From positions 100,973-164,972 of the forward strand of contig JACPOK010000038.1 in NCBI GenBank assembly GCA_016191525.1: 64,000 nucleotides of DNA, written 5' to 3'. The notes under the pieces were generated by a model. The model was given only the letters and a program-made list of their open reading frames with translations. It did not search any database and was not told the origin of the DNA. The first letter of the stretch is position 1. Every line of letters begins with the position of its first letter. Source of the stretch: Burkholderiales bacterium (GTDB lineage: Bacteria; Pseudomonadota; Gammaproteobacteria; Burkholderiales; Burkholderiaceae_C). This document shows positions 1-64,000 of the stretch, piece by piece. Position numbers and translations under genes: made by a program.

Positions 1-922
1 TGCACTTGTCCACGAACACGCGGGCAATCTGTACTTCGGTCTGCAGCTCCGCCAGCTTGTAGCGGGTGTTCTGGTAGGCCGCCACCGGCTGGCCGAACAC
101 CTTGCGGTCCTTGGTGTACGCCACCGTCATGTCGATGGCGGCCTGCGCCGCGGCCACGGCGCCGATGGCGATCTGCATGCGCTCCCAGGGCAACTGCTCC
201 ATCAGGCAGATGAAACCCTTGTTCTCGAAGGCGTCGCCGCCCAGCACGCTGTCGCCCGGCAGGCTGACGTTGTCGAAGAAAAGCTCGGAGGTGTCCTGCG
301 CCTTCAGGCCCAGCTTCTTCAGGCGCTTGCCTTTTTCAAAGCCCTTCATGCCGCGCTCCACCAGCATCAGGCTGGTGCCCTTGCCGCCGGCCGCCGGGTT
401 GGTCTTGGCCACCACGATCACCAGGTCGGCATGCCAGCCGTTGGTGATGAAGGTCTTGCTGCCGTTGAGCAGGTAGCTGCCGTCGGCCTGCTTGATGGCG
501 GTGCTCTTCACGCCCTGCAGGTCGCTGCCCGCGGCCGGCTCGCTCATGGCGATGGCGCCCACCATCTCGCCGCTGGCCAGCCGGGGCAGGTACTTTTTCT
601 TCTGCTCTTCGGTGCCGTAATGCAGGATGTACGGCGCCACGATCTCGCTGTGCAGCGAAAAGCCCAGGCCGGTAGCGCCCAGCCCGTAGATCTCCTCGAA
701 CTGGATCACCGAATACAGCTTGTCGGCGCCGGCGCCGCCGTACTCCTCGGGCATCGTGGGGCACAGGAAGCCGTTCTCGCCGGCCTTGTTCCATACGGCG
801 CGGTCCACATAGCCCTGCTCTTCCCATTCTTCGTGGAAAGGCATCACCTCCTTGTCCAGGAATTTCCGGAAGGCGTCGCGAAAGGCCTCGTGGTCGCTGT
901 TGAAAAGGGTGCGGTTGATCAT
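1..922 (-). CDS. Acyl-CoA dehydrogenase (long-chain type), 3' end runs off the window
   Basis: Absent from the ORF track because it has no stop in the window. Manual translation from ATG at 922: MINRTLFNSDHEAFR...AIAMSEPAAGSDLQG...LNGSKTFITNG...DTSELFFDNV...LPWER, which are ACAD motifs. Confidence 0.93.
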   Translation of the reverse strand, partial: MINRTLFNSDHEAFRDAFRKFLDKEVMPFHEEWEEQGYVDRAVWNKAGENGFLCPTMPEEYGGAGADKLYSVIQFEEIYGLGATGLGFSLHSEIVAPYILHYGTEEQKKKYLPRLASGEMVGAIAMSEPAAGSDLQGVKSTAIKQADGSYLLNGSKTFITNGWHADLVIVVAKTNPAAGGKGTSLMLVERGMKGFEKGKRLKKLGLKAQDTSELFFDNVSLPGDSVLGGDAFENKGFICLMEQLPWERMQIAIGAVAAAQAAIDMTVAYTKDRKVFGQPVAAYQNTRYKLAELQTEVQIARVFVDKC

Positions 923-2004
923 GCTGTCCTCCCGTTCATCGCGGCCTTGACGATGCGCGCGTAGTTGCCGATGAAAACGCCGTGCAGGATGGCGTCGCTG
1001 ATGCCGCGCTTGCCCAGGTTGTCGATGACGTCGCGCAGGTCCGCGTAGTCGTTCATCATGCGCCCCGGCCAGACGCCTTCCATGTCCGTGCCGAAGGCCA
1101 CGTGCTGCGGGCCGACCAGGTCGCACATGCGCATGATCTCGTCGGCATAGGTGGCCTTGCTGGTGACGGCGTAGGACGGGTCGCTGGAAAGGCGCAGGCA
1201 CCACAGGCCGATGGCGCCGCCGCGGGCGGCGATCTTGCGCGCAGCCGGCAGGCTGAGCGAGCGGGCGATGTAGCCGGGATCCCGCGAGGTGCCGCCCTGC
1301 GGCGAGATCCACGAATGGGACCACACCGGCGCCGCTTCTGACGCATCCAGCGTGCCGTCCACCACCGACGCCGTGCTGTGCGCCAGGTCGACCACCATGC
1401 CCTGGCGCTTGCACTCGGCCACCACCTTGCCGCCGACCGCCGTCAGGCCGCCATGCACCGGGTCGGCGGTCTGGTGGTCGGCCAGCGGGCTGCGGATGAA
1501 GTGCACCAGCTGCAGGTGCCGCACGCCCATGGCATGGGCCTGCGCCAGACGCTCAGGCTCGCCTTCCAGGAAGTTGGCGGACTCGCACGCCAGCAGCACG
1601 CGCGGTTCCCCGGCCAGCGCGAGGTCCACGTCGGCAGGCGTCAAGGCCTGCTGCACCTTCCATCCCGCGAGCCGGCCCCGGTAGTCGGCCATCGTGCCCT
1701 GGAACGCCGCCCAGATCTGGCCGGCCTGCGGCTGGGCGACCTGCCGGTTGCCGTTGGCGGTGGACGACATCCAGGGCCGGTCATCGACCACCGCCCACGA
1801 CAGCAGCGTGATGCGGTTCTCGCGCATGTGCTTGTCCATGTCCATGCCGAACAGGCGCGGCAGGAACATGCCGTAGTGCGAATGCATGTCGGCCACATAG
1901 GGTTTGCGCACCGGCGTTTGCGCACGGCCGGGCAAGGCCAGCCCCGAGAGCGCCGCGGCGGCCCCCAGGGCTGCCCGCCGGCGTGTGATGTAAGCGCTTT
2001 TCAT
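919..2004 (-). CDS. Membrane dipeptidase (M19)-like amidohydrolase with a probable Tat signal
   Basis: N-terminal RRRAALGAAAALSGLA; motifs DMHSH, CESA, VDLAH, WSHS, GTDMEG. Stop overlaps the ACAD start (ATGA). Confidence 0.8.
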   Translation of the reverse strand: MKSAYITRRRAALGAAAALSGLALPGRAQTPVRKPYVADMHSHYGMFLPRLFGMDMDKHMRENRITLLSWAVVDDRPWMSSTANGNRQVAQPQAGQIWAAFQGTMADYRGRLAGWKVQQALTPADVDLALAGEPRVLLACESANFLEGEPERLAQAHAMGVRHLQLVHFIRSPLADHQTADPVHGGLTAVGGKVVAECKRQGMVVDLAHSTASVVDGTLDASEAAPVWSHSWISPQGGTSRDPGYIARSLSLPAARKIAARGGAIGLWCLRLSSDPSYAVTSKATYADEIMRMCDLVGPQHVAFGTDMEGVWPGRMMNDYADLRDVIDNLGKRGISDAILHGVFIGNYARIVKAAMNGRTA

Positions 2005-2086
2005 CTGTTTTGCCTCCTGTTGCCGCCATTTTTACAGAGCATCCGCTTGGTGAAATGAATATACTTCAGCGAAGCCCCAGGAGACC

Positions 2087-3295
<1,209 letters not shown>

Positions 3296-3299
3296 GCCC

Positions 3300-5447
3300 A
3301 TGAAGACCATCAAGTACGAACTGGCAGGCGGCATCGCCACCATCACCTTCGACGAGGAAGGCTCGCCCGTCAACACGATGTGCGCGCAATGGCAGCAAGA
3401 CCTGGTGGAAGTGACGGCCCAGGTGGTGAAGAACAAAGATGCGATCGCGGGCATCGTGCTCGCTTCGAACAAAATGACGTTCTTCGCCGGCGCTGACCTC
3501 AAAGGCACGATGCGCCTCAAGCCCGAAGACGCGCCGAATGTGTTCCGCGAGATCGAACAGACCAAGAAGTGCTTCCGCACGCTGGAAACACTGGGCAAGC
3601 CGGTGGTGAGCTGCCTGAACGGCACGGCGCTGGGCGGCGGCTGGGAAGTCGCGCTGGTGGGCCACTACCGCGTGGCGGTGGACAACCCGAAGATCCAGTT
3701 CGGCCTGCCCGAGATCACGCTGGGCCTGATTCCCGGCGCCTCCGGCATCACCAAGATGACGCGCCTGCTCGGCCTGATGGGCGCACAGCCCTACATCCTG
3801 GAGAGCAAGCTGTTCAGCCCGCGCGAGGCACTCGAGCTGGGGCTGGTGCACGAGATCGTCCCCGATGACGCGGCCCTGCGGCCCGCCGCGCTGGCCTGGA
3901 TAGCGGCCCACCCGCAGGCGCAGCAGCCCTGGGACGACAAGGCCTACAAGATGCCGGGCGGCACGCCCAGCAACCCCAAGATCGCGGGCATGCTCAGCGT
4001 GGCGCCGGCGGTGCTCAAGCAGAAAACGCGCGGCCTGTATCCCGCGCCCGAATATGCGCTGGCCGCGATGGTCGAAGGCGCGCAGGTGGACTTCGATACG
4101 GCGCTGCGCATCGAATCGCGCTACCTCGCCAAGCTGATCGTGAGCCCGGTGGCGAAGAACATGATCAACACGTTCTTCTTCAACATGAACGCGATCAAGT
4201 CGGGGCAGTCACGGCCGAAAGACGTGCCGCGCTACAAGCCGCAAAAGGTCGGCCTGCTGGGCGCCGGGATGATGGGCGCGGGCATTGCCTATGTGCAGGC
4301 CAGCCGCGGCGTGGCGACCGTGCTCAGGGATGTGTCGCTCGACAAGGCTGAAACCGGCAAGGCCTACAGCGTGAAGATCACGCAGCCGCGCGTGGAGAAG
4401 GGGCGTATGAGCCCTCACGACCAGGCCGCACTGCTGGCCCGCATCACGCCCGCCGACAAGGCCGCGGACCTGCAGGGCTGCGACATGATCATCGAGGCCG
4501 TATTCGAAAACCGCGACCTCAAGGCCAAAGTGACGCAGGAGGCCGAGCCCCTGCTCGCACCCGGCGGCTTCTTCGCCAGCAACACGTCCACCCTGCCCAT
4601 CACCGGCCTGGCCAAGGCCAGTGCCAGGCCCGAAAAATTCGTCGGCATCCACTTCTTCAGCCCCGTGGACAAGATGAAGCTGGTGGAAATCATCCGCGGC
4701 AAGCAGACCGACAGCGAGACCGTGGCCCGCGCCTTCGACTATGTGCAGGCCATCGGCAAGATCCCCATCGTGGTGAATGATTCGCGCGGCTTCTTCACCA
4801 GCCGCGTGTTCGGCACCTTCGTCATGGAAGGCGCGGCCATGGTCGGCGAGGGCATTCCCGCCGCGGTGGTGGAGCAGGCGGGCATCCAGGCGGGCATGCC
4901 TGTCGGGCCCTTGGCCGTGCTGGACGAAACCGCCTTGTCGCTCAGCGTGCACGTGCTGGACCAGACCCGCACCGACATCCGCGCCGAGGGCGGCACCTAC
5001 ATCGCGACACCGGGCGAATTGCTGGTCGAGCGCATGGTCAAGGAATTCGACCGCAACGGCCGCGCCGCCGGCGCCGGCTTCTACGACTACCCCGAGGAAA
5101 AAGGCGCGAAGAAGTCGCTCTGGCTCGAACTGAAAAACCAGTTCGAAAAACCCGGCGCCGCCTGGGACATGCAGGACCTGAAGGACCGCCTGCTGTACCG
5201 GCAGGCCGTGGAAACGGCCCGCTGCCTTTCGGAGAATGTGCTCACCACCGTGCACGACGCCAACATCGGCTCGATCTTCGGCATCGGCTTCCCGGCCTGG
5301 ACCGGCGGCGCCATGCAGTTCATCTACGGCACCGGTATCGATGCCTTCTGCGCCCGCGCCGAACAGCTCGCCGGCAAATACGGGCCCGGCTTCGCGCTCA
5401 CCGCCGCGGTGAAGGACGCGATCCGCAAGCACCAGCCGGCGTACTGA
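3300..5447 (+). CDS. Multifunctional enoyl-CoA hydratase / 3-hydroxyacyl-CoA dehydrogenase (FadB/FadJ-like)
   Basis: Crotonase domain (FFAGADL, ALGGG, GLPE), then GAGMMG Rossmann fold, FASNTSTLPI, GIHFFSP. Start reassigned to ATG 3300, 4 nt after the thiolase stop. Confidence 0.93.
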   Translation: MKTIKYELAGGIATITFDEEGSPVNTMCAQWQQDLVEVTAQVVKNKDAIAGIVLASNKMTFFAGADLKGTMRLKPEDAPNVFREIEQTKKCFRTLETLGKPVVSCLNGTALGGGWEVALVGHYRVAVDNPKIQFGLPEITLGLIPGASGITKMTRLLGLMGAQPYILESKLFSPREALELGLVHEIVPDDAALRPAALAWIAAHPQAQQPWDDKAYKMPGGTPSNPKIAGMLSVAPAVLKQKTRGLYPAPEYALAAMVEGAQVDFDTALRIESRYLAKLIVSPVAKNMINTFFFNMNAIKSGQSRPKDVPRYKPQKVGLLGAGMMGAGIAYVQASRGVATVLRDVSLDKAETGKAYSVKITQPRVEKGRMSPHDQAALLARITPADKAADLQGCDMIIEAVFENRDLKAKVTQEAEPLLAPGGFFASNTSTLPITGLAKASARPEKFVGIHFFSPVDKMKLVEIIRGKQTDSETVARAFDYVQAIGKIPIVVNDSRGFFTSRVFGTFVMEGAAMVGEGIPAAVVEQAGIQAGMPVGPLAVLDETALSLSVHVLDQTRTDIRAEGGTYIATPGELLVERMVKEFDRNGRAAGAGFYDYPEEKGAKKSLWLELKNQFEKPGAAWDMQDLKDRLLYRQAVETARCLSENVLTTVHDANIGSIFGIGFPAWTGGAMQFIYGTGIDAFCARAEQLAGKYGPGFALTAAVKDAIRKHQPAY

Positions 5448-5449
5448 CC

Positions 5450-6490
5450 ATGGTGCTGCTCGACGACACCCCTTTCCCCGAGTGCTTCGAGACCGAGCAG
5501 GCGCTGGAGGATTACCTGGCCCTGCCATCGCGCGACCTGGTCAACGACCTGGCCCGCGCGGGCGGCGACCTGCTGGTGCTGGGCGTGGGCGGCAAGATGG
5601 GCCCCACCCTGGCCCGGCTGGCGCGCAACGCCATGCCCGGGCGCCGCGTGATCGCGGTGGCGCGCTTCAGCGAGGCCGGCGTGCGTGACTCACTGGAAGC
5701 GCACGGCATCGAGACAATCGCGTGCGACCTGCTGGACCGCTCTGCCATCGCCGCCCTGCCCCAGTGCCCCAATGTGGTCTTCATGGCGGGTCGCAAATTC
5801 GGCGCCGATGCCAACAACCCGCTGACCTGGGCGATGAACACCCACGTGCCCGCCCTGGTGGCCGAGAACTTCAAGGCCTCGCGCATCGTGGCCTTCTCCA
5901 CCGCATGTGTGTATCCGTTCGTGCCCGTGACCAGCCAGGGTGCGAGCGAATCCGAGTCGCTAAGCCCGCCCGGTGAATACGCCAACTCCTGCGTGGGGCG
6001 CGAGCGCATGTTCGAGCATTTCTCGCAGGTTCATGGCACGCCCGGGCGCCTGTTCCGCCTGAGCTACGCCATCGACATGCGCTACGGCGTGCTGGCCGAC
6101 GTGGCGCTGAAGGTCTGGCGCGGGCAGCCGGTGGACGTCACCATGGGCCACGTCAACGTGATCTGGCAGGGCGACGCCAACGCGCAGGCCCTGCGTTGCC
6201 TGGCGGCCGCCACCGTACCCACTTCGCCGCTGAACGTCAGCGGGCCCGAGACAACGTCGATCCGCTGGCTGGCCGAAGAGTTCGGCCGCCGGCTGGGCAA
6301 ACCCGTGGCCATCACCGGCCAGGAAGCGCCCACCGCCTGGCTGATGAACACCGGCGAGGCGGAGCGCCTGTTCGGCTACCCGCGCGTGCCGCTGCACCGG
6401 CTGGTGGGCTGGGTGGCCGACTGGATCGCCCGTGAGCAGCGCCTGTACGGCAAGCCGACCAAGTTCGAAGCCCGCGACGGCAAGTACTGA
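5450..6490 (+). CDS. NAD-dependent epimerase/dehydratase (extended SDR)
   Basis: LVLGVGGKMG Rossmann motif, FSTACVY, EYANSC. Confidence 0.82.
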   Translation: MVLLDDTPFPECFETEQALEDYLALPSRDLVNDLARAGGDLLVLGVGGKMGPTLARLARNAMPGRRVIAVARFSEAGVRDSLEAHGIETIACDLLDRSAIAALPQCPNVVFMAGRKFGADANNPLTWAMNTHVPALVAENFKASRIVAFSTACVYPFVPVTSQGASESESLSPPGEYANSCVGRERMFEHFSQVHGTPGRLFRLSYAIDMRYGVLADVALKVWRGQPVDVTMGHVNVIWQGDANAQALRCLAAATVPTSPLNVSGPETTSIRWLAEEFGRRLGKPVAITGQEAPTAWLMNTGEAERLFGYPRVPLHRLVGWVADWIAREQRLYGKPTKFEARDGKY

Positions 6491-6503
6491 AGCAGGTTTC
6501 CTC

Positions 6504-7571
6504 ATGGCATTGAACCGGTCCGACCTTCCCGCCGATGTGCTGGCGCTGCTGGCACAAGGCGCGGTGATCCCCGCGCATCCGCTGGCCCTGGACGCGCGGC
6601 GCCAATTCGACCGCCGGCGCCAGCGCGCGCTGACGCGCTACTACGTGGACGCCGGCGCGGGCGGGCTGGCGGTGGGCGTGCACACCACGCAGTTCAGCAT
6701 CCGCGAGCACGGCTTGTACGAGACCGTGCTGCGCAGCGCCATGGAAGACCGGCTGGCGTGGAGCGGCAAGCCCATGGCCATGATTGCCGGCCTGTGCGGC
6801 GGCACGGCGCAGGCATCAGGCGAGGCGCGTACGGCGGTGGCGTTGGGCTACCACGCCGGCCTGCTCAGCCTGGCCGCTCTGGCGAAGGCGCCCGAGGACG
6901 AGTTGATTGCCCATTGCGAGGCCGTGGCGAGTGAAATTCCCATCGTCGGCTTCTACCTGCAGACGGTGGTGGGCGGGCCTGTCCTGTCCAGCGGGTTCTG
7001 GCGCCGCTTCGCGCTGATTCCCAACGCCCTGGCCATCAAGGTGGCGCCCTTCAACCGCTACCGCACGCTGGACGTGGTGCGTGGCCTGGTCGATGCGCAT
7101 GCCGAGGAGCGTGTCTTTCTCTACACGGGCAACGACGACCACATCGTGCTGGACCTGGCCCTGCCCTTCACCGCCATGCGCGACGGACAACCCGTCAGCG
7201 TGCGCTTTCGCGGCGGCCTGCTGGGGCACTGGTCGGTGTGGACGCGCAGCGCGGTGGAACAGCTGGCGCGCATCAAGGCCGAACTCAAAGCCGGCAACGG
7301 CAGCCTCAGCCCCGCGTTGCTGGCCCTGGATTCGCGGGTGACAGACTGCAATGCCGCTTTCTTCGACGTGGCCAACAATTTCCATGGCTGCATTGCCGGG
7401 TGCCACGAGGTGCTGCGGCGCCAGGGCCTGCTGGAAGGCATCTGGTGCCTGGACCCGGCGGAAGGCATGGGAGCCGGCCAGTCGCAGGAGATCGACCGCG
7501 TGTACCGCGTGCACGGCGACCTGGCCGACGACGCCTTCGTGCGCGAAAACCTGGCGCGCTGGCTTTCCTGA
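6504..7571 (+). CDS. Dihydrodipicolinate synthase-family (class I aldolase) protein
   Basis: GVHTTQF, GFYLQ, Schiff-base Lys in AIKVAPF, YTGNDD. Start reassigned to ATG 6504. Confidence 0.78.
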   Translation: MALNRSDLPADVLALLAQGAVIPAHPLALDARRQFDRRRQRALTRYYVDAGAGGLAVGVHTTQFSIREHGLYETVLRSAMEDRLAWSGKPMAMIAGLCGGTAQASGEARTAVALGYHAGLLSLAALAKAPEDELIAHCEAVASEIPIVGFYLQTVVGGPVLSSGFWRRFALIPNALAIKVAPFNRYRTLDVVRGLVDAHAEERVFLYTGNDDHIVLDLALPFTAMRDGQPVSVRFRGGLLGHWSVWTRSAVEQLARIKAELKAGNGSLSPALLALDSRVTDCNAAFFDVANNFHGCIAGCHEVLRRQGLLEGIWCLDPAEGMGAGQSQEIDRVYRVHGDLADDAFVRENLARWLS

Positions 7572-7620
7572 AAGCGCATGGTAAGTTCGCGGCTTTGAAT
7601 TTCTCCGGCAGTACCACTCC

Positions 7621-8376
7621 ATGACAACACCTACCCCCCGCCTGCAAGACAAGGTCTGCATCGTCACGGGCGGCGCCCAGGGCATCGGCCTGGCCACGGC
7701 GCTCAAGTTCGCCCGCGAAGGCGCGGCCATTGCCATCTGGGACCTGACCCAGCCGGGCATCGACGAAGCCCTGCGCCAGTGCCGCGAAGCCGGGGCCGAG
7801 GCCGGCGGCTGGGTGGTGGACGTCACGCAGCGTGCGATGGTGGATGCCGCCGTGGCGCAGGTGAAGGAGCAGTTCGGCCGCATCGACGTGCTGGTGAACA
7901 ACGCCGGCATCACCAAGGACGCGCGGCTGCAGAAGATGACCATCGAACAGTTCGACCGGGTGATCGACGTCAACCTGCGCGGCGTGTTCCATTGCGCGCA
8001 GGCGGTGGTGGACACCATGATCGAGCAGGGGTACGGCGTGATCCTGAACGCCAGTTCGGTGGTGGGCCTGTACGGCAACTTCGGCCAGTCCAATTACGCG
8101 GCCAGCAAGTTCGGCGTGATCGGCTTCACCAAGACCTGGAGCCGCGAGCTGGGGCCCAAGGGCGTGCGCGTGAACGCCGTGGCGCCGGGCTTCATCCTCA
8201 CCCACATCCTGGACTCCATCCCCGACAAGGTGCTGGAAGACATGAAGAACCGCGTGCCGCTGCACCGCCTGGGCACGCCCGAGGAAATCGCCAATGTGTA
8301 TGCCTTCCTGGCCAGCGACGAGGCCAGCTACGTCAACGGCGCCGTCATCGAGGTTTCCGGCGGCATGACCGTCTGA
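7621..8376 (+). CDS. fabG: 3-oxoacyl-(ACP/CoA) reductase, classical SDR
   Basis: [24 protein letters not shown]. Confidence 0.85.
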
Positions 8377-8386
8377 GGCCGTGCAA

Positions 8387-8426
8387 TGCTTGACTCAGGC
8401 AAGCATTTGCTTGACGATGTCAAGCA
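8387..8426. promoter_or_regulatory. Two tandem palindromic operator boxes (TGCTTGAC-N3-GTCAAGCA) at the MarR-GNAT start
   Basis: 8408-8426 TGCTTGACgatGTCAAGCA is a perfect palindrome. 8387-8405 TGCTTGACtcaGGCAAGCA has one mismatch. The boxes are 21 bp apart. Confidence 0.75.
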
Positions 8427-9358
8427 TGTCATCCGTTTCCGCCGCCCAGGTCAAGGCCGTCCGGGGCTTCAACCGGTTCTACACACAGCGCATCGGCGTG
8501 CTCGACCCCTACCTGGGCAGCGAGCTTTCACTGACCGAGGTGCGGGTGATGTACGAGCTGGCCCACCGCAAGGACTCCACCGCCACGCAGCTGGGGCGCG
8601 AGCTCGCGCTGGACGCCGGCTACCTGAGCCGCATCCTGCGGCGCTTCCAGGGCCAGGGCTGGCTGGCGCGCGCACCCTCGCCCGCCGACGCCCGGCAAAG
8701 CCTGCTGACGCTGACCGCCGCCGGGCATGCGGCGTTCGCGCCGTTGCAGCAGAAGTCGCGCGACGAGACCGCTGAACTGCTGGCAGCCCTGCCAGCGGCC
8801 GCGCGCGGCAGGCTGATTGAAGCCATGGGGACGCTGCAGCGGCTGCTGGACCCGCAAGGCGCGCCGCCCCAGCGGCAGACCGTGGTCCTGCGCGACCCGC
8901 GGCCGGGCGACATGGGCTGGGTGGTCCAGCAGCATGGCGACATCTATGCCCGCGAATACGGCTGGAACATGGAGTTCGAGGGCCTGGTGGCCGATGTGGC
9001 GGCCGGCTTTGTCAAGAACTTCCAGCCGCAATGGGAGCGCTGCTGGATCGCCGAGGTGGATGGCGAACGCGCCGGCTCGGTCTTCGTGGTGCGCAAGAGC
9101 GCCACGGTGGCCCAGCTGCGCCTCCTGATCCTCACGCCGCAGGCGCGCGGCCACGGGCTGGGTGCCCGCCTCACCGACGAATGCATCGCGTTCGCGCGCG
9201 GCAAGGGCTACCGCAAGATGGTGCTGTGGACCAACAGCAACCTGCTGGCGGCGCGCGCCATCTATGCCAGGCGGGGATTCACGCTGGTGAAAAGCGATGC
9301 GTACAAGAGTTACGGCGGCCACGCGCTGGTCGGAGAGACCTGGGAGTTGAAGCTCTGA
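8426..9358 (+). CDS. Bifunctional MarR-family HTH regulator / GNAT acetyltransferase
   Basis: N-terminal wHTH (LTEVRVMYELAH, LDAGYLSRILRRF, DARQSLLTLT); C-terminal GNAT (RGHGLGARL, LWTNSNLLAARAIY). Start could be 8417 or 8426. Confidence 0.88.
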   Translation: MSSVSAAQVKAVRGFNRFYTQRIGVLDPYLGSELSLTEVRVMYELAHRKDSTATQLGRELALDAGYLSRILRRFQGQGWLARAPSPADARQSLLTLTAAGHAAFAPLQQKSRDETAELLAALPAAARGRLIEAMGTLQRLLDPQGAPPQRQTVVLRDPRPGDMGWVVQQHGDIYAREYGWNMEFEGLVADVAAGFVKNFQPQWERCWIAEVDGERAGSVFVVRKSATVAQLRLLILTPQARGHGLGARLTDECIAFARGKGYRKMVLWTNSNLLAARAIYARRGFTLVKSDAYKSYGGHALVGETWELKL

Positions 9359-10257
9359 ACCTCGCCTTGCTGGCAGCAGCCGCCACCGGAGTGCAGGTGG
9401 GCGCAGCCATCGTGGCGTCGCGGTTCGCCGTGGCGGAAGTGCCGCCGCTGACGCTGGCGATGCTGCGTTATGCCATCGGGTTTGCCTGCCTCCTGCCCTT
9501 CGTTTGGGAGGGAAAAAGGCCTGTAGGGCGCACCCAGCATGCGTGGGCGGCTACAAAATCGATAGCACCCGACCTTTTCGCCATGGCCGCGCTGGGCATC
9601 GGCCAGTTCGGCATCCTGATCGCGTTGCTCAATTTCGGGCTGCAGCGCGTGGGTTCCGCCCAGGCCGCGCTGATCTTCAGCCTCTTTCCCCTGCTCACGC
9701 TGATGCTGTCGGCCGCCCTCGGCCGCGAGCGGGTAACGGCGGCGCTGGTGTTTGGCGTGCTGCTTTCCGTGGCGGGCATCGCCGTGTCGCTGTCGGCGCG
9801 GCTGCAGGGCACGGGCGACTGGTGGGGCGAAGCGGCCGTCGCCGCTGCCGCCTGCACCGGCGCGGTTTGCAGCGTGCTGTACCGCCCCTACCTGCAGCGC
9901 TACCCCACCCTTGCGGTCTCGGCCTTCGCGATGCTGGCCTCGGTGCTGTTCCTGGCCGTGCTGGCGCTTGGGGAGGCCTGGCCCACGCGCGTCAGTTCTT
10001 TCAGCGCGCAGGCCTGGGCTGCGACAGGTTTCATCGGCGTGTCCAGCGGCATCGGCTACTACTGGTGGCTCTATGCGCTCAAGCACGAATCGCCGACGCG
10101 GGTCACGGTGTTCCTCTCGCTCAACCCCGTGACGGCGGCGCTGCTCGGCTGGGCCTTCCTGGGCGAAGCGCTGCGCCTGGAAGTGCTGGCCGCGCTGGTG
10201 CTGATTGCCGGGGGCTTGTGGTTAGCCACACGGCCCGCGCCACCCTCGCGCCGATAA
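9355..10257 (+). CDS. DMT/EamA family transporter
   Basis: Two EamA repeats with about 10 hydrophobic segments. There is no in-frame ATG near the start; a CTG at 9355 overlaps the upstream TGA. Confidence 0.82.
   Translation: MNLALLAAAATGVQVGAAIVASRFAVAEVPPLTLAMLRYAIGFACLLPFVWEGKRPVGRTQHAWAATKSIAPDLFAMAALGIGQFGILIALLNFGLQRVGSAQAALIFSLFPLLTLMLSAALGRERVTAALVFGVLLSVAGIAVSLSARLQGTGDWWGEAAVAAAACTGAVCSVLYRPYLQRYPTLAVSAFAMLASVLFLAVLALGEAWPTRVSSFSAQAWAATGFIGVSSGIGYYWWLYALKHESPTRVTVFLSLNPVTAALLGWAFLGEALRLEVLAALVLIAGGLWLATRPAPPSRR
9512..9567 (+). repeat. Dispersed ~56-bp repeat, copy A (in frame inside the DMT gene)
   Basis: GAAAAAGGCCTGTAGGGCGCACCCAGCATGCGTGGGCGGCTACAAAATCGATAGCA. Hand count 36/56 ungapped identity to copy E and 32/47 to the core of copy D. 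Confidence 0.8.
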
Positions 10258-10265
10258 TCGGGGGC

Positions 10266-10862
10266 ATGAGTCTCCCGCCTGCCGAAGCTCCCGGCGCCGC
10301 GCCCGGCCCGCGCCCCCAGCCCAACTCCCTCACGGACCTGTTTGTCTCCTTCACCCTGCTGGCCCTGCAGGGTTTCGGCGGCGTACTGGCCGTGGTCCAG
10401 CGCGAACTGGTGGAGAAAAAGGGCTGGATGACGCGCGAGGAATTCGTGGAGGAATGGGCGGTGGCGCAGATCATGCCGGGGCCCAACGTGGTGAACCTGG
10501 CGCTGATGATCGGCGGGCGCTACTTCGGGCTGCGCGGTGCGATGGTGGCGCTGGCGGGCATGCTGACGGCGCCTTTGCTGGTGGTGCTGGCGCTGGCACT
10601 GATCTATGCCCGGTTCGCCGAAAACGCGCAGGTGGCCGGTGCGCTGCGCGGCATGGGCGCCGTGGCCGCGGGCCTGATCACCGCGACGGGCCTCAAGCTG
10701 CTGCCCGCGCTGCGCAAGAGTCCGATGGGCCTGCCGGCCTGCATCGCCCTGTGCGTGCTGACCTTCGTGGCCGTCGCCCTGCTGCGGCTGCCGCTGGTGT
10801 ATGTGCTGCTGGGCCTCGGCGGCGTGGCCTGCGCCCTCACCTGGCGGAAGCTGCGCGCATGA
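10266..10862 (+). CDS. Short-chain chromate transporter (ChrA/SCHR), subunit 1
   Basis: LQGFGG, EEWAVAQIMPGPNVVN, GAMVALAG motifs. Confidence 0.88.
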   Translation: MSLPPAEAPGAAPGPRPQPNSLTDLFVSFTLLALQGFGGVLAVVQRELVEKKGWMTREEFVEEWAVAQIMPGPNVVNLALMIGGRYFGLRGAMVALAGMLTAPLLVVLALALIYARFAENAQVAGALRGMGAVAAGLITATGLKLLPALRKSPMGLPACIALCVLTFVAVALLRLPLVYVLLGLGGVACALTWRKLRA

Positions 10863-11437
10863 ACCCCGTGCTGCACCTGACGGCGGCCGACTGGCTCACG
10901 CTGTTCGGGCATTTCCTTTCGCTGTCGCTGCTCTCGGTGGGCGGCGCGATCACCACTGCGCCGGACATGCACCGCTTCCTGGTGGACCGGCAGCATTGGC
11001 TGAGCGACCCGCAATTCAGCGCTTCCATCGCCATCGCCCAAGCCGCGCCCGGACCCAATGTGCTGTTCGTGGCGTTGATGGGCTGGAACGTGGGGCTGAA
11101 CGCCGGTGGCCTCCCGCTGGCCCTGTTCGGCATCCTGGTCAGCATGGTGGGCATCCTGATCCCCAGCACCACGCTGACCTACCTGGCCGCCCGCTGGGGC
11201 CACGAGAACCGCGACCTGCGCGCCGTGCGTGCGTTCAAGCAGGGCATGGCGCCCATCGTTATCGCCCTGCTGATCGCCACCGGGTGGATCCTGTCCACAG
11301 GCAGCAGCTATGCCCTGCATGACTGGCCGCGCTGGGCCCTGACCGTCGCGGCGGCCCTGGTCGTCTGGCGAACGCGGTTACATCTTTTGTGGCTTCTGGG
11401 CGCCGGCGCAACGCTGGGCGCGCTGGGCTGGATCTAA
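10859..11437 (+). CDS. Short-chain chromate transporter (ChrA/SCHR), subunit 2
   Basis: LSVGGA, FSASIAIAQAAPGPN. ATGA overlap with subunit 1. Confidence 0.88.
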   Translation: MNPVLHLTAADWLTLFGHFLSLSLLSVGGAITTAPDMHRFLVDRQHWLSDPQFSASIAIAQAAPGPNVLFVALMGWNVGLNAGGLPLALFGILVSMVGILIPSTTLTYLAARWGHENRDLRAVRAFKQGMAPIVIALLIATGWILSTGSSYALHDWPRWALTVAAALVVWRTRLHLLWLLGAGATLGALGWI

Positions 11438-11452
11438 ATTGAAACAGCGCTG

Positions 11453-11478
11453 TCGCAGATAGCTACAGATTGATACAC
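11453..11478 (+). repeat. Partial (3' half) copy C of the ~56-bp repeat, intergenic
   Basis: GCAGATAGCTACAGATTGATACA shares AGCTACAGATT with copy D; the 5' half is not recognisable. Confidence 0.45.
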
Positions 11479-11506
11479 TTGACTCGACAGCACTGCCGGA
11501 GCACAC

Positions 11507-13651
11507 GTGAGCGAGCAAGAAGACCAGGGCCTGAAAGAGGCAGCCGTCCCCCTCTTTGACATCGTCGTCAGGATGCCGCCCGGCGCGCGGCTCGAAGACG
11601 TGGCGCGGCTCGCGCAGGCCGCGGGCGTGCCCGCCGAGCGGGTCGAGAAACTGGTCACGGTTCTGCGCAGCGTTCCGCAGGCCAAGATCGGCGCGAGCGT
11701 ACCGCGTGACCGCGCGGACCGCGCCAGGGAACAATTCGGCAAGGCCGGGCTGATCGTCGAAATCACCCCCGTCCTCACCGTCCAGCACATGGTGACGGGC
11801 GCCTTCGACGGCATGCACGAATGCCCCGGCTGCAAGACCCGCGTGGTGCTCCCCGAGAACAGGCAATGCCCGAACTGCGGCGTGTTTGTCGACAAGGTGA
11901 CCGACGACGTCCTGCTGCGCCGCAAGATCATGGAGCAGGAAAAAAGCCAGATGGACTTCCGGTCGGCGCGCGACGCCAAGGACACCGAGAAGCGCATCCG
12001 GGAAAGCCTGGAAGCGTCGATACGGGCCAAGGTCCGCGCCGAGCTCGAAGAAAAGTACGGCGGCAAGAAAGGCGGCTTCCTGGGCCGCTTTGCCGGCGCC
12101 GCGCGCATCGCCGGGGCCGGCTTGCTGGTGGCGGTGGCTTTTCTTGGGGGCAAGGGAACAACGGCCTCGGGCTTTTCATGGTCGGAGGCCACCAACTGGG
12201 GGCCCTTCAAATCAGCGAACGGTTCCAAGACCGCCGACACGGGCAAGATACTTGATGCCGCAGGTGCGGCCGGTGCCGCCGGCGCAGGTGCCAAGGGTGC
12301 CGCGGGCGGGGGGACGGCCACGGCCGAGGCAGGCAGCACGGGCGATGTGGATATCGACGATCCGCTGATCCAGGCCGCGGGCGGCAAGAGGATTGGCGCC
12401 AAGGGCCTGACCATCGAACAGGCCGTGGGCGCCGCGCAGGCGCTGGGCAAGGCGGTTGGCAACAACACGATCGACCGCGCCATGAACGGCGGCGGGCCTG
12501 CCGGTCCGGCGGGCGCTGGCGGGGCGGGCGCTGGCGGGGCGGGCGCGGGCGGGTCAGCGGGCGGGTCAGCGGGCGGTGGCGCCGTCGCGGGCGGGCCGGC
12601 CGACGGCACCGCCGGCGGGGCGGCGGGCGCGGAAGCACCGCCGCAGCTCAAGGCCCTGCTTTCACTCGAATTCGCCAAGCAACTGGCCGAAATGGGCCAG
12701 GTGCCGCGGGCCATGGAAATCATGCGCGCGCTGAAGGGCTCGCCCAAAGTCACGGGTGACGCGGCAGTGGCTTCGGCCGCGCGGATCGCTGACCTGGAGA
12801 TCAAGGCCTGGGCCACCCAGGCGCAGGGCGAGGCACGCGCCAAGCAGGTGGCCGAGGGCCTGATGGCCGAGGCCGGCGCCCTGAGCGACGCGGCGGAGCG
12901 CACCCAGGCGCTGGTACGCGTCGGCGTGATCCTCAGCCGCAGTGGCCGGCTGCCTTTCGAGACGGTGCGCTCGTTCTTCACGGCCGCCAGTGAATCGCTC
13001 AAGGCGGTGTCCGACCAGCGCGTTGCCGCCGCCACGCTCAGCGACTGGGCCGTCGGCCTGGGCGAGGCCCTGATGGCCGAGGCAACCAACCGCGCCCGCA
13101 CGGGCGCGTGGGCCAAGGCCCAGGCAGCGGGCGGGCAGGTCGAGGGCCTCGCCAAGCAGCTTTCGGACGCCTCCTCGCAGGCCCGGCTCGCGGCCATCGA
13201 TTACCAGGTCAAGCAGCAGCTGGGCCAGCAGGACAAGTCGACGCAAAGCATGGAGACGGCGCTCAAGCAGGTGGCCAAGGCCGGCGGCCTGGCCGAGCGC
13301 GCCGCCCTGTTGCGCGCCGTCGGCCAGCTCTCGGGGGGCGCCGCCACCGAGAAGATGCAGGCGGCAGCCACCGAGCTCGGAGCCCAGCTGGCCTCGAAAA
13401 CAGGCACCGAAAAAGCTCGCGGCCTGGCCCAGCTGTCGCTGCTGTATGCCGACGCGGGCCTGCGCGGCAAGTCCTCGGAGTTCAGCAAGATGGCCCAGTC
13501 GTCGTCGGGCCTGAGCCCGGCCGATTCGGCTTCCGTGAATGCGGACCTGATCGTGCGCAGCGACCTGGCTTCCGCCCGCAACCTGCAAAGCGTGGGCCTG
13601 TACGCCGAGTGCGAGGCGGTGCTGCAGCGGCTGGCGGGCTACCTGCTGTAG
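11507..13651 (+). CDS. Hypothetical membrane-anchored protein: double CxxC zinc ribbon, coiled coil, TM, Gly-rich linker, Ala-rich helical C-terminus
   Basis: GTG start with GGAG SD; CPGC...CPNCG; hydrophobic segment AGAGLLVAVAFLGG; codon usage consistent with coding. Confidence 0.8.
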   Translation: MSEQEDQGLKEAAVPLFDIVVRMPPGARLEDVARLAQAAGVPAERVEKLVTVLRSVPQAKIGASVPRDRADRAREQFGKAGLIVEITPVLTVQHMVTGAFDGMHECPGCKTRVVLPENRQCPNCGVFVDKVTDDVLLRRKIMEQEKSQMDFRSARDAKDTEKRIRESLEASIRAKVRAELEEKYGGKKGGFLGRFAGAARIAGAGLLVAVAFLGGKGTTASGFSWSEATNWGPFKSANGSKTADTGKILDAAGAAGAAGAGAKGAAGGGTATAEAGSTGDVDIDDPLIQAAGGKRIGAKGLTIEQAVGAAQALGKAVGNNTIDRAMNGGGPAGPAGAGGAGAGGAGAGGSAGGSAGGGAVAGGPADGTAGGAAGAEAPPQLKALLSLEFAKQLAEMGQVPRAMEIMRALKGSPKVTGDAAVASAARIADLEIKAWATQAQGEARAKQVAEGLMAEAGALSDAAERTQALVRVGVILSRSGRLPFETVRSFFTAASESLKAVSDQRVAAATLSDWAVGLGEALMAEATNRARTGAWAKAQAAGGQVEGLAKQLSDASSQARLAAIDYQVKQQLGQQDKSTQSMETALKQVAKAGGLAERAALLRAVGQLSGGAATEKMQAAATELGAQLASKTGTEKARGLAQLSLLYADAGLRGKSSEFSKMAQSSSGLSPADSASVNADLIVRSDLASARNLQSVGLYAECEAVLQRLAGYLL
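12509..12577 (+). repeat. In-frame tandem repeats (3 x 15 bp, 2 x 12 bp) encoding a GAGGA/GGSA linker
   Basis: GCGGGCGCTGGCGGG x2 plus a variant; TCAGCGGGCGG(G/T) x2. Confidence 0.75.
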
Positions 13652-13690
13652 CGCCTGCTCGGGACCACCGCTCGTGCCCATAATCGGCGC

Positions 13691-14158
13691 ATGAGCGATT
13701 TGCCCGTTCCCCAACTCAAATTCTTCGCCGACCTTTCGGTGCGGGTGGACAAGCCCCAGGAAGTGGGGCGTACCGCGCGCGGCCTGCGGCGGCTGATTCC
13801 CATCCTGGGCGGCGAGGCGCGCGGCGACGGCTGGACGGCCCGCGTGCTGCCCGGCGGCGCAGACTTCCAGCTGGTGGTGACCGACACGCTGGCCGAGCTG
13901 GATGCGCGCTACATGCTCGAAACCGACGGCGGCGACCGCATCTACGTCACCAACCGGGCAGTGCGTTCCGGGCCGCCCGAGCTCATGGCGAAACTGGTGC
14001 GCGGCGAGCCGGTCGATGCGTCGCAGATCTACTTCCGCTGCAGCCCCAGCTTCGAAACCGCCTCGGCTTCGCTGCAATGGATCACCGAGCGGATGTTCGT
14101 GGGCAGCGGCGCGCGCCACCCCGACAAGGTGGTGATGCGTTTCTGGGAACTGGCCTGA
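13691..14158 (+). CDS. DUF3237 (UPF0311)-like protein
   Basis: RRLIPILGG, VLPGGADFQ, LDARYMLETDGG, IYFRCSPSFET pattern. Confidence 0.78.
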   Translation: MSDLPVPQLKFFADLSVRVDKPQEVGRTARGLRRLIPILGGEARGDGWTARVLPGGADFQLVVTDTLAELDARYMLETDGGDRIYVTNRAVRSGPPELMAKLVRGEPVDASQIYFRCSPSFETASASLQWITERMFVGSGARHPDKVVMRFWELA

Positions 14159-14175
14159 GGCAGGGGGGACCAACG

Positions 14176-15129
14176 ATGCAATACCGCACCCTGGGCCGCT
14201 CGGCCCTGCAAGTTTCGCCGCTTTGCTTCGGCGGCAACGTGTTCGGCTGGACGGTGGACGAGCGCACCTCGTTCTCGCTGCTGGACGCCTGGCTGGACGC
14301 AGGCTTCAATTTCATCGACACGGCTGACGTCTATTCGCGCTGGGCGCCCGGCCATAGCGGCGGCGAATCGGAAACCATCATCGGCAAGTGGCTGGCGCAG
14401 GGTGGCCGGCGCGGCAAGGTGGTGCTGGCCACCAAGGTGGGCATGGACATGGGCGATGGCCGGGTGGGCCTGAAGCCGGCGCGCATCCGCGAAGCGGTGG
14501 AAGCGTCGCTGCGGCGGCTGCAAACCGATCACATCGACCTGTACCAGGCGCACAAGGACGATGCCGGCACGCCGCTGGCCGACACGCTGGAAGCTTTCGG
14601 GGCGCTCATCAAGGCGGGCAAGGTACGCGTGATCGGCGCCTCCAACTACAGCGCGCCGCGGCTGGCCGAGGCGCTGGAGACCAGCCGGCGGCTGGGCCTG
14701 CCGCGCTACGAAAGCCTGCAGCCGCTGTACAACCTGTCGGACCGCGCGGTGTTCGAAAACGAATTGCAGGCGCTGTGCATGAAGGAAGGGCTGGGCGTGA
14801 TCAGCTTTTATGCGCTGGCGGCGGGCTTCCTGACAGGCAAGTACCGCAAGGATTCCGACACGGCCACGAGCGCGCGCGCATCCACCATCGCGCGCTACCT
14901 CAACGGGCGCGGGCTGGCGATCCTGGCTGCGCTGGATGAGGTGGCTGGCGCCATCGGCAGCACTCCTGCCCGCGTGGCCATCGCATGGCTGGTCGCCCGC
15001 CCCGGCGTCACGGCGCCGATCGCCAGCGCCACTTCACTGGCGCAGCTGGCCGACCTGGTGGCAGCCAGCGAGCTGAAACTGGATGCGTCGGCCACGGCGG
15101 CGCTGGACACCGCCAGCACCGGCGGCTAG
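14176..15129 (+). CDS. Aldo/keto reductase
   Basis: IDTADVY, LATKVG, IDLYQAH, IGASNYS, QPLYNL. Start reassigned to 14176. Confidence 0.92.
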   Translation: MQYRTLGRSALQVSPLCFGGNVFGWTVDERTSFSLLDAWLDAGFNFIDTADVYSRWAPGHSGGESETIIGKWLAQGGRRGKVVLATKVGMDMGDGRVGLKPARIREAVEASLRRLQTDHIDLYQAHKDDAGTPLADTLEAFGALIKAGKVRVIGASNYSAPRLAEALETSRRLGLPRYESLQPLYNLSDRAVFENELQALCMKEGLGVISFYALAAGFLTGKYRKDSDTATSARASTIARYLNGRGLAILAALDEVAGAIGSTPARVAIAWLVARPGVTAPIASATSLAQLADLVAASELKLDASATAALDTASTGG

Positions 15130-15182
15130 CCAAGCAGTTCGGGAAGCCCAGCCCTTGACGTCCTCCGGCGGCGGGCCAATCT

Positions 15183-15923
15183 TCATGACCCTGTGCGCTG
15201 CCTCAATGCTTCGTACAGGCACACACCGCTGGCAACCGAGACGTTCAGGCTTTCCACCGCGCCGCGCATGGGGATGCCCACCAGCTCATCGCAGGTCTTG
15301 CGCGTGAGCTGGCGCATGCCCTCCCCTTCGGCGCCCAGCACCAGCGCAACCGGCACCTTCAGGTCCATCTGGTAGATCGTTTTGGGGGCGTCGTCGCTGG
15401 TGCCTATGCACCAGATGCTGCGCTCCTTGAGCTCGCCCAGCGTGCGCGCCAGGTTGGTGACCATGAAATAGGGCATGGTCTCGGACGCGCCGCTTGCCAC
15501 CTTGGCGACAGTGGCGTTGATGCCCACCGCGTGATCCTTGGGGGCGATCACCGCATGGGCGCCGGCCCCGTCCGCCACCCGCAGGCATGCACCGAGGTTG
15601 TGCGGGTCGGTCACGCCATCGAGCACCAGCAGCAGGGGCGGCTCCTTGATCGAATCCAGCAGGTCGTCCAGTGAATTCACCTGCGGCAGCGCCTCCACCC
15701 GGGCGGCTACTCCCTGGTGGCCGTGGCTGCCGGCCAGCTTGGCCAGCCGCATGCCGTCGGCGTCGATCAGACGGGCCCCGGCTTCCCGGGCGCGCTCGGT
15801 GAACTGGCGCATCCGTGCATCTTTTCGGGCAGGGTCGACGTATATCTCGATGATTGAGCGGGGCGCGGTTTTGAGGCGCACGCCCACGGCGTGAAATCCG
15901 AACAGTACTTTGGGGGCAGACAT
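15183..15923 (-). CDS. rlmB: 23S rRNA (guanosine-2251-2'-O)-methyltransferase
   Basis: GFHAV, HQGVAA, LDGVTDPHNLGACLR, GAEGEGM, ESLNVSVA (SPOUT family). Confidence 0.95.
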   Translation of the reverse strand: MSAPKVLFGFHAVGVRLKTAPRSIIEIYVDPARKDARMRQFTERAREAGARLIDADGMRLAKLAGSHGHQGVAARVEALPQVNSLDDLLDSIKEPPLLLVLDGVTDPHNLGACLRVADGAGAHAVIAPKDHAVGINATVAKVASGASETMPYFMVTNLARTLGELKERSIWCIGTSDDAPKTIYQMDLKVPVALVLGAEGEGMRQLTRKTCDELVGIPMRGAVESLNVSVASGVCLYEALRQRTGS

Positions 15924-15991
15924 CACAGGATTATCCCGTGGGCGGGCGCCTAGCCCCTGTATAAAATGAATCACAAAGAAGGAGAGCGAGC

Positions 15992-16864
15992 ATGGGACTG
16001 AGGCTGAAGTTCAACCTGGTGTTGATCGTGGTGTTTCTCGCCGGTTTCGGCGCGGCGGGATTCGTCTCGCGCCAGCTGCTGCAGGAGAACGCCCGCGACG
16101 AGGTGATCCGCAACGCGCGGCTGATGATGGAGGCCGCCACCTCGGTGCGCACCTACACCGTCGACCAGATCCGGCCTCACCTGATCAAGCAGCTGGAGGA
16201 AGTGTTCCTGCCCCAGACGGTGCCGGCCTACGCGGCCACCGAAGCCATCAACGAGCTGCGCAAGAAGTACCCCGACTACAGCTACAAGGAAGCCACGCTC
16301 AACCCCACCAACCCGCGCGACCGCACGGCTGACTGGGAGGCCGACCTGGTCAACAAGTTCCGGGCCAGCGCCGACATCAAGGAAATCGTCTCGGAGCGCC
16401 AGTCGTCCACCGGCCGCACGCTGTTCATCGCCAAGCCGATCCAGATCACCAACGCCGCCTGCCTGCAGTGCCACACCACCGCCGCCATGGCCCCGCCCAC
16501 CATGGTCAAGATCTACGGCGAGGCCAACGGCTTCGGCTGGAAGCACAACGAAATCGTCGGCACCCAGCTGGTCACGGTGCCCATGGACCTGCCGCTGCGC
16601 AATGCCGACCGCGCGTTCAACACCTTCATGGCGTCGCTCGCGGCGGTGTTCGTCGTCGTCTTCATTGTGCTCAACATGATGCTCAGCTGGATGATCATCC
16701 GGCCGATCCGCCGCATGTCGCAGTCGGCCGACAAGATCAGCACGGGCGAATTCAACGAGCCTGAGTTCAACGAAAAGGGCCGGGACGAAATGGCCGTGCT
16801 GGGCAGCTCGTTCAACCGCATGCGCCGCAGCCTCGAAAAAGCCATGCAGATGATCGGCGAGTAA
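15992..16864 (+). CDS. Membrane sensor: TM - periplasmic DUF3365/Tll0287-like heme-c domain - TM - HAMP, no output domain
   Basis: YSYKEATLNPTNPRD, CLQCH heme-c motif, IIRPIRRMS...DEMAVLGSSFNRM HAMP, then stop. Confidence 0.82.
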   Translation: MGLRLKFNLVLIVVFLAGFGAAGFVSRQLLQENARDEVIRNARLMMEAATSVRTYTVDQIRPHLIKQLEEVFLPQTVPAYAATEAINELRKKYPDYSYKEATLNPTNPRDRTADWEADLVNKFRASADIKEIVSERQSSTGRTLFIAKPIQITNAACLQCHTTAAMAPPTMVKIYGEANGFGWKHNEIVGTQLVTVPMDLPLRNADRAFNTFMASLAAVFVVVFIVLNMMLSWMIIRPIRRMSQSADKISTGEFNEPEFNEKGRDEMAVLGSSFNRMRRSLEKAMQMIGE

Positions 16865-16889
16865 GGCACGGGCCGGGAGCGCACCACGG

Positions 16890-19220
16890 ATGGCTGAACG
16901 CCCCACTCCCCCGCCCGCGGCGCCGGCGGACGCCGCCGCGCTTCCCGCGGGCTACCGCATCCACGAGTACCAGATCGAGCGTTCGCTGGGCGGCGGCGGC
17001 TTCGGCATTACCTACCTGGGCACCGACAGCAACCTGCAGCTGCCGGTCGCCATCAAGGAATACTTTCCCAGCGACCTGGTCACGCGCGGCCCCGACCAGA
17101 GCGTGAGCGTGCGCGGCGGCGCCAGTGACGAGGCAAAGGCAACCTACGAATGGGGGCTGGAGCGCTTCCTGGACGAGGCCCGCGCGCTGGCCACCTTCCG
17201 CCACCCCAACATCGTGCGGGTGCTGCGCTACTTCCGCCAGAACGGCACCGCCTACATCGTGATGGAGTACGAGTCGGGCCTGTCGCTCAAGCGCTGGCTG
17301 CCGCAGAACACTCCCCTGTCGCAACGCGCCCTGCTGTCCATCGTCTACCCGCTGCTGGACGGGCTGGAAGCCGTGCACAAGACGGGGTTCCTGCACCGCG
17401 ACATCAAGCCCGACAACATCTATGTGCGCGCCGACGGCACGCCGGTGCTGCTGGACTTCGGCGCGGCCCGCCGCGTCACGGCCAACAAGGACATGACCAA
17501 CATCGTGAGCCCGGGTTTCGCGCCGTTCGAGCAGTACCACTCGCAAGGCAACCAGGGCCCCTGGACCGACATCTATTCGCTGGGCGCGGTGATGTACTGG
17601 ATGACCACCGGCAAGAAGCCCATGGAGTCCGCCTCCCGCGTCAAGACCGACGGCATGCTGCCGGCCTCCGGACTGGCGGAAGCCAGCGTGTTCGGCGCCA
17701 CCCTGCTGCAGGCCATCGACTGGGCGCTGCTGCCGGACGAAGGCAAGCGGCCCCAGACCGTGGGGCAGTTCCGCGCCGCGATCCAGGGCTCGGAAAAGAC
17801 CGGGGCGGCATCCGCGCTGGACTTTGACCTGGAGGGCGACGGCCCCGCGCTTTCCGCCGCGGGCGATGCGCCTTCCGTGCCCGGCCGCGTCACGGGCCCC
17901 TCCGGCGCCCTGCGCAAGAACCTGCTGTGCACCATCATGTTCCTGGACCTGGTGGGTTATTCCATCCGCTCGGTGGACGACCAGGTGGCGCTGAAGAAAC
18001 TTTTCAACGAACTGATCGGCAAGGCGCTCAAGGGCGTGCCCGAGGACACCCGCATCTCCATCGACACGGGCGACGGCGCCGCCATCTGTTTCATGGGCGA
18101 CCCCGAGGAGGCGCTGCAGTCGGCATTGCTGCTGCGCGACCTGCTGGGCCAGCGCTACGGCCACGCCCTGTCGGTGCGCATCGGGCTGCACATGGGGCCG
18201 GTGCGCGTCATCGCCGACATCAACGACCGCGTCAACGTGGTGGGAGACGGCATCAACGTGGCGCAGCGGGTCATGGATTTCGCGCAGGCCAACCAGGTGC
18301 TGGTTTCGCGTTCGTACTACGACGTGATTTCGCGCATCACCGACGACACGGCCGACATGTTCCAGAACCTGGGCCAGTACGAGGACAAGCACGGGCGTAT
18401 GCACGAGGTCTATGCCGTAGGCACCCCGAACGCCAACACCACCCGGCGGGAAGGCCCGTCCACCGGCTACACCCAGACCCAGCCGATGCGCACCATCAAG
18501 CCGCTGGACGCCGACGAGGTGATGGAAGTCGAGGCCGAGCTGGCCCGCCTGATCGGCCCTCTGGCCCGCGTGCTGGTGCGCAAGGCCCGGCCGCTGGCCG
18601 CCAGCCTGCAGGAGTTGCGCGACGCGCTGGCACCCACCATCCAGGAGCCGCGCGCGCGCGAAGCCTTCATCGCGGGCATCCACAGCTCGAGCCGGCCCAC
18701 CCACAGCCATCCGGTCAGCCGGCCCGCCGGCAACAGCAGCAAATCGCCGACGTCCAGCCGCACCAGCCAGTGGGGTGGCCTGGGGCCCAGTTCCCAAAGC
18801 ATGCCGCTGACCTCGCGGCCCCAGCCCAGTCAGCCCAGCCAGCCGCGCAGCCAGCCCATGAGTCAACCCATGAGCCAGCCTGCCAGCCAGCTGCAGCGCG
18901 GCCAGCTGACCCAGCGCCCGCAGGCCGTGCAGCGCAGCCAACCCATGAGCCAGCCCATGAGCCAGCCCATGAGCCGGTTGAACCGTGGCGCGGACTCCAC
19001 CCGCCAGGTGGACATTCCACCCGAGGAAATGGTGATCGTGGAGCACACGCTCAGCAAGTTCATCGGGCCGATGGCCAAAATGCTGATCCGCAAGGAAATC
19101 GGCCGTTGCATCGACTTCAAGGAATTTGCCGCGGCCATCGCCGCCAATATCGACCACCCCGGCCAGCGCGAGGCGTTCGTGCAGGCGCTCAAGCGGGGCC
19201 TGCCCAAGCGGCAGTTCTGA
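16890..19220 (+). CDS. Hanks-type Ser/Thr kinase fused to a class III nucleotide cyclase and two C-terminal repeat domains
   Basis: Kinase: GGGGFG, VAIKE, HRDIKPDN, DFG, DIYSLG. Cyclase: FLDLVGYS, TGDG, RIGLHMGP, GDGINVAQR. Confidence 0.88.
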   Translation: MAERPTPPPAAPADAAALPAGYRIHEYQIERSLGGGGFGITYLGTDSNLQLPVAIKEYFPSDLVTRGPDQSVSVRGGASDEAKATYEWGLERFLDEARALATFRHPNIVRVLRYFRQNGTAYIVMEYESGLSLKRWLPQNTPLSQRALLSIVYPLLDGLEAVHKTGFLHRDIKPDNIYVRADGTPVLLDFGAARRVTANKDMTNIVSPGFAPFEQYHSQGNQGPWTDIYSLGAVMYWMTTGKKPMESASRVKTDGMLPASGLAEASVFGATLLQAIDWALLPDEGKRPQTVGQFRAAIQGSEKTGAASALDFDLEGDGPALSAAGDAPSVPGRVTGPSGALRKNLLCTIMFLDLVGYSIRSVDDQVALKKLFNELIGKALKGVPEDTRISIDTGDGAAICFMGDPEEALQSALLLRDLLGQRYGHALSVRIGLHMGPVRVIADINDRVNVVGDGINVAQRVMDFAQANQVLVSRSYYDVISRITDDTADMFQNLGQYEDKHGRMHEVYAVGTPNANTTRREGPSTGYTQTQPMRTIKPLDADEVMEVEAELARLIGPLARVLVRKARPLAASLQELRDALAPTIQEPRAREAFIAGIHSSSRPTHSHPVSRPAGNSSKSPTSSRTSQWGGLGPSSQSMPLTSRPQPSQPSQPRSQPMSQPMSQPASQLQRGQLTQRPQAVQRSQPMSQPMSQPMSRLNRGADSTRQVDIPPEEMVIVEHTLSKFIGPMAKMLIRKEIGRCIDFKEFAAAIAANIDHPGQREAFVQALKRGLPKRQF
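18849..18975 (+). repeat. 12-bp in-frame repeats encoding SQPM
   Basis: AGCCA(G/A)CCCATG-like units in two clusters. Confidence 0.8.
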
Positions 19221-19228
19221 AGCCGCTT

Positions 19229-19898
<670 letters not shown>

Positions 19899-19900
<2 letters not shown>

Positions 19901-20540
19901 GGATGTGGGTGGTTTGCGCCGCCGCGACTTTATCGCGGCCGCCTTAGCTGGCAGTTACACGGTGGCCCTGCGGGCCGCCGGGGAAAGCACCATCCTGGTC
20001 CTGGGCGACTCGCTCAGCGCCGAGTATGGCCTGAAGCGGGGCGCGGGCTGGGTGGCCCTGCTGGAATCGCGCCTGGCGGCCGGAAAAATCCCCGCCCGGG
20101 TTGTGAACGCCAGCATCAGCGGCGAAACCACTTCGGGCGGCCGCTCACGGCTGGCCGCCCTGCTGGCGCAGCACAAGCCCACGCACGTGGTCATCGAACT
20201 GGGCGGCAACGACGCGCTGCGCGGCCTGCCCCTGGGCAACACCGAGGAAAACCTGTCGCAGATGACGCAGGCGGCGCAAAAAGCCGGCGCGCGCGTGCTG
20301 CTCGTCGGCATGCAGGTGCCGCCCAACTACGGCGCCGACTACAGTCGGCGCTTCGCCGGCCTGTTCGAGAAGGTGGCGAAGGTACACGAGGCGAGCCTGG
20401 TGCCTTTCCTGCTCAAGGGCGTGGCCGATGGCGACGACGCCGTGAAGATGTTCCAGCCGGATCGCATCCACCCCCGGGCCGAGGCCCACCCGGCGATGCT
20501 GGACAACGTCTGGCCTGAGCTGAAGAAGCTGCTCAAGTGA
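19899..20540 (+). CDS. tesA: Arylesterase / acyl-CoA thioesterase I (SGNH hydrolase)
   Basis: GDSLS, NASISGETT, ELGGND, DRIHP; RRRDF Tat-like N-terminus. Start reassigned to 19899. Confidence 0.9.
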
Positions 20541-21598
20541 CGGTGCAGGTCATTTCCGCGGCGGAGGCGGTGGCCCGGTTGGGTGAGTTCGGGGGCATCC
20601 TGGACGCCCGCAGCGAAGCCGAGTATGCCGATGACCACCTTCCGGGCGCGCTCAACTGGCCCACCCTGAACAACGAAGAGCGCAAGCTGGTCGGGACGAT
20701 CTACGCCCAGATCAGCCCGTTCGAAGCGCAAAAACGCGGCGCGGCGCTGGCGGCGGCCAACATCGCACGCCATATCGAGCGCGAGGTGATCGACAAGCCC
20801 AAAAGCTGGCAGCCGCTGGCGTACTGCTGGCGCGGCGGCAAGCGCAGCGGATCGCTGGCACTGGTACTGGACCAGATCGGCTTTCGCGTGCACATCATCC
20901 AGGGCGGCTACAAGGCATTCCGCGGCGCCGTGCTGGCCGACCTGCCCCGCATGGCGGCGCGGCTGCAATACCGCGTGGTGTGCGGCCCCACGGGGTCGGG
21001 CAAGACGCGCCTTTTGCATGCGCTGCAGGCGGCCGGCGCGCAGGTGCTGGATTTGGAGGCCCTGGCCAGCCATCGCGCGTCGGTGCTGGGCTCGATTCCC
21101 GGCGTGCCCCAGCCCAGCCCCAAGCGCTTCGATACGCTGGTCTGGGACAAGCTGCGCAGCTTCGACGCGGCGCGCCCGGTGTTCGTGGAAAGCGAGAGCA
21201 AGAAGGTCGGCGACCTGACGGTGCCGGACGCGCTGATCGCCGCCATGCGTGCGAGCCCCTGCCTGCGGCTGGAATTGCCGCTGGACGAGCGCGTGGGCCT
21301 GCTGCTGGAGGACTATGACGGCTTCGTCAAGGACAGCGACCTGTTCTGCGACCGGCTGGCCGTGTTGACGGCCTTGCGCGGCAAGGCCGTGGTGCAGGGA
21401 TGGATAGACCAGGTCAGGGCGGGCCAGACCGAAGCCGTGGTGCGCGACCTGCTGCTGAAGCACTACGACCCGGGGTACTTGTCGTCGATACAGCGCAACT
21501 TCGCGCAGTACGCGGCCGCCAAACCGGTGTTGGCAAAAGACCGTTCCATCGCCACCCTGGCCGGACTGGCACAGCAAATCCTGGAGGAATCATCATGA
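20537..21598 (+). CDS. mnmH: tRNA 2-selenouridine(34) synthase
   Basis: Rhodanese domain with YCWRGGKRS, Walker A GPTGSGKT, LDLEALASHRASVLG, VESESKKVG. Confidence 0.92.
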   Translation: MTVQVISAAEAVARLGEFGGILDARSEAEYADDHLPGALNWPTLNNEERKLVGTIYAQISPFEAQKRGAALAAANIARHIEREVIDKPKSWQPLAYCWRGGKRSGSLALVLDQIGFRVHIIQGGYKAFRGAVLADLPRMAARLQYRVVCGPTGSGKTRLLHALQAAGAQVLDLEALASHRASVLGSIPGVPQPSPKRFDTLVWDKLRSFDAARPVFVESESKKVGDLTVPDALIAAMRASPCLRLELPLDERVGLLLEDYDGFVKDSDLFCDRLAVLTALRGKAVVQGWIDQVRAGQTEAVVRDLLLKHYDPGYLSSIQRNFAQYAAAKPVLAKDRSIATLAGLAQQILEESS

Positions 21599-22704
21599 AG
21601 CGCCTGTTGATCGCGGTGGGGGCCGCCGTGCTGGCCCTGGTGGCCTACCTGGCTTTCTGGCCGGTGCCGATCGAGCCCGTCACCTGGGCGGCGCCCGTGG
21701 CCCCGGGCTACGCAGGCCCCTACGCGATCAACAACAAGCTGGCCGGAATGCAGATGATCTCGCTGGGCGCCGACAGCGGGCCTGAGCATGTCGCGATCGG
21801 GCCGGACGGCAAGCTGTACACCACGGTCGCCAGCGGCAACATCCTGCGGATGAACACGGACGGCAGTGCGCTGGAAGTGTTTGCCACGACCGGCGGACGC
21901 GTGCTGGGCTTTGATTTCGACGCGGCCGGCAACCTGGTCGCGGCCGACGCCTACCTCGGCCTGCTTTCCATTGGCGCCGACCGCAAGGTGAAGGTGCTGG
22001 CCGACCAGGTCGGCGGTGACCCCATCCGTTACGCCGACGCCGTTGTCGTCGCCAAAAACGGCAAGATCTATTTCACCGATGCCTCCACCCGTTTTGGCGC
22101 CAAGCAATGGGGCGGCACTTTCGAAGCCAGTGTGCTCGACATCCTGGAGCAGTCGTCCAGCGGGCGGGTGCTCGAATACGACCCCGCCAGCCAGGCCACC
22201 CGCGTGGTCGCCAGCGGCCTGGCCTTCGCCAACGGCCTGGCGCTCAGCCAGGACGGGCAGCAGCTGTTCGTGGCCGAAACCGGCAAATACCGCCTGTGGA
22301 AGATTCCCGCGAGCGCTGGCAAACTGGACCTGGCTGGCAGCGGCGCGGCACAAGCCGTGCTGTTGTTCGACAACCTGCCCGGCTACCCCGACAACCTGAT
22401 GCGCGGGCTGGATGGCAAGATCTGGGTCGGCCTCGTGAAGCCGCGCAACGCGACGGTGGACAAGCTGGCGGGCCAGCCGTTCATGCGCAAGCTCACGCTG
22501 CGGCTGCCCCGGGCGCTATGGCCCATCCCCCCGGCCTATGGCCATGTGATGGCGTTCACTGAAGATGGGAAGGTGGTGGCGGACCTGCAGGATCCTTCGG
22601 GGGCCTACCCGGAGACCACGGGTGTCACGGAAACGGCGGACCGCCTGTACATCCAGAGCCTGCATGCCAAGGCGCTGGGCTGGCTGCCGCGGGCGAAACT
22701 TTAA
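21595..22704 (+). CDS. SMP-30/gluconolactonase/strictosidine-synthase-like beta-propeller with N-terminal anchor
   Basis: GPEHVA, GRVLG, YFTDAS, FANGLALS, NLPGYPDN. ATGA overlap with mnmH. Confidence 0.85.
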   Translation: MKRLLIAVGAAVLALVAYLAFWPVPIEPVTWAAPVAPGYAGPYAINNKLAGMQMISLGADSGPEHVAIGPDGKLYTTVASGNILRMNTDGSALEVFATTGGRVLGFDFDAAGNLVAADAYLGLLSIGADRKVKVLADQVGGDPIRYADAVVVAKNGKIYFTDASTRFGAKQWGGTFEASVLDILEQSSSGRVLEYDPASQATRVVASGLAFANGLALSQDGQQLFVAETGKYRLWKIPASAGKLDLAGSGAAQAVLLFDNLPGYPDNLMRGLDGKIWVGLVKPRNATVDKLAGQPFMRKLTLRLPRALWPIPPAYGHVMAFTEDGKVVADLQDPSGAYPETTGVTETADRLYIQSLHAKALGWLPRAKL

Positions 22705-22721
22705 GCTTGCCGGCCTGCGGT

Positions 22722-22904
22722 TCAGGGCTGCGGGGTGGAGCCCGGCTGCGGCGGCACGGCGCCACCCTCCTGGCCTTCATCCGGGGAATCGCCCTCGGGC
22801 CCGCCGGTCTTGCGGTCCGCCTTGGCCTTGAGCTTGTCTTCCTTCTTGCGCTTTTTGGCCAGCTCTTTTTGCCGTTTTTCGTATCCGTAATTGGGTGTGG
22901 CCAC
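22722..22904 (-). CDS. Small basic hypothetical protein (60 aa)
   Basis: GTG start: MATPNYGYEKRQKELAKKRKKEDKLKAK..., with a GGGGGA SD-like sequence upstream. Confidence 0.6.
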   Translation of the reverse strand: MATPNYGYEKRQKELAKKRKKEDKLKAKADRKTGGPEGDSPDEGQEGGAVPPQPGSTPQP

Positions 22905-22971
22905 TGGCAAATCCGTTTGGTTGGTCGATGGGGGGACTTTAAGGCATAAAGACGCCCCGGAACAGTGCGCG

Positions 22972-24177
22972 CTAAGCCATTTTCCCCAAGGCCTGCTCCA
23001 GGTCGGCCCGCAGGTCTTGCGGGGCCTCCAGCCCCACCGAAAAGCGCACCAGGACGCCCTTGTGCGGCCAGGCGCGGCGCATGGCGGGGATGTCATAGGG
23101 CACGACCAGGCTGATCGGCCCGCCCCAGGAATAGCCGAGCTTGAAGAGGCGCAGCGCGTCACAAAATGCATCGACCTGGCCGGCGCCGTAACGGGGGTCG
23201 AAAATCACGGAGAACAAACCTGCCGCAAGGCCGCCGTCCTCGCCACCGCACAGGGCATCCCAGTGCGCGTGGCCCGGCGAGCCTTCGAAAGCGGGATGCA
23301 GCAGTTGCGCGATTTCGGGCCGCCCCTTCAGCCATGCCGCCAGTTCCCGGGCCGCGAGATCGTGCGCGCGGTAGCGCAGTGCGATGCTGGGCAGCGAACG
23401 CAGCACCGCTTCGGCGTCGTTGGCCGCCACGCCCCAGCCCATCCGCATGTGCGTGAGCTTGAGGCGCTCGTGCAAGGCACCGTCACGGGTGACGATGCTG
23501 CCCATGAGCACATCCCCGCCGCCGCTGGGGTACTTGGTGAGGGCCTGCACCACGATGTCGGCACCGCTGCCGGCCACCTGCCTGTCGCCGCGGCCCAGGT
23601 CGAAGCCGTTGAAGGCCAGGCCCGCGCCCCAGGTGTTGTCCAGCGCCGTGAGCACACCCCGCTGGCGGCACACCTGCGCCAGGTGCGCCAGCGGCACGAA
23701 CTCCATGGTCACCGAGCCCGGCGCCTCCAGCCAGACCAGCCGGGTGCGCGAACTGATTCGCGCGGCGAGGTCGGCCGGGTCCATGGGGTCATACAGCTGG
23801 TGCGTGATGCCCCAGTTGGCAAGCTCGCCTTCGGCCAGCGCCTTGCCGGGACCGTACGCGTTATCGGGCAGCAGCACTTCGTCGCCCGCCTTCAGCAGGG
23901 CCATGTCGACGTTGGCGATGGCGGCCAGGCCGCTGGGCACCAGGATGCAGTGCCTGCCCGCTTCCAGCGTGGCGATGCGCTCCTCCAGCATGAAGGTGGT
24001 GGGCGTGCCGTGCAGGCCGTAGGTGTAGCCGCTCTTGTGCTTCCAGTCGCGCGAGCGCATCGCCGCGACGTTTTTGAAGATGACGGTGGACGCCTTGAAG
24101 ACGCCCGGCTGCGGCGCGGAAAAACCGGCCGGCGGGAGGTAGGGATGGTGGATGAGGTCGGTGACTGGATTGCTCAT
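22972..24177 (-). CDS. metC: Cystathionine beta-lyase (PLP-dependent)
   Basis: YGLHGTPT, VPSGLAAI, DNTW, QALTKYPSG, YSWGG. Confidence 0.88.
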   Translation of the reverse strand: MSNPVTDLIHHPYLPPAGFSAPQPGVFKASTVIFKNVAAMRSRDWKHKSGYTYGLHGTPTTFMLEERIATLEAGRHCILVPSGLAAIANVDMALLKAGDEVLLPDNAYGPGKALAEGELANWGITHQLYDPMDPADLAARISSRTRLVWLEAPGSVTMEFVPLAHLAQVCRQRGVLTALDNTWGAGLAFNGFDLGRGDRQVAGSGADIVVQALTKYPSGGGDVLMGSIVTRDGALHERLKLTHMRMGWGVAANDAEAVLRSLPSIALRYRAHDLAARELAAWLKGRPEIAQLLHPAFEGSPGHAHWDALCGGEDGGLAAGLFSVIFDPRYGAGQVDAFCDALRLFKLGYSWGGPISLVVPYDIPAMRRAWPHKGVLVRFSVGLEAPQDLRADLEQALGKMA

Positions 24178-24214
24178 GCAGCCATGTTATCCGGCCCCGC
24201 GCCGCTTCGCTGCG

Positions 24215-24739
24215 CTAGACCTTCCACTTGGCCAGCAGCTTCTCCGGGCCCATGCTGTCGTAGCCCTCGAAGGGCTGGTGGATCCACGGGTTGGTGGGGA
24301 GGAACTCCACCGAATAATCGGGCGTGAACTTCGACAGGCCCTTGGTCCAGATCACCGCGCTGCGCAGCTCGGTGATCGGCGCGTAGTTGTTGCGCAGCAT
24401 GTCGATGACGGCGTTGAGCGTGTGGCCCGAATCCGCCAGGTCGTCGACCAGCAGCACCTTGCCGGCGATCTCGCCCTTCGGCGTCGTGATGTAGCGGGCG
24501 ATGTCCAGGTGGCCCTGGATGGTGCCGGCGTCGGCGCGGTACGAACTGGTGGACATGATGGCCAGCGGCTTGTCGAACACCCGCGACAGGATGTCGCCGG
24601 GCCGCATGCCGCCGCGCGCCAGGCACAGGATGGTGTCGAACTGCCAGCCCGACTGGTGCACCTTGATCGCAAGCTTCTCGATCAGGTTGTGGTATTCGTC
24701 ATAGCTTACGTACAGGTGCTTGCCGTCTTCCGTCAACAT
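24215..24739 (-). CDS. Purine phosphoribosyltransferase-like protein
   Basis: LARGG and the VLLVDDLADSGHT PRPP-binding motif. Confidence 0.85.
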   Translation of the reverse strand: MLTEDGKHLYVSYDEYHNLIEKLAIKVHQSGWQFDTILCLARGGMRPGDILSRVFDKPLAIMSTSSYRADAGTIQGHLDIARYITTPKGEIAGKVLLVDDLADSGHTLNAVIDMLRNNYAPITELRSAVIWTKGLSKFTPDYSVEFLPTNPWIHQPFEGYDSMGPEKLLAKWKV

Positions 24740-24756
24740 GGGTGGGGCTCCGGTTT

Positions 24757-27274
<2,518 letters not shown>

Positions 27275-27342
27275 GATTTTGGGAGGCTGTTAAAAACGGT
27301 ATTTTACCGGGCTCCCGGAGCGGCCCCGCCGGCCGCCGCGGT

Positions 27343-27531
27343 TCAGGACAGGAACCAGAGCATCGCCAGCCCGATCAGCATGCTGCACAGGCCGAAGAAA
27401 CGCAGCTGCCCGTCCTGCAGGGTCAGCAGCTTCTCGAAGGTGCGGCGCCAGCCGCCGGGGGAGATGAAAGGCAGCAGGCCCTCGAGCACCAGCACCAGGG
27501 CCATGGCGGCCCACAGGACGTTGCTGTCCAA
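27343..27531 (-). CDS. DUF2065 (YjeT-like) small membrane protein
   Basis: TTG start; LVLEGLLPFISPGGWR...LRFFGL; follows hflC. Confidence 0.8.
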   Translation of the reverse strand: MDSNVLWAAMALVLVLEGLLPFISPGGWRRTFEKLLTLQDGQLRFFGLCSMLIGLAMLWFLS

Positions 27532-27535
27532 GCGG

Positions 27536-28441
27536 CTACTTCCGGCCGGAGGGCGCGGCGGCCGGCGCGGCATTGCCGCGCAGCGCCTTGAAGAACTCCG
27601 AGCCGGCCGGGTCCAGCACCATCATGTCGCCCTTCTTGTTGAAGGTGGACTTGTAGGCTTCCAGGCTGCGGTAGAACTGCGCGAACTGCGGGTCGCGGCC
27701 GAATGACTCGGCGTAAATCGCCGAGGCCTTCGCATCGCCTTCGCCCTTGACCTTCTGCGCGTCGCGGTAGGCCTCGGCCAGGATCACCTCGCGCTGGCGG
27801 TCGGCATCGGCGCGCACCTTTTCGCCTTCGGCCTGGCCGGTGGAACGCAGTTCGTTGGCCACCTGCTTGCGCTCGGATTCCATGCGGCGGTAGACCGAGT
27901 CCACCACTTCCTTGGGGTAGTCCACGCGCTTGATGCGCACGTCGACGATCTCGATGCCGAAGGTCTTGGCGTCGTCGGCCAGGCGCTTCTGCACGCCCTG
28001 CATGACCTTTTCGCGCTCGCCGGCCAGCAGGTCGCGCACGGTGCGCTTGTTGACTTCGTTCTTCAGCGCGTCCTGCACCACGGAGGTGAGGCGGCTTTCG
28101 GCGGTGGTGATGTTCACGCCGCCGGAGTTGTTGCGGATGAACTGCTTGGCGTCGGCGATGCGCCACTTCACCAGCCAGTCGATCACCAGGTTCTTCTTCT
28201 CGGCGGTCTGGATGGAGCCGGTTTCCGGGCTGTCCAGCGTGAGCACGCGGCGGTCCAGGAACACCACGTTCTGGAACGGCGGCGGCAGCTTGAAGCGCAG
28301 GCCGGGCTCGGTGATCACTTCCTTGATCTGGCCGAACGAATAGACCACGCCGAACTGGCGCTGGTCCACCACGAAAAGCATGGAGCTGAGCAGCGCGAGC
28401 GCCAGCAGCACGGTGGAGATGACGAATCCGATTCTGTTCAT
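27536..28441 (-). CDS. hflC: FtsH protease modulator HflC
   Basis: SPFH domain, RMESER, QFYRSLEAY. Confidence 0.94.
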   Translation of the reverse strand: MNRIGFVISTVLLALALLSSMLFVVDQRQFGVVYSFGQIKEVITEPGLRFKLPPPFQNVVFLDRRVLTLDSPETGSIQTAEKKNLVIDWLVKWRIADAKQFIRNNSGGVNITTAESRLTSVVQDALKNEVNKRTVRDLLAGEREKVMQGVQKRLADDAKTFGIEIVDVRIKRVDYPKEVVDSVYRRMESERKQVANELRSTGQAEGEKVRADADRQREVILAEAYRDAQKVKGEGDAKASAIYAESFGRDPQFAQFYRSLEAYKSTFNKKGDMMVLDPAGSEFFKALRGNAAPAAAPSGRK

Positions 28442-28450
28442 TTTGAAGGG

Positions 28451-28522
28451 GGCCTCCGCAGAGCCGCCTCAAGGAGGTCACGGCCCCCCGTGGGGGCAGC
28501 GAACGTAAGTGAGCGTGGGGGC
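28451..28522 (-). repeat. Structured GC-rich REP/MITE-like element between hflK and hflC
   Basis: Reverse complement GCCCCCACGCTCACTTACGTTCGCTGCCCCCACGGGGGGCCGTGACCTCCTTGAGGCGGCTCTGCGGAGGCC. It has several stems (CCCCC/GGGGG; CCTCC/GGAGG). Resembles, from memory, an intergenic Burkholderiales repeat. Single copy in this window. Confidence 0.5.
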
Positions 28523-28531
28523 ATGTCAGTC

Positions 28532-29857
28532 CTATCGCGTTTCGCGTTCGCGGGTGCGCGAGTTGTCGCGGGCACGGGCATCGCCGGAGATCACCGGCGG
28601 GGCGGCGGGAACGGCGGGCGTGGCGGCGGGCGCGGCGGCCGGCTCGGGCACCTGCGCCGTCTGCTGCAGGATCTTGTCCAGCGGCAGGTACAGCAGGTTG
28701 GTACCCTTGCTGGAGTCGACCAGCACCTTGGTCACGCTGCTGTAGATCTGCTGCATCGCGTCGATGTACATGCGGTCGCGGGTGACCTGCGGCGCCTTCT
28801 GGTATTCATTGAGCACCGAACGGAAGCGCTGCGCATCGCCCTCGGCCTGCGCCAGGATGCGCGACTTGTAGCCGTCGGATTCTTCCTTCAGCCGCGCGGC
28901 GGCGCCCTTGGCGCGGGGGATCACGTCGTTGGCGTAGGCCTGGCCTTCGTTCTTCAGCCGGTCACGGTCCTGGCCGGCCTTGAGCGCATCGTCGAACGCG
29001 GCCTGCACCTGCTCGGGCGGCTGCACGTTCTGGATGTTGACGTTCTGCACCTCGATGCCGGTCTTGTAGCGGTCCATCTGGAACTGGATCGACTTGGCCA
29101 CGTCGCGCTGGATGTTCTCGCTGTTGCGGCCCAGCACGTCGTCCATGTTGACGCGGCCCACCACCTCGCGCACCGCCGATTCGGCCGCGCGGATCACCGC
29201 GTCGTCGGGGTTGCGGTTCTCGAACAGGAATTGCGCCGCGCTCTTCAGGCGGTACTGGATGGTGAAGCGCACGTCCACGATGTTCTCGTCCTGCGTGAGC
29301 ATGGACGATTCGCGCAGGCCGGTGGACTGCACCACGTTGTTGCGGCCGATCTCCACCGAGCGCAGCTGGGTGAGGTTCACGGTTTCGTGGCGCTGGATGG
29401 GATAAGGCAGGCGCCAGTTGAAGCCGGCCTCCACCGTGGAGTGGTACTTGCCGAACTGGGTGACAACGCCCTGCTGGCCTTCCTGCACTATGAAGAAACC
29501 GGTGCCCAGCCAGATCAGCACCACCACCACCGCCACCACCAGGGCGCCGATGCCGGCCGAGCGCATGTCGGGCTGGAAGCCGCCGCCATTGCCGCCGCCG
29601 AAACCATTGCCTCCGCCGCCTTCGGTGCGGCGGCCCTTGCCGCCGAACAGCCCGCCGAGCTTGCGGTTGAAATCGCGCCACAGCTCGTCCAGGTCGGGCG
29701 GGCCCTGGTTGGGGCCCTTGGGCGGGCCGCCTTCGGGCTTGTTGCCTTCGGCGGACTTGTCGTCACCCCGGCCCCAGCGCGGGTCGTTCAGGTTGAACAT
29801 GCCCCTGATCCGGCCTTTCAGCCCGGCCCAGGGCAGGCTGCGTAAATGGAGGTTCAT
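28532..29857 (-). CDS. hflK: FtsH protease modulator HflK
   Basis: LNDPRWG, GPPDLDELW, PPEQVQAAFDD, APQVTRDRMY. Start 29857 or 29800. Confidence 0.94.
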   Translation of the reverse strand: MNLHLRSLPWAGLKGRIRGMFNLNDPRWGRGDDKSAEGNKPEGGPPKGPNQGPPDLDELWRDFNRKLGGLFGGKGRRTEGGGGNGFGGGNGGGFQPDMRSAGIGALVVAVVVVLIWLGTGFFIVQEGQQGVVTQFGKYHSTVEAGFNWRLPYPIQRHETVNLTQLRSVEIGRNNVVQSTGLRESSMLTQDENIVDVRFTIQYRLKSAAQFLFENRNPDDAVIRAAESAVREVVGRVNMDDVLGRNSENIQRDVAKSIQFQMDRYKTGIEVQNVNIQNVQPPEQVQAAFDDALKAGQDRDRLKNEGQAYANDVIPRAKGAAARLKEESDGYKSRILAQAEGDAQRFRSVLNEYQKAPQVTRDRMYIDAMQQIYSSVTKVLVDSSKGTNLLYLPLDKILQQTAQVPEPAAAPAATPAVPAAPPVISGDARARDNSRTRERETR

Positions 29858-29897
29858 GCGCTCTTGGTTTCTTGTTGTGCCGCCCGATTGTGCCCAA

Positions 29898-31088
29898 TCA
29901 GGCCGGGCTATCGGTGAATTCAGGGGCATCTTGCAGGGGCATGTCGTCGGGCGGCCGGGCAGCCGCCCCGGCCAGCAGGCGGCGCAGCTCGGGCAGCCCC
30001 TGGCCGGTGCGGGCGCTGGCGAAGACCCGCGGCACCGCCACGCCCTCGAGCTCATAGGTGTCACTGGCCTGCAGCGGCTGGCGGCCTTCTTCCAGCGCGT
30101 CGATCTTGTTGAACACCAGCATCTGGGGCACTCCGGCGGCGCCGATCTCGTGCAGCACGCGCTGCACCTCGTCGATCTGTTCCTGGAAGCCGGGGTTGGC
30201 GGCGTCCACCACGTGCAGCAGCAGGTCGGCATCCACGGCTTCCTGCAGAGTGGCCTGGAAAGCGGCGATCAGGCCGTGCGGCAAATCGCGGATGAAACCC
30301 ACGGTGTCCGACAGCGAAACCGAGCGGCCTCCGCCCTGCCCGCTGTCATCGGCGTTCGCCAGGTACAGCTGGCGGGTGGTGGTGTCCAGGGTGGCGAACA
30401 GCTGGTCGGCCGCATAGGCGCGGGCCTTGACCAGCGCGTTGAACAGCGTGGACTTGCCGGCATTGGTGTAGCCGACCAGGGAGATATTGAAGGCGCCCTG
30501 CCGCTCGCGGTGCCGGCGCTGGGTCTGGCGCTGTTTCTTCAGCTTGCCCAGGCGCTCCTTGGTGCGCTTGATGGCCTCGCCGATCATGCGGCGGTCCAGC
30601 TCGATCTGCTTTTCGCCCGGGCCGCCGCGCAGGCCCTGGCCGCCGGTCTGGCGCTCCAGGTGGGACCAGCGGCGCACCAGCCGGGTGGAAACGTATTGCA
30701 GCCGCGCCAGCTCGACCTGCAGCTTGCCCTCGTGGCTGCGGGCCCGCTGGGCGAAGATCTGCAGGATCAGCAGTGTGCGGTCATTGACCGGCAGGCCCAG
30801 GTGCTTTTCCAGGTTGCGCTGCTGGGCCGGGCTGAGCGACTGGTCGAACAGCACCTCCTGGGCGCCCGTCTGCTCGGCCAGCAGCCGGATTTCGTCCGCC
30901 TTGCCGCTGCCGATGAAAAGCGCCGCATCAGGCGCCTTGCGCTTGCAGGTGACGCGGGCCACCGGGTCCATGCCGGCGGTCTGCGCGAGCAGGCCGAGCT
31001 CTTCGAGGCCAGTATCGAAATGGGGGAGCCCGAGGTCCACCCCGACAAGGATGGTGGGCGCCGCCGTGCGGTCGTTGGTCGTATTCAG
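29898..31088 (-). CDS. hflX: Ribosome-associated GTPase HflX
   Basis: [33 protein letters not shown]. The frame extends upstream of GTG 31040 (TILVGVDLG) to a CTG at 31088. Confidence 0.92.
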
Positions 31089-31333
31089 GGGGCGGGTGCG
31101 TCTGTGCCCTCGGCCGCCGAGAAGTTGACGGCGCGCCCGGGCACGATGGTGGAGATGGCGTGCTTGTAGACCATCTGGGTCACGGTGTTGCGCAACAGCA
31201 CAACGTATTGATCAAAAGACTCAATCTGGCCCTGCAGCTTGATGCCGTTGACGAGGTAAATCGACACCGGCACATGCTCGCGACGCAGGGTGTTGAGGAA
31301 TGGGTCTTGTAGTAGCTGCCCTTTGTTGCTCAC
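31085..31333 (-). CDS. hfq: RNA chaperone Hfq
   Basis: [25 protein letters not shown]. Confidence 0.98.
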
Positions 31334-31472
31334 GATATTGCTCCGTGTTCTGAAAAGTGTTGTTGGAATATCACCTTACCACAGCGAAAGCACCGTGCAA
31401 GTAGTCCAACGCCGAAAACCCGGCCCTGGCTGAAGGGCAGTTTGGGGCCCTGCCCGCGACTTCAAGGGCGGG

Positions 31473-32816
31473 CTAGTCCGAGTCCTTGCCGGCGTACGGA
31501 TTTTTCGAGCTTTTCATCTCGATCCGCAGGGGCGTGCCGGTCAGGCTGAATTCCTTGCGGAAGCGCCCTTCCAGGAATCGTTTGTAGGACTCGGTCACAT
31601 GTTCCAGCGAATTGCCGTGCACCACGATGATCGGCGGATTCATCCCACCCTGGTGCGCGTAACGCAACTTCGGGCGGAACATGCCGGCGCGCTGGGGCGC
31701 CTGGAACTGCACCGCCTCCAGCAGCAGGCGGGTCAGCACCGGCGTGGGCATCTTGATCATGGCCGAGCGGTGGGCCGCGGCGATGGACGTCCAGACCGGC
31801 CCCAGGCCCTGTCGCTTCTTCGCGGAAATCAGGTGCATGGGCGCGAATTTCAGGAAGGCCAGGCGCAGCTCGACAGAACGCTGCAACTGCTCGCGCTGGT
31901 AGGCGTCCACGGCGTCCCATTTGTTGATGGCCAGCACCACGGCGCGCCCGCTCTCCAGGATGTAGCCCGCGATATGGGCGTCCTGGTCGGTCACGCCCTG
32001 CGTCGCGTCCAGCAGCAGCAGGACCACGTTGGCCGATTCAATTGCCTGCAGCGTCTTGACCACCGAGAACTTCTCGATGGCCTCGAACACCTTGCCCTTG
32101 CGGCGCAGCCCGGCCGTGTCGATCAGCTCGAACTTCTGGCCGCCGCGCTCGAACGGCACGCTGATGGCGTCGCGCGTGGTGCCCGGCAGGTCGAAGGCCA
32201 CCAGCCGCTCCTCGCCCAGCCAGGTGTTGATCAGGGTGGACTTGCCCACGTTGGGCCGGCCGGCCACGGCCAGCTTGATGACGCCCGGCTCCTCGGCTTC
32301 GCCCGCTTCGTCCGGGTCGGGCAGGTTCAGCGGCTCCAGCGCCACCTCGACAAGGTCACGGATCCCCTGCCCGTGCGCCGCCGAGATGGGGTGCACCTCG
32401 CCCAGGCCCAGCTCGTAGAACTCCGTCAGCTGGATGCCTTCGGTCATGCCCTCGGCCTTGTTGGCGGCAAGCACCGTCGGCTTGCCCAGCTTGCGCAGGT
32501 AGTTCGCGATGTCGTGGTCTTGCGCGGACAGGCCGGCACGGCCATCGACCACGAAGATCACAACATCGGCCTCGGCCACGGCCTGGCGCGTCTGCTTGGC
32601 CATCTCCATGTAGATGCCGCTCTCGGCCGTCGGCTCGAAGCCGCCGGTGTCGATGGCGATGTATTCGTGCCTGCCCTGCCTGCCGTTGCCGTAATGGCGG
32701 TCGCGCGTCAGGCCCGCGAAGTCGGCCACGATCGCATCGCGCGACTTGGTCAGCCGGTTGAAAAGCGTCGACTTGCCAACGTTGGGGCGGCCCACCAGGG
32801 CGATGACTGGTTTCAT
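31473..32816 (-). CDS. der: Ribosome biogenesis GTPase Der
   Basis: Two GRPNVGKS P-loops and a KH-like C-terminus. Confidence 0.97.
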
Positions 32817-32828
32817 CGGGCCGCGGGA

Positions 32829-34004
32829 TTATTCAGGCACGAAGCCGTAGATGCCGCCGCCGTGCGTTACGACCACCAGGGTGTTGCCCGCCAGGACAGG
32901 GGCGGCGGCCACGGCCGTGCCGTCGGTCGTGAGGCGCGTGAGCGGCGTTCCATCGGTGCGGGACAGCAGGTGCACCAGGCCCGCGCTGTCACCCACCACC
33001 ACGGAGCGGCCCACCACCAGCGGGCCGGTCAGGCCGCGGTACAGCAGGCGGTCGCTGGTCCAGGCGCGCTCACCGGCGTCGCGCTTCCAGGCGACGACCT
33101 TGCCGTCGCTCTCGGTGCCGTAAACCATCTGCTCATCGCCATGCACGCCTTCGGCGCCATTGGCCGGCTTGGACCACAGCACGGTGCCGCGCGCCGCGTC
33201 CACACAGCCCACGCTGGCCTGGAAGGCGCGTGCGCAAACCGTATTGCCGACCCGGCTGGTGCGGCCCACCAGGTCCACCAGACGCTCGATATCGTTGGTG
33301 CCGCGGGGCGTTGCGATGGCAGCTTCCCAGCGGACGCTGCCATTGATCGGGTTCAGGCCCACCATGCGCCCACCCAGGCCGGTGACCAGGGTGTCGCCCA
33401 CCGCCAGCATCACGCCGGACTGGCGCAGCACCAGCGGCTCGCCGGGGCGCTGCTGGGTCCACAGCTTGCGGCCGCTCTGGCCGTCGAAAGCGCTGACCGA
33501 GCGGTCCGCCGCCAGCACAAAGACACGGCCTCCCGCCACGAAAGGCGCGGTGTAGCCCTGGGCCACCAGCTTCTGGCGCCAGGCCTGCTTGCCGCCGCTG
33601 AAGGCCACGACTTCGTTGCCGCGCGTGATGACCGCGGTGAGGTTGCCATCGCTGCCAACGCCGGCCGCGATCGGCCCGCCCGCACTGGCGCGCCACAACT
33701 CACGCCCGGTCGCGCCGTCGATCGCAACCACCGAGCCATCGCTGCTGGCCACGGCCACCGTGTTGCCACTGACGTTCACGGCCAGGGGAAAGCCGACTTC
33801 GCCGACGCGTGCCGTCCATGCCGGGCGCACGGCGATGAGGGCCGCGTTGGGTGCCAGTTCGGCCGGCTTGGGCTTTTCCACGGAACTGCTGCCGCCCAGC
33901 CAGGACGGCATCATGGAACAGCCGGAAATCGCGAGTGCTACAAAAACAGGAGCTGCGTAAGCAATACCGGTGCGGGTTGCAGCCGTTTTCTTCTCGTAAA
34001 TCAT
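32829..34004 (-). CDS. bamB: Outer membrane protein assembly lipoprotein BamB
   Basis: Lipobox LAISGC, PQQ-like propeller repeats, RGTNDIERLVD; yfgM-bamB-der synteny. Confidence 0.92.
   Translation of the reverse strand: MIYEKKTAATRTGIAYAAPVFVALAISGCSMMPSWLGGSSSVEKPKPAELAPNAALIAVRPAWTARVGEVGFPLAVNVSGNTVAVASSDGSVVAIDGATGRELWRASAGGPIAAGVGSDGNLTAVITRGNEVVAFSGGKQAWRQKLVAQGYTAPFVAGGRVFVLAADRSVSAFDGQSGRKLWTQQRPGEPLVLRQSGVMLAVGDTLVTGLGGRMVGLNPINGSVRWEAAIATPRGTNDIERLVDLVGRTSRVGNTVCARAFQASVGCVDAARGTVLWSKPANGAEGVHGDEQMVYGTESDGKVVAWKRDAGERAWTSDRLLYRGLTGPLVVGRSVVVGDSAGLVHLLSRTDGTPLTRLTTDGTAVAAAPVLAGNTLVVVTHGGGIYGFVPE
33936..33990 (-). repeat. ~56-bp repeat, copy B (encodes most of the BamB signal peptide)
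   Basis: Reverse complement GAAAACGGCTGCAACCCGCACCGGTATTGCTTACGCAGCTCCTGTTTTTGTAGCA; 40/55 ungapped identity to copy D. Confidence 0.8.
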
Positions 34005-34696
34005 GGTTTGGACCCTGCGGGAGCGGTGGTGGCCGAGGGGGCCGGCGTGAGCGACTTGGGATCCACGCCCAGCGCGGTCAGCTTGACTTCAACCAGCCGG
34101 CGGTATTCCGCCCGCTCGTCCAGGCCCTGGTAGGCCCTGGTGTATTCGGCCTTGGCCTCGTTCTTCTTGCCCTGCAGGCTGTAGATGTCGCCCCTGCGGT
34201 CGGCCACCATCGCCTCGAATTCCTTGGGGAACGATGCGCCCAGCTGCTTGAGCGCTTCGTCGTAGGCCTTCGCGTCGGCCAGCACGCCGGCCAGCCGCAG
34301 CCGGGCCACGGCCTGGTAGCCCTCATCGGAGGCCTTGTCGGCCACCCAGGCCAGTGCCGCCTTGGCAGCGTCGGTGTTGCCCTTCTCGGCGAAGGACTTG
34401 GCGGCCAGCATGCCGGCCTGCTGCGCGTACGTGGTGCCGCCGAACTTGTCCTTCATGTCGGCAAAGGACCGCTCCACGCGGGCGGCGTCGCCGCTGGTGA
34501 CGGCGCGCTCCACTTCGTCGTACATCGCGGCGGCCTGCACGGCCTGCGTGCGCTGCCAGTAATTCCAGCCGTTCCAGGCGGCGATCGAGCCGAATACGGC
34601 GATCAGCAGCCAGGTGATGGCATTGCCGTAGGTGTTCCAGAAGTGCTTGATCTCCGCAAGCTGCTCCTGCTCTTCAAGGTCGAGGTGTTTTGCCAT
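34001..34696 (-). CDS. yfgM: YfgM-family TPR membrane chaperone
   Basis: DLEEQEQL..IKHFW..YG, TM segment, TPR-like repeats, DRRGD. Confidence 0.88.
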   Translation of the reverse strand: MAKHLDLEEQEQLAEIKHFWNTYGNAITWLLIAVFGSIAAWNGWNYWQRTQAVQAAAMYDEVERAVTSGDAARVERSFADMKDKFGGTTYAQQAGMLAAKSFAEKGNTDAAKAALAWVADKASDEGYQAVARLRLAGVLADAKAYDEALKQLGASFPKEFEAMVADRRGDIYSLQGKKNEAKAEYTRAYQGLDERAEYRRLVEVKLTALGVDPKSLTPAPSATTAPAGSKP

Positions 34697-34708
34697 GGGT
34701 CTCTTGTG

Positions 34709-35995
34709 TCAAGCCTGCGATTGTAGGGTGGCGGCCCATTCGGCAGGCGCCGCCAGCGGGCGGCGCTGCTGCGCGCCGCTGCCGTCGCGCAGCGATTTCA
34801 CCGTGACTTCACCGGCAGCCAGTTCATCGGCGCCGAAGACGAGGGCGAAGCGCGCGCCGCTGGCATCGGCCTTCTTGAACTGCGATTTCATGCTGCCGCC
34901 GCCGGCGTGCATGGCGACCGAGACGCCCGCGGCGCGCAAGGCCTCGATGGCGGCCATCGCCGGCAGGCGTGCCTGCGCGTCCGGCACGACCGCGTAGGCA
35001 TCGGGCGCGTCCGCCGGTGCGCCAATGCCTGCCGCCTCGAGCAGCAGCATCAGGCGCTCCAGCCCCAGGCCCCAGCCCACCGCCGGTGCCGGCTTGCCGC
35101 CCAATTGCTCAATCAGCCCGTCGTAGCGGCCGCCGCCGCATACGGTGCCCTGGGAGCCGAGCCGGTCGGTCACCCACTCGAACACGGTGAGGTTGTAGTA
35201 ATCCATGCCGCGCACCAGCCGCGGGTTGACACGGTAGGCCAGGCCCGCGGCATCGAGCACCTCGCGCACCGCGCCGAAGTGCGCCAGCGAAGCTTCGCCC
35301 AAAAAGTCCATCAGCCTGGGCGCCGCTTCCACCAGGGCCTGCATCGCCGGGTTCTTGCTGTCCAGGATGCGCAGCGGGTTGCTGTGCAGGCGGCGGCGCG
35401 CATCTTCGTCCAGCTGGTCCGCATGCGCTTCAAAGTGGGCGATCAGCGCGGCGCGGTGCGCCTGGCGCTCGTCGGCCTGGCCCAGGCTGTTGATCTCCAG
35501 CCGCACGTCGCTGCCCTCGGCCAGCCCGAGGTCGCGCCACAGGGCGCGGCACATCAGGATCAGCTCGGCATCCACGTCGGGGCCGGCGTAGTCGAGCGCT
35601 TCCACGTCCAGCTGGTGGAACTGCCGGTAGCGGCCCTTTTGCGGGCGCTCGTGGCGGAACATGGGGCCAATGGTCCAGATGCGCAGCGGCCCGTTGTACA
35701 GGGCGTTGTGCTCCACCATGGCGCGCACGATGCCGGCGGTGGCCTCGGGGCGCAGGGTGAGCCGGTCGCCGTTCATGCTGTCCTCGAAAGAGTACATCTC
35801 CTTCTCGACAATGTCGGTCACCTCGCCCAGGCCGCGAACGAACAGTGCGGTGGGCTCCACGATGGGCGTGCGGATGTTGCGATAGGCATAGCGGGCCATC
35901 AGCGCGCGCACCTTGCCCTCCACCCACTCCCAGCGGGCGGAATCGGGCGGCAATATGTCGTTCATGCCTTTGACGGCACTCAGTTTGTCGGCCAT
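34709..35995 (-). CDS. hisS: Histidine--tRNA ligase
   Basis: [42 protein letters not shown]. Start reassigned to 35995. Confidence 0.96.
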
Positions 35996-36008
35996 GTTTT
36001 TCCGGGGG

Positions 36009-37277
36009 TCAGGCGGTTTCGGCAACCGTGCCGAAGCGCTTTTCAATGTAGTTTTCGACGATCTGGTGGAACTCGGTGACGATGTTCTCGCCGCGCAGCG
36101 TCAGCGCCTTCTGCCCGTCGATGAAGACGGGCGCGGCCGGGGCCTCGCCGGTGCCGGGCAGGCTGATGCCGATGTCGGCATGCTTGCTCTCGCCGGGGCC
36201 GTTGACGATGCAGCCCATCACGGCCACTTTCATCTTCTCGACGCCGGGGTACTTCTTGCGCCAGACCGGCATCTGCGCGCGCAGGTAGTCGTCGATCTGC
36301 TTGGCCAGCTCCTGGAAGGTGGTGCTGGTGGTGCGCCCGCAGCCGGGGCATGCCGTGACGCTGGGCACGAAGCTGCGCAGGCCCAGGCCCTGGATGATTT
36401 CAGAGGCGATCACCACTTCCTGCGTGCGCGATTCGCCGGGCTGCGGCGTGAGCGAGACGCGGATCGTGTCGCCGATGCCCTCCTGCAGCAGGATGCCCAG
36501 CGCCACGCTGGAGGCGACGGTGCCCTTGGTGCCCATGCCCGCTTCGGTCAGGCCCAGGTGCAGCGGGTAGTCGCAGCGGCGGGCCAGTTCGCGGTAGACG
36601 GAGATCAGGTCCTGCACGCCGCTGACCTTGCACGACAGGATGACCTGGCTGCCGTCCATGCCCATGCTTTCGGCCAGCTTCGCGGAATCGATGGCGGAAG
36701 TGACGAGTGCTTCGTACATCACCAGTTTCGCGTCCCAAGGCTCGGCGCGCGCGCTGTTCACGTCCATCAGGCCGGCCAGCAGTTCCTGGTCCAGGCTGCC
36801 CCAGTTCACGCCGATGCGCACGGGCTTGTTCCAGCGCATCGCCGCCTCGATCATCTGGCCGAACTGCTTGTCGTGCTTGTCGCCCTTGCCCACGTTGCCG
36901 GGGTTGATGCGGTACTTGGAAAGCGCCTGCGCGCAATCCGGGTAGTCGGTCAGCAGCCGGTGGCCGTTGTAGTGGAAGTCGCCGATCAGCGGCACCGCGA
37001 TGCCCATGCGGTCCAGCTGCTCGCGGATGTAGGGCACCTGGGCCGCGGCCTCGGGCGTGTTGACCGTGATGCGCACCAGCTCGGACCCGGCGATGGCCAG
37101 TTCCTTGACCTGGATGGCCGTGCCGATTGCGTCCTGCGTATCGGTGTTGGTCATCGACTGGATGCGCACGGGCGCGTCGCCGCCAATGGTGACCACGTTG
37201 GCGCCCCAGGCGGCGCGGGCCTGGCGGGAGTGGCGGGGCTTGGGAAACGCTGCTTCGATCGGCAGGCAAGGCTGCAT
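36009..37277 (-). CDS. ispG: (E)-4-hydroxy-3-methylbut-2-enyl-diphosphate synthase
   Basis: [32 protein letters not shown]. Confidence 0.96.
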
Positions 37278-38269
37278 TACTTCACCTCAAAACGGGCCAC
37301 GTTGTCCCGCACATACGGCGCCAGGTTCATCGGCTTGCCGCGCACTTCCACTTCGGTGCCATTGGCGCTGCCCACGGTGACGACCAGCGGCGTGGTGCCG
37401 GAAGCGCCCGCTGTTTCACCGGGCATGAGCAGCTTGCGCAGCGTCACGGTGCCCTTGGCGTCGGTGACCTGGATCCACGACTGGGCCCTGGCCTTGAATA
37501 CCACCAGCCCGCTGGTCGAGGCCGCGGGCGCGGATGCGGCTGGCACCGGCGCCGGCGCCGAGGCGACCTTGGCCGCGGTGGCAGTCGCCGTAGGCATGAC
37601 ACTGGGACTCACGCTCTTTGTCACTGTGGTCGCGGCGGGCGCCGATGCCGGGGTCGCCGGCCTGGCCAGCGTGAGCGTGGGCGTGTGCGATGTGGCTTGC
37701 GGGATGGCCACGGCTGTCACCGAAGAAGCAGCCGGCACCGCGCCTTCCGAAGGCGGCTGGTAGACCATGGGCGTCGGCGGGATCGGCGGGATCACCACGT
37801 CGCTTCGGGCCACGGCCGGCGCTTCGTCGCGCTGCGTGGCGGGCAGCAGGATCAGCACCAGCGCACCCAGCAACAGCGCAAAGACCGCCAGGAACACCGG
37901 GCGGGAGAGCTGGTCCAGCCAGGAAGGCCCGGCGCCATCGCTGGGGGAGCGGAACGGCGCGTTGATGCCGCTTTCGCTGTCCGCCAGACGGGGCGCGCCG
38001 GTCTGCGGCAACAGCGCCAAGACCGGCGCGGGATCGATCTTCAGCGTGCGGCAGACGCTGGCTGCCAGCGCGCGCACGAAGACGGCATCGGGCAGCAGGT
38101 CAAGCCGGTCGGCCTCCAGCGCCTCCAGCTTGCGCACCGGCACCTTGAGCGAGACCGCCAGCGCGGCCACGTGCAGGCCGGCCGCCTCGCGCGCCTCGCG
38201 CAACAGGGTGCCCGCAGTGGTGCCGCTTGCCTGTTGCGGGACATCCCCCTGCCCCGTCTCCTCACTCAT
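37277..38269 (-). CDS. rodZ: Cytoskeleton protein RodZ (HTH - TM - DUF4115)
   Basis: N-terminal HTH, TM, Ala/Pro linker, SWIQV C-terminal domain; synteny. Confidence 0.85.
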
Positions 38270-39083
38270 CGAACGTCCCCCGGTCCCAGCTGCGGCTTTC
38301 GCGCGATTGCGGGTAGCGCTTCTTCAGTTGCTCGCCCAGCTGCCGCATGGCCACGCTGTCATTCATGCGCCGCTCCACCTTGATGCCCAGCCACAGGGTT
38401 TCGGCGTTGGCCAGGTCTGTGTTGTTCAGCCGGCGGATGTAGAACTGTGATCGCTGGAATTCACCGCGCTGGAAAAGCAGGTTGGCCAGGTTGTAGCCGG
38501 TGACGGGATTGGCCGCGTCCAGCTCATACGAGCGCGAGAGGCTGCGCTCGGCATCTTCCTTGCGGCCGGCCCGCGCCTGGCACAGGCCCTGGGCCATCAG
38601 CGTCTTGGCCCGCTCGGCGTAAAGCGGGTTGGCCATCGCCTGCTCGAACGAGCGCATGGCTTCGTCGTAGCGCGCCTGCTGGCACTGCAGCCAGCCGAAA
38701 TTGTGCTGGGCGTTGGGGTCGCGCGGGTTCAGCGCCACGGCGCGGCGGAAACTGTCCTCGGCCTGCCTCATGTCGTTGAGGCGCATGTAGATCAGCCCGC
38801 GCAGGTTGTACGCATCCGGGAAATTGGGATCGGCCAGGATCACCTGCTTCAACTCGTCCAGCGCCACGGCGGTCTGGCCCTGCTCGAAGTAGCCGATCGC
38901 CAGTTCCATCCGGATGCGGGCCCGTTTTCTCGCCTCGGGCTCGTCGGACGCGGTGAACATTTCGGGGCCCGCGGCGGATTCGCCCGGTTTGCTCGCGCAG
39001 CCACCCACGCAGAGCAGCACGGTGCCTGCCAGCCATGCCCACACGAGCCAGGCCTTGGCGTCCCAACCGCTTGCTGATTTCAT
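38262..39083 (-). CDS. pilW: Type IV pilus biogenesis/stability TPR lipoprotein PilW/PilF
   Basis: Lipobox VGGC, TPR repeats, follows rlmN. Confidence 0.88.
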
Positions 39084-40237
39084 GGTTCCTGGATCTCCTT
39101 GGCGGCACGGGCGGCCGCCGGCACCTGTTTGAGCATCACGGTGCGCTGCTGGGCGATCCGATCACCCACCCGGGTGCGATCCTTGACGTCGCCGGCCAGC
39201 TGGCCGCAGGCGGCGTCGATATCGTCCCCTCTGGTTTTGCGCACAGTGGTGACGATACCAGCATCCCCCAGGATTTTCGCGAAAGCGCTGACCTGGTGTT
39301 GCGCGGAACGCAGCAGGCCGGACGCGGGGAACGGGTTGAAGGGGATCAGGTTGATCTTGCACGACACGCCGCCGCCGCCATGGCGCCGCACCAGCTGCAC
39401 AAGCTGCTGCGCGTGTTCCGGCTGGTCGTTGACGCCGTCCAGCATGCAGTATTCGAAAGTGATGAAGTCGCGCGGCGCGTGCTCGAGGTAGCGGTTGCAG
39501 GCGTCCAGCAGCTCGGCCAGCGGGTATTTCCTGTTCAGCGGCACCAGGTTGTCGCGCAGCGAATCGTTGGGTGCGTGCAGCGACACCGCCAGCGCGACGG
39601 GGCAATCCTGGCCCAGGCGGTCGATCATCGGCACCACGCCCGAGGTCGACACGGTGACGCGGCGGCGTGACAGGCCGTAGCCGTGGTCGTCCAGCATCAC
39701 CCGCAGGGCCGGGACCAGCGCCGAATAATTCTGCAGCGGCTCGCCCATGCCCATCATCACCACGTTGGAGATGACGCGGTCTTCGCGATTGAGGTGCTTG
39801 CGCAGGAAGTGCTCGGCAAACCAGAGCTGGGCCACGATTTCGCCGGTGCTGAGGTTGCGCGAGAAGCCCTGGTGGCCGGTCGAGCAGAAACGGCAGCCCA
39901 CCGCGCAGCCGGCCTGGGAGGAGACACACAGCGTGCCGCGGTCATCCTCGGGGATGAACACGGCTTCCACCGCGTCGCCCTGCCCCACGTCGAACAGCCA
40001 CTTGATGGTGCCGTCCTTCGACTCGTGCTGGGTGATGACGGGCAGGCCCTGCAGGTGGGCGGCGCCCTTGAGTTTTTCGCGCAGCGACTTCGCCAGGTCG
40101 CTCATCTGGCTGAAATCAGCGGCGCCCTTCTGGTGGATCCAGCGGAACAGCTGCGTCGCGCGGAATTTCTTCTCGCCCAGCGTTTCGCAGAACGCGGCCA
40201 GGCCTTCCAGATCGAAATCGAGAAGGTTGGCCGTCAT
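39080..40237 (-). CDS. rlmN: 23S rRNA/tRNA adenine C2-methyltransferase (radical SAM)
   Basis: [29 protein letters not shown]. Confidence 0.96.
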
Positions 40238-40256
40238 CGCATCGGGATTCCCGCTT

Positions 40257-40682
40257 TCAGCGGGAATAGACGTTCATGCCGGGGAAGAAGAAGCCCACTT
40301 CCACCTTGGCCGTCTCGACCGCGTCGGAGCCGTGCACCGCGTTGGCGTCGATGCTGTCGGCGAAATCGGCGCGGATGGTGCCCTTGTCGGCCTTCTTGGG
40401 GTCGGTGGCGCCCATCAGGTCGCGATTCTTCAGGATGGCGTTCTCGCCTTCCAGGGCCTGGATCATCACCGGGCCGGAAATCATGAACTCGACCAGGTCC
40501 TTGAAGAAGGGGCGCTCCTTGTGGACGGCGTAGAACTGCTCGGCCTCGCCGCGCGACAGGTGGGCCATCTTCGCGGCAACCACCTTCAGGCCGGCAGCCT
40601 CGAAGCGGGCGTAGATCTGGCCGATGACGTTCTTGGCCACGGCGTCGGGCTTGATGATGGAAAGGGTGCGTTCGATAGCCAT
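40257..40682 (-). CDS. ndk: Nucleoside diphosphate kinase
   Basis: [19 protein letters not shown]. Confidence 0.98.
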
Positions 40683-40827
40683 GTTGGATCTTCCTGGATT
40701 GATTTGTTAGGTTTTCGCCGGCCCGCAAAGTTCGCGGCCGATTTCGGCAAAGCCCTGTATTTTAGCCTTTGGACGCTACAGCGCCGCGGCACGGGACTTC
40801 ACCCCCGCCCGCCCGGGGCCTGTGCCG

Positions 40828-42291
40828 TCAGCGGCCGCGGCCGCCGCGGCGCTGGCCGCCACCGCCACCACCACCACCCGTGCCGCCGCCCCCGCCGCCC
40901 CGGCGCTGCCCGCCCGGGCCGCCCTGGCGCTGGCGCGTGAAACTGTCGGCGCCGATATAGCCCAGCGAAGTCTTCATCGGGTCCGGCTGGGCGCTGCCGC
41001 CCTGGCGGTCACCGTCCTGCTGCCGGTCGCCGCCGCGGTTCTTGCGGCGTTGTCCCTGGCCTTGCCCCTGGCCCTGGCTCTGCCCGCCGCCGTTGCCCCG
41101 GCCCTGGCCGGGAGGGCCGCCGGGTCCCTGCGCGCGCTGGCCGTCGTTGTTGCCCCGCCCGCCACCGGCACCGCCGCTGCGCCCACCCCGGCGGCGGTTG
41201 CGGCCGCCCCGGCCACCACCCTCGCCTTCGGCATTGGCGCCTTCGCCGCGCGGCGGCCGCTCGCCCTGCTGGCTGCCGGCGGCGTTCATCAGCGCCCGGA
41301 TGTCGCGCTCGTCCAGTTCCATGAAGGCGCCGCGCTTGAGGCCGCGCGGCAGCACCATGGCGCCGTAGCGGATGCGGATCAGCCGGCTGACGGCATGGCC
41401 CACCGCCTCGAACATGCGGCGCACCTCGCGGTTGCGCCCTTCGGAAATCGTCACGCGGTACCAGGTGTTGGCACCCTCGCCGCCGCCGTCCTCGATGGCG
41501 CCGAACTGGGCCCGCCCATCGCCCAGTTCCACGCCTTCGGTCAGGCGCTGCTTTTCCTCGGTGCTGAGCGCGCCCAGCACCCGCACGGCGTATTCGCGCT
41601 CCAGGCCGAAGCGCGGATGCATGAGCCTGTTGGCCAGTTCGCCCGAGCTGGTGAACAGCAGCAGGCCTTCGGTGTTCAGGTCCAGCCGGCCGACCGACTG
41701 CCACTTGCCCTGGTACAGGCGCGGCAGCTTGCGGAACACGGTGGGCCGGTTTTGCGGGTCGTCGTTGGTCACCACCTCGCCCGCGGGCTTGTGATAGGCG
41801 ATCACCCGGGCCGGCGGCGGCGCGATCCGGAAGCGGATCGGCTTGCCGTTGAGCTTGACCTGGTCGCCGAACTGGATGCGTTGGCCGATATGGGCCGGCT
41901 CGTTGTTGACGGAAATGCGGCCTTCGGTGATGAGCTGCTCCATCTCCAGGCGCGACCCCAGCCCGGCCTGGGCCAGAACCTTGTGCAGCTTGGGGGTATC
42001 CGCCTGGGCCGACAGCACCCGCTTGGGCAGCACCACCTCGGGGCTTTGCTCGTCGGCGTCGAACTGCCCCGACACGACGTCGGCGAACAGGATGGGGGCC
42101 GGCGGCACGGCCGCCTCGGCCAGCGCCGCCGGCCGGTCTTGATCGTCGTCGTCGAGGTCCTCGTCGTCGTAATCGTCGTCCGACGCGAATTCGGCGGCAT
42201 CACGTTCCCGGTCGGCGCGCGCCGCAGCCTCTTTTTCTTCCATTTCCTCGAGGGTGGCGGTAGGGGCGGCGCGGGAATGCGGATCGGTCAT
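40828..42291 (-). CDS. rluB: 23S rRNA pseudouridine synthase B with acidic N-terminus and Gly/Arg-rich tail
   Basis: S4 domain [34 protein letters not shown]. Confidence 0.9.
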
Positions 42292-42293
42292 GT

Positions 42294-42953
42294 TCAGGTC
42301 TCGACTGCTTTTTCTGCCGCAGCGTCGGCGGCGCCTTCATCGGCGGGTGGGTCCAGGGCGGGCTCTTCGGCTTCCATCGCCAGCCCGGGCTGGGCCGCGT
42401 CAGGTTCGGCGGCCAGCGAGGCCAGCACGCCGGCCTGCTCGGCCGGGTTGTCCAGCACCGGCAGCTGGTCCAGCGATTCCAGGCCCAGGTCATCCAGGAA
42501 CTGGCGGGTGGTGGCGAACAGCGCCGGCCGCCCCGCCGCTTCGCGATGGCCGATCACTTCCACCCAGCCGCGGTCTTCCAGCTGCTTGAGCAGCAGGGTG
42601 TTGATGGTGACGCCGCGGATGTCTTCCATGTCGCCCCGGGTAACCGGCTGGCGGTAGGCAATGATGGCCAGCGTCTCCAGTGTGGCGCGGGTGTACTTGG
42701 GCGGCTTTTCCGGGTGCAGCCGGTCCAGGTACTCGCGCATCTCCGGGCGGCTCTGGAAGCGCCAGCCGCTGGCCACGGCCACCAGTTCGACGCCGCGCTG
42801 GGCCCAGTCGCCCTGCAGGTCCTGAAGCAGCGCCTTGATGGTGTCGGCGCCCAGTTCGTCGTTGAACAGCACGCGCAGCTCGCGCACCGGAAGCGGCTGC
42901 TGCGAGCAGATCAAGGCGGTTTCGAGGACGCGCTTGGCATCCGCCGTATTCAT
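42294..42953 (-). CDS. scpB: SMC-Scp complex subunit ScpB
   Basis: [33 protein letters not shown]. Start reassigned to 42953. Confidence 0.93.
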
Positions 42954-43008
42954 TGTCTTTTGCAGTTCGAAAGGAAAAGGGCGCCAGGGGCGCAAACTGC
43001 ACCGCGGG

Positions 43009-44058
43009 CTAGCCGGGGGCGTGGCTCGGGAGCCATTCGGAATCATTGTAGCGCAGCCCCCATTGCGCCAGCGCCCCCCGCAGGTCTGCCGGCAGGGCCG
43101 AGCGGAAAACCAGGTCCCCTCCCGACACCGGGTGGGTGAACGCCAGCCGCCAGGCATGCAGGGCCTGCCGTTCCAGCCCGGCCGCCGGCGCGCCACCATA
43201 GACCGCGTCCGCCACCAGCGGGTGGCCGATGGACGCCATGTGCACGCGGATCTGGTGGGTACGCCCCGTCTGCAGGGTCGCCAGCACCCAGCAGCCGTCC
43301 TGGGCGTTTTGCAGCAGCTCGAAAGTGGTGGACGCCGTCTTGCCGGAATTCCTTTCCAGGTCGACCACCGCCATGCGCAGGCGGTTGCGCGGGTCGCGCC
43401 CGACCGGCGCATCCACGTGCCGCAAGGCGGCCCCGTTCCACGGCCGGTGGGCCAGCGCCACGTACTGGCGGGCCACCTCGCGTGCGGCGATCTGCCGCAC
43501 CAGCGCGTCCATGGCGGCGCGCGAGCGCGCCACCACCATCAGGCCGCTGGTGTCCTTGTCGAGCCGGTGCACGATGCCCGCGCGCGGCAGCAAGGCCGCC
43601 TTGTCGTCGCGGGCCAGCAGCCCGTTGAGCAGCGTGCCGCTCCAGTTGCCCGGCGCGGGGTGAACCACCAGCCCGGCGGGCTTGTCCAGCACCAGCAGGT
43701 GCTCGTCCTCGAACACCACGTTCAGCGCCATGGCTTCGGGCCGGAAGGCCTGGCTTTGCGGTGTGGGCCGCAGTTCCACCGTGCCGCTGTCGCCGGCCCT
43801 GACCTTGAGCGAAGACTTCACGGCCTGCTGGCCATTGAGCAGCACCGCACCCGCCTCCAGCAGCTGCTGCAGGTAGCTGCGCGAGAACTCGGGCACCAGC
43901 GCGGCGAGCGCTCGGTCCAGCCGCTCACCATGCTGCGCCGCGCTCACGGTGAAGGCGCGCAGTTCGCTGTCGGGCCCGGCGTCGGCGGGCTCGTCAAGCG
44001 CGCCGTCCGCCTCGGGGGCCAAAGGGTCGGTCGATATAATGAATTTGCCCTGTTTCAA
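43009..44058 (-). CDS. rluD: 23S rRNA pseudouridine synthase D (RluA family)
   Basis: S4 domain [26 protein letters not shown]; divergent from bamD. Confidence 0.93.
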
Positions 44059-44072
44059 GAAAGTTGCCAGCG

Positions 44073-44876
44073 ATGCCTAGCGCCAAATTATCGGTTGTCC
44101 CCGTCCTGCTGCTGGCCGGTGCCGCCTTCGTCGCGGGCTGCTCGTCCACGCCGGACGACAAGACGGCCTCCTGGAGCCCGAACAGGATTTACGCCGAAGC
44201 CAAGGACGAAGCCAACAGCGGCTCCTATGACAAGGCCATCCCGCTGTTCGAAAAGCTCGAAGGCCGCGCCGCCGGCACGCCGCTGGCGCAACAGGCCCAG
44301 CTGGAAAAGGCCTATGCCCAGTACAAGTCCGGCGACCAGGCCCAGGCCCTGTCCACGCTGGACCGTTTCATGAAGCTGCACCCTTCCAGCCCGGCGATCG
44401 ACTACGCGCTGTACCTGAAGGGCATCGTCAACTTCAACGACAACCTGGGCCTGTTCTCCTTCCTGTCACGCCAGGACCTGTCCGAGCGCGACCAGAAGGC
44501 CGCCAAGGAATCGTTCGAGGCCTTCCGCGAGCTGGCCAACCGCTTCCCCGATTCGCGCTACACGCCGGATGCCCGGGCGCGCATGACCTACATCGTCAAC
44601 TCGCTGGCGCAGTACGAGGTGCACGTGGCGCGCTACTACTACAGCCGCGGCGCCTACGTGGCGGCGATCAACCGGGCCCAGAACGCGCTGACCGATTACC
44701 AGGACGTGCCGGCGCTGGAAGAAGCCCTGTACATCATGCTGCGCTCCTACGACGCGCTGGGTATGGCTTCGCTGCGCGACGACACCCGCCGCGTGATGGA
44801 AAAAACCTTTCCCAAGAGCGAATACCTGAGCCGCGGCTTCAAGTCCAGCCAGGATCCGTGGTGGAAGTTCTGGTAG
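44073..44876 (+). CDS. bamD: Outer membrane protein assembly lipoprotein BamD
   Basis: Lipobox VAGC, TPR repeats, YALYLKG, VARYYY..GAYVAA. Confidence 0.94.
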   Translation: MPSAKLSVVPVLLLAGAAFVAGCSSTPDDKTASWSPNRIYAEAKDEANSGSYDKAIPLFEKLEGRAAGTPLAQQAQLEKAYAQYKSGDQAQALSTLDRFMKLHPSSPAIDYALYLKGIVNFNDNLGLFSFLSRQDLSERDQKAAKESFEAFRELANRFPDSRYTPDARARMTYIVNSLAQYEVHVARYYYSRGAYVAAINRAQNALTDYQDVPALEEALYIMLRSYDALGMASLRDDTRRVMEKTFPKSEYLSRGFKSSQDPWWKFW

Positions 44877-46881
44877 CCACCACCCCGGCCGCGGGTGCCA
44901 GCGCCTCGAGCGCCTGGGCGAACTCCGCGGCCGATTGAATCCGCCGCATCGGCGGCAGCGCCGCCAGCAGGCGGCGCCCGTATCCCATCGTGGCCAGCCG
45001 CGAGTCGCACACCACGAGCAGCCCCTGGTCTGATTCACGCCGGATCAGCCGGCCCGCGCCCTGCTTGAGCGCCACCGCGGCCTCGGGCACGAAATAGTCG
45101 TTGAAGGCGCTGCGCCCCTGCCCCTCCAGCCGCTGGGCACGGGCTTCGACCAGCGGGTCACCAGGCGGCGGGAACGGCAGCTTGTCGATCACCACCAGTT
45201 GCAGCGCATCACCGGGGATGTCCACGCCCTCCCAGAACGACGCGGAGGCGACGAGGACGCATCCGGCGCGGCCCTGCGAATCCCCCTCGCGGAAGCGCTC
45301 CATCAGCCGCCGCTTGGGCAGTTGCCCCTGCACCAGCACCTCGATCTCCAGCGAGCCTTCGAACCGCGCCTGCAGGGCCTCACCGATCGCGCGCAAGGCC
45401 CGCAGCGTGGTGGTGAGCACCATGGTGCGGCCGCCCAGCCGGCGGGCGCCGTCGGCGGCCAGCACGGCCACCTGTGCGCTGTGCCCGGGATCGCTGGGCT
45501 TGGGCAGGTCGCGCGGCACATAGACAGCCGCCTGGCTGGCATAGTTAAACGGGCTTCCCACCCGCAGGACTTCCGCCCCCGCCAGCCCGCACGGCTCGGT
45601 GAACCAGGTCAGGCCGGCGTCATCGCCCAGCGTGGCCGAGGTGAATATCCATGAACGGGTGGAGGCTTCGGCGCCATCCTCGCCTGCGCGCAGCAGTTTT
45701 TCCTGCACGGCCTTGGCGATGTCCAGGGGTGACTCCACCAGGCGCAGTTGCGTGCCCACATCCACCCACCGCACCGAACCCGCCGCGCAGGGCAAGGCAA
45801 AGGCGGCGGCCCGCTCGGCGAACTGCGTGGCGCGTTCATGCAGGCGGGCGAAATCAGGCGCGATCTCGCTCACCGTGTCCAGCGCCTCAATGACCTCGCC
45901 GCAGGCCGTGCGCACGTCTTCCAGCGCCTGCCGCCACGGCAGGGCGTCCACCTGCTCAGGCGCCTCGCCCGTCCAGCGCAGCTTGGCGCCGGGCCAGCTC
46001 TTGCCGACCACCAGGCGCAGGTCGCGCGCCGCGCGCTCGGTGCCTGCCGCGAGCTGCTGCCAGTCGGCCAGGCCGCGCGCCAGCTGCAGGCCCGCGCCCA
46101 GCAGGTCGCGGCTGAAATCCAGCAGCTGGCCGGTGGTGAGGTGGCTGCCCAGGAACTGAACGCCGGTCTCGTTGAGCTGGTGCGCCTCGTCAAAAATCGC
46201 CACCCGCACCGTGGGCAGCAGTTCCGCCATGCCCGACTCGCGTACCGCCAGGTCTGCAAAGAAGAGATGGTGGTTGATCACCACAACGTCGGCGGCCAGC
46301 GCTTCGCGGCGCGCCGTGTTCACGTGGCAGCCGCGGAATCTGGGGCACTGGGCGCCCAGGCAGTTTTCCCGCGTGGAGGTGACGAGCGGGATCAGTGGCG
46401 AACGCTCGTCCAGGCCGGACAGCTCGGCCAGGTCGCCGGTGCGGGTGGACTGTGCCCAGGCTTCCACCTTGGCCAGGGTGCGCGCCGAAGTGCGGTCGGG
46501 CAGCGTGGCCTCGTTCCTGGCGAGCTCCATCCGGTGCACGCAGAGATAGCTGCCACGCCCCTTGAGCAGCGCGGTGCGCACCGGCAGGCCCAGGGCCTGC
46601 ACCAGCCGCGGCAGGTCGCGGCCGAATAGCTGGTCCTGCAGGGTCTTGGTGGCGGTGGACAGCAGCACGCGTTCACCGCTGAGGAGCGCCGGCACCAGGT
46701 ACGAGAAGGTCTTGCCCACGCCCGTGCCGGCCTCGACCACCAGCGCGCCGCCCTCCTGGATGATCCGGGCCACCGCCACGGCCATGTCGGTCTGGCCCTG
46801 GCGCGGCTGGAAATGGTCGGCCGCGCGCGACAGCACCCCGTGGGGCGCGAACGCTTCGCGGACCGCTGGCTCAAGGCTCAA
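44839..46881 (-). CDS. yoaA: ATP-dependent DNA helicase, DinG/YoaA family
   Basis: EAGTGVGKT, Fe-S cysteines (YLC, CLG..CP..C), DEAH, WEGVD, QGAGRLIR. The 3' end overlaps bamD. Confidence 0.88.
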   Translation of the reverse strand: MSLEPAVREAFAPHGVLSRAADHFQPRQGQTDMAVAVARIIQEGGALVVEAGTGVGKTFSYLVPALLSGERVLLSTATKTLQDQLFGRDLPRLVQALGLPVRTALLKGRGSYLCVHRMELARNEATLPDRTSARTLAKVEAWAQSTRTGDLAELSGLDERSPLIPLVTSTRENCLGAQCPRFRGCHVNTARREALAADVVVINHHLFFADLAVRESGMAELLPTVRVAIFDEAHQLNETGVQFLGSHLTTGQLLDFSRDLLGAGLQLARGLADWQQLAAGTERAARDLRLVVGKSWPGAKLRWTGEAPEQVDALPWRQALEDVRTACGEVIEALDTVSEIAPDFARLHERATQFAERAAAFALPCAAGSVRWVDVGTQLRLVESPLDIAKAVQEKLLRAGEDGAEASTRSWIFTSATLGDDAGLTWFTEPCGLAGAEVLRVGSPFNYASQAAVYVPRDLPKPSDPGHSAQVAVLAADGARRLGGRTMVLTTTLRALRAIGEALQARFEGSLEIEVLVQGQLPKRRLMERFREGDSQGRAGCVLVASASFWEGVDIPGDALQLVVIDKLPFPPPGDPLVEARAQRLEGQGRSAFNDYFVPEAAVALKQGAGRLIRRESDQGLLVVCDSRLATMGYGRRLLAALPPMRRIQSAAEFAQALEALAPAAGVVATRTSTTDPGWT

Positions 46882-46888
46882 GAAAAGC

Positions 46889-47092
46889 TCATGCAGGTTC
46901 TTTGGGGTCCAGGGCCAGCTCCAGCCTGGAAATCTGGTCCCGCAGGCCCAGGCGGCGCTTCTTCAGCCGCCGCATCATCAGCTCGTCCAAGGGCGTTTCC
47001 TGGCCCAGCCGGTCGATCAGTGCGTCCAGGTCGGCGTGCTCCATCTTCAATTCGATCAGGTGGCGCTCGGGGGAGTGGAGATTGGAGTCCAA
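46889..47092 (-). CDS. DUF465 (YdcH-like) small coiled-coil protein
   Basis: TTG start; LKMEHADLDALID...RRLKKRRLGLRDQI. Confidence 0.8.
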   Translation of the reverse strand: MDSNLHSPERHLIELKMEHADLDALIDRLGQETPLDELMMRRLKKRRLGLRDQISRLELALDPKEPA

Positions 47093-47206
47093 GGGAATGG
47101 GGCTGGCGCAATGGCCGGGGCTCGGGTTCACCCGATAATACGTGCTTGGCGGCGTTTAATCGAGCGCCCCAGCCCATAATGGGCCGACGAAAGAACCCCC
47201 CTGAAC

Positions 47207-47968
47207 ATGGCAAAAGGCTACCGACTCACCGCTTCGACGGGCATCCACAAGGGTGACCGCGAATACCAGCAGGACCAGATTGCGCTGATCAGCCATCCGC
47301 GCATCACCGGCTGCGTGATGGGCGTGGTCGCCGACGGCATGGGCGGGCGCAGCGGCGGGCGCAAAGCCTCCGACCAGGTCATGATGACCGCCAAGCAGCT
47401 GTTCGAGCGCTACTCTCCCGAACACGACGACGCGCCCTCCCTGCTCAAGCAGATCGTGCAGGAAGCCCACATCGTCATCAAGCTGACGGCCATTTCCGCC
47501 GAGCAGGAGCCGCACAGCACGCTGGCCGTGTTCCTGATCAACCCGGCGGGCGACTGCCACTGGGTCCATGCGGGCGACTCGCGCATCTACCACTTCCACG
47601 GCAGCAAGCTGGTCAAGCGGACCATGGACCATTCCTACGTGCAGACGCTGGTGGACAAGGGCGAGATCACCGAGGAAGAAGCCAACGTGCACCCGCAGTC
47701 CAACATCCTGATGGGCTGCCTGGGCTCGGAGGACGATCCGCCGGCAGACATCCACTTCATCCCGCAGCTGCGGCCGGGCGACGTGCTCATGTCATGCAGC
47801 GACGGCGTGTGGCACTACTTCAGCCCGAACGAGCTGGGCTCGGTGCTGTCGTCGCTCTCGCCGCGCGAGGCCACGGAGTTCCTCATCGAAAAGGCGCGCT
47901 CCCGCGCCCGCGGCGGCGGCGACAACCTGTCGCTGGTGATCGTCAAGCTGGAACCGCTGGAAAGCTGA
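47207..47968 (+). CDS. PP2C-family Ser/Thr protein phosphatase
   Basis: QQD, VADGMGG, HAGDSR, CSDG, GGDN. Confidence 0.9.
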   Translation: MAKGYRLTASTGIHKGDREYQQDQIALISHPRITGCVMGVVADGMGGRSGGRKASDQVMMTAKQLFERYSPEHDDAPSLLKQIVQEAHIVIKLTAISAEQEPHSTLAVFLINPAGDCHWVHAGDSRIYHFHGSKLVKRTMDHSYVQTLVDKGEITEEEANVHPQSNILMGCLGSEDDPPADIHFIPQLRPGDVLMSCSDGVWHYFSPNELGSVLSSLSPREATEFLIEKARSRARGGGDNLSLVIVKLEPLES

Positions 47969-47974
47969 GCCGGC

Positions 47975-48604
47975 TCAGGGCGGCACGGGCAGGGGCTTGA
48001 CCTCTTCCTTTTTGGGCTCCGCCAGTTTCTTCGCGACACGGTCCTTGCGTTCCTGCGCTTCCTTCTGGCGCTCAAGCACCTTGGCTTTTTCCTGTGCGGC
48101 CCGCGCCGCCTTGGCGTCGCGCGCGGCCTGCTCCGAAGCGGCTTTCTGCCGGGCCTGGCTTTCCCGTTGCGCGGCCCGCTCTTTCTGCGAAGCCAGCGCG
48201 GCGGGGCGCTCCGCCGCCTTCTGGGCTGCGTGCTCTTCCTTGGTGGCCTGCTCCGTCGCGGCCCGCAGCCGCGTGCTGGAATTCAGCTCCTGTTTTTGCG
48301 TGGAGGTTTTCTCTTCGATGGCGCGCACGCGTTCGGCGCCGCGCCGCTTGCGCTCGGCGTCGCTGAGCGAGATCTCCTGCCGGCGCAGGTCGGACAGCAC
48401 TTCGCGCCGGCGCGCCTTGGCGGCGGCCAGGCAGTCATTCACCGCGAATTTCTGCCAGCAGTCTTTCTGGTCGGCGGCATAGCGCGCCTCGGCCTCCGCG
48501 CGCAGGGACACGATGCGGGCCTGCTCGGCCTCGATGCGCTGGGGCGTTTCGGCCTGGGCCAGCGAGCAGGCCAGCACGGCAAGGATGAGGCAAGGTGTTT
48601 TCAT
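47975..48604 (-). CDS. Exported hypothetical protein with a Cys pair and a highly charged coiled coil
   Basis: Signal peptide MKTPCLILAVLACSLAQA; CWQKFAVNDC; overlaps the zapE stop. Confidence 0.7.
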   Translation of the reverse strand: MKTPCLILAVLACSLAQAETPQRIEAEQARIVSLRAEAEARYAADQKDCWQKFAVNDCLAAAKARRREVLSDLRRQEISLSDAERKRRGAERVRAIEEKTSTQKQELNSSTRLRAATEQATKEEHAAQKAAERPAALASQKERAAQRESQARQKAASEQAARDAKAARAAQEKAKVLERQKEAQERKDRVAKKLAEPKKEEVKPLPVPP

Positions 48605-49701
48605 GTCAGGCGGGTATCCACAGTGCGGCGGTCCAGCGCCAGGAACCGCGCCGACTGCATTTCCGTCAGGCGCGACACCGTGCGCGGGAACTCATGGGCC
48701 AGCGGCCCCTCCGTGTACAACGCCGCCGGTGGCACTTCAGCCGACATGATAAGTTTCACGTGCCGGTCGTACAGCACATCCACCAGCCAGGTGAAACGCC
48801 GGGCCTCTGAAGCCATGCGCACGGGCATATAGGGCACACCGGAAAGCAGCACGGTGTGGAACTGGCTCGCGATCTCCAGGTAGTCGTTCTGCGAACGCGG
48901 CCCGCCGCACAGCGTGCGAAAGTCGAACCAGACCACCCCGCCGGCCTTGCGCCGGGCCCGGATCTCGCGGGACTCGATGTGCAGCACCGGGTCTTCATCG
49001 CGCGTTTCGGCCAGCCGGGTAAAGGCCTCGTCCATCGCCGCATCCGCCTGCGGCCCCAGCGGCGTGTGGTAGAGCTTGACCTGCGCCATGGTGAGGCTGC
49101 GGTAGTCGGTGCCGTTGTCCACACCGATGACTTCCAGCTTCTCGTTGAGCAGAGCTATGGCGGGCAGGACGCGGTCGCGGTGCAGCCCATCGGGATACAG
49201 GTCATCAGGCTTGAAATTGGACGTTGTGACGAACCCCACGCCGTTGTCGAACAGCGCCAGCAGCAGCCGGTGCAGGATCATCGCGTCGGTGATGTCCGCC
49301 ACGTGGAATTCGTCGAAGCAGATCAGGCGATGGCGTTTTGCCATCCGCGCGCCCAGCTCGTCCAGCGGGTTCACCGTGCCCTGCAGCTCGGACAGTTCGC
49401 GGTGCACTTCGCGCATGAACTCGTGGAAGTGCAGGCGCGTCTTGCGCACCAGCGGCACGGCATTGAAGAAGCAGTCCATCAGGAAGCTCTTGCCGCGGCC
49501 CACGCCCCCGTACATGTACACCCCACGCGGGATATCGGGCCGGTTGATCAGCTTCTTCAGGGGGTTGGAGCGCTGCTCCTTGAACTGCGCCCATTCGCGG
49601 GCGCAGCGGTCCAGGGCTTCAACGGCGCGAAGCTGCGCGGGGTCGCTTGTGTAACCCCGCGCCAGAAGCTCCGCATCGTAGGCCTCGCGGACTGAAGTCA
49701 C
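48601..49701 (-). CDS. zapE: Cell division AAA+ ATPase ZapE (AFG1 family)
   Basis: GGVGRGKS, RLHFHEFM, CFDEF, ARRFTWLVD. Confidence 0.92.
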   Translation of the reverse strand: MTSVREAYDAELLARGYTSDPAQLRAVEALDRCAREWAQFKEQRSNPLKKLINRPDIPRGVYMYGGVGRGKSFLMDCFFNAVPLVRKTRLHFHEFMREVHRELSELQGTVNPLDELGARMAKRHRLICFDEFHVADITDAMILHRLLLALFDNGVGFVTTSNFKPDDLYPDGLHRDRVLPAIALLNEKLEVIGVDNGTDYRSLTMAQVKLYHTPLGPQADAAMDEAFTRLAETRDEDPVLHIESREIRARRKAGGVVWFDFRTLCGGPRSQNDYLEIASQFHTVLLSGVPYMPVRMASEARRFTWLVDVLYDRHVKLIMSAEVPPAALYTEGPLAHEFPRTVSRLTEMQSARFLALDRRTVDTRLT

Positions 49702-49702
49702 G

Positions 49703-51121
49703 CTAGAAATTCAGTGTGCGCTTGTCGACGGCCAGCGCCGCTTCCTTGGTGGCCTCGGACAGCGACGGGTGCGCATGGCAGATGCGGGCCAGGTCTTCCG
49801 AGGACGCGCGGAACGCCATCGCCACCACGCACTCGGCGATCAGTTCACTGGCCATGGGGCCCACGATGTGCACGCCCAGGATTTCGTCGGTGGCGGCATC
49901 GGCCAGCATCTTCACCATGCCGGTGGTGTCGCCCAGCGCCCGCGCACGGCCGTTGGCCATGAAAGGGAAGGTGCCGGCCTTGTACTTCACGCCCGCGGCC
50001 TTGAGCTGCTGCTCGGTCTGGCCGACCCAGGCGATTTCCGGGCTGGTGTAGATCACCCAGGGAATGGTGTTGAAGTTCACGTGGCCGTGCTGGCCGGCGA
50101 TGCGCTCGGCCACCGCGACGCCCTCCTCCTCGGCCTTGTGCGCGAGCATGGGGCCGCGCACCACGTCGCCGATGGCCCACACGCCCGGCAGGTTGGTCCG
50201 GCACTCCTCATCGACGACCACGGCGCCGCGCTCGTCCAGCTTCAGGCCAACGGCTTCGGGATTCAGGCCGATGGTATTGGGCACGCGGCCGATGGAGACG
50301 ATCAGCTTGTCAACATCCAGCGCCTGCGCCTCGCCCCTGGCATTCGTATAGGCGATCGACACGCCCTTCTTGCCCGTCTTGATTTCGCCCACCTTCACGC
50401 CCAGCTCGATCTTCAGGCCCTGCTTGTCGAAGGCCTTCTTCGCTTCCCTGGCGATCTGCTCGTCCACCGCGCCCAGGAAAGTGGGCAGGCCTTCGAGGAT
50501 GGTCACGTCCGAGCCGAGGCGCCGCCAGACGGAACCCATCTCCAGCCCGATGACGCCGGAGCCGATCAGGCCCAGCTTCTTCGGTACGCCCTGGATGCGC
50601 AGCGCGCCGTCGTTCGAAAGGATGTTCTCCTCGTCGAACGGCGTGCCGGGCAGCGCGCGGGCATTGGAGCCGGTGGCCACGATGATGTTCTTGCCCACCA
50701 GCGACTCTTCGCCAGCCTTGACTTCGTAGCCGCCGTCCGCGGCCTTCGCGAACGAGCCGCGGCCGTGGAAAAACGTCACCTTGTTCTTCTTGAACAGGAA
50801 CACGATGCCGTCGTTGTTCTGCTTCACGACCGTGTCCTTGCGGGCCAGCATCTTCGCGGCATCCAGCGCCAGGCCTTTCACTTCAATGCCGTGTTCGGCG
50901 AAGTGCTTGCCGGCGTGCTCGAAGTGTTCCGAGGACTGCAGCAGCGCCTTGGACGGGATGCAGCCTACGTTGGTGCAGGTGCCGCCCAGGGCCGGGCCGC
51001 CCTTGGCGTTCTTCCATTCGTCGATGCAGGCGGTGTTGAAGCCCAGCTGCGCCGCGCGGATGGCGGCGATGTAGCCGCCGGGACCGCCGCCGATGACGAT
51101 CACGTCAAAGTTCTTTGCCAT
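49703..51121 (-). CDS. lpdA: Dihydrolipoamide dehydrogenase (E3)
   Basis: [25 protein letters not shown]. Start reassigned to 51121. Confidence 0.96.
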
Positions 51122-51131
51122 CTTCGGTACC

Positions 51132-52388
51132 TCAGATGTCAAAGAGAAGGCGCGACGGATCTTCCAGCGCTTCCTTCATCGCCACCAGGCCCAGCACGGC
51201 TTCGCGGCCGTCGATGATGCGGTGGTCGTAGCTCATGGCCAGGTAGTTCATCGGCCGCACCACCACCTGCCCGTTCTCCACGACGGCGCGGTCCTTGGTG
51301 GCGTGCACGCCCAGGATGGCCGATTGCGGCGGATTGATGATGGGGGTGGACAGCATCGAGCCGAACACGCCGCCGTTGGAAATGGAAAAGGTGCCGCCGG
51401 TCATCTCTTCGATGCCCAGCTTTCCGTCGCGCGCCTTGGCGCCGTACTCGGCGATCTTCTTCTCGATGTCGGCGAAGCTCATCTGGTCGGCATTGCGCAG
51501 GATGGGCACCACCAGGCCGCGCGGGGAGCCCACGGCGATGCCGATGTCGAAGTAGCCGTGGTAGACGATGTCGTTGCCGTCGACCGATGCGTTGATCACC
51601 GGGTATTTCTTCAGCGCATGAACCGCCGCCTTCACGAAGAAGCTCATGAAGCCGATCTTCACGCCGTGCTCCTTCTCGAACTTCTCCTGGAAGCGCTTGC
51701 GCATTTCCATCACCGGAGCCATGTTCACTTCGTTGAACGTGGTGAGGATGGCGTTGCTCGACTGCGACTGCAGCAGGCGCTCGGCCACGCGGGCCCGCAG
51801 TCGGCTCATGGGCACGCGCTGTTCGGGCCGCTGCCCCAGGTCCGGCGCCGCCACGGACGCGTTCACCTGGGGGAGGAAAGCGGCTGCAGGGCGCGCCGGC
51901 TGTGCTTGGGCAGCTACAGATTTAGGAGCAGACGCAGCGCCGAGCACGTCCGCCTTGAGCACGCGGCCGTCCTTGCCGGTGCCCGGCACGGAGCCGGCGG
52001 CCAGGTTGTTGTCGGCCATCAGCTTGGCGGCTGCCGGCATCGCGATGCCGGCCTTGCTGCCCACCGAAGCGGCGGCTGCCGGCGCCGCCGCAGCGGCGGG
52101 CACGGCAGCTGCTGCGGCCGGGGCCGGGGCCACCGCCACGCTCTTGCCGTCGGTATCGATCTTCGCGATCAGCTGCTCGGCGGCCACCGTGCTGCCGTCG
52201 GCCTGCACGATTTCGGCCAACACGCCGGCTGCGGGCGCGGGCACTTCCAGCACCACCTTGTCGGTCTCGATCTCGATCAGGATCTCATCCATCGCCACGG
52301 CGTCGCCGGGCTTCTTTTTCCACTGCAGCAGGGTTGCCTCGGCAACCGATTCGGACAGCTGCGGGACTTTGACTTCTACGATAGCCAT
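51132..52388 (-). CDS. sucB: 2-oxoglutarate dehydrogenase E2 (dihydrolipoyl succinyltransferase)
   Basis: Lipoyl domain ETDKV, E3-binding domain [17 protein letters not shown]. Confidence 0.96.
51876..51930 (+). repeat. ~56-bp repeat, copy D (antisense, in frame in the SucB linker)
   Basis: GAAAGCGGCTGCAGGGCGCGCCGGCTGTGCTTGGGCAGCTACAGATTTAGGAGCA; read on the minus strand as [18 protein letters not shown]. Confidence 0.82.
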
Positions 52389-52405
52389 TTTTCTGTTCGT
52401 TTTCG

Positions 52406-55276
52406 TTATTTGGTTAAGACGAAGCCCTTGAGCTTGCCGAAGGCGCCGTCGACCAGGGCCTTCTGCTGCTCCTGGTGCAGGTGCGAGTAGCCCACCGCGG
52501 GCGAGGCGGAGGCGGCGCGGCCGGAGTAACCCAGCTTCTGGCCTTCCAGCATGTTCTCGTGGATGTAGTGCTGCACGAAGAACCAGGCGCCCTGGTTCTG
52601 CGGCTCGTCCTGCGTCCAGACGATGTCGGTGGCGTTCGGGTACTTCTTGAGCTCGGCCGCGAAGGCCTTGTGCGGGAACGGATAGAGCTGCTCCACGCGC
52701 AGGATGACCGTGTCGTCAGCGCCCTTTTCCTCGCGCTTCTTGGCCAGGTCGTAATACACCTTGCCCGAGCACAGCACGATGCGCTTGACCTTCTCGGCCT
52801 TCAGTTCCTTGTTCTCGGGAATGATGGTCTGGAAGCTGCCCTTGGTGAACTCCACCAGCGGCGAGGCGGCGTCCTTGTTCCGAAGCAGCGACTTGGGCGT
52901 CATGATGATCAGTGGCTTGCGCAGCGGGCGGATCATCTGGCGGCGCAGCACATGGAAGATCTGGCTGGCCGTGGTCGGCTGCACCACCTGGATGTTGGTG
53001 TCGGCCGACAGCTGCATGAAGCGCTCCAGCCGCGCCGAGCTGTGCTCCGGGCCCTGGCCTTCATAGCCGTGCGGCAGCATCAGCGTGATGCCGTTCACGC
53101 GGCCCCACTTCACTTCACCCGAGGCGATGAACTGGTCGATCACCACCTGTGCGCCGTTGGCGAAATCGCCGAACTGCGCTTCCCAGATCACCAGGGTATT
53201 GGGGTCGTTGGAGGCATAGCCGTACTCGAAACCCAGCACCGCCTCTTCGGACAGGATGGAGTCGATCACGACGTAGGGGGCCTGGTTGTCGGCCACGTTG
53301 CACAGCGGCGTGTAGGTGCCGATGTCCCACTTTTCGCGGTTCTGGTCGTGCAGCACAGAGTGCCGGTGGGTGAAGGTGCCCCGCCCGCAATCCTCGCCCG
53401 ACAGGCGCACCGGGTAGCCGCTGGCCACCAGCGATGCGAAGGCCATGTGCTCGCCCATGCCCCAGTCGACATTGGTCTCGCCGCGGCCCATGGCGGCGCG
53501 GTCGTCCAGCACTTTCTTGACCAGGGGATGCGCAGTGAAGTCGGCCGGCAAAGTGGTGATCTTCTCGGCCAGGCGCTTCCATTCCGCGGTGGGAATGGCC
53601 GTGTCGGCCGCGTCGGTCCACTTCTTGCCCAGGTAAGGGCTCCAGTCGACCGCGTACTTGCTCTTGAAGTTGGTCAGCACCGGGTCGAACGTGTTCTTGC
53701 CGGCGTCCAGCGCTGCGCGCAGCGCCTTGACCATGTCGTCGCCCAGCGTCTCGCCCATGCCCTGCGCCGTCAGCTTGTCGGCGTAGAGGCGCCTCGTGCC
53801 GGGGTGCTGGCCGATCTTCTTGTACATCAGCGGCTGGGTCAGGGAAGGCGTGTCCTGCTCGTTGTGGCCGAGCTTGCGGAAGCAGACGATGTCCACCACC
53901 ACGTCCTTGGCGAACTCCATGCGGTAGTCCAGCGCCAGGCGGGTGGCCAGCACCACGGCTTCGGGATCGTCGCCATTCACGTGCAGTACCGGCGCCTCGA
54001 TCATCTTGACGACGTCGGTGCAGTACAGCGTGGAGCGGCTGTCACGCGGGTCCGAGGTGGTGAAGCCGATCTGGTTGTTGATGACGATGTGCACCGTGCC
54101 GCCGGTGAAGTAGCCGCGGGTTTCGGCCAGCGCCAGCGTTTCCATCACCACGCCCTGCCCTGCGAAGGCGGCGTCGCCGTGCACCTGCACTGGCAGCACC
54201 TGCTTGCCCTGCGGGTCGGCGCGGCGGTCCATCCGGGCCCGAACGGACCCTTCGACCACAGGGTTGACGATTTCCAGGTGGGACGGGTTGAAGGCCAGCG
54301 TCAGGTGGACCGGGCCGCCGGAGGTGGTCACGTCCGAGCTGAAGCCCTGGTGGTACTTGACGTCACCGGAAGGCAGGTCTTCCTTGGCGGTGTGGTCGAA
54401 CTCGGCGAACAGGTCGGCCGGCACCTTGCCCAGCGAATTGACCAGCACATTCAGCCGGCCGCGATGCGCCATGCCGATCACGATTTCCTGCACGCCCTTG
54501 GCGCCGGCTTCCTGGATCAGCTCATCAAGGGAGGCGATGAAGCTCTCGCCGCCTTCCAGAGAAAAGCGCTTCTGGCCAACGTACTTGGTGTGCAGGAAGC
54601 GCTCCAGGCCTTCGGCAGCCGTCAGGCGGTCGAGGATGTGCCTTTTTTTCTCGGCCGAGAAGTTGGGCTTGCTGCGGATCGATTCGAGCTTTTGCTGCCA
54701 CCAGCGCTTCTTGCCCTGGTCGCTGATGTACATGTACTCGGCGCCGATGGTGCCGCAGTAGGTTTCGCGCAGCGCGTTGATCAGCTCGCGCAGCGACATC
54801 GACTCCTTGCCGAAGAAGGTGTTGCTGGTGTTGAACACGATTTCCTGGTCGGCATCCGAGAAGCCGTAGAAGGAAGCCTCGAGTTCGGGGATCTTTTCGC
54901 GCTCGGTGCGCTTCAGGGGGTCCAGGTCGGCCCAGCGGGCGCCGACGTTGCGGTAGGCGGCGATGAGCTGCTGCACGGCCGTGCGCTTGCGGCCCATTTC
55001 GGAGTCGGCGCCGGTGGCCTGCACCACGCGTGTGCCACCCTGCTTGGCGCGCTCGGCGAAGGCATTGACCACGGGCAGGTGCGGCACGTCCCTGGCATTG
55101 CTGCCGTCGACGGCGGGCACGTTCTGCAGGGCGTCGAAATAGTCGCGCCAGGTGTCGGGCACGCTGCCGGGGTTGGCGAGGTAGTTTTCGTACATCTCCT
55201 CGACATAGGGCGCGTTGCCGCCGAAGAGATAGGAATTGCCTTGATAGGCCGTGTAGACGGAGCTGGGCTCACTCAT
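52406..55276 (-). CDS. sucA: 2-oxoglutarate dehydrogenase E1
   Basis: [37 protein letters not shown]. Confidence 0.97.
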
Positions 55277-55311
55277 GCTGTTCGCTGACTTTCCGTCTCC
55301 CTGCAGGAGAC

Positions 55312-55378
55312 ATTGGCTGGTTCAAGAAACCTCCCGCGACACGGCTGGACCGGATGGCGGATGCGACTGTGGCTGGAA
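55312..55378 (-). ncRNA. Probable sucA RNA motif (cis-regulatory leader)
   Basis: Minus strand ...GTCGCATCCGCCATCCGGTCCAGCCGTGTCGCGGGAGGTTTCTTGAACCAGC lies just 5' of sucA. It matches my recollection of the Burkholderiales sucA motif core (CCG..CGGTCAAGCCGTGTCGCGGAAGGTT..AACC). Not checked with Infernal. Confidence 0.7.
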
Positions 55379-55424
55379 GGGCCTGGTGTTGCAGCCCTGA
55401 TTGTGCCACCAACGGCTGGCGCTG

Positions 55425-56270
55425 TCAGCGCGGGATGGCTGGCGCCTGGCGCGCACCGCTGTTGTATTCGCGGCTTTCCTCATTCGATTTGCGCTGCCAC
55501 GCTTCGCGCATCTTCGTCACGGCTTCACGATCGGACATGGTGCTGCCCGTGGGCGGCGCCACATCTGCCGGGGGAGTAAATTCGATGCCGAACTGCCGCT
55601 TCATCGAGAGGTTGCAGGCCAGGTGGTCGCCGGCGGACGGCTGCGACCGCTTGCGTATGCTTTCGTCGCGCAGGTAGCTCATCACCGAATCGGCCTGCTC
55701 ATGGGTGTGCGGCAGCCCCAACACGTGGCCCATCTCGTGCACCACCACCGAGGGCAGGTCGGTCATGCGCGGGTTCAGCTCGATGCCGGTTTGCAGGCTG
55801 CCGGTGCCTGCGATCCCGCCGCCGTTGGCGCTTGCCTTCAGGTAATCCAGCCGCCAGCGGATGCTGACGCGCTCGGGCCTGCCGTCGGCCTGATACGGCG
55901 CCCGCCCGCCATAGCTCAGGTCCACCTTGCAGCCGTCCATCCAGGCTTGCATGGCCCGGCGGATCGCCGCCTCGACGGTGGCGGCAGGATGCTCGGCCGG
56001 CTCGTTGCCGGGGTCGTAATACAGCGTGAAGGCCGCGCGCACTTCCGGCTTGTACAGGCTGGCGGGCCGGGACGCCGCAGCCGCCGGTGCTGCCAGCCTG
56101 GGCAATTTGACCAGCGCTTCCCGGTCGTTGCCGCCCGATTCATTGCAAGGCGCATCCTTGTACGCCGTGCGCCCACCAGCGCCGGTGCAGCGGTAGACGG
56201 TGGGTTGCGCCTGGGCGGCCGCAGCACAGGCCAGCAAGCCCGCCAGTGCGCAGGCCGCTCTCATTTTCAT
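55425..56270 (-). CDS. Secreted DUF4124-like + matrixin/metzincin zinc metalloprotease
   Basis: Signal peptide, YRCTGAGGRTAYKDAPC, HEMGHVLGLPH plus Met-turn SVMSY. Start 56270 or 56291. Confidence 0.78.
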   Translation of the reverse strand: MKMRAACALAGLLACAAAAQAQPTVYRCTGAGGRTAYKDAPCNESGGNDREALVKLPRLAAPAAAASRPASLYKPEVRAAFTLYYDPGNEPAEHPAATVEAAIRRAMQAWMDGCKVDLSYGGRAPYQADGRPERVSIRWRLDYLKASANGGGIAGTGSLQTGIELNPRMTDLPSVVVHEMGHVLGLPHTHEQADSVMSYLRDESIRKRSQPSAGDHLACNLSMKRQFGIEFTPPADVAPPTGSTMSDREAVTKMREAWQRKSNEESREYNSGARQAPAIPR

Positions 56271-56311
56271 AGCCGCATAAGCATGTCCCATGCGGTCTGC
56301 AGCCTACTTTC
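56256..56311 (-). repeat. ~56-bp repeat, copy F (spans the prpE stop and the protease start)
   Basis: Reverse complement GAAAGTAGGCTGCAGACCGCATGGGACATGCTTATGCGGCTATGAAAATGAGAGCG; 26/35 identity to copy B over the core. Confidence 0.72.
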
Positions 56312-58196
56312 CCAATGAATCCGTGATCGCCCGCAGCGCGGCGGGGTCTTCGATGGTGGTCAGGTCGCCCGCGTCCCGGCCTTCGCACACCGCCTGGATT
56401 GCGCGCCGCAACAGCTTGCCGCTGCGCGTCTTGGGCAGCAGGCCGACGAAGTGCACGCGTGAGGGCCGGGCCACCGCGCCGAGCTGCTCGTCCACCACCT
56501 TCATGATCTCGCCTTCGAGCTTCATGCGGGCCGCCTCATCGCCCAGCGCGGCCGCATCGCGCGCGACCACGAAGGCCATCGCCACCTGGCCCTTGAGCGC
56601 GTCGGCCACGCCGACCACCGCCACCTCGGCCACGTTGCGGTGGCTGGAGATGCTCTCTTCGATCTCGCGCGTGCCCAGCCGGTGGCCGGCCACGTTGATC
56701 ACGTCGTCGGTGCGGCCCAGGATGTAGTAGTAGCCGTCCTGTTCGCGGATGCCCCAGTCGAAGGTGCTGTAGACCATCCTGCCGGGAATGCTCTGCCAGT
56801 AGGTCTTGACGAAGCGCGCGTCGTCGCCCCAGATGGTCTGCATGAAGCCCGGCGGCGTGGGTCCCTCGATGACGACGACGCCCTTCTCGCCCGGCTGCGT
56901 CAACTCCTCTCCCGTGCCCTCATGGACGATCTTCACCTTGAACCCGTACATGGGCACGCCGGGGCTGCCGAACTTGCTGGCCTTCTTCTCCACGCCGTTG
57001 GCCACGGTCAGGATGGGCCAGCCGCTCTCGGTCTGCCAGTAGTTGTCGATGATGGGCACGCCCAGCGCTTCGCTGATCCAGCGGCCGGTGGGTTCATCGA
57101 GCGGCTCGCCCGCCAGGTACAGCGCCTTCAGGCTGGACAGGTCGTACTTCTTCAGGAACGCCGGGTCCTGCTTCCTGAGCACGCGCACCGCCGTGGGCGC
57201 GCTGAACATCGCCTTGACCTTGTACTTCTCCACCAGGCTCCACCAGATGCCCGCGTCGGGCCGGACCGGCAGCCCCTCGTACATGATGGTGGCCATGCCC
57301 GCGATCAGCGGGCCGTAGACGATGTAGCTGTGGCCCACCACCCAGCCGATGTCGCTGGTGGAGAAATAGGTTTCTCCCGCCTCGCACTCGAAGATGTGCT
57401 TCATGCTGGCCGCCAGCGCCACCGCGTAGCCGCCGACGTCGCGCTGCACGCCCTTGGGCCGCCCGGTGGTGCCGCTGGTGTAGATGGTGTAGCTGATGTC
57501 GGTGGCGTCCAGCCACTCGCAGGGCACGCTGGTCCCGGCATGCTTATGCGACAGGGCCTCCCACGAATGGTCGCGGCCTTCCTGCATGGTGAAGGCCGCG
57601 AGGCCCCGGTCCACCATGATCACGGCTTGCGGCTTGTGGCTGGACAGGCGGATCGCCTCGTCCAGCAGCGGCTTGTATTCCACCACTTTCCCGCCGCGCG
57701 AGCCGGCATCGGCGCTGACGATGAGCCGGGGCGACGCGTCCTCGATGCGGGAGGCCAGCGCCATGGAAGCAAAACCGCCGAACACCACGGAGTGCACGGC
57801 GCCGATGCGGGCGCAGGCCAGCATCATGAAAGCGGCCTCGGCGATCATCGGCATGTAGATCAACACCCGGTCGCCCTTGTTCACGCCCAGGCCGAGCAGC
57901 ATGGCGGCGGCACGCTGCACCTGCTCGTGAAGCTCACGGAAGCTGTAGGTCTTTTCAGTGCCGGTTTCCGTGGAGACGTAGATCAGCGCCGGCTGCTCCG
58001 CGCGGTCCTTGAGGTGACGGTCGACCGCGTTGTGGCACAGGTTGGTGGTGCCGCCCACAAACCAGCGGGTGAATGGGGGGTTGGTGTTGTCGCAGATCGT
58101 TTGCGGCGGCGCCTGCCAGGCTATCAGTTGCGCCTGCTCGGCCCAGAAAGCCTCGGGCTCGGCCAGCGAACGCTGGTAGAAGTCGTCGTAATTCAT
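56304..58196 (-). CDS. prpE: Propionate--CoA ligase
   Basis: YTSGTTGRPKG, SDIGWVVGHSY, DNYWQTE, GRTDDVINVAGHR, KTRSGK. Confidence 0.9.
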   Translation of the reverse strand: MNYDDFYQRSLAEPEAFWAEQAQLIAWQAPPQTICDNTNPPFTRWFVGGTTNLCHNAVDRHLKDRAEQPALIYVSTETGTEKTYSFRELHEQVQRAAAMLLGLGVNKGDRVLIYMPMIAEAAFMMLACARIGAVHSVVFGGFASMALASRIEDASPRLIVSADAGSRGGKVVEYKPLLDEAIRLSSHKPQAVIMVDRGLAAFTMQEGRDHSWEALSHKHAGTSVPCEWLDATDISYTIYTSGTTGRPKGVQRDVGGYAVALAASMKHIFECEAGETYFSTSDIGWVVGHSYIVYGPLIAGMATIMYEGLPVRPDAGIWWSLVEKYKVKAMFSAPTAVRVLRKQDPAFLKKYDLSSLKALYLAGEPLDEPTGRWISEALGVPIIDNYWQTESGWPILTVANGVEKKASKFGSPGVPMYGFKVKIVHEGTGEELTQPGEKGVVVIEGPTPPGFMQTIWGDDARFVKTYWQSIPGRMVYSTFDWGIREQDGYYYILGRTDDVINVAGHRLGTREIEESISSHRNVAEVAVVGVADALKGQVAMAFVVARDAAALGDEAARMKLEGEIMKVVDEQLGAVARPSRVHFVGLLPKTRSGKLLRRAIQAVCEGRDAGDLTTIEDPAALRAITDSLGK

Positions 58197-58211
58197 CGCG
58201 CCTTCCCCCGG

Positions 58212-58817
58212 TTACTTCACCATGTCCTTGATTTCGCGGAACAGCGGGTGGTCGGCCGTGCGCAGCCACTCGAAAGCCACCATTTCGGTGGTGACCAGTT
58301 CCGCGCCGGCGGCCGCCAGCCGGTCGAAGGCCGCATCCCGGTTGCGCTCGGTGCGCGAGCCGCTGGCATCGGTCACCACCCAGACGTCGAACTCCTCGTC
58401 CAGCAGGTCCAGCGCCGTCTGCAGCAGGCACACATGGGTTTCGCAGCCGGCCAGGACGATGGTGTTGCGCTGCTCGGCGGGCTGGGCGGGCTTTTGCAGG
58501 TGCTTGGGCAGGCTGCGCGCATTGCCGCCCTGCTGCTGGCGGGCCGCCGGCCGCAGCAAGTCCGCCAGCCCATCGGCCACGGCGCTGAAATGCATTTTGG
58601 CCAGGGTCTTGCGGCACAGGCCCCGCACCTCGGGCACGGCCTGGCCCAGGCCGGCGGGGTTCTCTTCGGTGCCCCAGACCGGCACCTCGAGCTGGCCGGC
58701 CATGCGGCCCAGCAGCACCGCGTTGCGCAGCACGGCTTCGCTTTCGTGGATAAAAGGCATCAGCCGGGCCTGGTAGTCCACCAGCACCAGCTGGGAGTCC
58801 GATTCGTCGAGCAGCAT
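58212..58817 (-). CDS. Isochorismatase-family cysteine hydrolase
   Basis: LVDYQ, KMHFS, GCETHVC catalytic triad pattern. Confidence 0.87.
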   Translation of the reverse strand: MLLDESDSQLVLVDYQARLMPFIHESEAVLRNAVLLGRMAGQLEVPVWGTEENPAGLGQAVPEVRGLCRKTLAKMHFSAVADGLADLLRPAARQQQGGNARSLPKHLQKPAQPAEQRNTIVLAGCETHVCLLQTALDLLDEEFDVWVVTDASGSRTERNRDAAFDRLAAAGAELVTTEMVAFEWLRTADHPLFREIKDMVK

Positions 58818-58930
58818 GAGGATTGTTTTCCTTGGGGTTGCGCCCGATTATTCCAGTGTGCCCCCAAAGCCGGCACAGGAAAACTACTGCCGCCGCGGCA
58901 CGGCAGGGCCGGCAGGGCCGGCGGCTGGCC

Positions 58931-59824
58931 TCAGGCCGGCGTCAGCGGCATGGGGACCGTCAGCGCGCTGGGCACCCGCAGCGGCCGGGAATCGGCCGCC
59001 CAGGGCAGGCTCATGGGGCGTGAATGGCGCTCGCGGTCGCGCTGCATGTGGTGCCGGCGCCGGTCCTCGTCCTGCTTGCGGGCCGCCATGGCCACGCAGA
59101 TCGACTTGTACAGCCCCCCGACGGAGGCAGTTTCGCCATCCGCGCCCTCCAGCGCGCAGTCCGGCACCAGCACGATCTCGCTGTCGCCCGCGTCAAGCTC
59201 GATGCGGCCCGGGTCGCCCAGCACCCGGGTCACGGCGCGGCGCGCTTTTTCCCGCGTCATCGGCATCAACACCGTGAATTCCACCGGCCCGGTGCGCACG
59301 GCCATCCCGTGCTCGCCGGCCAGCGCCGCCATCTTGCGGACCACCCGGTCCATCAGTTTGCGGCTGACGCGGTTGCCGTAGATAGTGCGCACCTCCAGCA
59401 GGTCGGCCCAATCGAATACGGCAATGCTGAGGGCGCGACCCTCACGCCGGCAATCCGCCAGCATCTCGCCGCCACGCCCCACCATCCCGCTGCGGTTGTA
59501 CAGCCCGGTGGTGAGGTCGATCCAGCCCTTCTGCCGCTGCGCGTTGCGGCGAATCGCCGCGCCGAACCTGGCCGCCAGGATCAGGAGCGCGAAGTACACC
59601 AGCGTAATGCCCAGGCAGAACAGGAAGAACGGCTGCGCCGGCCCGCCGGGCCCGGCTTCCATGTAGGCGGTGCTCGCCAGCCAGGCAGGCGCTACGCCGA
59701 TGGACCACGCGACCCAGGGCTTGAGCGCGGTGAGCACCCGTCCGGGCCGCCCGTGCGCGGGCCGGCCGGCCTGGCGGCGGCGGCGGGGATCCTCGATGCT
59801 GGTCGGTTCAAACGGAATGTCCAC
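58931..59824 (-). CDS. Membrane-anchored degenerate GGDEF-domain protein
   Basis: Two TM segments, DLTTGLYNR, AVFDWADL, RTGPVEF in place of RxGGDEF. Confidence 0.72.
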   Translation of the reverse strand: MDIPFEPTSIEDPRRRRQAGRPAHGRPGRVLTALKPWVAWSIGVAPAWLASTAYMEAGPGGPAQPFFLFCLGITLVYFALLILAARFGAAIRRNAQRQKGWIDLTTGLYNRSGMVGRGGEMLADCRREGRALSIAVFDWADLLEVRTIYGNRVSRKLMDRVVRKMAALAGEHGMAVRTGPVEFTVLMPMTREKARRAVTRVLGDPGRIELDAGDSEIVLVPDCALEGADGETASVGGLYKSICVAMAARKQDEDRRRHHMQRDRERHSRPMSLPWAADSRPLRVPSALTVPMPLTPA

Positions 59825-59829
59825 TGTGT

Positions 59830-59868
59830 GTCTCCTGCGCGCACAGCGTGCGCCTGCAGGTATGAGAC
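59830..59868 (-). promoter_or_regulatory. 5' UTR hairpin that sequesters the SD of the GGDEF-like gene
   Basis: GTCTC/GAGAC, CCTGC/GCAGG and GCGCAC/GTGCGC arms; SD GGAGA at 59831-59835 lies in the 3' arm. Confidence 0.5.
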
Positions 59869-59941
59869 CACCCGGCGAGCGGCGGCGATTAGGCCAATCG
59901 CGCAGCCGGCGTAGGAAAATGGCTTAAGCGGGCCGCCGCCG

Positions 59942-60391
59942 CTAATTCGGGCGGCCGCCCAGCGGCTCGTGCACGAGCAGCCAGTACACCTGCAGCCGCT
60001 GCACCTGCTCGATGAATCGGCTGAAGTCCACGGGCTTGCGCACGTAGCTGTTGGCCCCGTGCTGCAGGCTGGCGACGACGTCCTCTTCCTCGCTGGACGA
60101 GGTGAGGATGACCACCGGCACGTAGCGCGTGCGCTCGTCGTCGCGGATGCGCCGCAGCACCTCGATGCCGCCCAGCTTGGGCAGCTTCAGGTCCAGCAGC
60201 ACCAGCGCGGGCACGTCGCGCGGGTCGCGGCCCTCGTGGCGGCCGGTACCGAACAGGTACTCCACCGCCTCCAGGCCGTCATTGGCGACCACCACCTCAT
60301 TGAGGACGTTGTTCTCGGCCAGCGTCATCAGGGTGAGTTCCTGGTGATCCGGGTTGTCCTCGACCAGGAGGATCCTGCTGTTCTTCATCAT
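59942..60391 (-). CDS. Single-domain response regulator (Rcp1/CheY-like)
   Basis: ILLVEDN, LLDLKLPK, ILTSS, YVRKP. Confidence 0.92.
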   Translation of the reverse strand: MMKNSRILLVEDNPDHQELTLMTLAENNVLNEVVVANDGLEAVEYLFGTGRHEGRDPRDVPALVLLDLKLPKLGGIEVLRRIRDDERTRYVPVVILTSSSEEEDVVASLQHGANSYVRKPVDFSRFIEQVQRLQVYWLLVHEPLGGRPN

Positions 60392-63020
60392 GAGTCACTC
60401 CCTGAAGTGTGAACCGGAACGAGGCGCCCTCTCCCGGGCGGCCCTCGGCCCAGACCCTGCCGCCATGCCGGCTGATGATGCGGTGCACCGTCGCCAGACC
60501 GATGCCCGTGCCTTCGAATTCGGTCACGGCGTGCAGGCGCTGGAAGGCATGGAACAGCTTGTCCACGTAGGCCATGTCGAAGCCCGCGCCGTTGTCGCTG
60601 ACGAAGTAGACCGTCTCGCCCCGTTCGCCGGCATGGCAGCCCACATGGATGCGCGCGGCAGGCATGCGGGCGGTGAATTTCCAGGCGTTTTCCAGCAGGT
60701 TTTCCAGCACCACCTGCAAAAGGCGCAGGTCGCCCTGGCCGCGCATGGGCTGGTCGATCTCCACGGCCACCTCGCGTTCGGGGAAGCGCGCGCGCAGCCG
60801 CTCGATGACGCGCAGCGCCGCGGGCGCCAGGTCCACCGTCTCGCGGCGGATTTCGGCCCGTGTGACCCGGGCCAGCAGCAGCAGGTCGTCGATCAGCCCG
60901 CTCATGTGGCCGGTGTTCTCGCGGATGCGCTCCAGGTAGTGCAGGGCCTGGCCGTCCAGCCGCTGCGCATGCCGCGCCATCAGTGCGCGGCCAAAACCGT
61001 CAATAACCTGCAGCGGCGCGCGCAGGTCATGCGACACCGAGTAGGAAAACGATTCGAGCTCCTGGTTGGAAATGGCCAGGTCGCGGGTGCGCTCGCTCAC
61101 CCGGCGCTCCAGCGTCTCGTTGAGCTGCAGCAGCGCGTGCTGCGCTTCCAGGCGGCCGGTGATGTCGTGGGCCAGCACCGTGCGGGCGGGCCGGCCGTCG
61201 TATTCCAGCGTGTGGGAGGAAATCTCCACGAAGATCAGCCGCCCGTCTTTCAGGCGGTGGCGCCAGGCGGCGGGCCCGTGCATCGGCTGCTGCGCGCGCG
61301 CCGCCTCCAGCAGGCTGCCGCGGTCTTCCTGGGGGCGGATGTCGGCGATGGTCATGGCCAGGAACTCCTCGCGGGAGTAGCCGTAATGCGCCACGGCGGC
61401 ATCATTCACCGTGAGGAAGCGCAGCGTCTCCAGGTCGAACACCCACATCGGGTGCGGGTTGGACTGGAACAGCGAGCGGTAGCGCTGCTCGCTCTCGCGC
61501 AATGCCAGCTCGGCCTGGTAGGTGGCCGTGACGTCGGAAAACACCAGCACCGCGCCGACGGCCCGGGCGTCGGGCCCAAGCAGCGGCCGGGCGCCGCTCT
61601 GGATGATCTTTTCCGCACCTCCGGTCAGCGCGCCGCGCGCGCTCCACCGGAAGCCTTCCACCACTTCACCTTGCAGTGCGCGGAACACCGGCCGCTCTTC
61701 TGGCGGCAGCGGCGTGCCATCCAGGTGATGGAACCCCGGCTCCGCCGCTGACACGAAGGTCGGCCCACGGCCCCTTCCGAGCAGGCTGATGCCCGGCAGG
61801 ATGGCGGATGCCGCGGCATTGAGGTGGAGCACGTGGCCTCGCGGATCCACCACCAGCACGCCTTCTGCCATGCTCTGAAGCACCGACTCCAGCAGGTTGC
61901 GCTGCCCTTCCATTTCGCCCATCGCCCCGTCGCGCTGGACCGAGCGCTCGGCCAGCGACCGGGCCATGCCGTGGAAGCGCCGGTCGAGCTCCGCTACTTC
62001 GCGCAGGGCGGGCCGCGAGGCCGAACGGTCGTCGAAGCTCACCTCGCCCTGCTCCAGCGCGTCCATGCGGCGCAGCACCCGGCTGATCGGCCGCACCACC
62101 ACCCGGTCGCCGAACGCCCAGGCCGCCGCGGCCGCCAGCACGGTGATGAATGCCAGTGCGATCAGCTGCTGGCGCAGGCGCAGGGTGGAAGGGGCCAGCA
62201 CGTCGGCGCTGGACACCATGCCGGCGACGAATAACCGGCCTTCTTCGCTGCGCCCGACCGGCCGCACCGCGTAGAGCCATTCGCCGCCGCCGGCCCCGGG
62301 CGCGCGCTCCAGCCGCTGCGTGCCCGCGGTGACGGCCTCACGCAGGAACCCGCCGGCCAGGCGCGAGCCCACCTCCAGTGCGCGCGTGCCGGCCGATGCC
62401 AGCACCACGCCGTTGAGGTCCAGCACCAGCAGCGTCATTTCGGGCGGTATAGCCAGCCGGCGCAGGTGCTCGTCGGCCTGCGCCACGTCCAGCGCCACAT
62501 AGACCACACCTCGCAAGCCGCGGTCGGCATCGCGGTACACAGGCAGCCCGAAGGTCAGCACCGGCCGGCCGCTGGCCCGGCTGAGGACCAACTCGCCCAC
62601 GCTGAACCGGCCCGTCTGCACGGCGGTGCGGAAGAACAGGCGGTCGCTGGACACCACCGAACTGGCGGGCGCCTCGGCCCGGCAGGTCAGGCGGCCCTGG
62701 GCGTCGAGCAGGCCAAAGGTGCCGTAGGCCACCGGGAACTGCAGTTGCAGCTTTTTCATGTAGCCGGCACAGGCGGCGGGATCGTCCCCGTACACCGGCG
62801 GTGAATTGGCGATGGCCGTGAGCATCTGGCGGGCCCCGTCGACCAGCCGCTCCTGGTGGGCGGCGCTGAGCTCGACGACGGATTTGAGGCTGGTCTCGGC
62901 GCGCTGCAGCCGCCCCTGCTGCTCGGACAGCGAAGCCTGCACGACCACGGCGAAAACCGGCGCGATCGCAATCAGCACAAGCAGGATCAGCGCTGCGCGC
63001 AGCCCGAAAGCACGTGTCAC
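60297..63020 (-). CDS. Sensor histidine kinase (TM - Cache - TM - HAMP - PAS - PAS - HisKA - HATPase)
   Basis: FSYSVSHDLRAPL, NLLENAWKF, DNGAGF, GTGIGL. Likely GTG start at 63020 (in-frame alternative 63083). Confidence 0.9.
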   Translation of the reverse strand: MTRAFGLRAALILLVLIAIAPVFAVVVQASLSEQQGRLQRAETSLKSVVELSAAHQERLVDGARQMLTAIANSPPVYGDDPAACAGYMKKLQLQFPVAYGTFGLLDAQGRLTCRAEAPASSVVSSDRLFFRTAVQTGRFSVGELVLSRASGRPVLTFGLPVYRDADRGLRGVVYVALDVAQADEHLRRLAIPPEMTLLVLDLNGVVLASAGTRALEVGSRLAGGFLREAVTAGTQRLERAPGAGGGEWLYAVRPVGRSEEGRLFVAGMVSSADVLAPSTLRLRQQLIALAFITVLAAAAAWAFGDRVVVRPISRVLRRMDALEQGEVSFDDRSASRPALREVAELDRRFHGMARSLAERSVQRDGAMGEMEGQRNLLESVLQSMAEGVLVVDPRGHVLHLNAAASAILPGISLLGRGRGPTFVSAAEPGFHHLDGTPLPPEERPVFRALQGEVVEGFRWSARGALTGGAEKIIQSGARPLLGPDARAVGAVLVFSDVTATYQAELALRESEQRYRSLFQSNPHPMWVFDLETLRFLTVNDAAVAHYGYSREEFLAMTIADIRPQEDRGSLLEAARAQQPMHGPAAWRHRLKDGRLIFVEISSHTLEYDGRPARTVLAHDITGRLEAQHALLQLNETLERRVSERTRDLAISNQELESFSYSVSHDLRAPLQVIDGFGRALMARHAQRLDGQALHYLERIRENTGHMSGLIDDLLLLARVTRAEIRRETVDLAPAALRVIERLRARFPEREVAVEIDQPMRGQGDLRLLQVVLENLLENAWKFTARMPAARIHVGCHAGERGETVYFVSDNGAGFDMAYVDKLFHAFQRLHAVTEFEGTGIGLATVHRIISRHGGRVWAEGRPGEGASFRFTLQGVTHDEEQQDPPGRGQPGSPGTHPDDAGREQRPQ

Positions 63021-63243
63021 TTGGTTCCCTGTATCTATCGGGCCCTGGGGCCCCCCACGTTGCCGCGGTGGTTCCGCGGTCAACGGCCAGTAAACGACGC
63101 TCCCCCAGTGTTCGCCTGCGCACCCCCGCTGTCAAGACAGGACTTGCCGTAAGACCAAGGTTTTCCACGCCAGCCCTCGGCATGCCTCGCGGGGGGTACA
63201 CTCGGCGGCGCAAGAACGCGCAACCGGAAAACACCTTTCTCCC

Positions 63244-64000
63244 GTGTCCCTTTCCCCGCCCGCCACGATCAGGCTGCTGTGCGTCGAAGACAACCCCGAC
63301 GACCTCGAACTCATGGCGATCGCGCTGGAACGCGCGGACCCGCACCGCCGCTATGAGCTGCAGCGGGTCGACGACGCCAACGCCTTCGGCCAGGCGCTGC
63401 AGCAGGATTTCGACGCCATCCTGTGCGACTTCAACATGCCCCGCTTTTCGCCCTACGCCGCGCTGCAGATCCTGGTGGCCCGGCGCTGCGGCACGCCGCT
63501 GGTGGTGGTGACCCGCGCCATCGGCGAGGAAGCCGCCGTTCACGTGCTGCGCTGCGGCGCCAAGGACTACCTCACCAAGGACAAGCTGGGCACGCTGCCG
63601 CAGATCATCGACCGCGTGATCGGCGAGCGCCAGCGCGTGCTCGAGCAGGAGCGCATGGCCCGGGAGCTGGAAGCGGCCTATCTGCGGCTCAAGGAGCTGT
63701 CGGCGCGCGTTGTGGTGGCCCAGGAGCGCGAACGCACGCTGATATCGCGCGAGCTGCACGACCAGCTCGGCCAGACGCTGACCGGCATGGTGATCCACCT
63801 GCGCGCGGCCGATCGCGCGCCCGACCCCCAGGCCGCGCGCAAGCACACCGAAACCGCGATGGAGATGGCGCAGGGTGCGGTGCAGCAGGTCAAGACACTG
63901 TCGTTTTCGCTGCGCCCGGCGCAGCTGGACCTGCTGGGCCTGGTGGCGGCCGTGCAAAGCGCCGTGCAACGCATCGCCGAGCCGGCCGGCCTGGCCTTCA
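63244..64000 (+). CDS. Receiver domain + HisKA_3 (NarX-type) histidine kinase, runs off the window
   Basis: Manual translation from GTG 63244: RLLCVEDNPDD...ILCDFNMP...AKDYLTKD...ERERTLISRELHDQLGQTLT...LRPAQLDLLGL. Confidence 0.88.
   Translation, partial: MSLSPPATIRLLCVEDNPDDLELMAIALERADPHRRYELQRVDDANAFGQALQQDFDAILCDFNMPRFSPYAALQILVARRCGTPLVVVTRAIGEEAAVHVLRCGAKDYLTKDKLGTLPQIIDRVIGERQRVLEQERMARELEAAYLRLKELSARVVVAQERERTLISRELHDQLGQTLTGMVIHLRAADRAPDPQAARKHTETAMEMAQGAVQQVKTLSFSLRPAQLDLLGLVAAVQSAVQRIAEPAGLAF

Follow-up and report, generated by a model that had tools for sequence, protein, structure and literature searches.

The mycobacterial interspersed repetitive units (MIRUs; Supply et al. 1997, summarised in PMC3184786) are 40-100 bp long and located between genes within an operon. 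Each contains a short open frame and overlaps, at its two ends, the stop codon of the upstream gene and the start codon of the downstream gene; they occur as tandem VNTRs, and short direct repeats at filled sites suggest transposition (PMC3184786). Here we describe a 66-nt dispersed repeat family, one copy of which (copy F) lies across the junction between a prpE-like gene and the gene for a secreted protease. As far as that summary describes MIRUs, the layout is shared: copy F and 49 copies show the same co-directional overlap of a stop and a start. To judge from the same source, the 66-nt family differs from MIRUs in being single-copy at each site, in lacking target-site duplications (TSDs), in its unrelated sequence and in being common inside genes. 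Among the described systems, copy F, which has a layout typical of its family, is closest in kind to MIRU-type junction elements.

Repeats that are read as protein offer a second comparison. Rickettsia palindromic elements (RPEs) are 105-146 bp long, reside in ordinary, even essential, genes and add residues to the host protein. They are dispersed repeats that are stop-free in some frames and are read in frame inside genes (Ogata et al. 2000, from PMC3184786). Likewise, 112 copies of the 66-nt family are read in frame inside genes. Unlike RPEs as that account presents them, the copies that we compared with orthologues add no residues (4/4), the host is free-living and high in GC, and the sequence is unrelated. 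The REP2 repeat of Neisseria carries a promoter and lies upstream of a co-regulated gene set (Morelle et al. 2003, summarised in PMC3184786). Set against that summary, the 66-nt family differs: it shows neither evidence of a promoter nor a consistent start position. Uptake sequences (the USS and DUS of Pasteurellaceae and Neisseriaceae) are lineage-specific motifs that occur in both orientations and in favoured frames inside genes. They arise in place without a change of length, the intergenic ones lie after gene ends, and their 9-12-nt cores number thousands of copies. The 66-nt family resembles them in occupying coding sequence in place without length change; it differs in its 66-nt length and its ~320 copies.

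BRE (Hot et al. 2011, PMC3110155) is ~90 bp long, has 69% GC and is often tandem; its hosts are Polaromonas, Delftia, Rhodoferax and Acidovorax. It lies mostly between genes, while some copies overlap ORF ends and some are wholly in coding sequence (PMC3110155). The 66-nt family belongs to the same bacterial order and family. We rejected identity with BRE: blastn found just a 14-nt match to the 66-nt consensus. BRE-like sequences form a second repeat family in the genome studied, at ~15 separate loci (e.g., C37:225999-226066 and C36:96698-96742), the latter just upstream of the window, as we call the whole 64,000-nt stretch of DNA analysed here. REPs are extragenic palindromes of 20-40 nt, often in inverted pairs, that flank a RAYT gene; REPs and REPINs, with their RAYTs, are short hairpin-capable repeats that lack TSDs, lie mostly just downstream of genes and avoid promoters (PMC3116915, PMC3337134). 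The 66-nt family shares with them the lack of TSDs, a bias toward gene 3' ends and an avoidance of divergent spacers. It differs in that at least 35% of its copies are intragenic, its hairpins have no support from covariation and the Y1_Tnp gene of the genome has no copy nearby. A literature search found no description of the family, which is not proof that none exists.

We label the genome studied G000, and coordinates are window positions unless a contig is given. The prpE-like gene (56304-58196, minus strand, as are all features of this junction) encodes an acyl-CoA synthetase of 630 aa with AMP-binding, AMP-binding_C and ACAS_N domains. Downstream of it lies an ORF of 288 aa (55425-56291) that domain matches assign to a secreted M10-type metalloprotease: the Peptidase_M10 match lies around HEMGHVLGLPH, and the DUF4124 match (residues 19-74) follows the signal peptide. 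The next gene is sucA (52406-55276), with the sucA RNA motif RF01070 just upstream of it (55283..55366; Rfam match, 71.5 bits). This motif is the native downstream limit of a variable prpE-sucA slot. A sigma-70-like site at 55428-55400 overlaps the protease stop.

Copy F occupies 56319-56254 and matches profile positions 2-67 in an nhmmer search, reaching 8 nt deeper into prpE than the span 56256-56311 that an earlier, sequence-only reading of this DNA had assigned to it. On the minus strand the junction runs GAT TCA TTG GGA AAG TAG gctgcagaccgc ATG GGA CAT GCT TAT GCG GCT ATG AAA ATG AGA GCG GCC, of which 56311..56256 holds AAG TAG through AGA GCG. The 5' arm of the copy contains the final four sense codons of prpE, TCA TTG GGA AAG (56307-56318), together with its TAG (56304-56306), which stands at element positions 15-17 in place of the consensus AGG. 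The 12-nt spacer GCTGCAGACCGC from the TAG to the first ATG (56292..56303) is all element sequence. All three candidate starts of the protease also lie in copy F: M1 (ATG 56289-56291), M8 (56268-56270; preferred) and M10 (56262-56264), at element positions 30-32, 51-53 and 57-59, respectively. As the sequence-only reading had claimed, the copy provides the stop of prpE as well as the candidate starts of the protease; this can be read directly in the minus-strand sequence. A single reading frame is common to prpE, the spacer and the protease ORF through copy F. It is also, as had been noted, the frame of the copies in the BamB and DMT genes: the '+2' frame, the commonest in read-through copies (45/112). 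Read-through of the TAG would yield a PrpE-protease fusion, the same-frame ORFs being separated by the TAG and four codons (56262-56306). PrpE ends in ...ITDSLGK* in G000 and in ...I[KR][DE]L[VM]xx* in the orthologues of 19 genus genomes, and the divergence of its tail from these begins exactly at the element start.

Neither blastn nor a pattern search with copy F found another copy in the window, and a profile search was needed. A first profile, made from copy F and four other listed copies with which it can be aligned, gave hundreds of genome matches. To avoid circularity, we rebuilt the profile without the window copies, using 295 copies, all outside the window, over 68 positions. With this profile, nhmmer found 319 copies at E<1e-3 in the 5.0-Mb genome. 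Copy F scored 34.8 bits (E 4.9e-8; rank 268 of 319 copies), a significant score with a profile lacking all window copies, and is confirmed as a genuine, degenerate member of a 66-nt dispersed family. The consensus of the rebuilt profile is TTTCAGAGGGAAAAAGGCCTGCAGAGCGCGCCAGCTGTGCGTGGGCAGCTATCAAATTTATAGCA. Information content falls sharply before position 1 and after positions 65-66, giving a unit of 66 nt, or 22 codons, with ~51% GC against 68% in the genome.

Four further copies lie in the window. Copy A (9503..9569, plus strand) is read through in the +2 frame inside a DMT/EamA-type gene. Copy B (33935..34000, minus strand) is read in the frame of copy F and forms the n- and h-region of the signal peptide of the lipoprotein BamB: the ATG immediately precedes the copy, the lipobox follows it by 6 codons, and the leader is only ~9 residues longer than in the closest relatives. 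Copy E (26543..26597, minus strand) is a same-length patch of rare codons inside hisZ that encodes a native-type peptide, and copy D (51875..51931, plus strand) lies antisense in the sucB linker, where it aligns colinearly with the orthologous Ala/Pro linker.

Neither end of the consensus (TTTCAGAGG... and ...ATAGCA) is an inverted repeat of the other: the terminal inverted repeats that mark MITEs are absent. Across 168 full copies we found no TSD: flank identity was not above background at k = 3-9. Copies are single per locus among the nhmmer matches, with none adjacent in the window and no tandem arrays. We also rejected a structured-RNA reading: RNAalifold found just 6 invariant pairs in the family alignment; under a two-hairpin model 83.3% of cells pair against 83.4% in shuffles, with no excess covariation; and Rfam holds no family for the element, the sucA motif being the sole Rfam match in the window.

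The reading we prefer, with a probability of about 0.7, is that copy F is a diverged family member overlying the junction, a passenger and not the agent that brought the protease gene. The accessory protease would already have been lodged in the variable prpE-sucA slot when element sequence came to occupy the tight prpE/protease junction. The unconstrained PrpE tail would then have been rewritten, with DSLGK in place of D-L-V/M-A-x. A single change in the 5' arm, AGG to TAG, would give the prpE stop, and changes in the 3' arm, ATC to ATG and ATTTAT to AATGAG, would give the start codons. Such an arrangement would be tolerated because protein tails and the n-regions of signal peptides accept almost any sequence. 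The family as a whole is characteristically found on gene ends and on sequence-tolerant coding stretches. Annotation of the protease start and of the PrpE C-terminus should allow for the element.

Which ATG starts the protease is uncertain because no SD-like sequence is properly spaced from any of the three. The homologues in two genus genomes (G022 and G015) carry unrelated signal peptides of 20-21 aa before a conserved (T/G)V(Y/F)RC, and MKMRAACALAGLLACAAAAQA, read from M8 (ATG 56270), matches that leader length. A possible RNA hairpin of 9 bp (CCGCAUGGG/CUUAUGCGG, 56273..56295; MFE -29.4 kcal/mol, z -1.5, not significant alone) would bury the first ATG and leave AUGAAAAUG unpaired just 3'. 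Between prpE and the protease we found no promoter- or terminator-like site. From the leader-length match, the buried first ATG and the lack of such sites, we infer that, most probably, prpE and the protease share a transcript and protease translation begins at ATG 56270. This would give a Sec signal peptide of 21 residues whose basic n-region alone is element-derived. Coupled re-initiation at ATG 56291 is a possible alternative. In translation, the signal-peptide region (56208..56291) extends to AQA/QP, and copy F ends at 56254; the hydrophobic core and the cleavage site are outside the copy, and the overlap is with the n-region only. The proposal that the element builds the N-termini of exported proteins thus stands for BamB, whose signal peptide is element-encoded, and shrinks for the protease to an n-region, MKMRA(A), if M8 is the start.

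Placement across the genome was scored with our own codon-usage gene caller (4,570 genes, 88% coding). By these calls, 150 of the 319 copies are intragenic, 70 overlie a gene edge and 99 are intergenic. A stricter test independent of the caller, in which both sides must share the same best coding frame with no stop, gave 112 read-through copies, distributed over the frames +2 (45), -1 (41), -2 (13), +0 (9) and +1 (4). The intragenic share is therefore 35-47%, and the family does not have the extragenic location of REP/REPIN elements. A stop codon lies inside or within 10 nt of 136/319 copies, against 23 +/- 5 at random, and the strongest association of the family is with stop codons, or gene 3' ends in general. 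Divergent spacers make up 27% of intergenic bases, yet they hold only 9 of the 168 non-intragenic copies, a depletion.

Perhaps the element is instead an adaptive, portable cassette, providing a stop, a spacer and a start or an export leader in the manner of MIRU or REP2, and copy F is required for translation and secretion of the protease? We consider this unlikely, although it fares best among the alternatives. In its favour, an upstream stop and a candidate downstream start are both contained in, or adjoin, 49 copies; these copies, however, lie in the two orientations about equally (22 vs 27). Signal-peptide-like N-termini, called with our own crude hydropathy predictor, are overlapped by at least 24 nt in 17/319 copies, against 5.6 +/- 2.4 at random (maximum 12 in 200 trials). 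Clear cases are BamB, with its element-encoded leader, and several lipoprotein and Sec leaders. The enrichment at exported-protein starts that the sequence-only reading anticipated is thus real but modest, ~3-fold with a crude predictor. It is equally explained by leaders and tails that tolerate any sequence, and the leaders of the homologous proteases are of equal length but unrelated. The 5' arm offers AGAGG and, 5 nt later, ATG or GTG in 45/246 copies (48 if TTG is counted), and two genes begin at precisely this point. Nevertheless, copies upstream of genes have a start codon at positions 15-17 no more often (12/44) than copies in other contexts, and in copy F these positions are the prpE stop, with no SD before the ATGs. 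A built-in start at positions 15-17 after AGAGG was accordingly rejected as a general feature, its frequency being similar in all contexts.

The protease is found in few relatives. Among 24 genus genomes, G022 has it at 62% identity and G015 at 50%, in a different locus, while G023 retains a fragment; a contig scan based on the protease gave only distant metalloprotease motifs. With 2-3/24 genomes carrying the gene, the claim that copy F sits at the junction of an accessory gene holds good. Throughout the genus prpE and sucA remain next to each other; their spacing is ~180-330 nt in 12 genus genomes, ~1.0 kb with the protease in G000 and G022, and 0.7-1.9 kb with other content in 6 genus genomes. 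In G002 the slot is occupied by a convergent TPR and class I methyltransferase gene (L038:307-1620, minus strand). Judged by these genome comparisons, gene content has varied repeatedly at this slot. G005 and G023 have 1.5-kb gaps, the same size as that of G002, and in some genus-mates the slot holds short ORFs without an assigned identity. Another GC-rich palindrome (CCCTCTCCCCCTCGGGGGAGAGGG-like) lies ~10-60 nt after the prpE stop in G020, G041, G012 and G008 (L047, L054, L056 and L040); it seems to belong to a separate dispersed family of hairpin repeats in the genus and occupies the place that copy F takes in G000.

The sequence-only reading had gone further and suggested that the element may mark or mediate gene insertion; in one form of this model it would be a recombination site bordering the cassettes through which accessory genes integrate. 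Copy F does coincide exactly with the 5' border of the protease gene, which is accessory in the genus, and the prpE-sucA slot is variable across the genus. However, G022 holds the same gene in the same slot without the element; hence, the gene can occupy the slot without it. The family is absent from all 24 genus-mates, and copy F is the sole copy in any prpE-sucA region: the junctions of the protease-less genus genomes, once compared, have none, nor do the other slot occupants or the 3' border of the protease next to the sucA RNA motif. In the alignment of G000 and G022, identity drops from 0.70-0.85 in prpE to 0.40-0.48 over ~120 nt of element and leader and recovers in the mature protease, with a net gain of only ~12 nt in G000. 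Since the junction at copy F is only ~12 nt longer than that of G022, the element did not add 66 nt. The state of the junction before the element is here deduced from G022, whose signal peptide is unalignable, and the closest relatives stand at ~85% PrpE identity; G000 and G022 could have acquired the protease independently.

Genome-wide evidence points the same way. Genes that flank copies are not codon-atypical: their median score per codon (0.626) exceeds that of the genome (0.599), and 9% of them belong to the lowest 15%. By this codon-usage proxy, the enrichment at accessory-gene borders that the sequence-only reading expected has the opposite sign, with flanking genes slightly more native. 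Moreover, 112-150 copies are inside core genes such as sucB, hisZ, thiL and rlmD, and no terminal inverted repeat, TSD or associated recombinase was found. We conclude that a role for the element in gene insertion is already largely refuted, and we regard it as very improbable. That a repeat borders an accessory gene is no evidence that it moved the gene. Least credible of all is that copy F is an AT-richer junction that aligns with the family merely by chance: it is among the most diverged copies (62% identity to the consensus, the 9th percentile of the family) and blastn with it finds no second copy in the window, but its E-value was obtained against 10 Mb (both strands) with a profile that never included it, the match is full length and the invariant blocks GCTGCAG, CGC, TGC, GCTAT and AGC are kept.

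How copy F came to overlie the junction may be judged from copies inside genes, which can be set against orthologues in ~20 genus genomes. None of the four compared adds length (4/4): the change is 0 in RlmD, 0 in HisZ, 0 in ThiL (against two same-length orthologues) and -4 aa in a variable linker in SucB. The rlmD genes of G000 and G022 are equal in length and share 86% DNA identity, which falls to 48%, the minimum for the gene, exactly over the 22 element codons. The rlmD gene of G022 (L155), which lacks the element, already holds GCTACGGAGTTTGTAGC, a perfect match to the 3' hairpin motif of the element; its alignment partner is the G000 copy at C39:145934. The thiL copy, the best intragenic one at 63.7 bits, fills a segment of 24 codons, equally long in G002 and G023, in which other orthologues show a similar native peptide pattern, A.AM.L.AA.... 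In hisZ, the copy has A/T-ending rare codons wherever these match the consensus, and orthologue DNA scores <=5 bits. In the genes with the 112 read-through copies, GC3 is 0.51 within the element and 0.89 elsewhere; the element is kept in the genome at the cost of rare codons. The native segments of hisZ and thiL partly resemble the element-encoded peptide.

Because the intragenic copies add no length, simple insertion of the RPE or MITE type fails to explain them. These comparisons favour a length-preserving replacement of resident sequence over simple insertion, and sites may be chosen by pre-existing similarity to the element. Outside the genus, the family occurs in 14/39 other genera sampled from the same bacterial family, in forms that range from diverged to nearly identical. 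One genome from another genus (G073, 2.7 Mb) has at least 122 copies of up to 73 bits (e.g., C40:13950-14023), which score almost as high as G000's own, whereas the 24 genus-mates of G000 have none. Other genomes that carry the family include G048, G058, G066, G068, G076 and G079. The presence of the family in scattered genera and in G000, and not in its genus-mates, suggests a cause that moves horizontally.

A more tentative proposal, to which we would give somewhat less than even odds, covers the whole family: it would not be a transposon and would be written as length-preserving patches at partly resembling sites. The writing would occur by templated replacement or by an in-place, sequence-specific drive or selection, through a horizontally moving factor. 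Such a factor would explain why the family is found in scattered genera and in the species of G000 and in none of 24 sister species. If this proposal is right, copy F would be the trace of one such rewriting across a stop/start junction, and the sites at which selection lets rewriting persist would be gene tails, linkers and signal peptides. Should replacement hold in closer relatives, it would represent a mode of spreading or maintenance outside the MITE, REP/RAYT and RPE classes, and element-positive and element-negative species within one genus would make a tractable system for finding the responsible factor.

Two known kinds of machinery were considered and rejected. A link to retroelement-templated rewriting of the DGR or retron kind was discarded since G000, which is 99.97% complete, has no match to the reverse transcriptase family PF00078. 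A RAYT link fell because the sole Y1 transposase gene (PF01797, C8:211298-211993) is not flanked by family copies, with none within 5 kb. This Y1_Tnp gene, which is IS200/RAYT-like, encodes 231 aa on the plus strand and lies upstream of a large gltB-like ORF.
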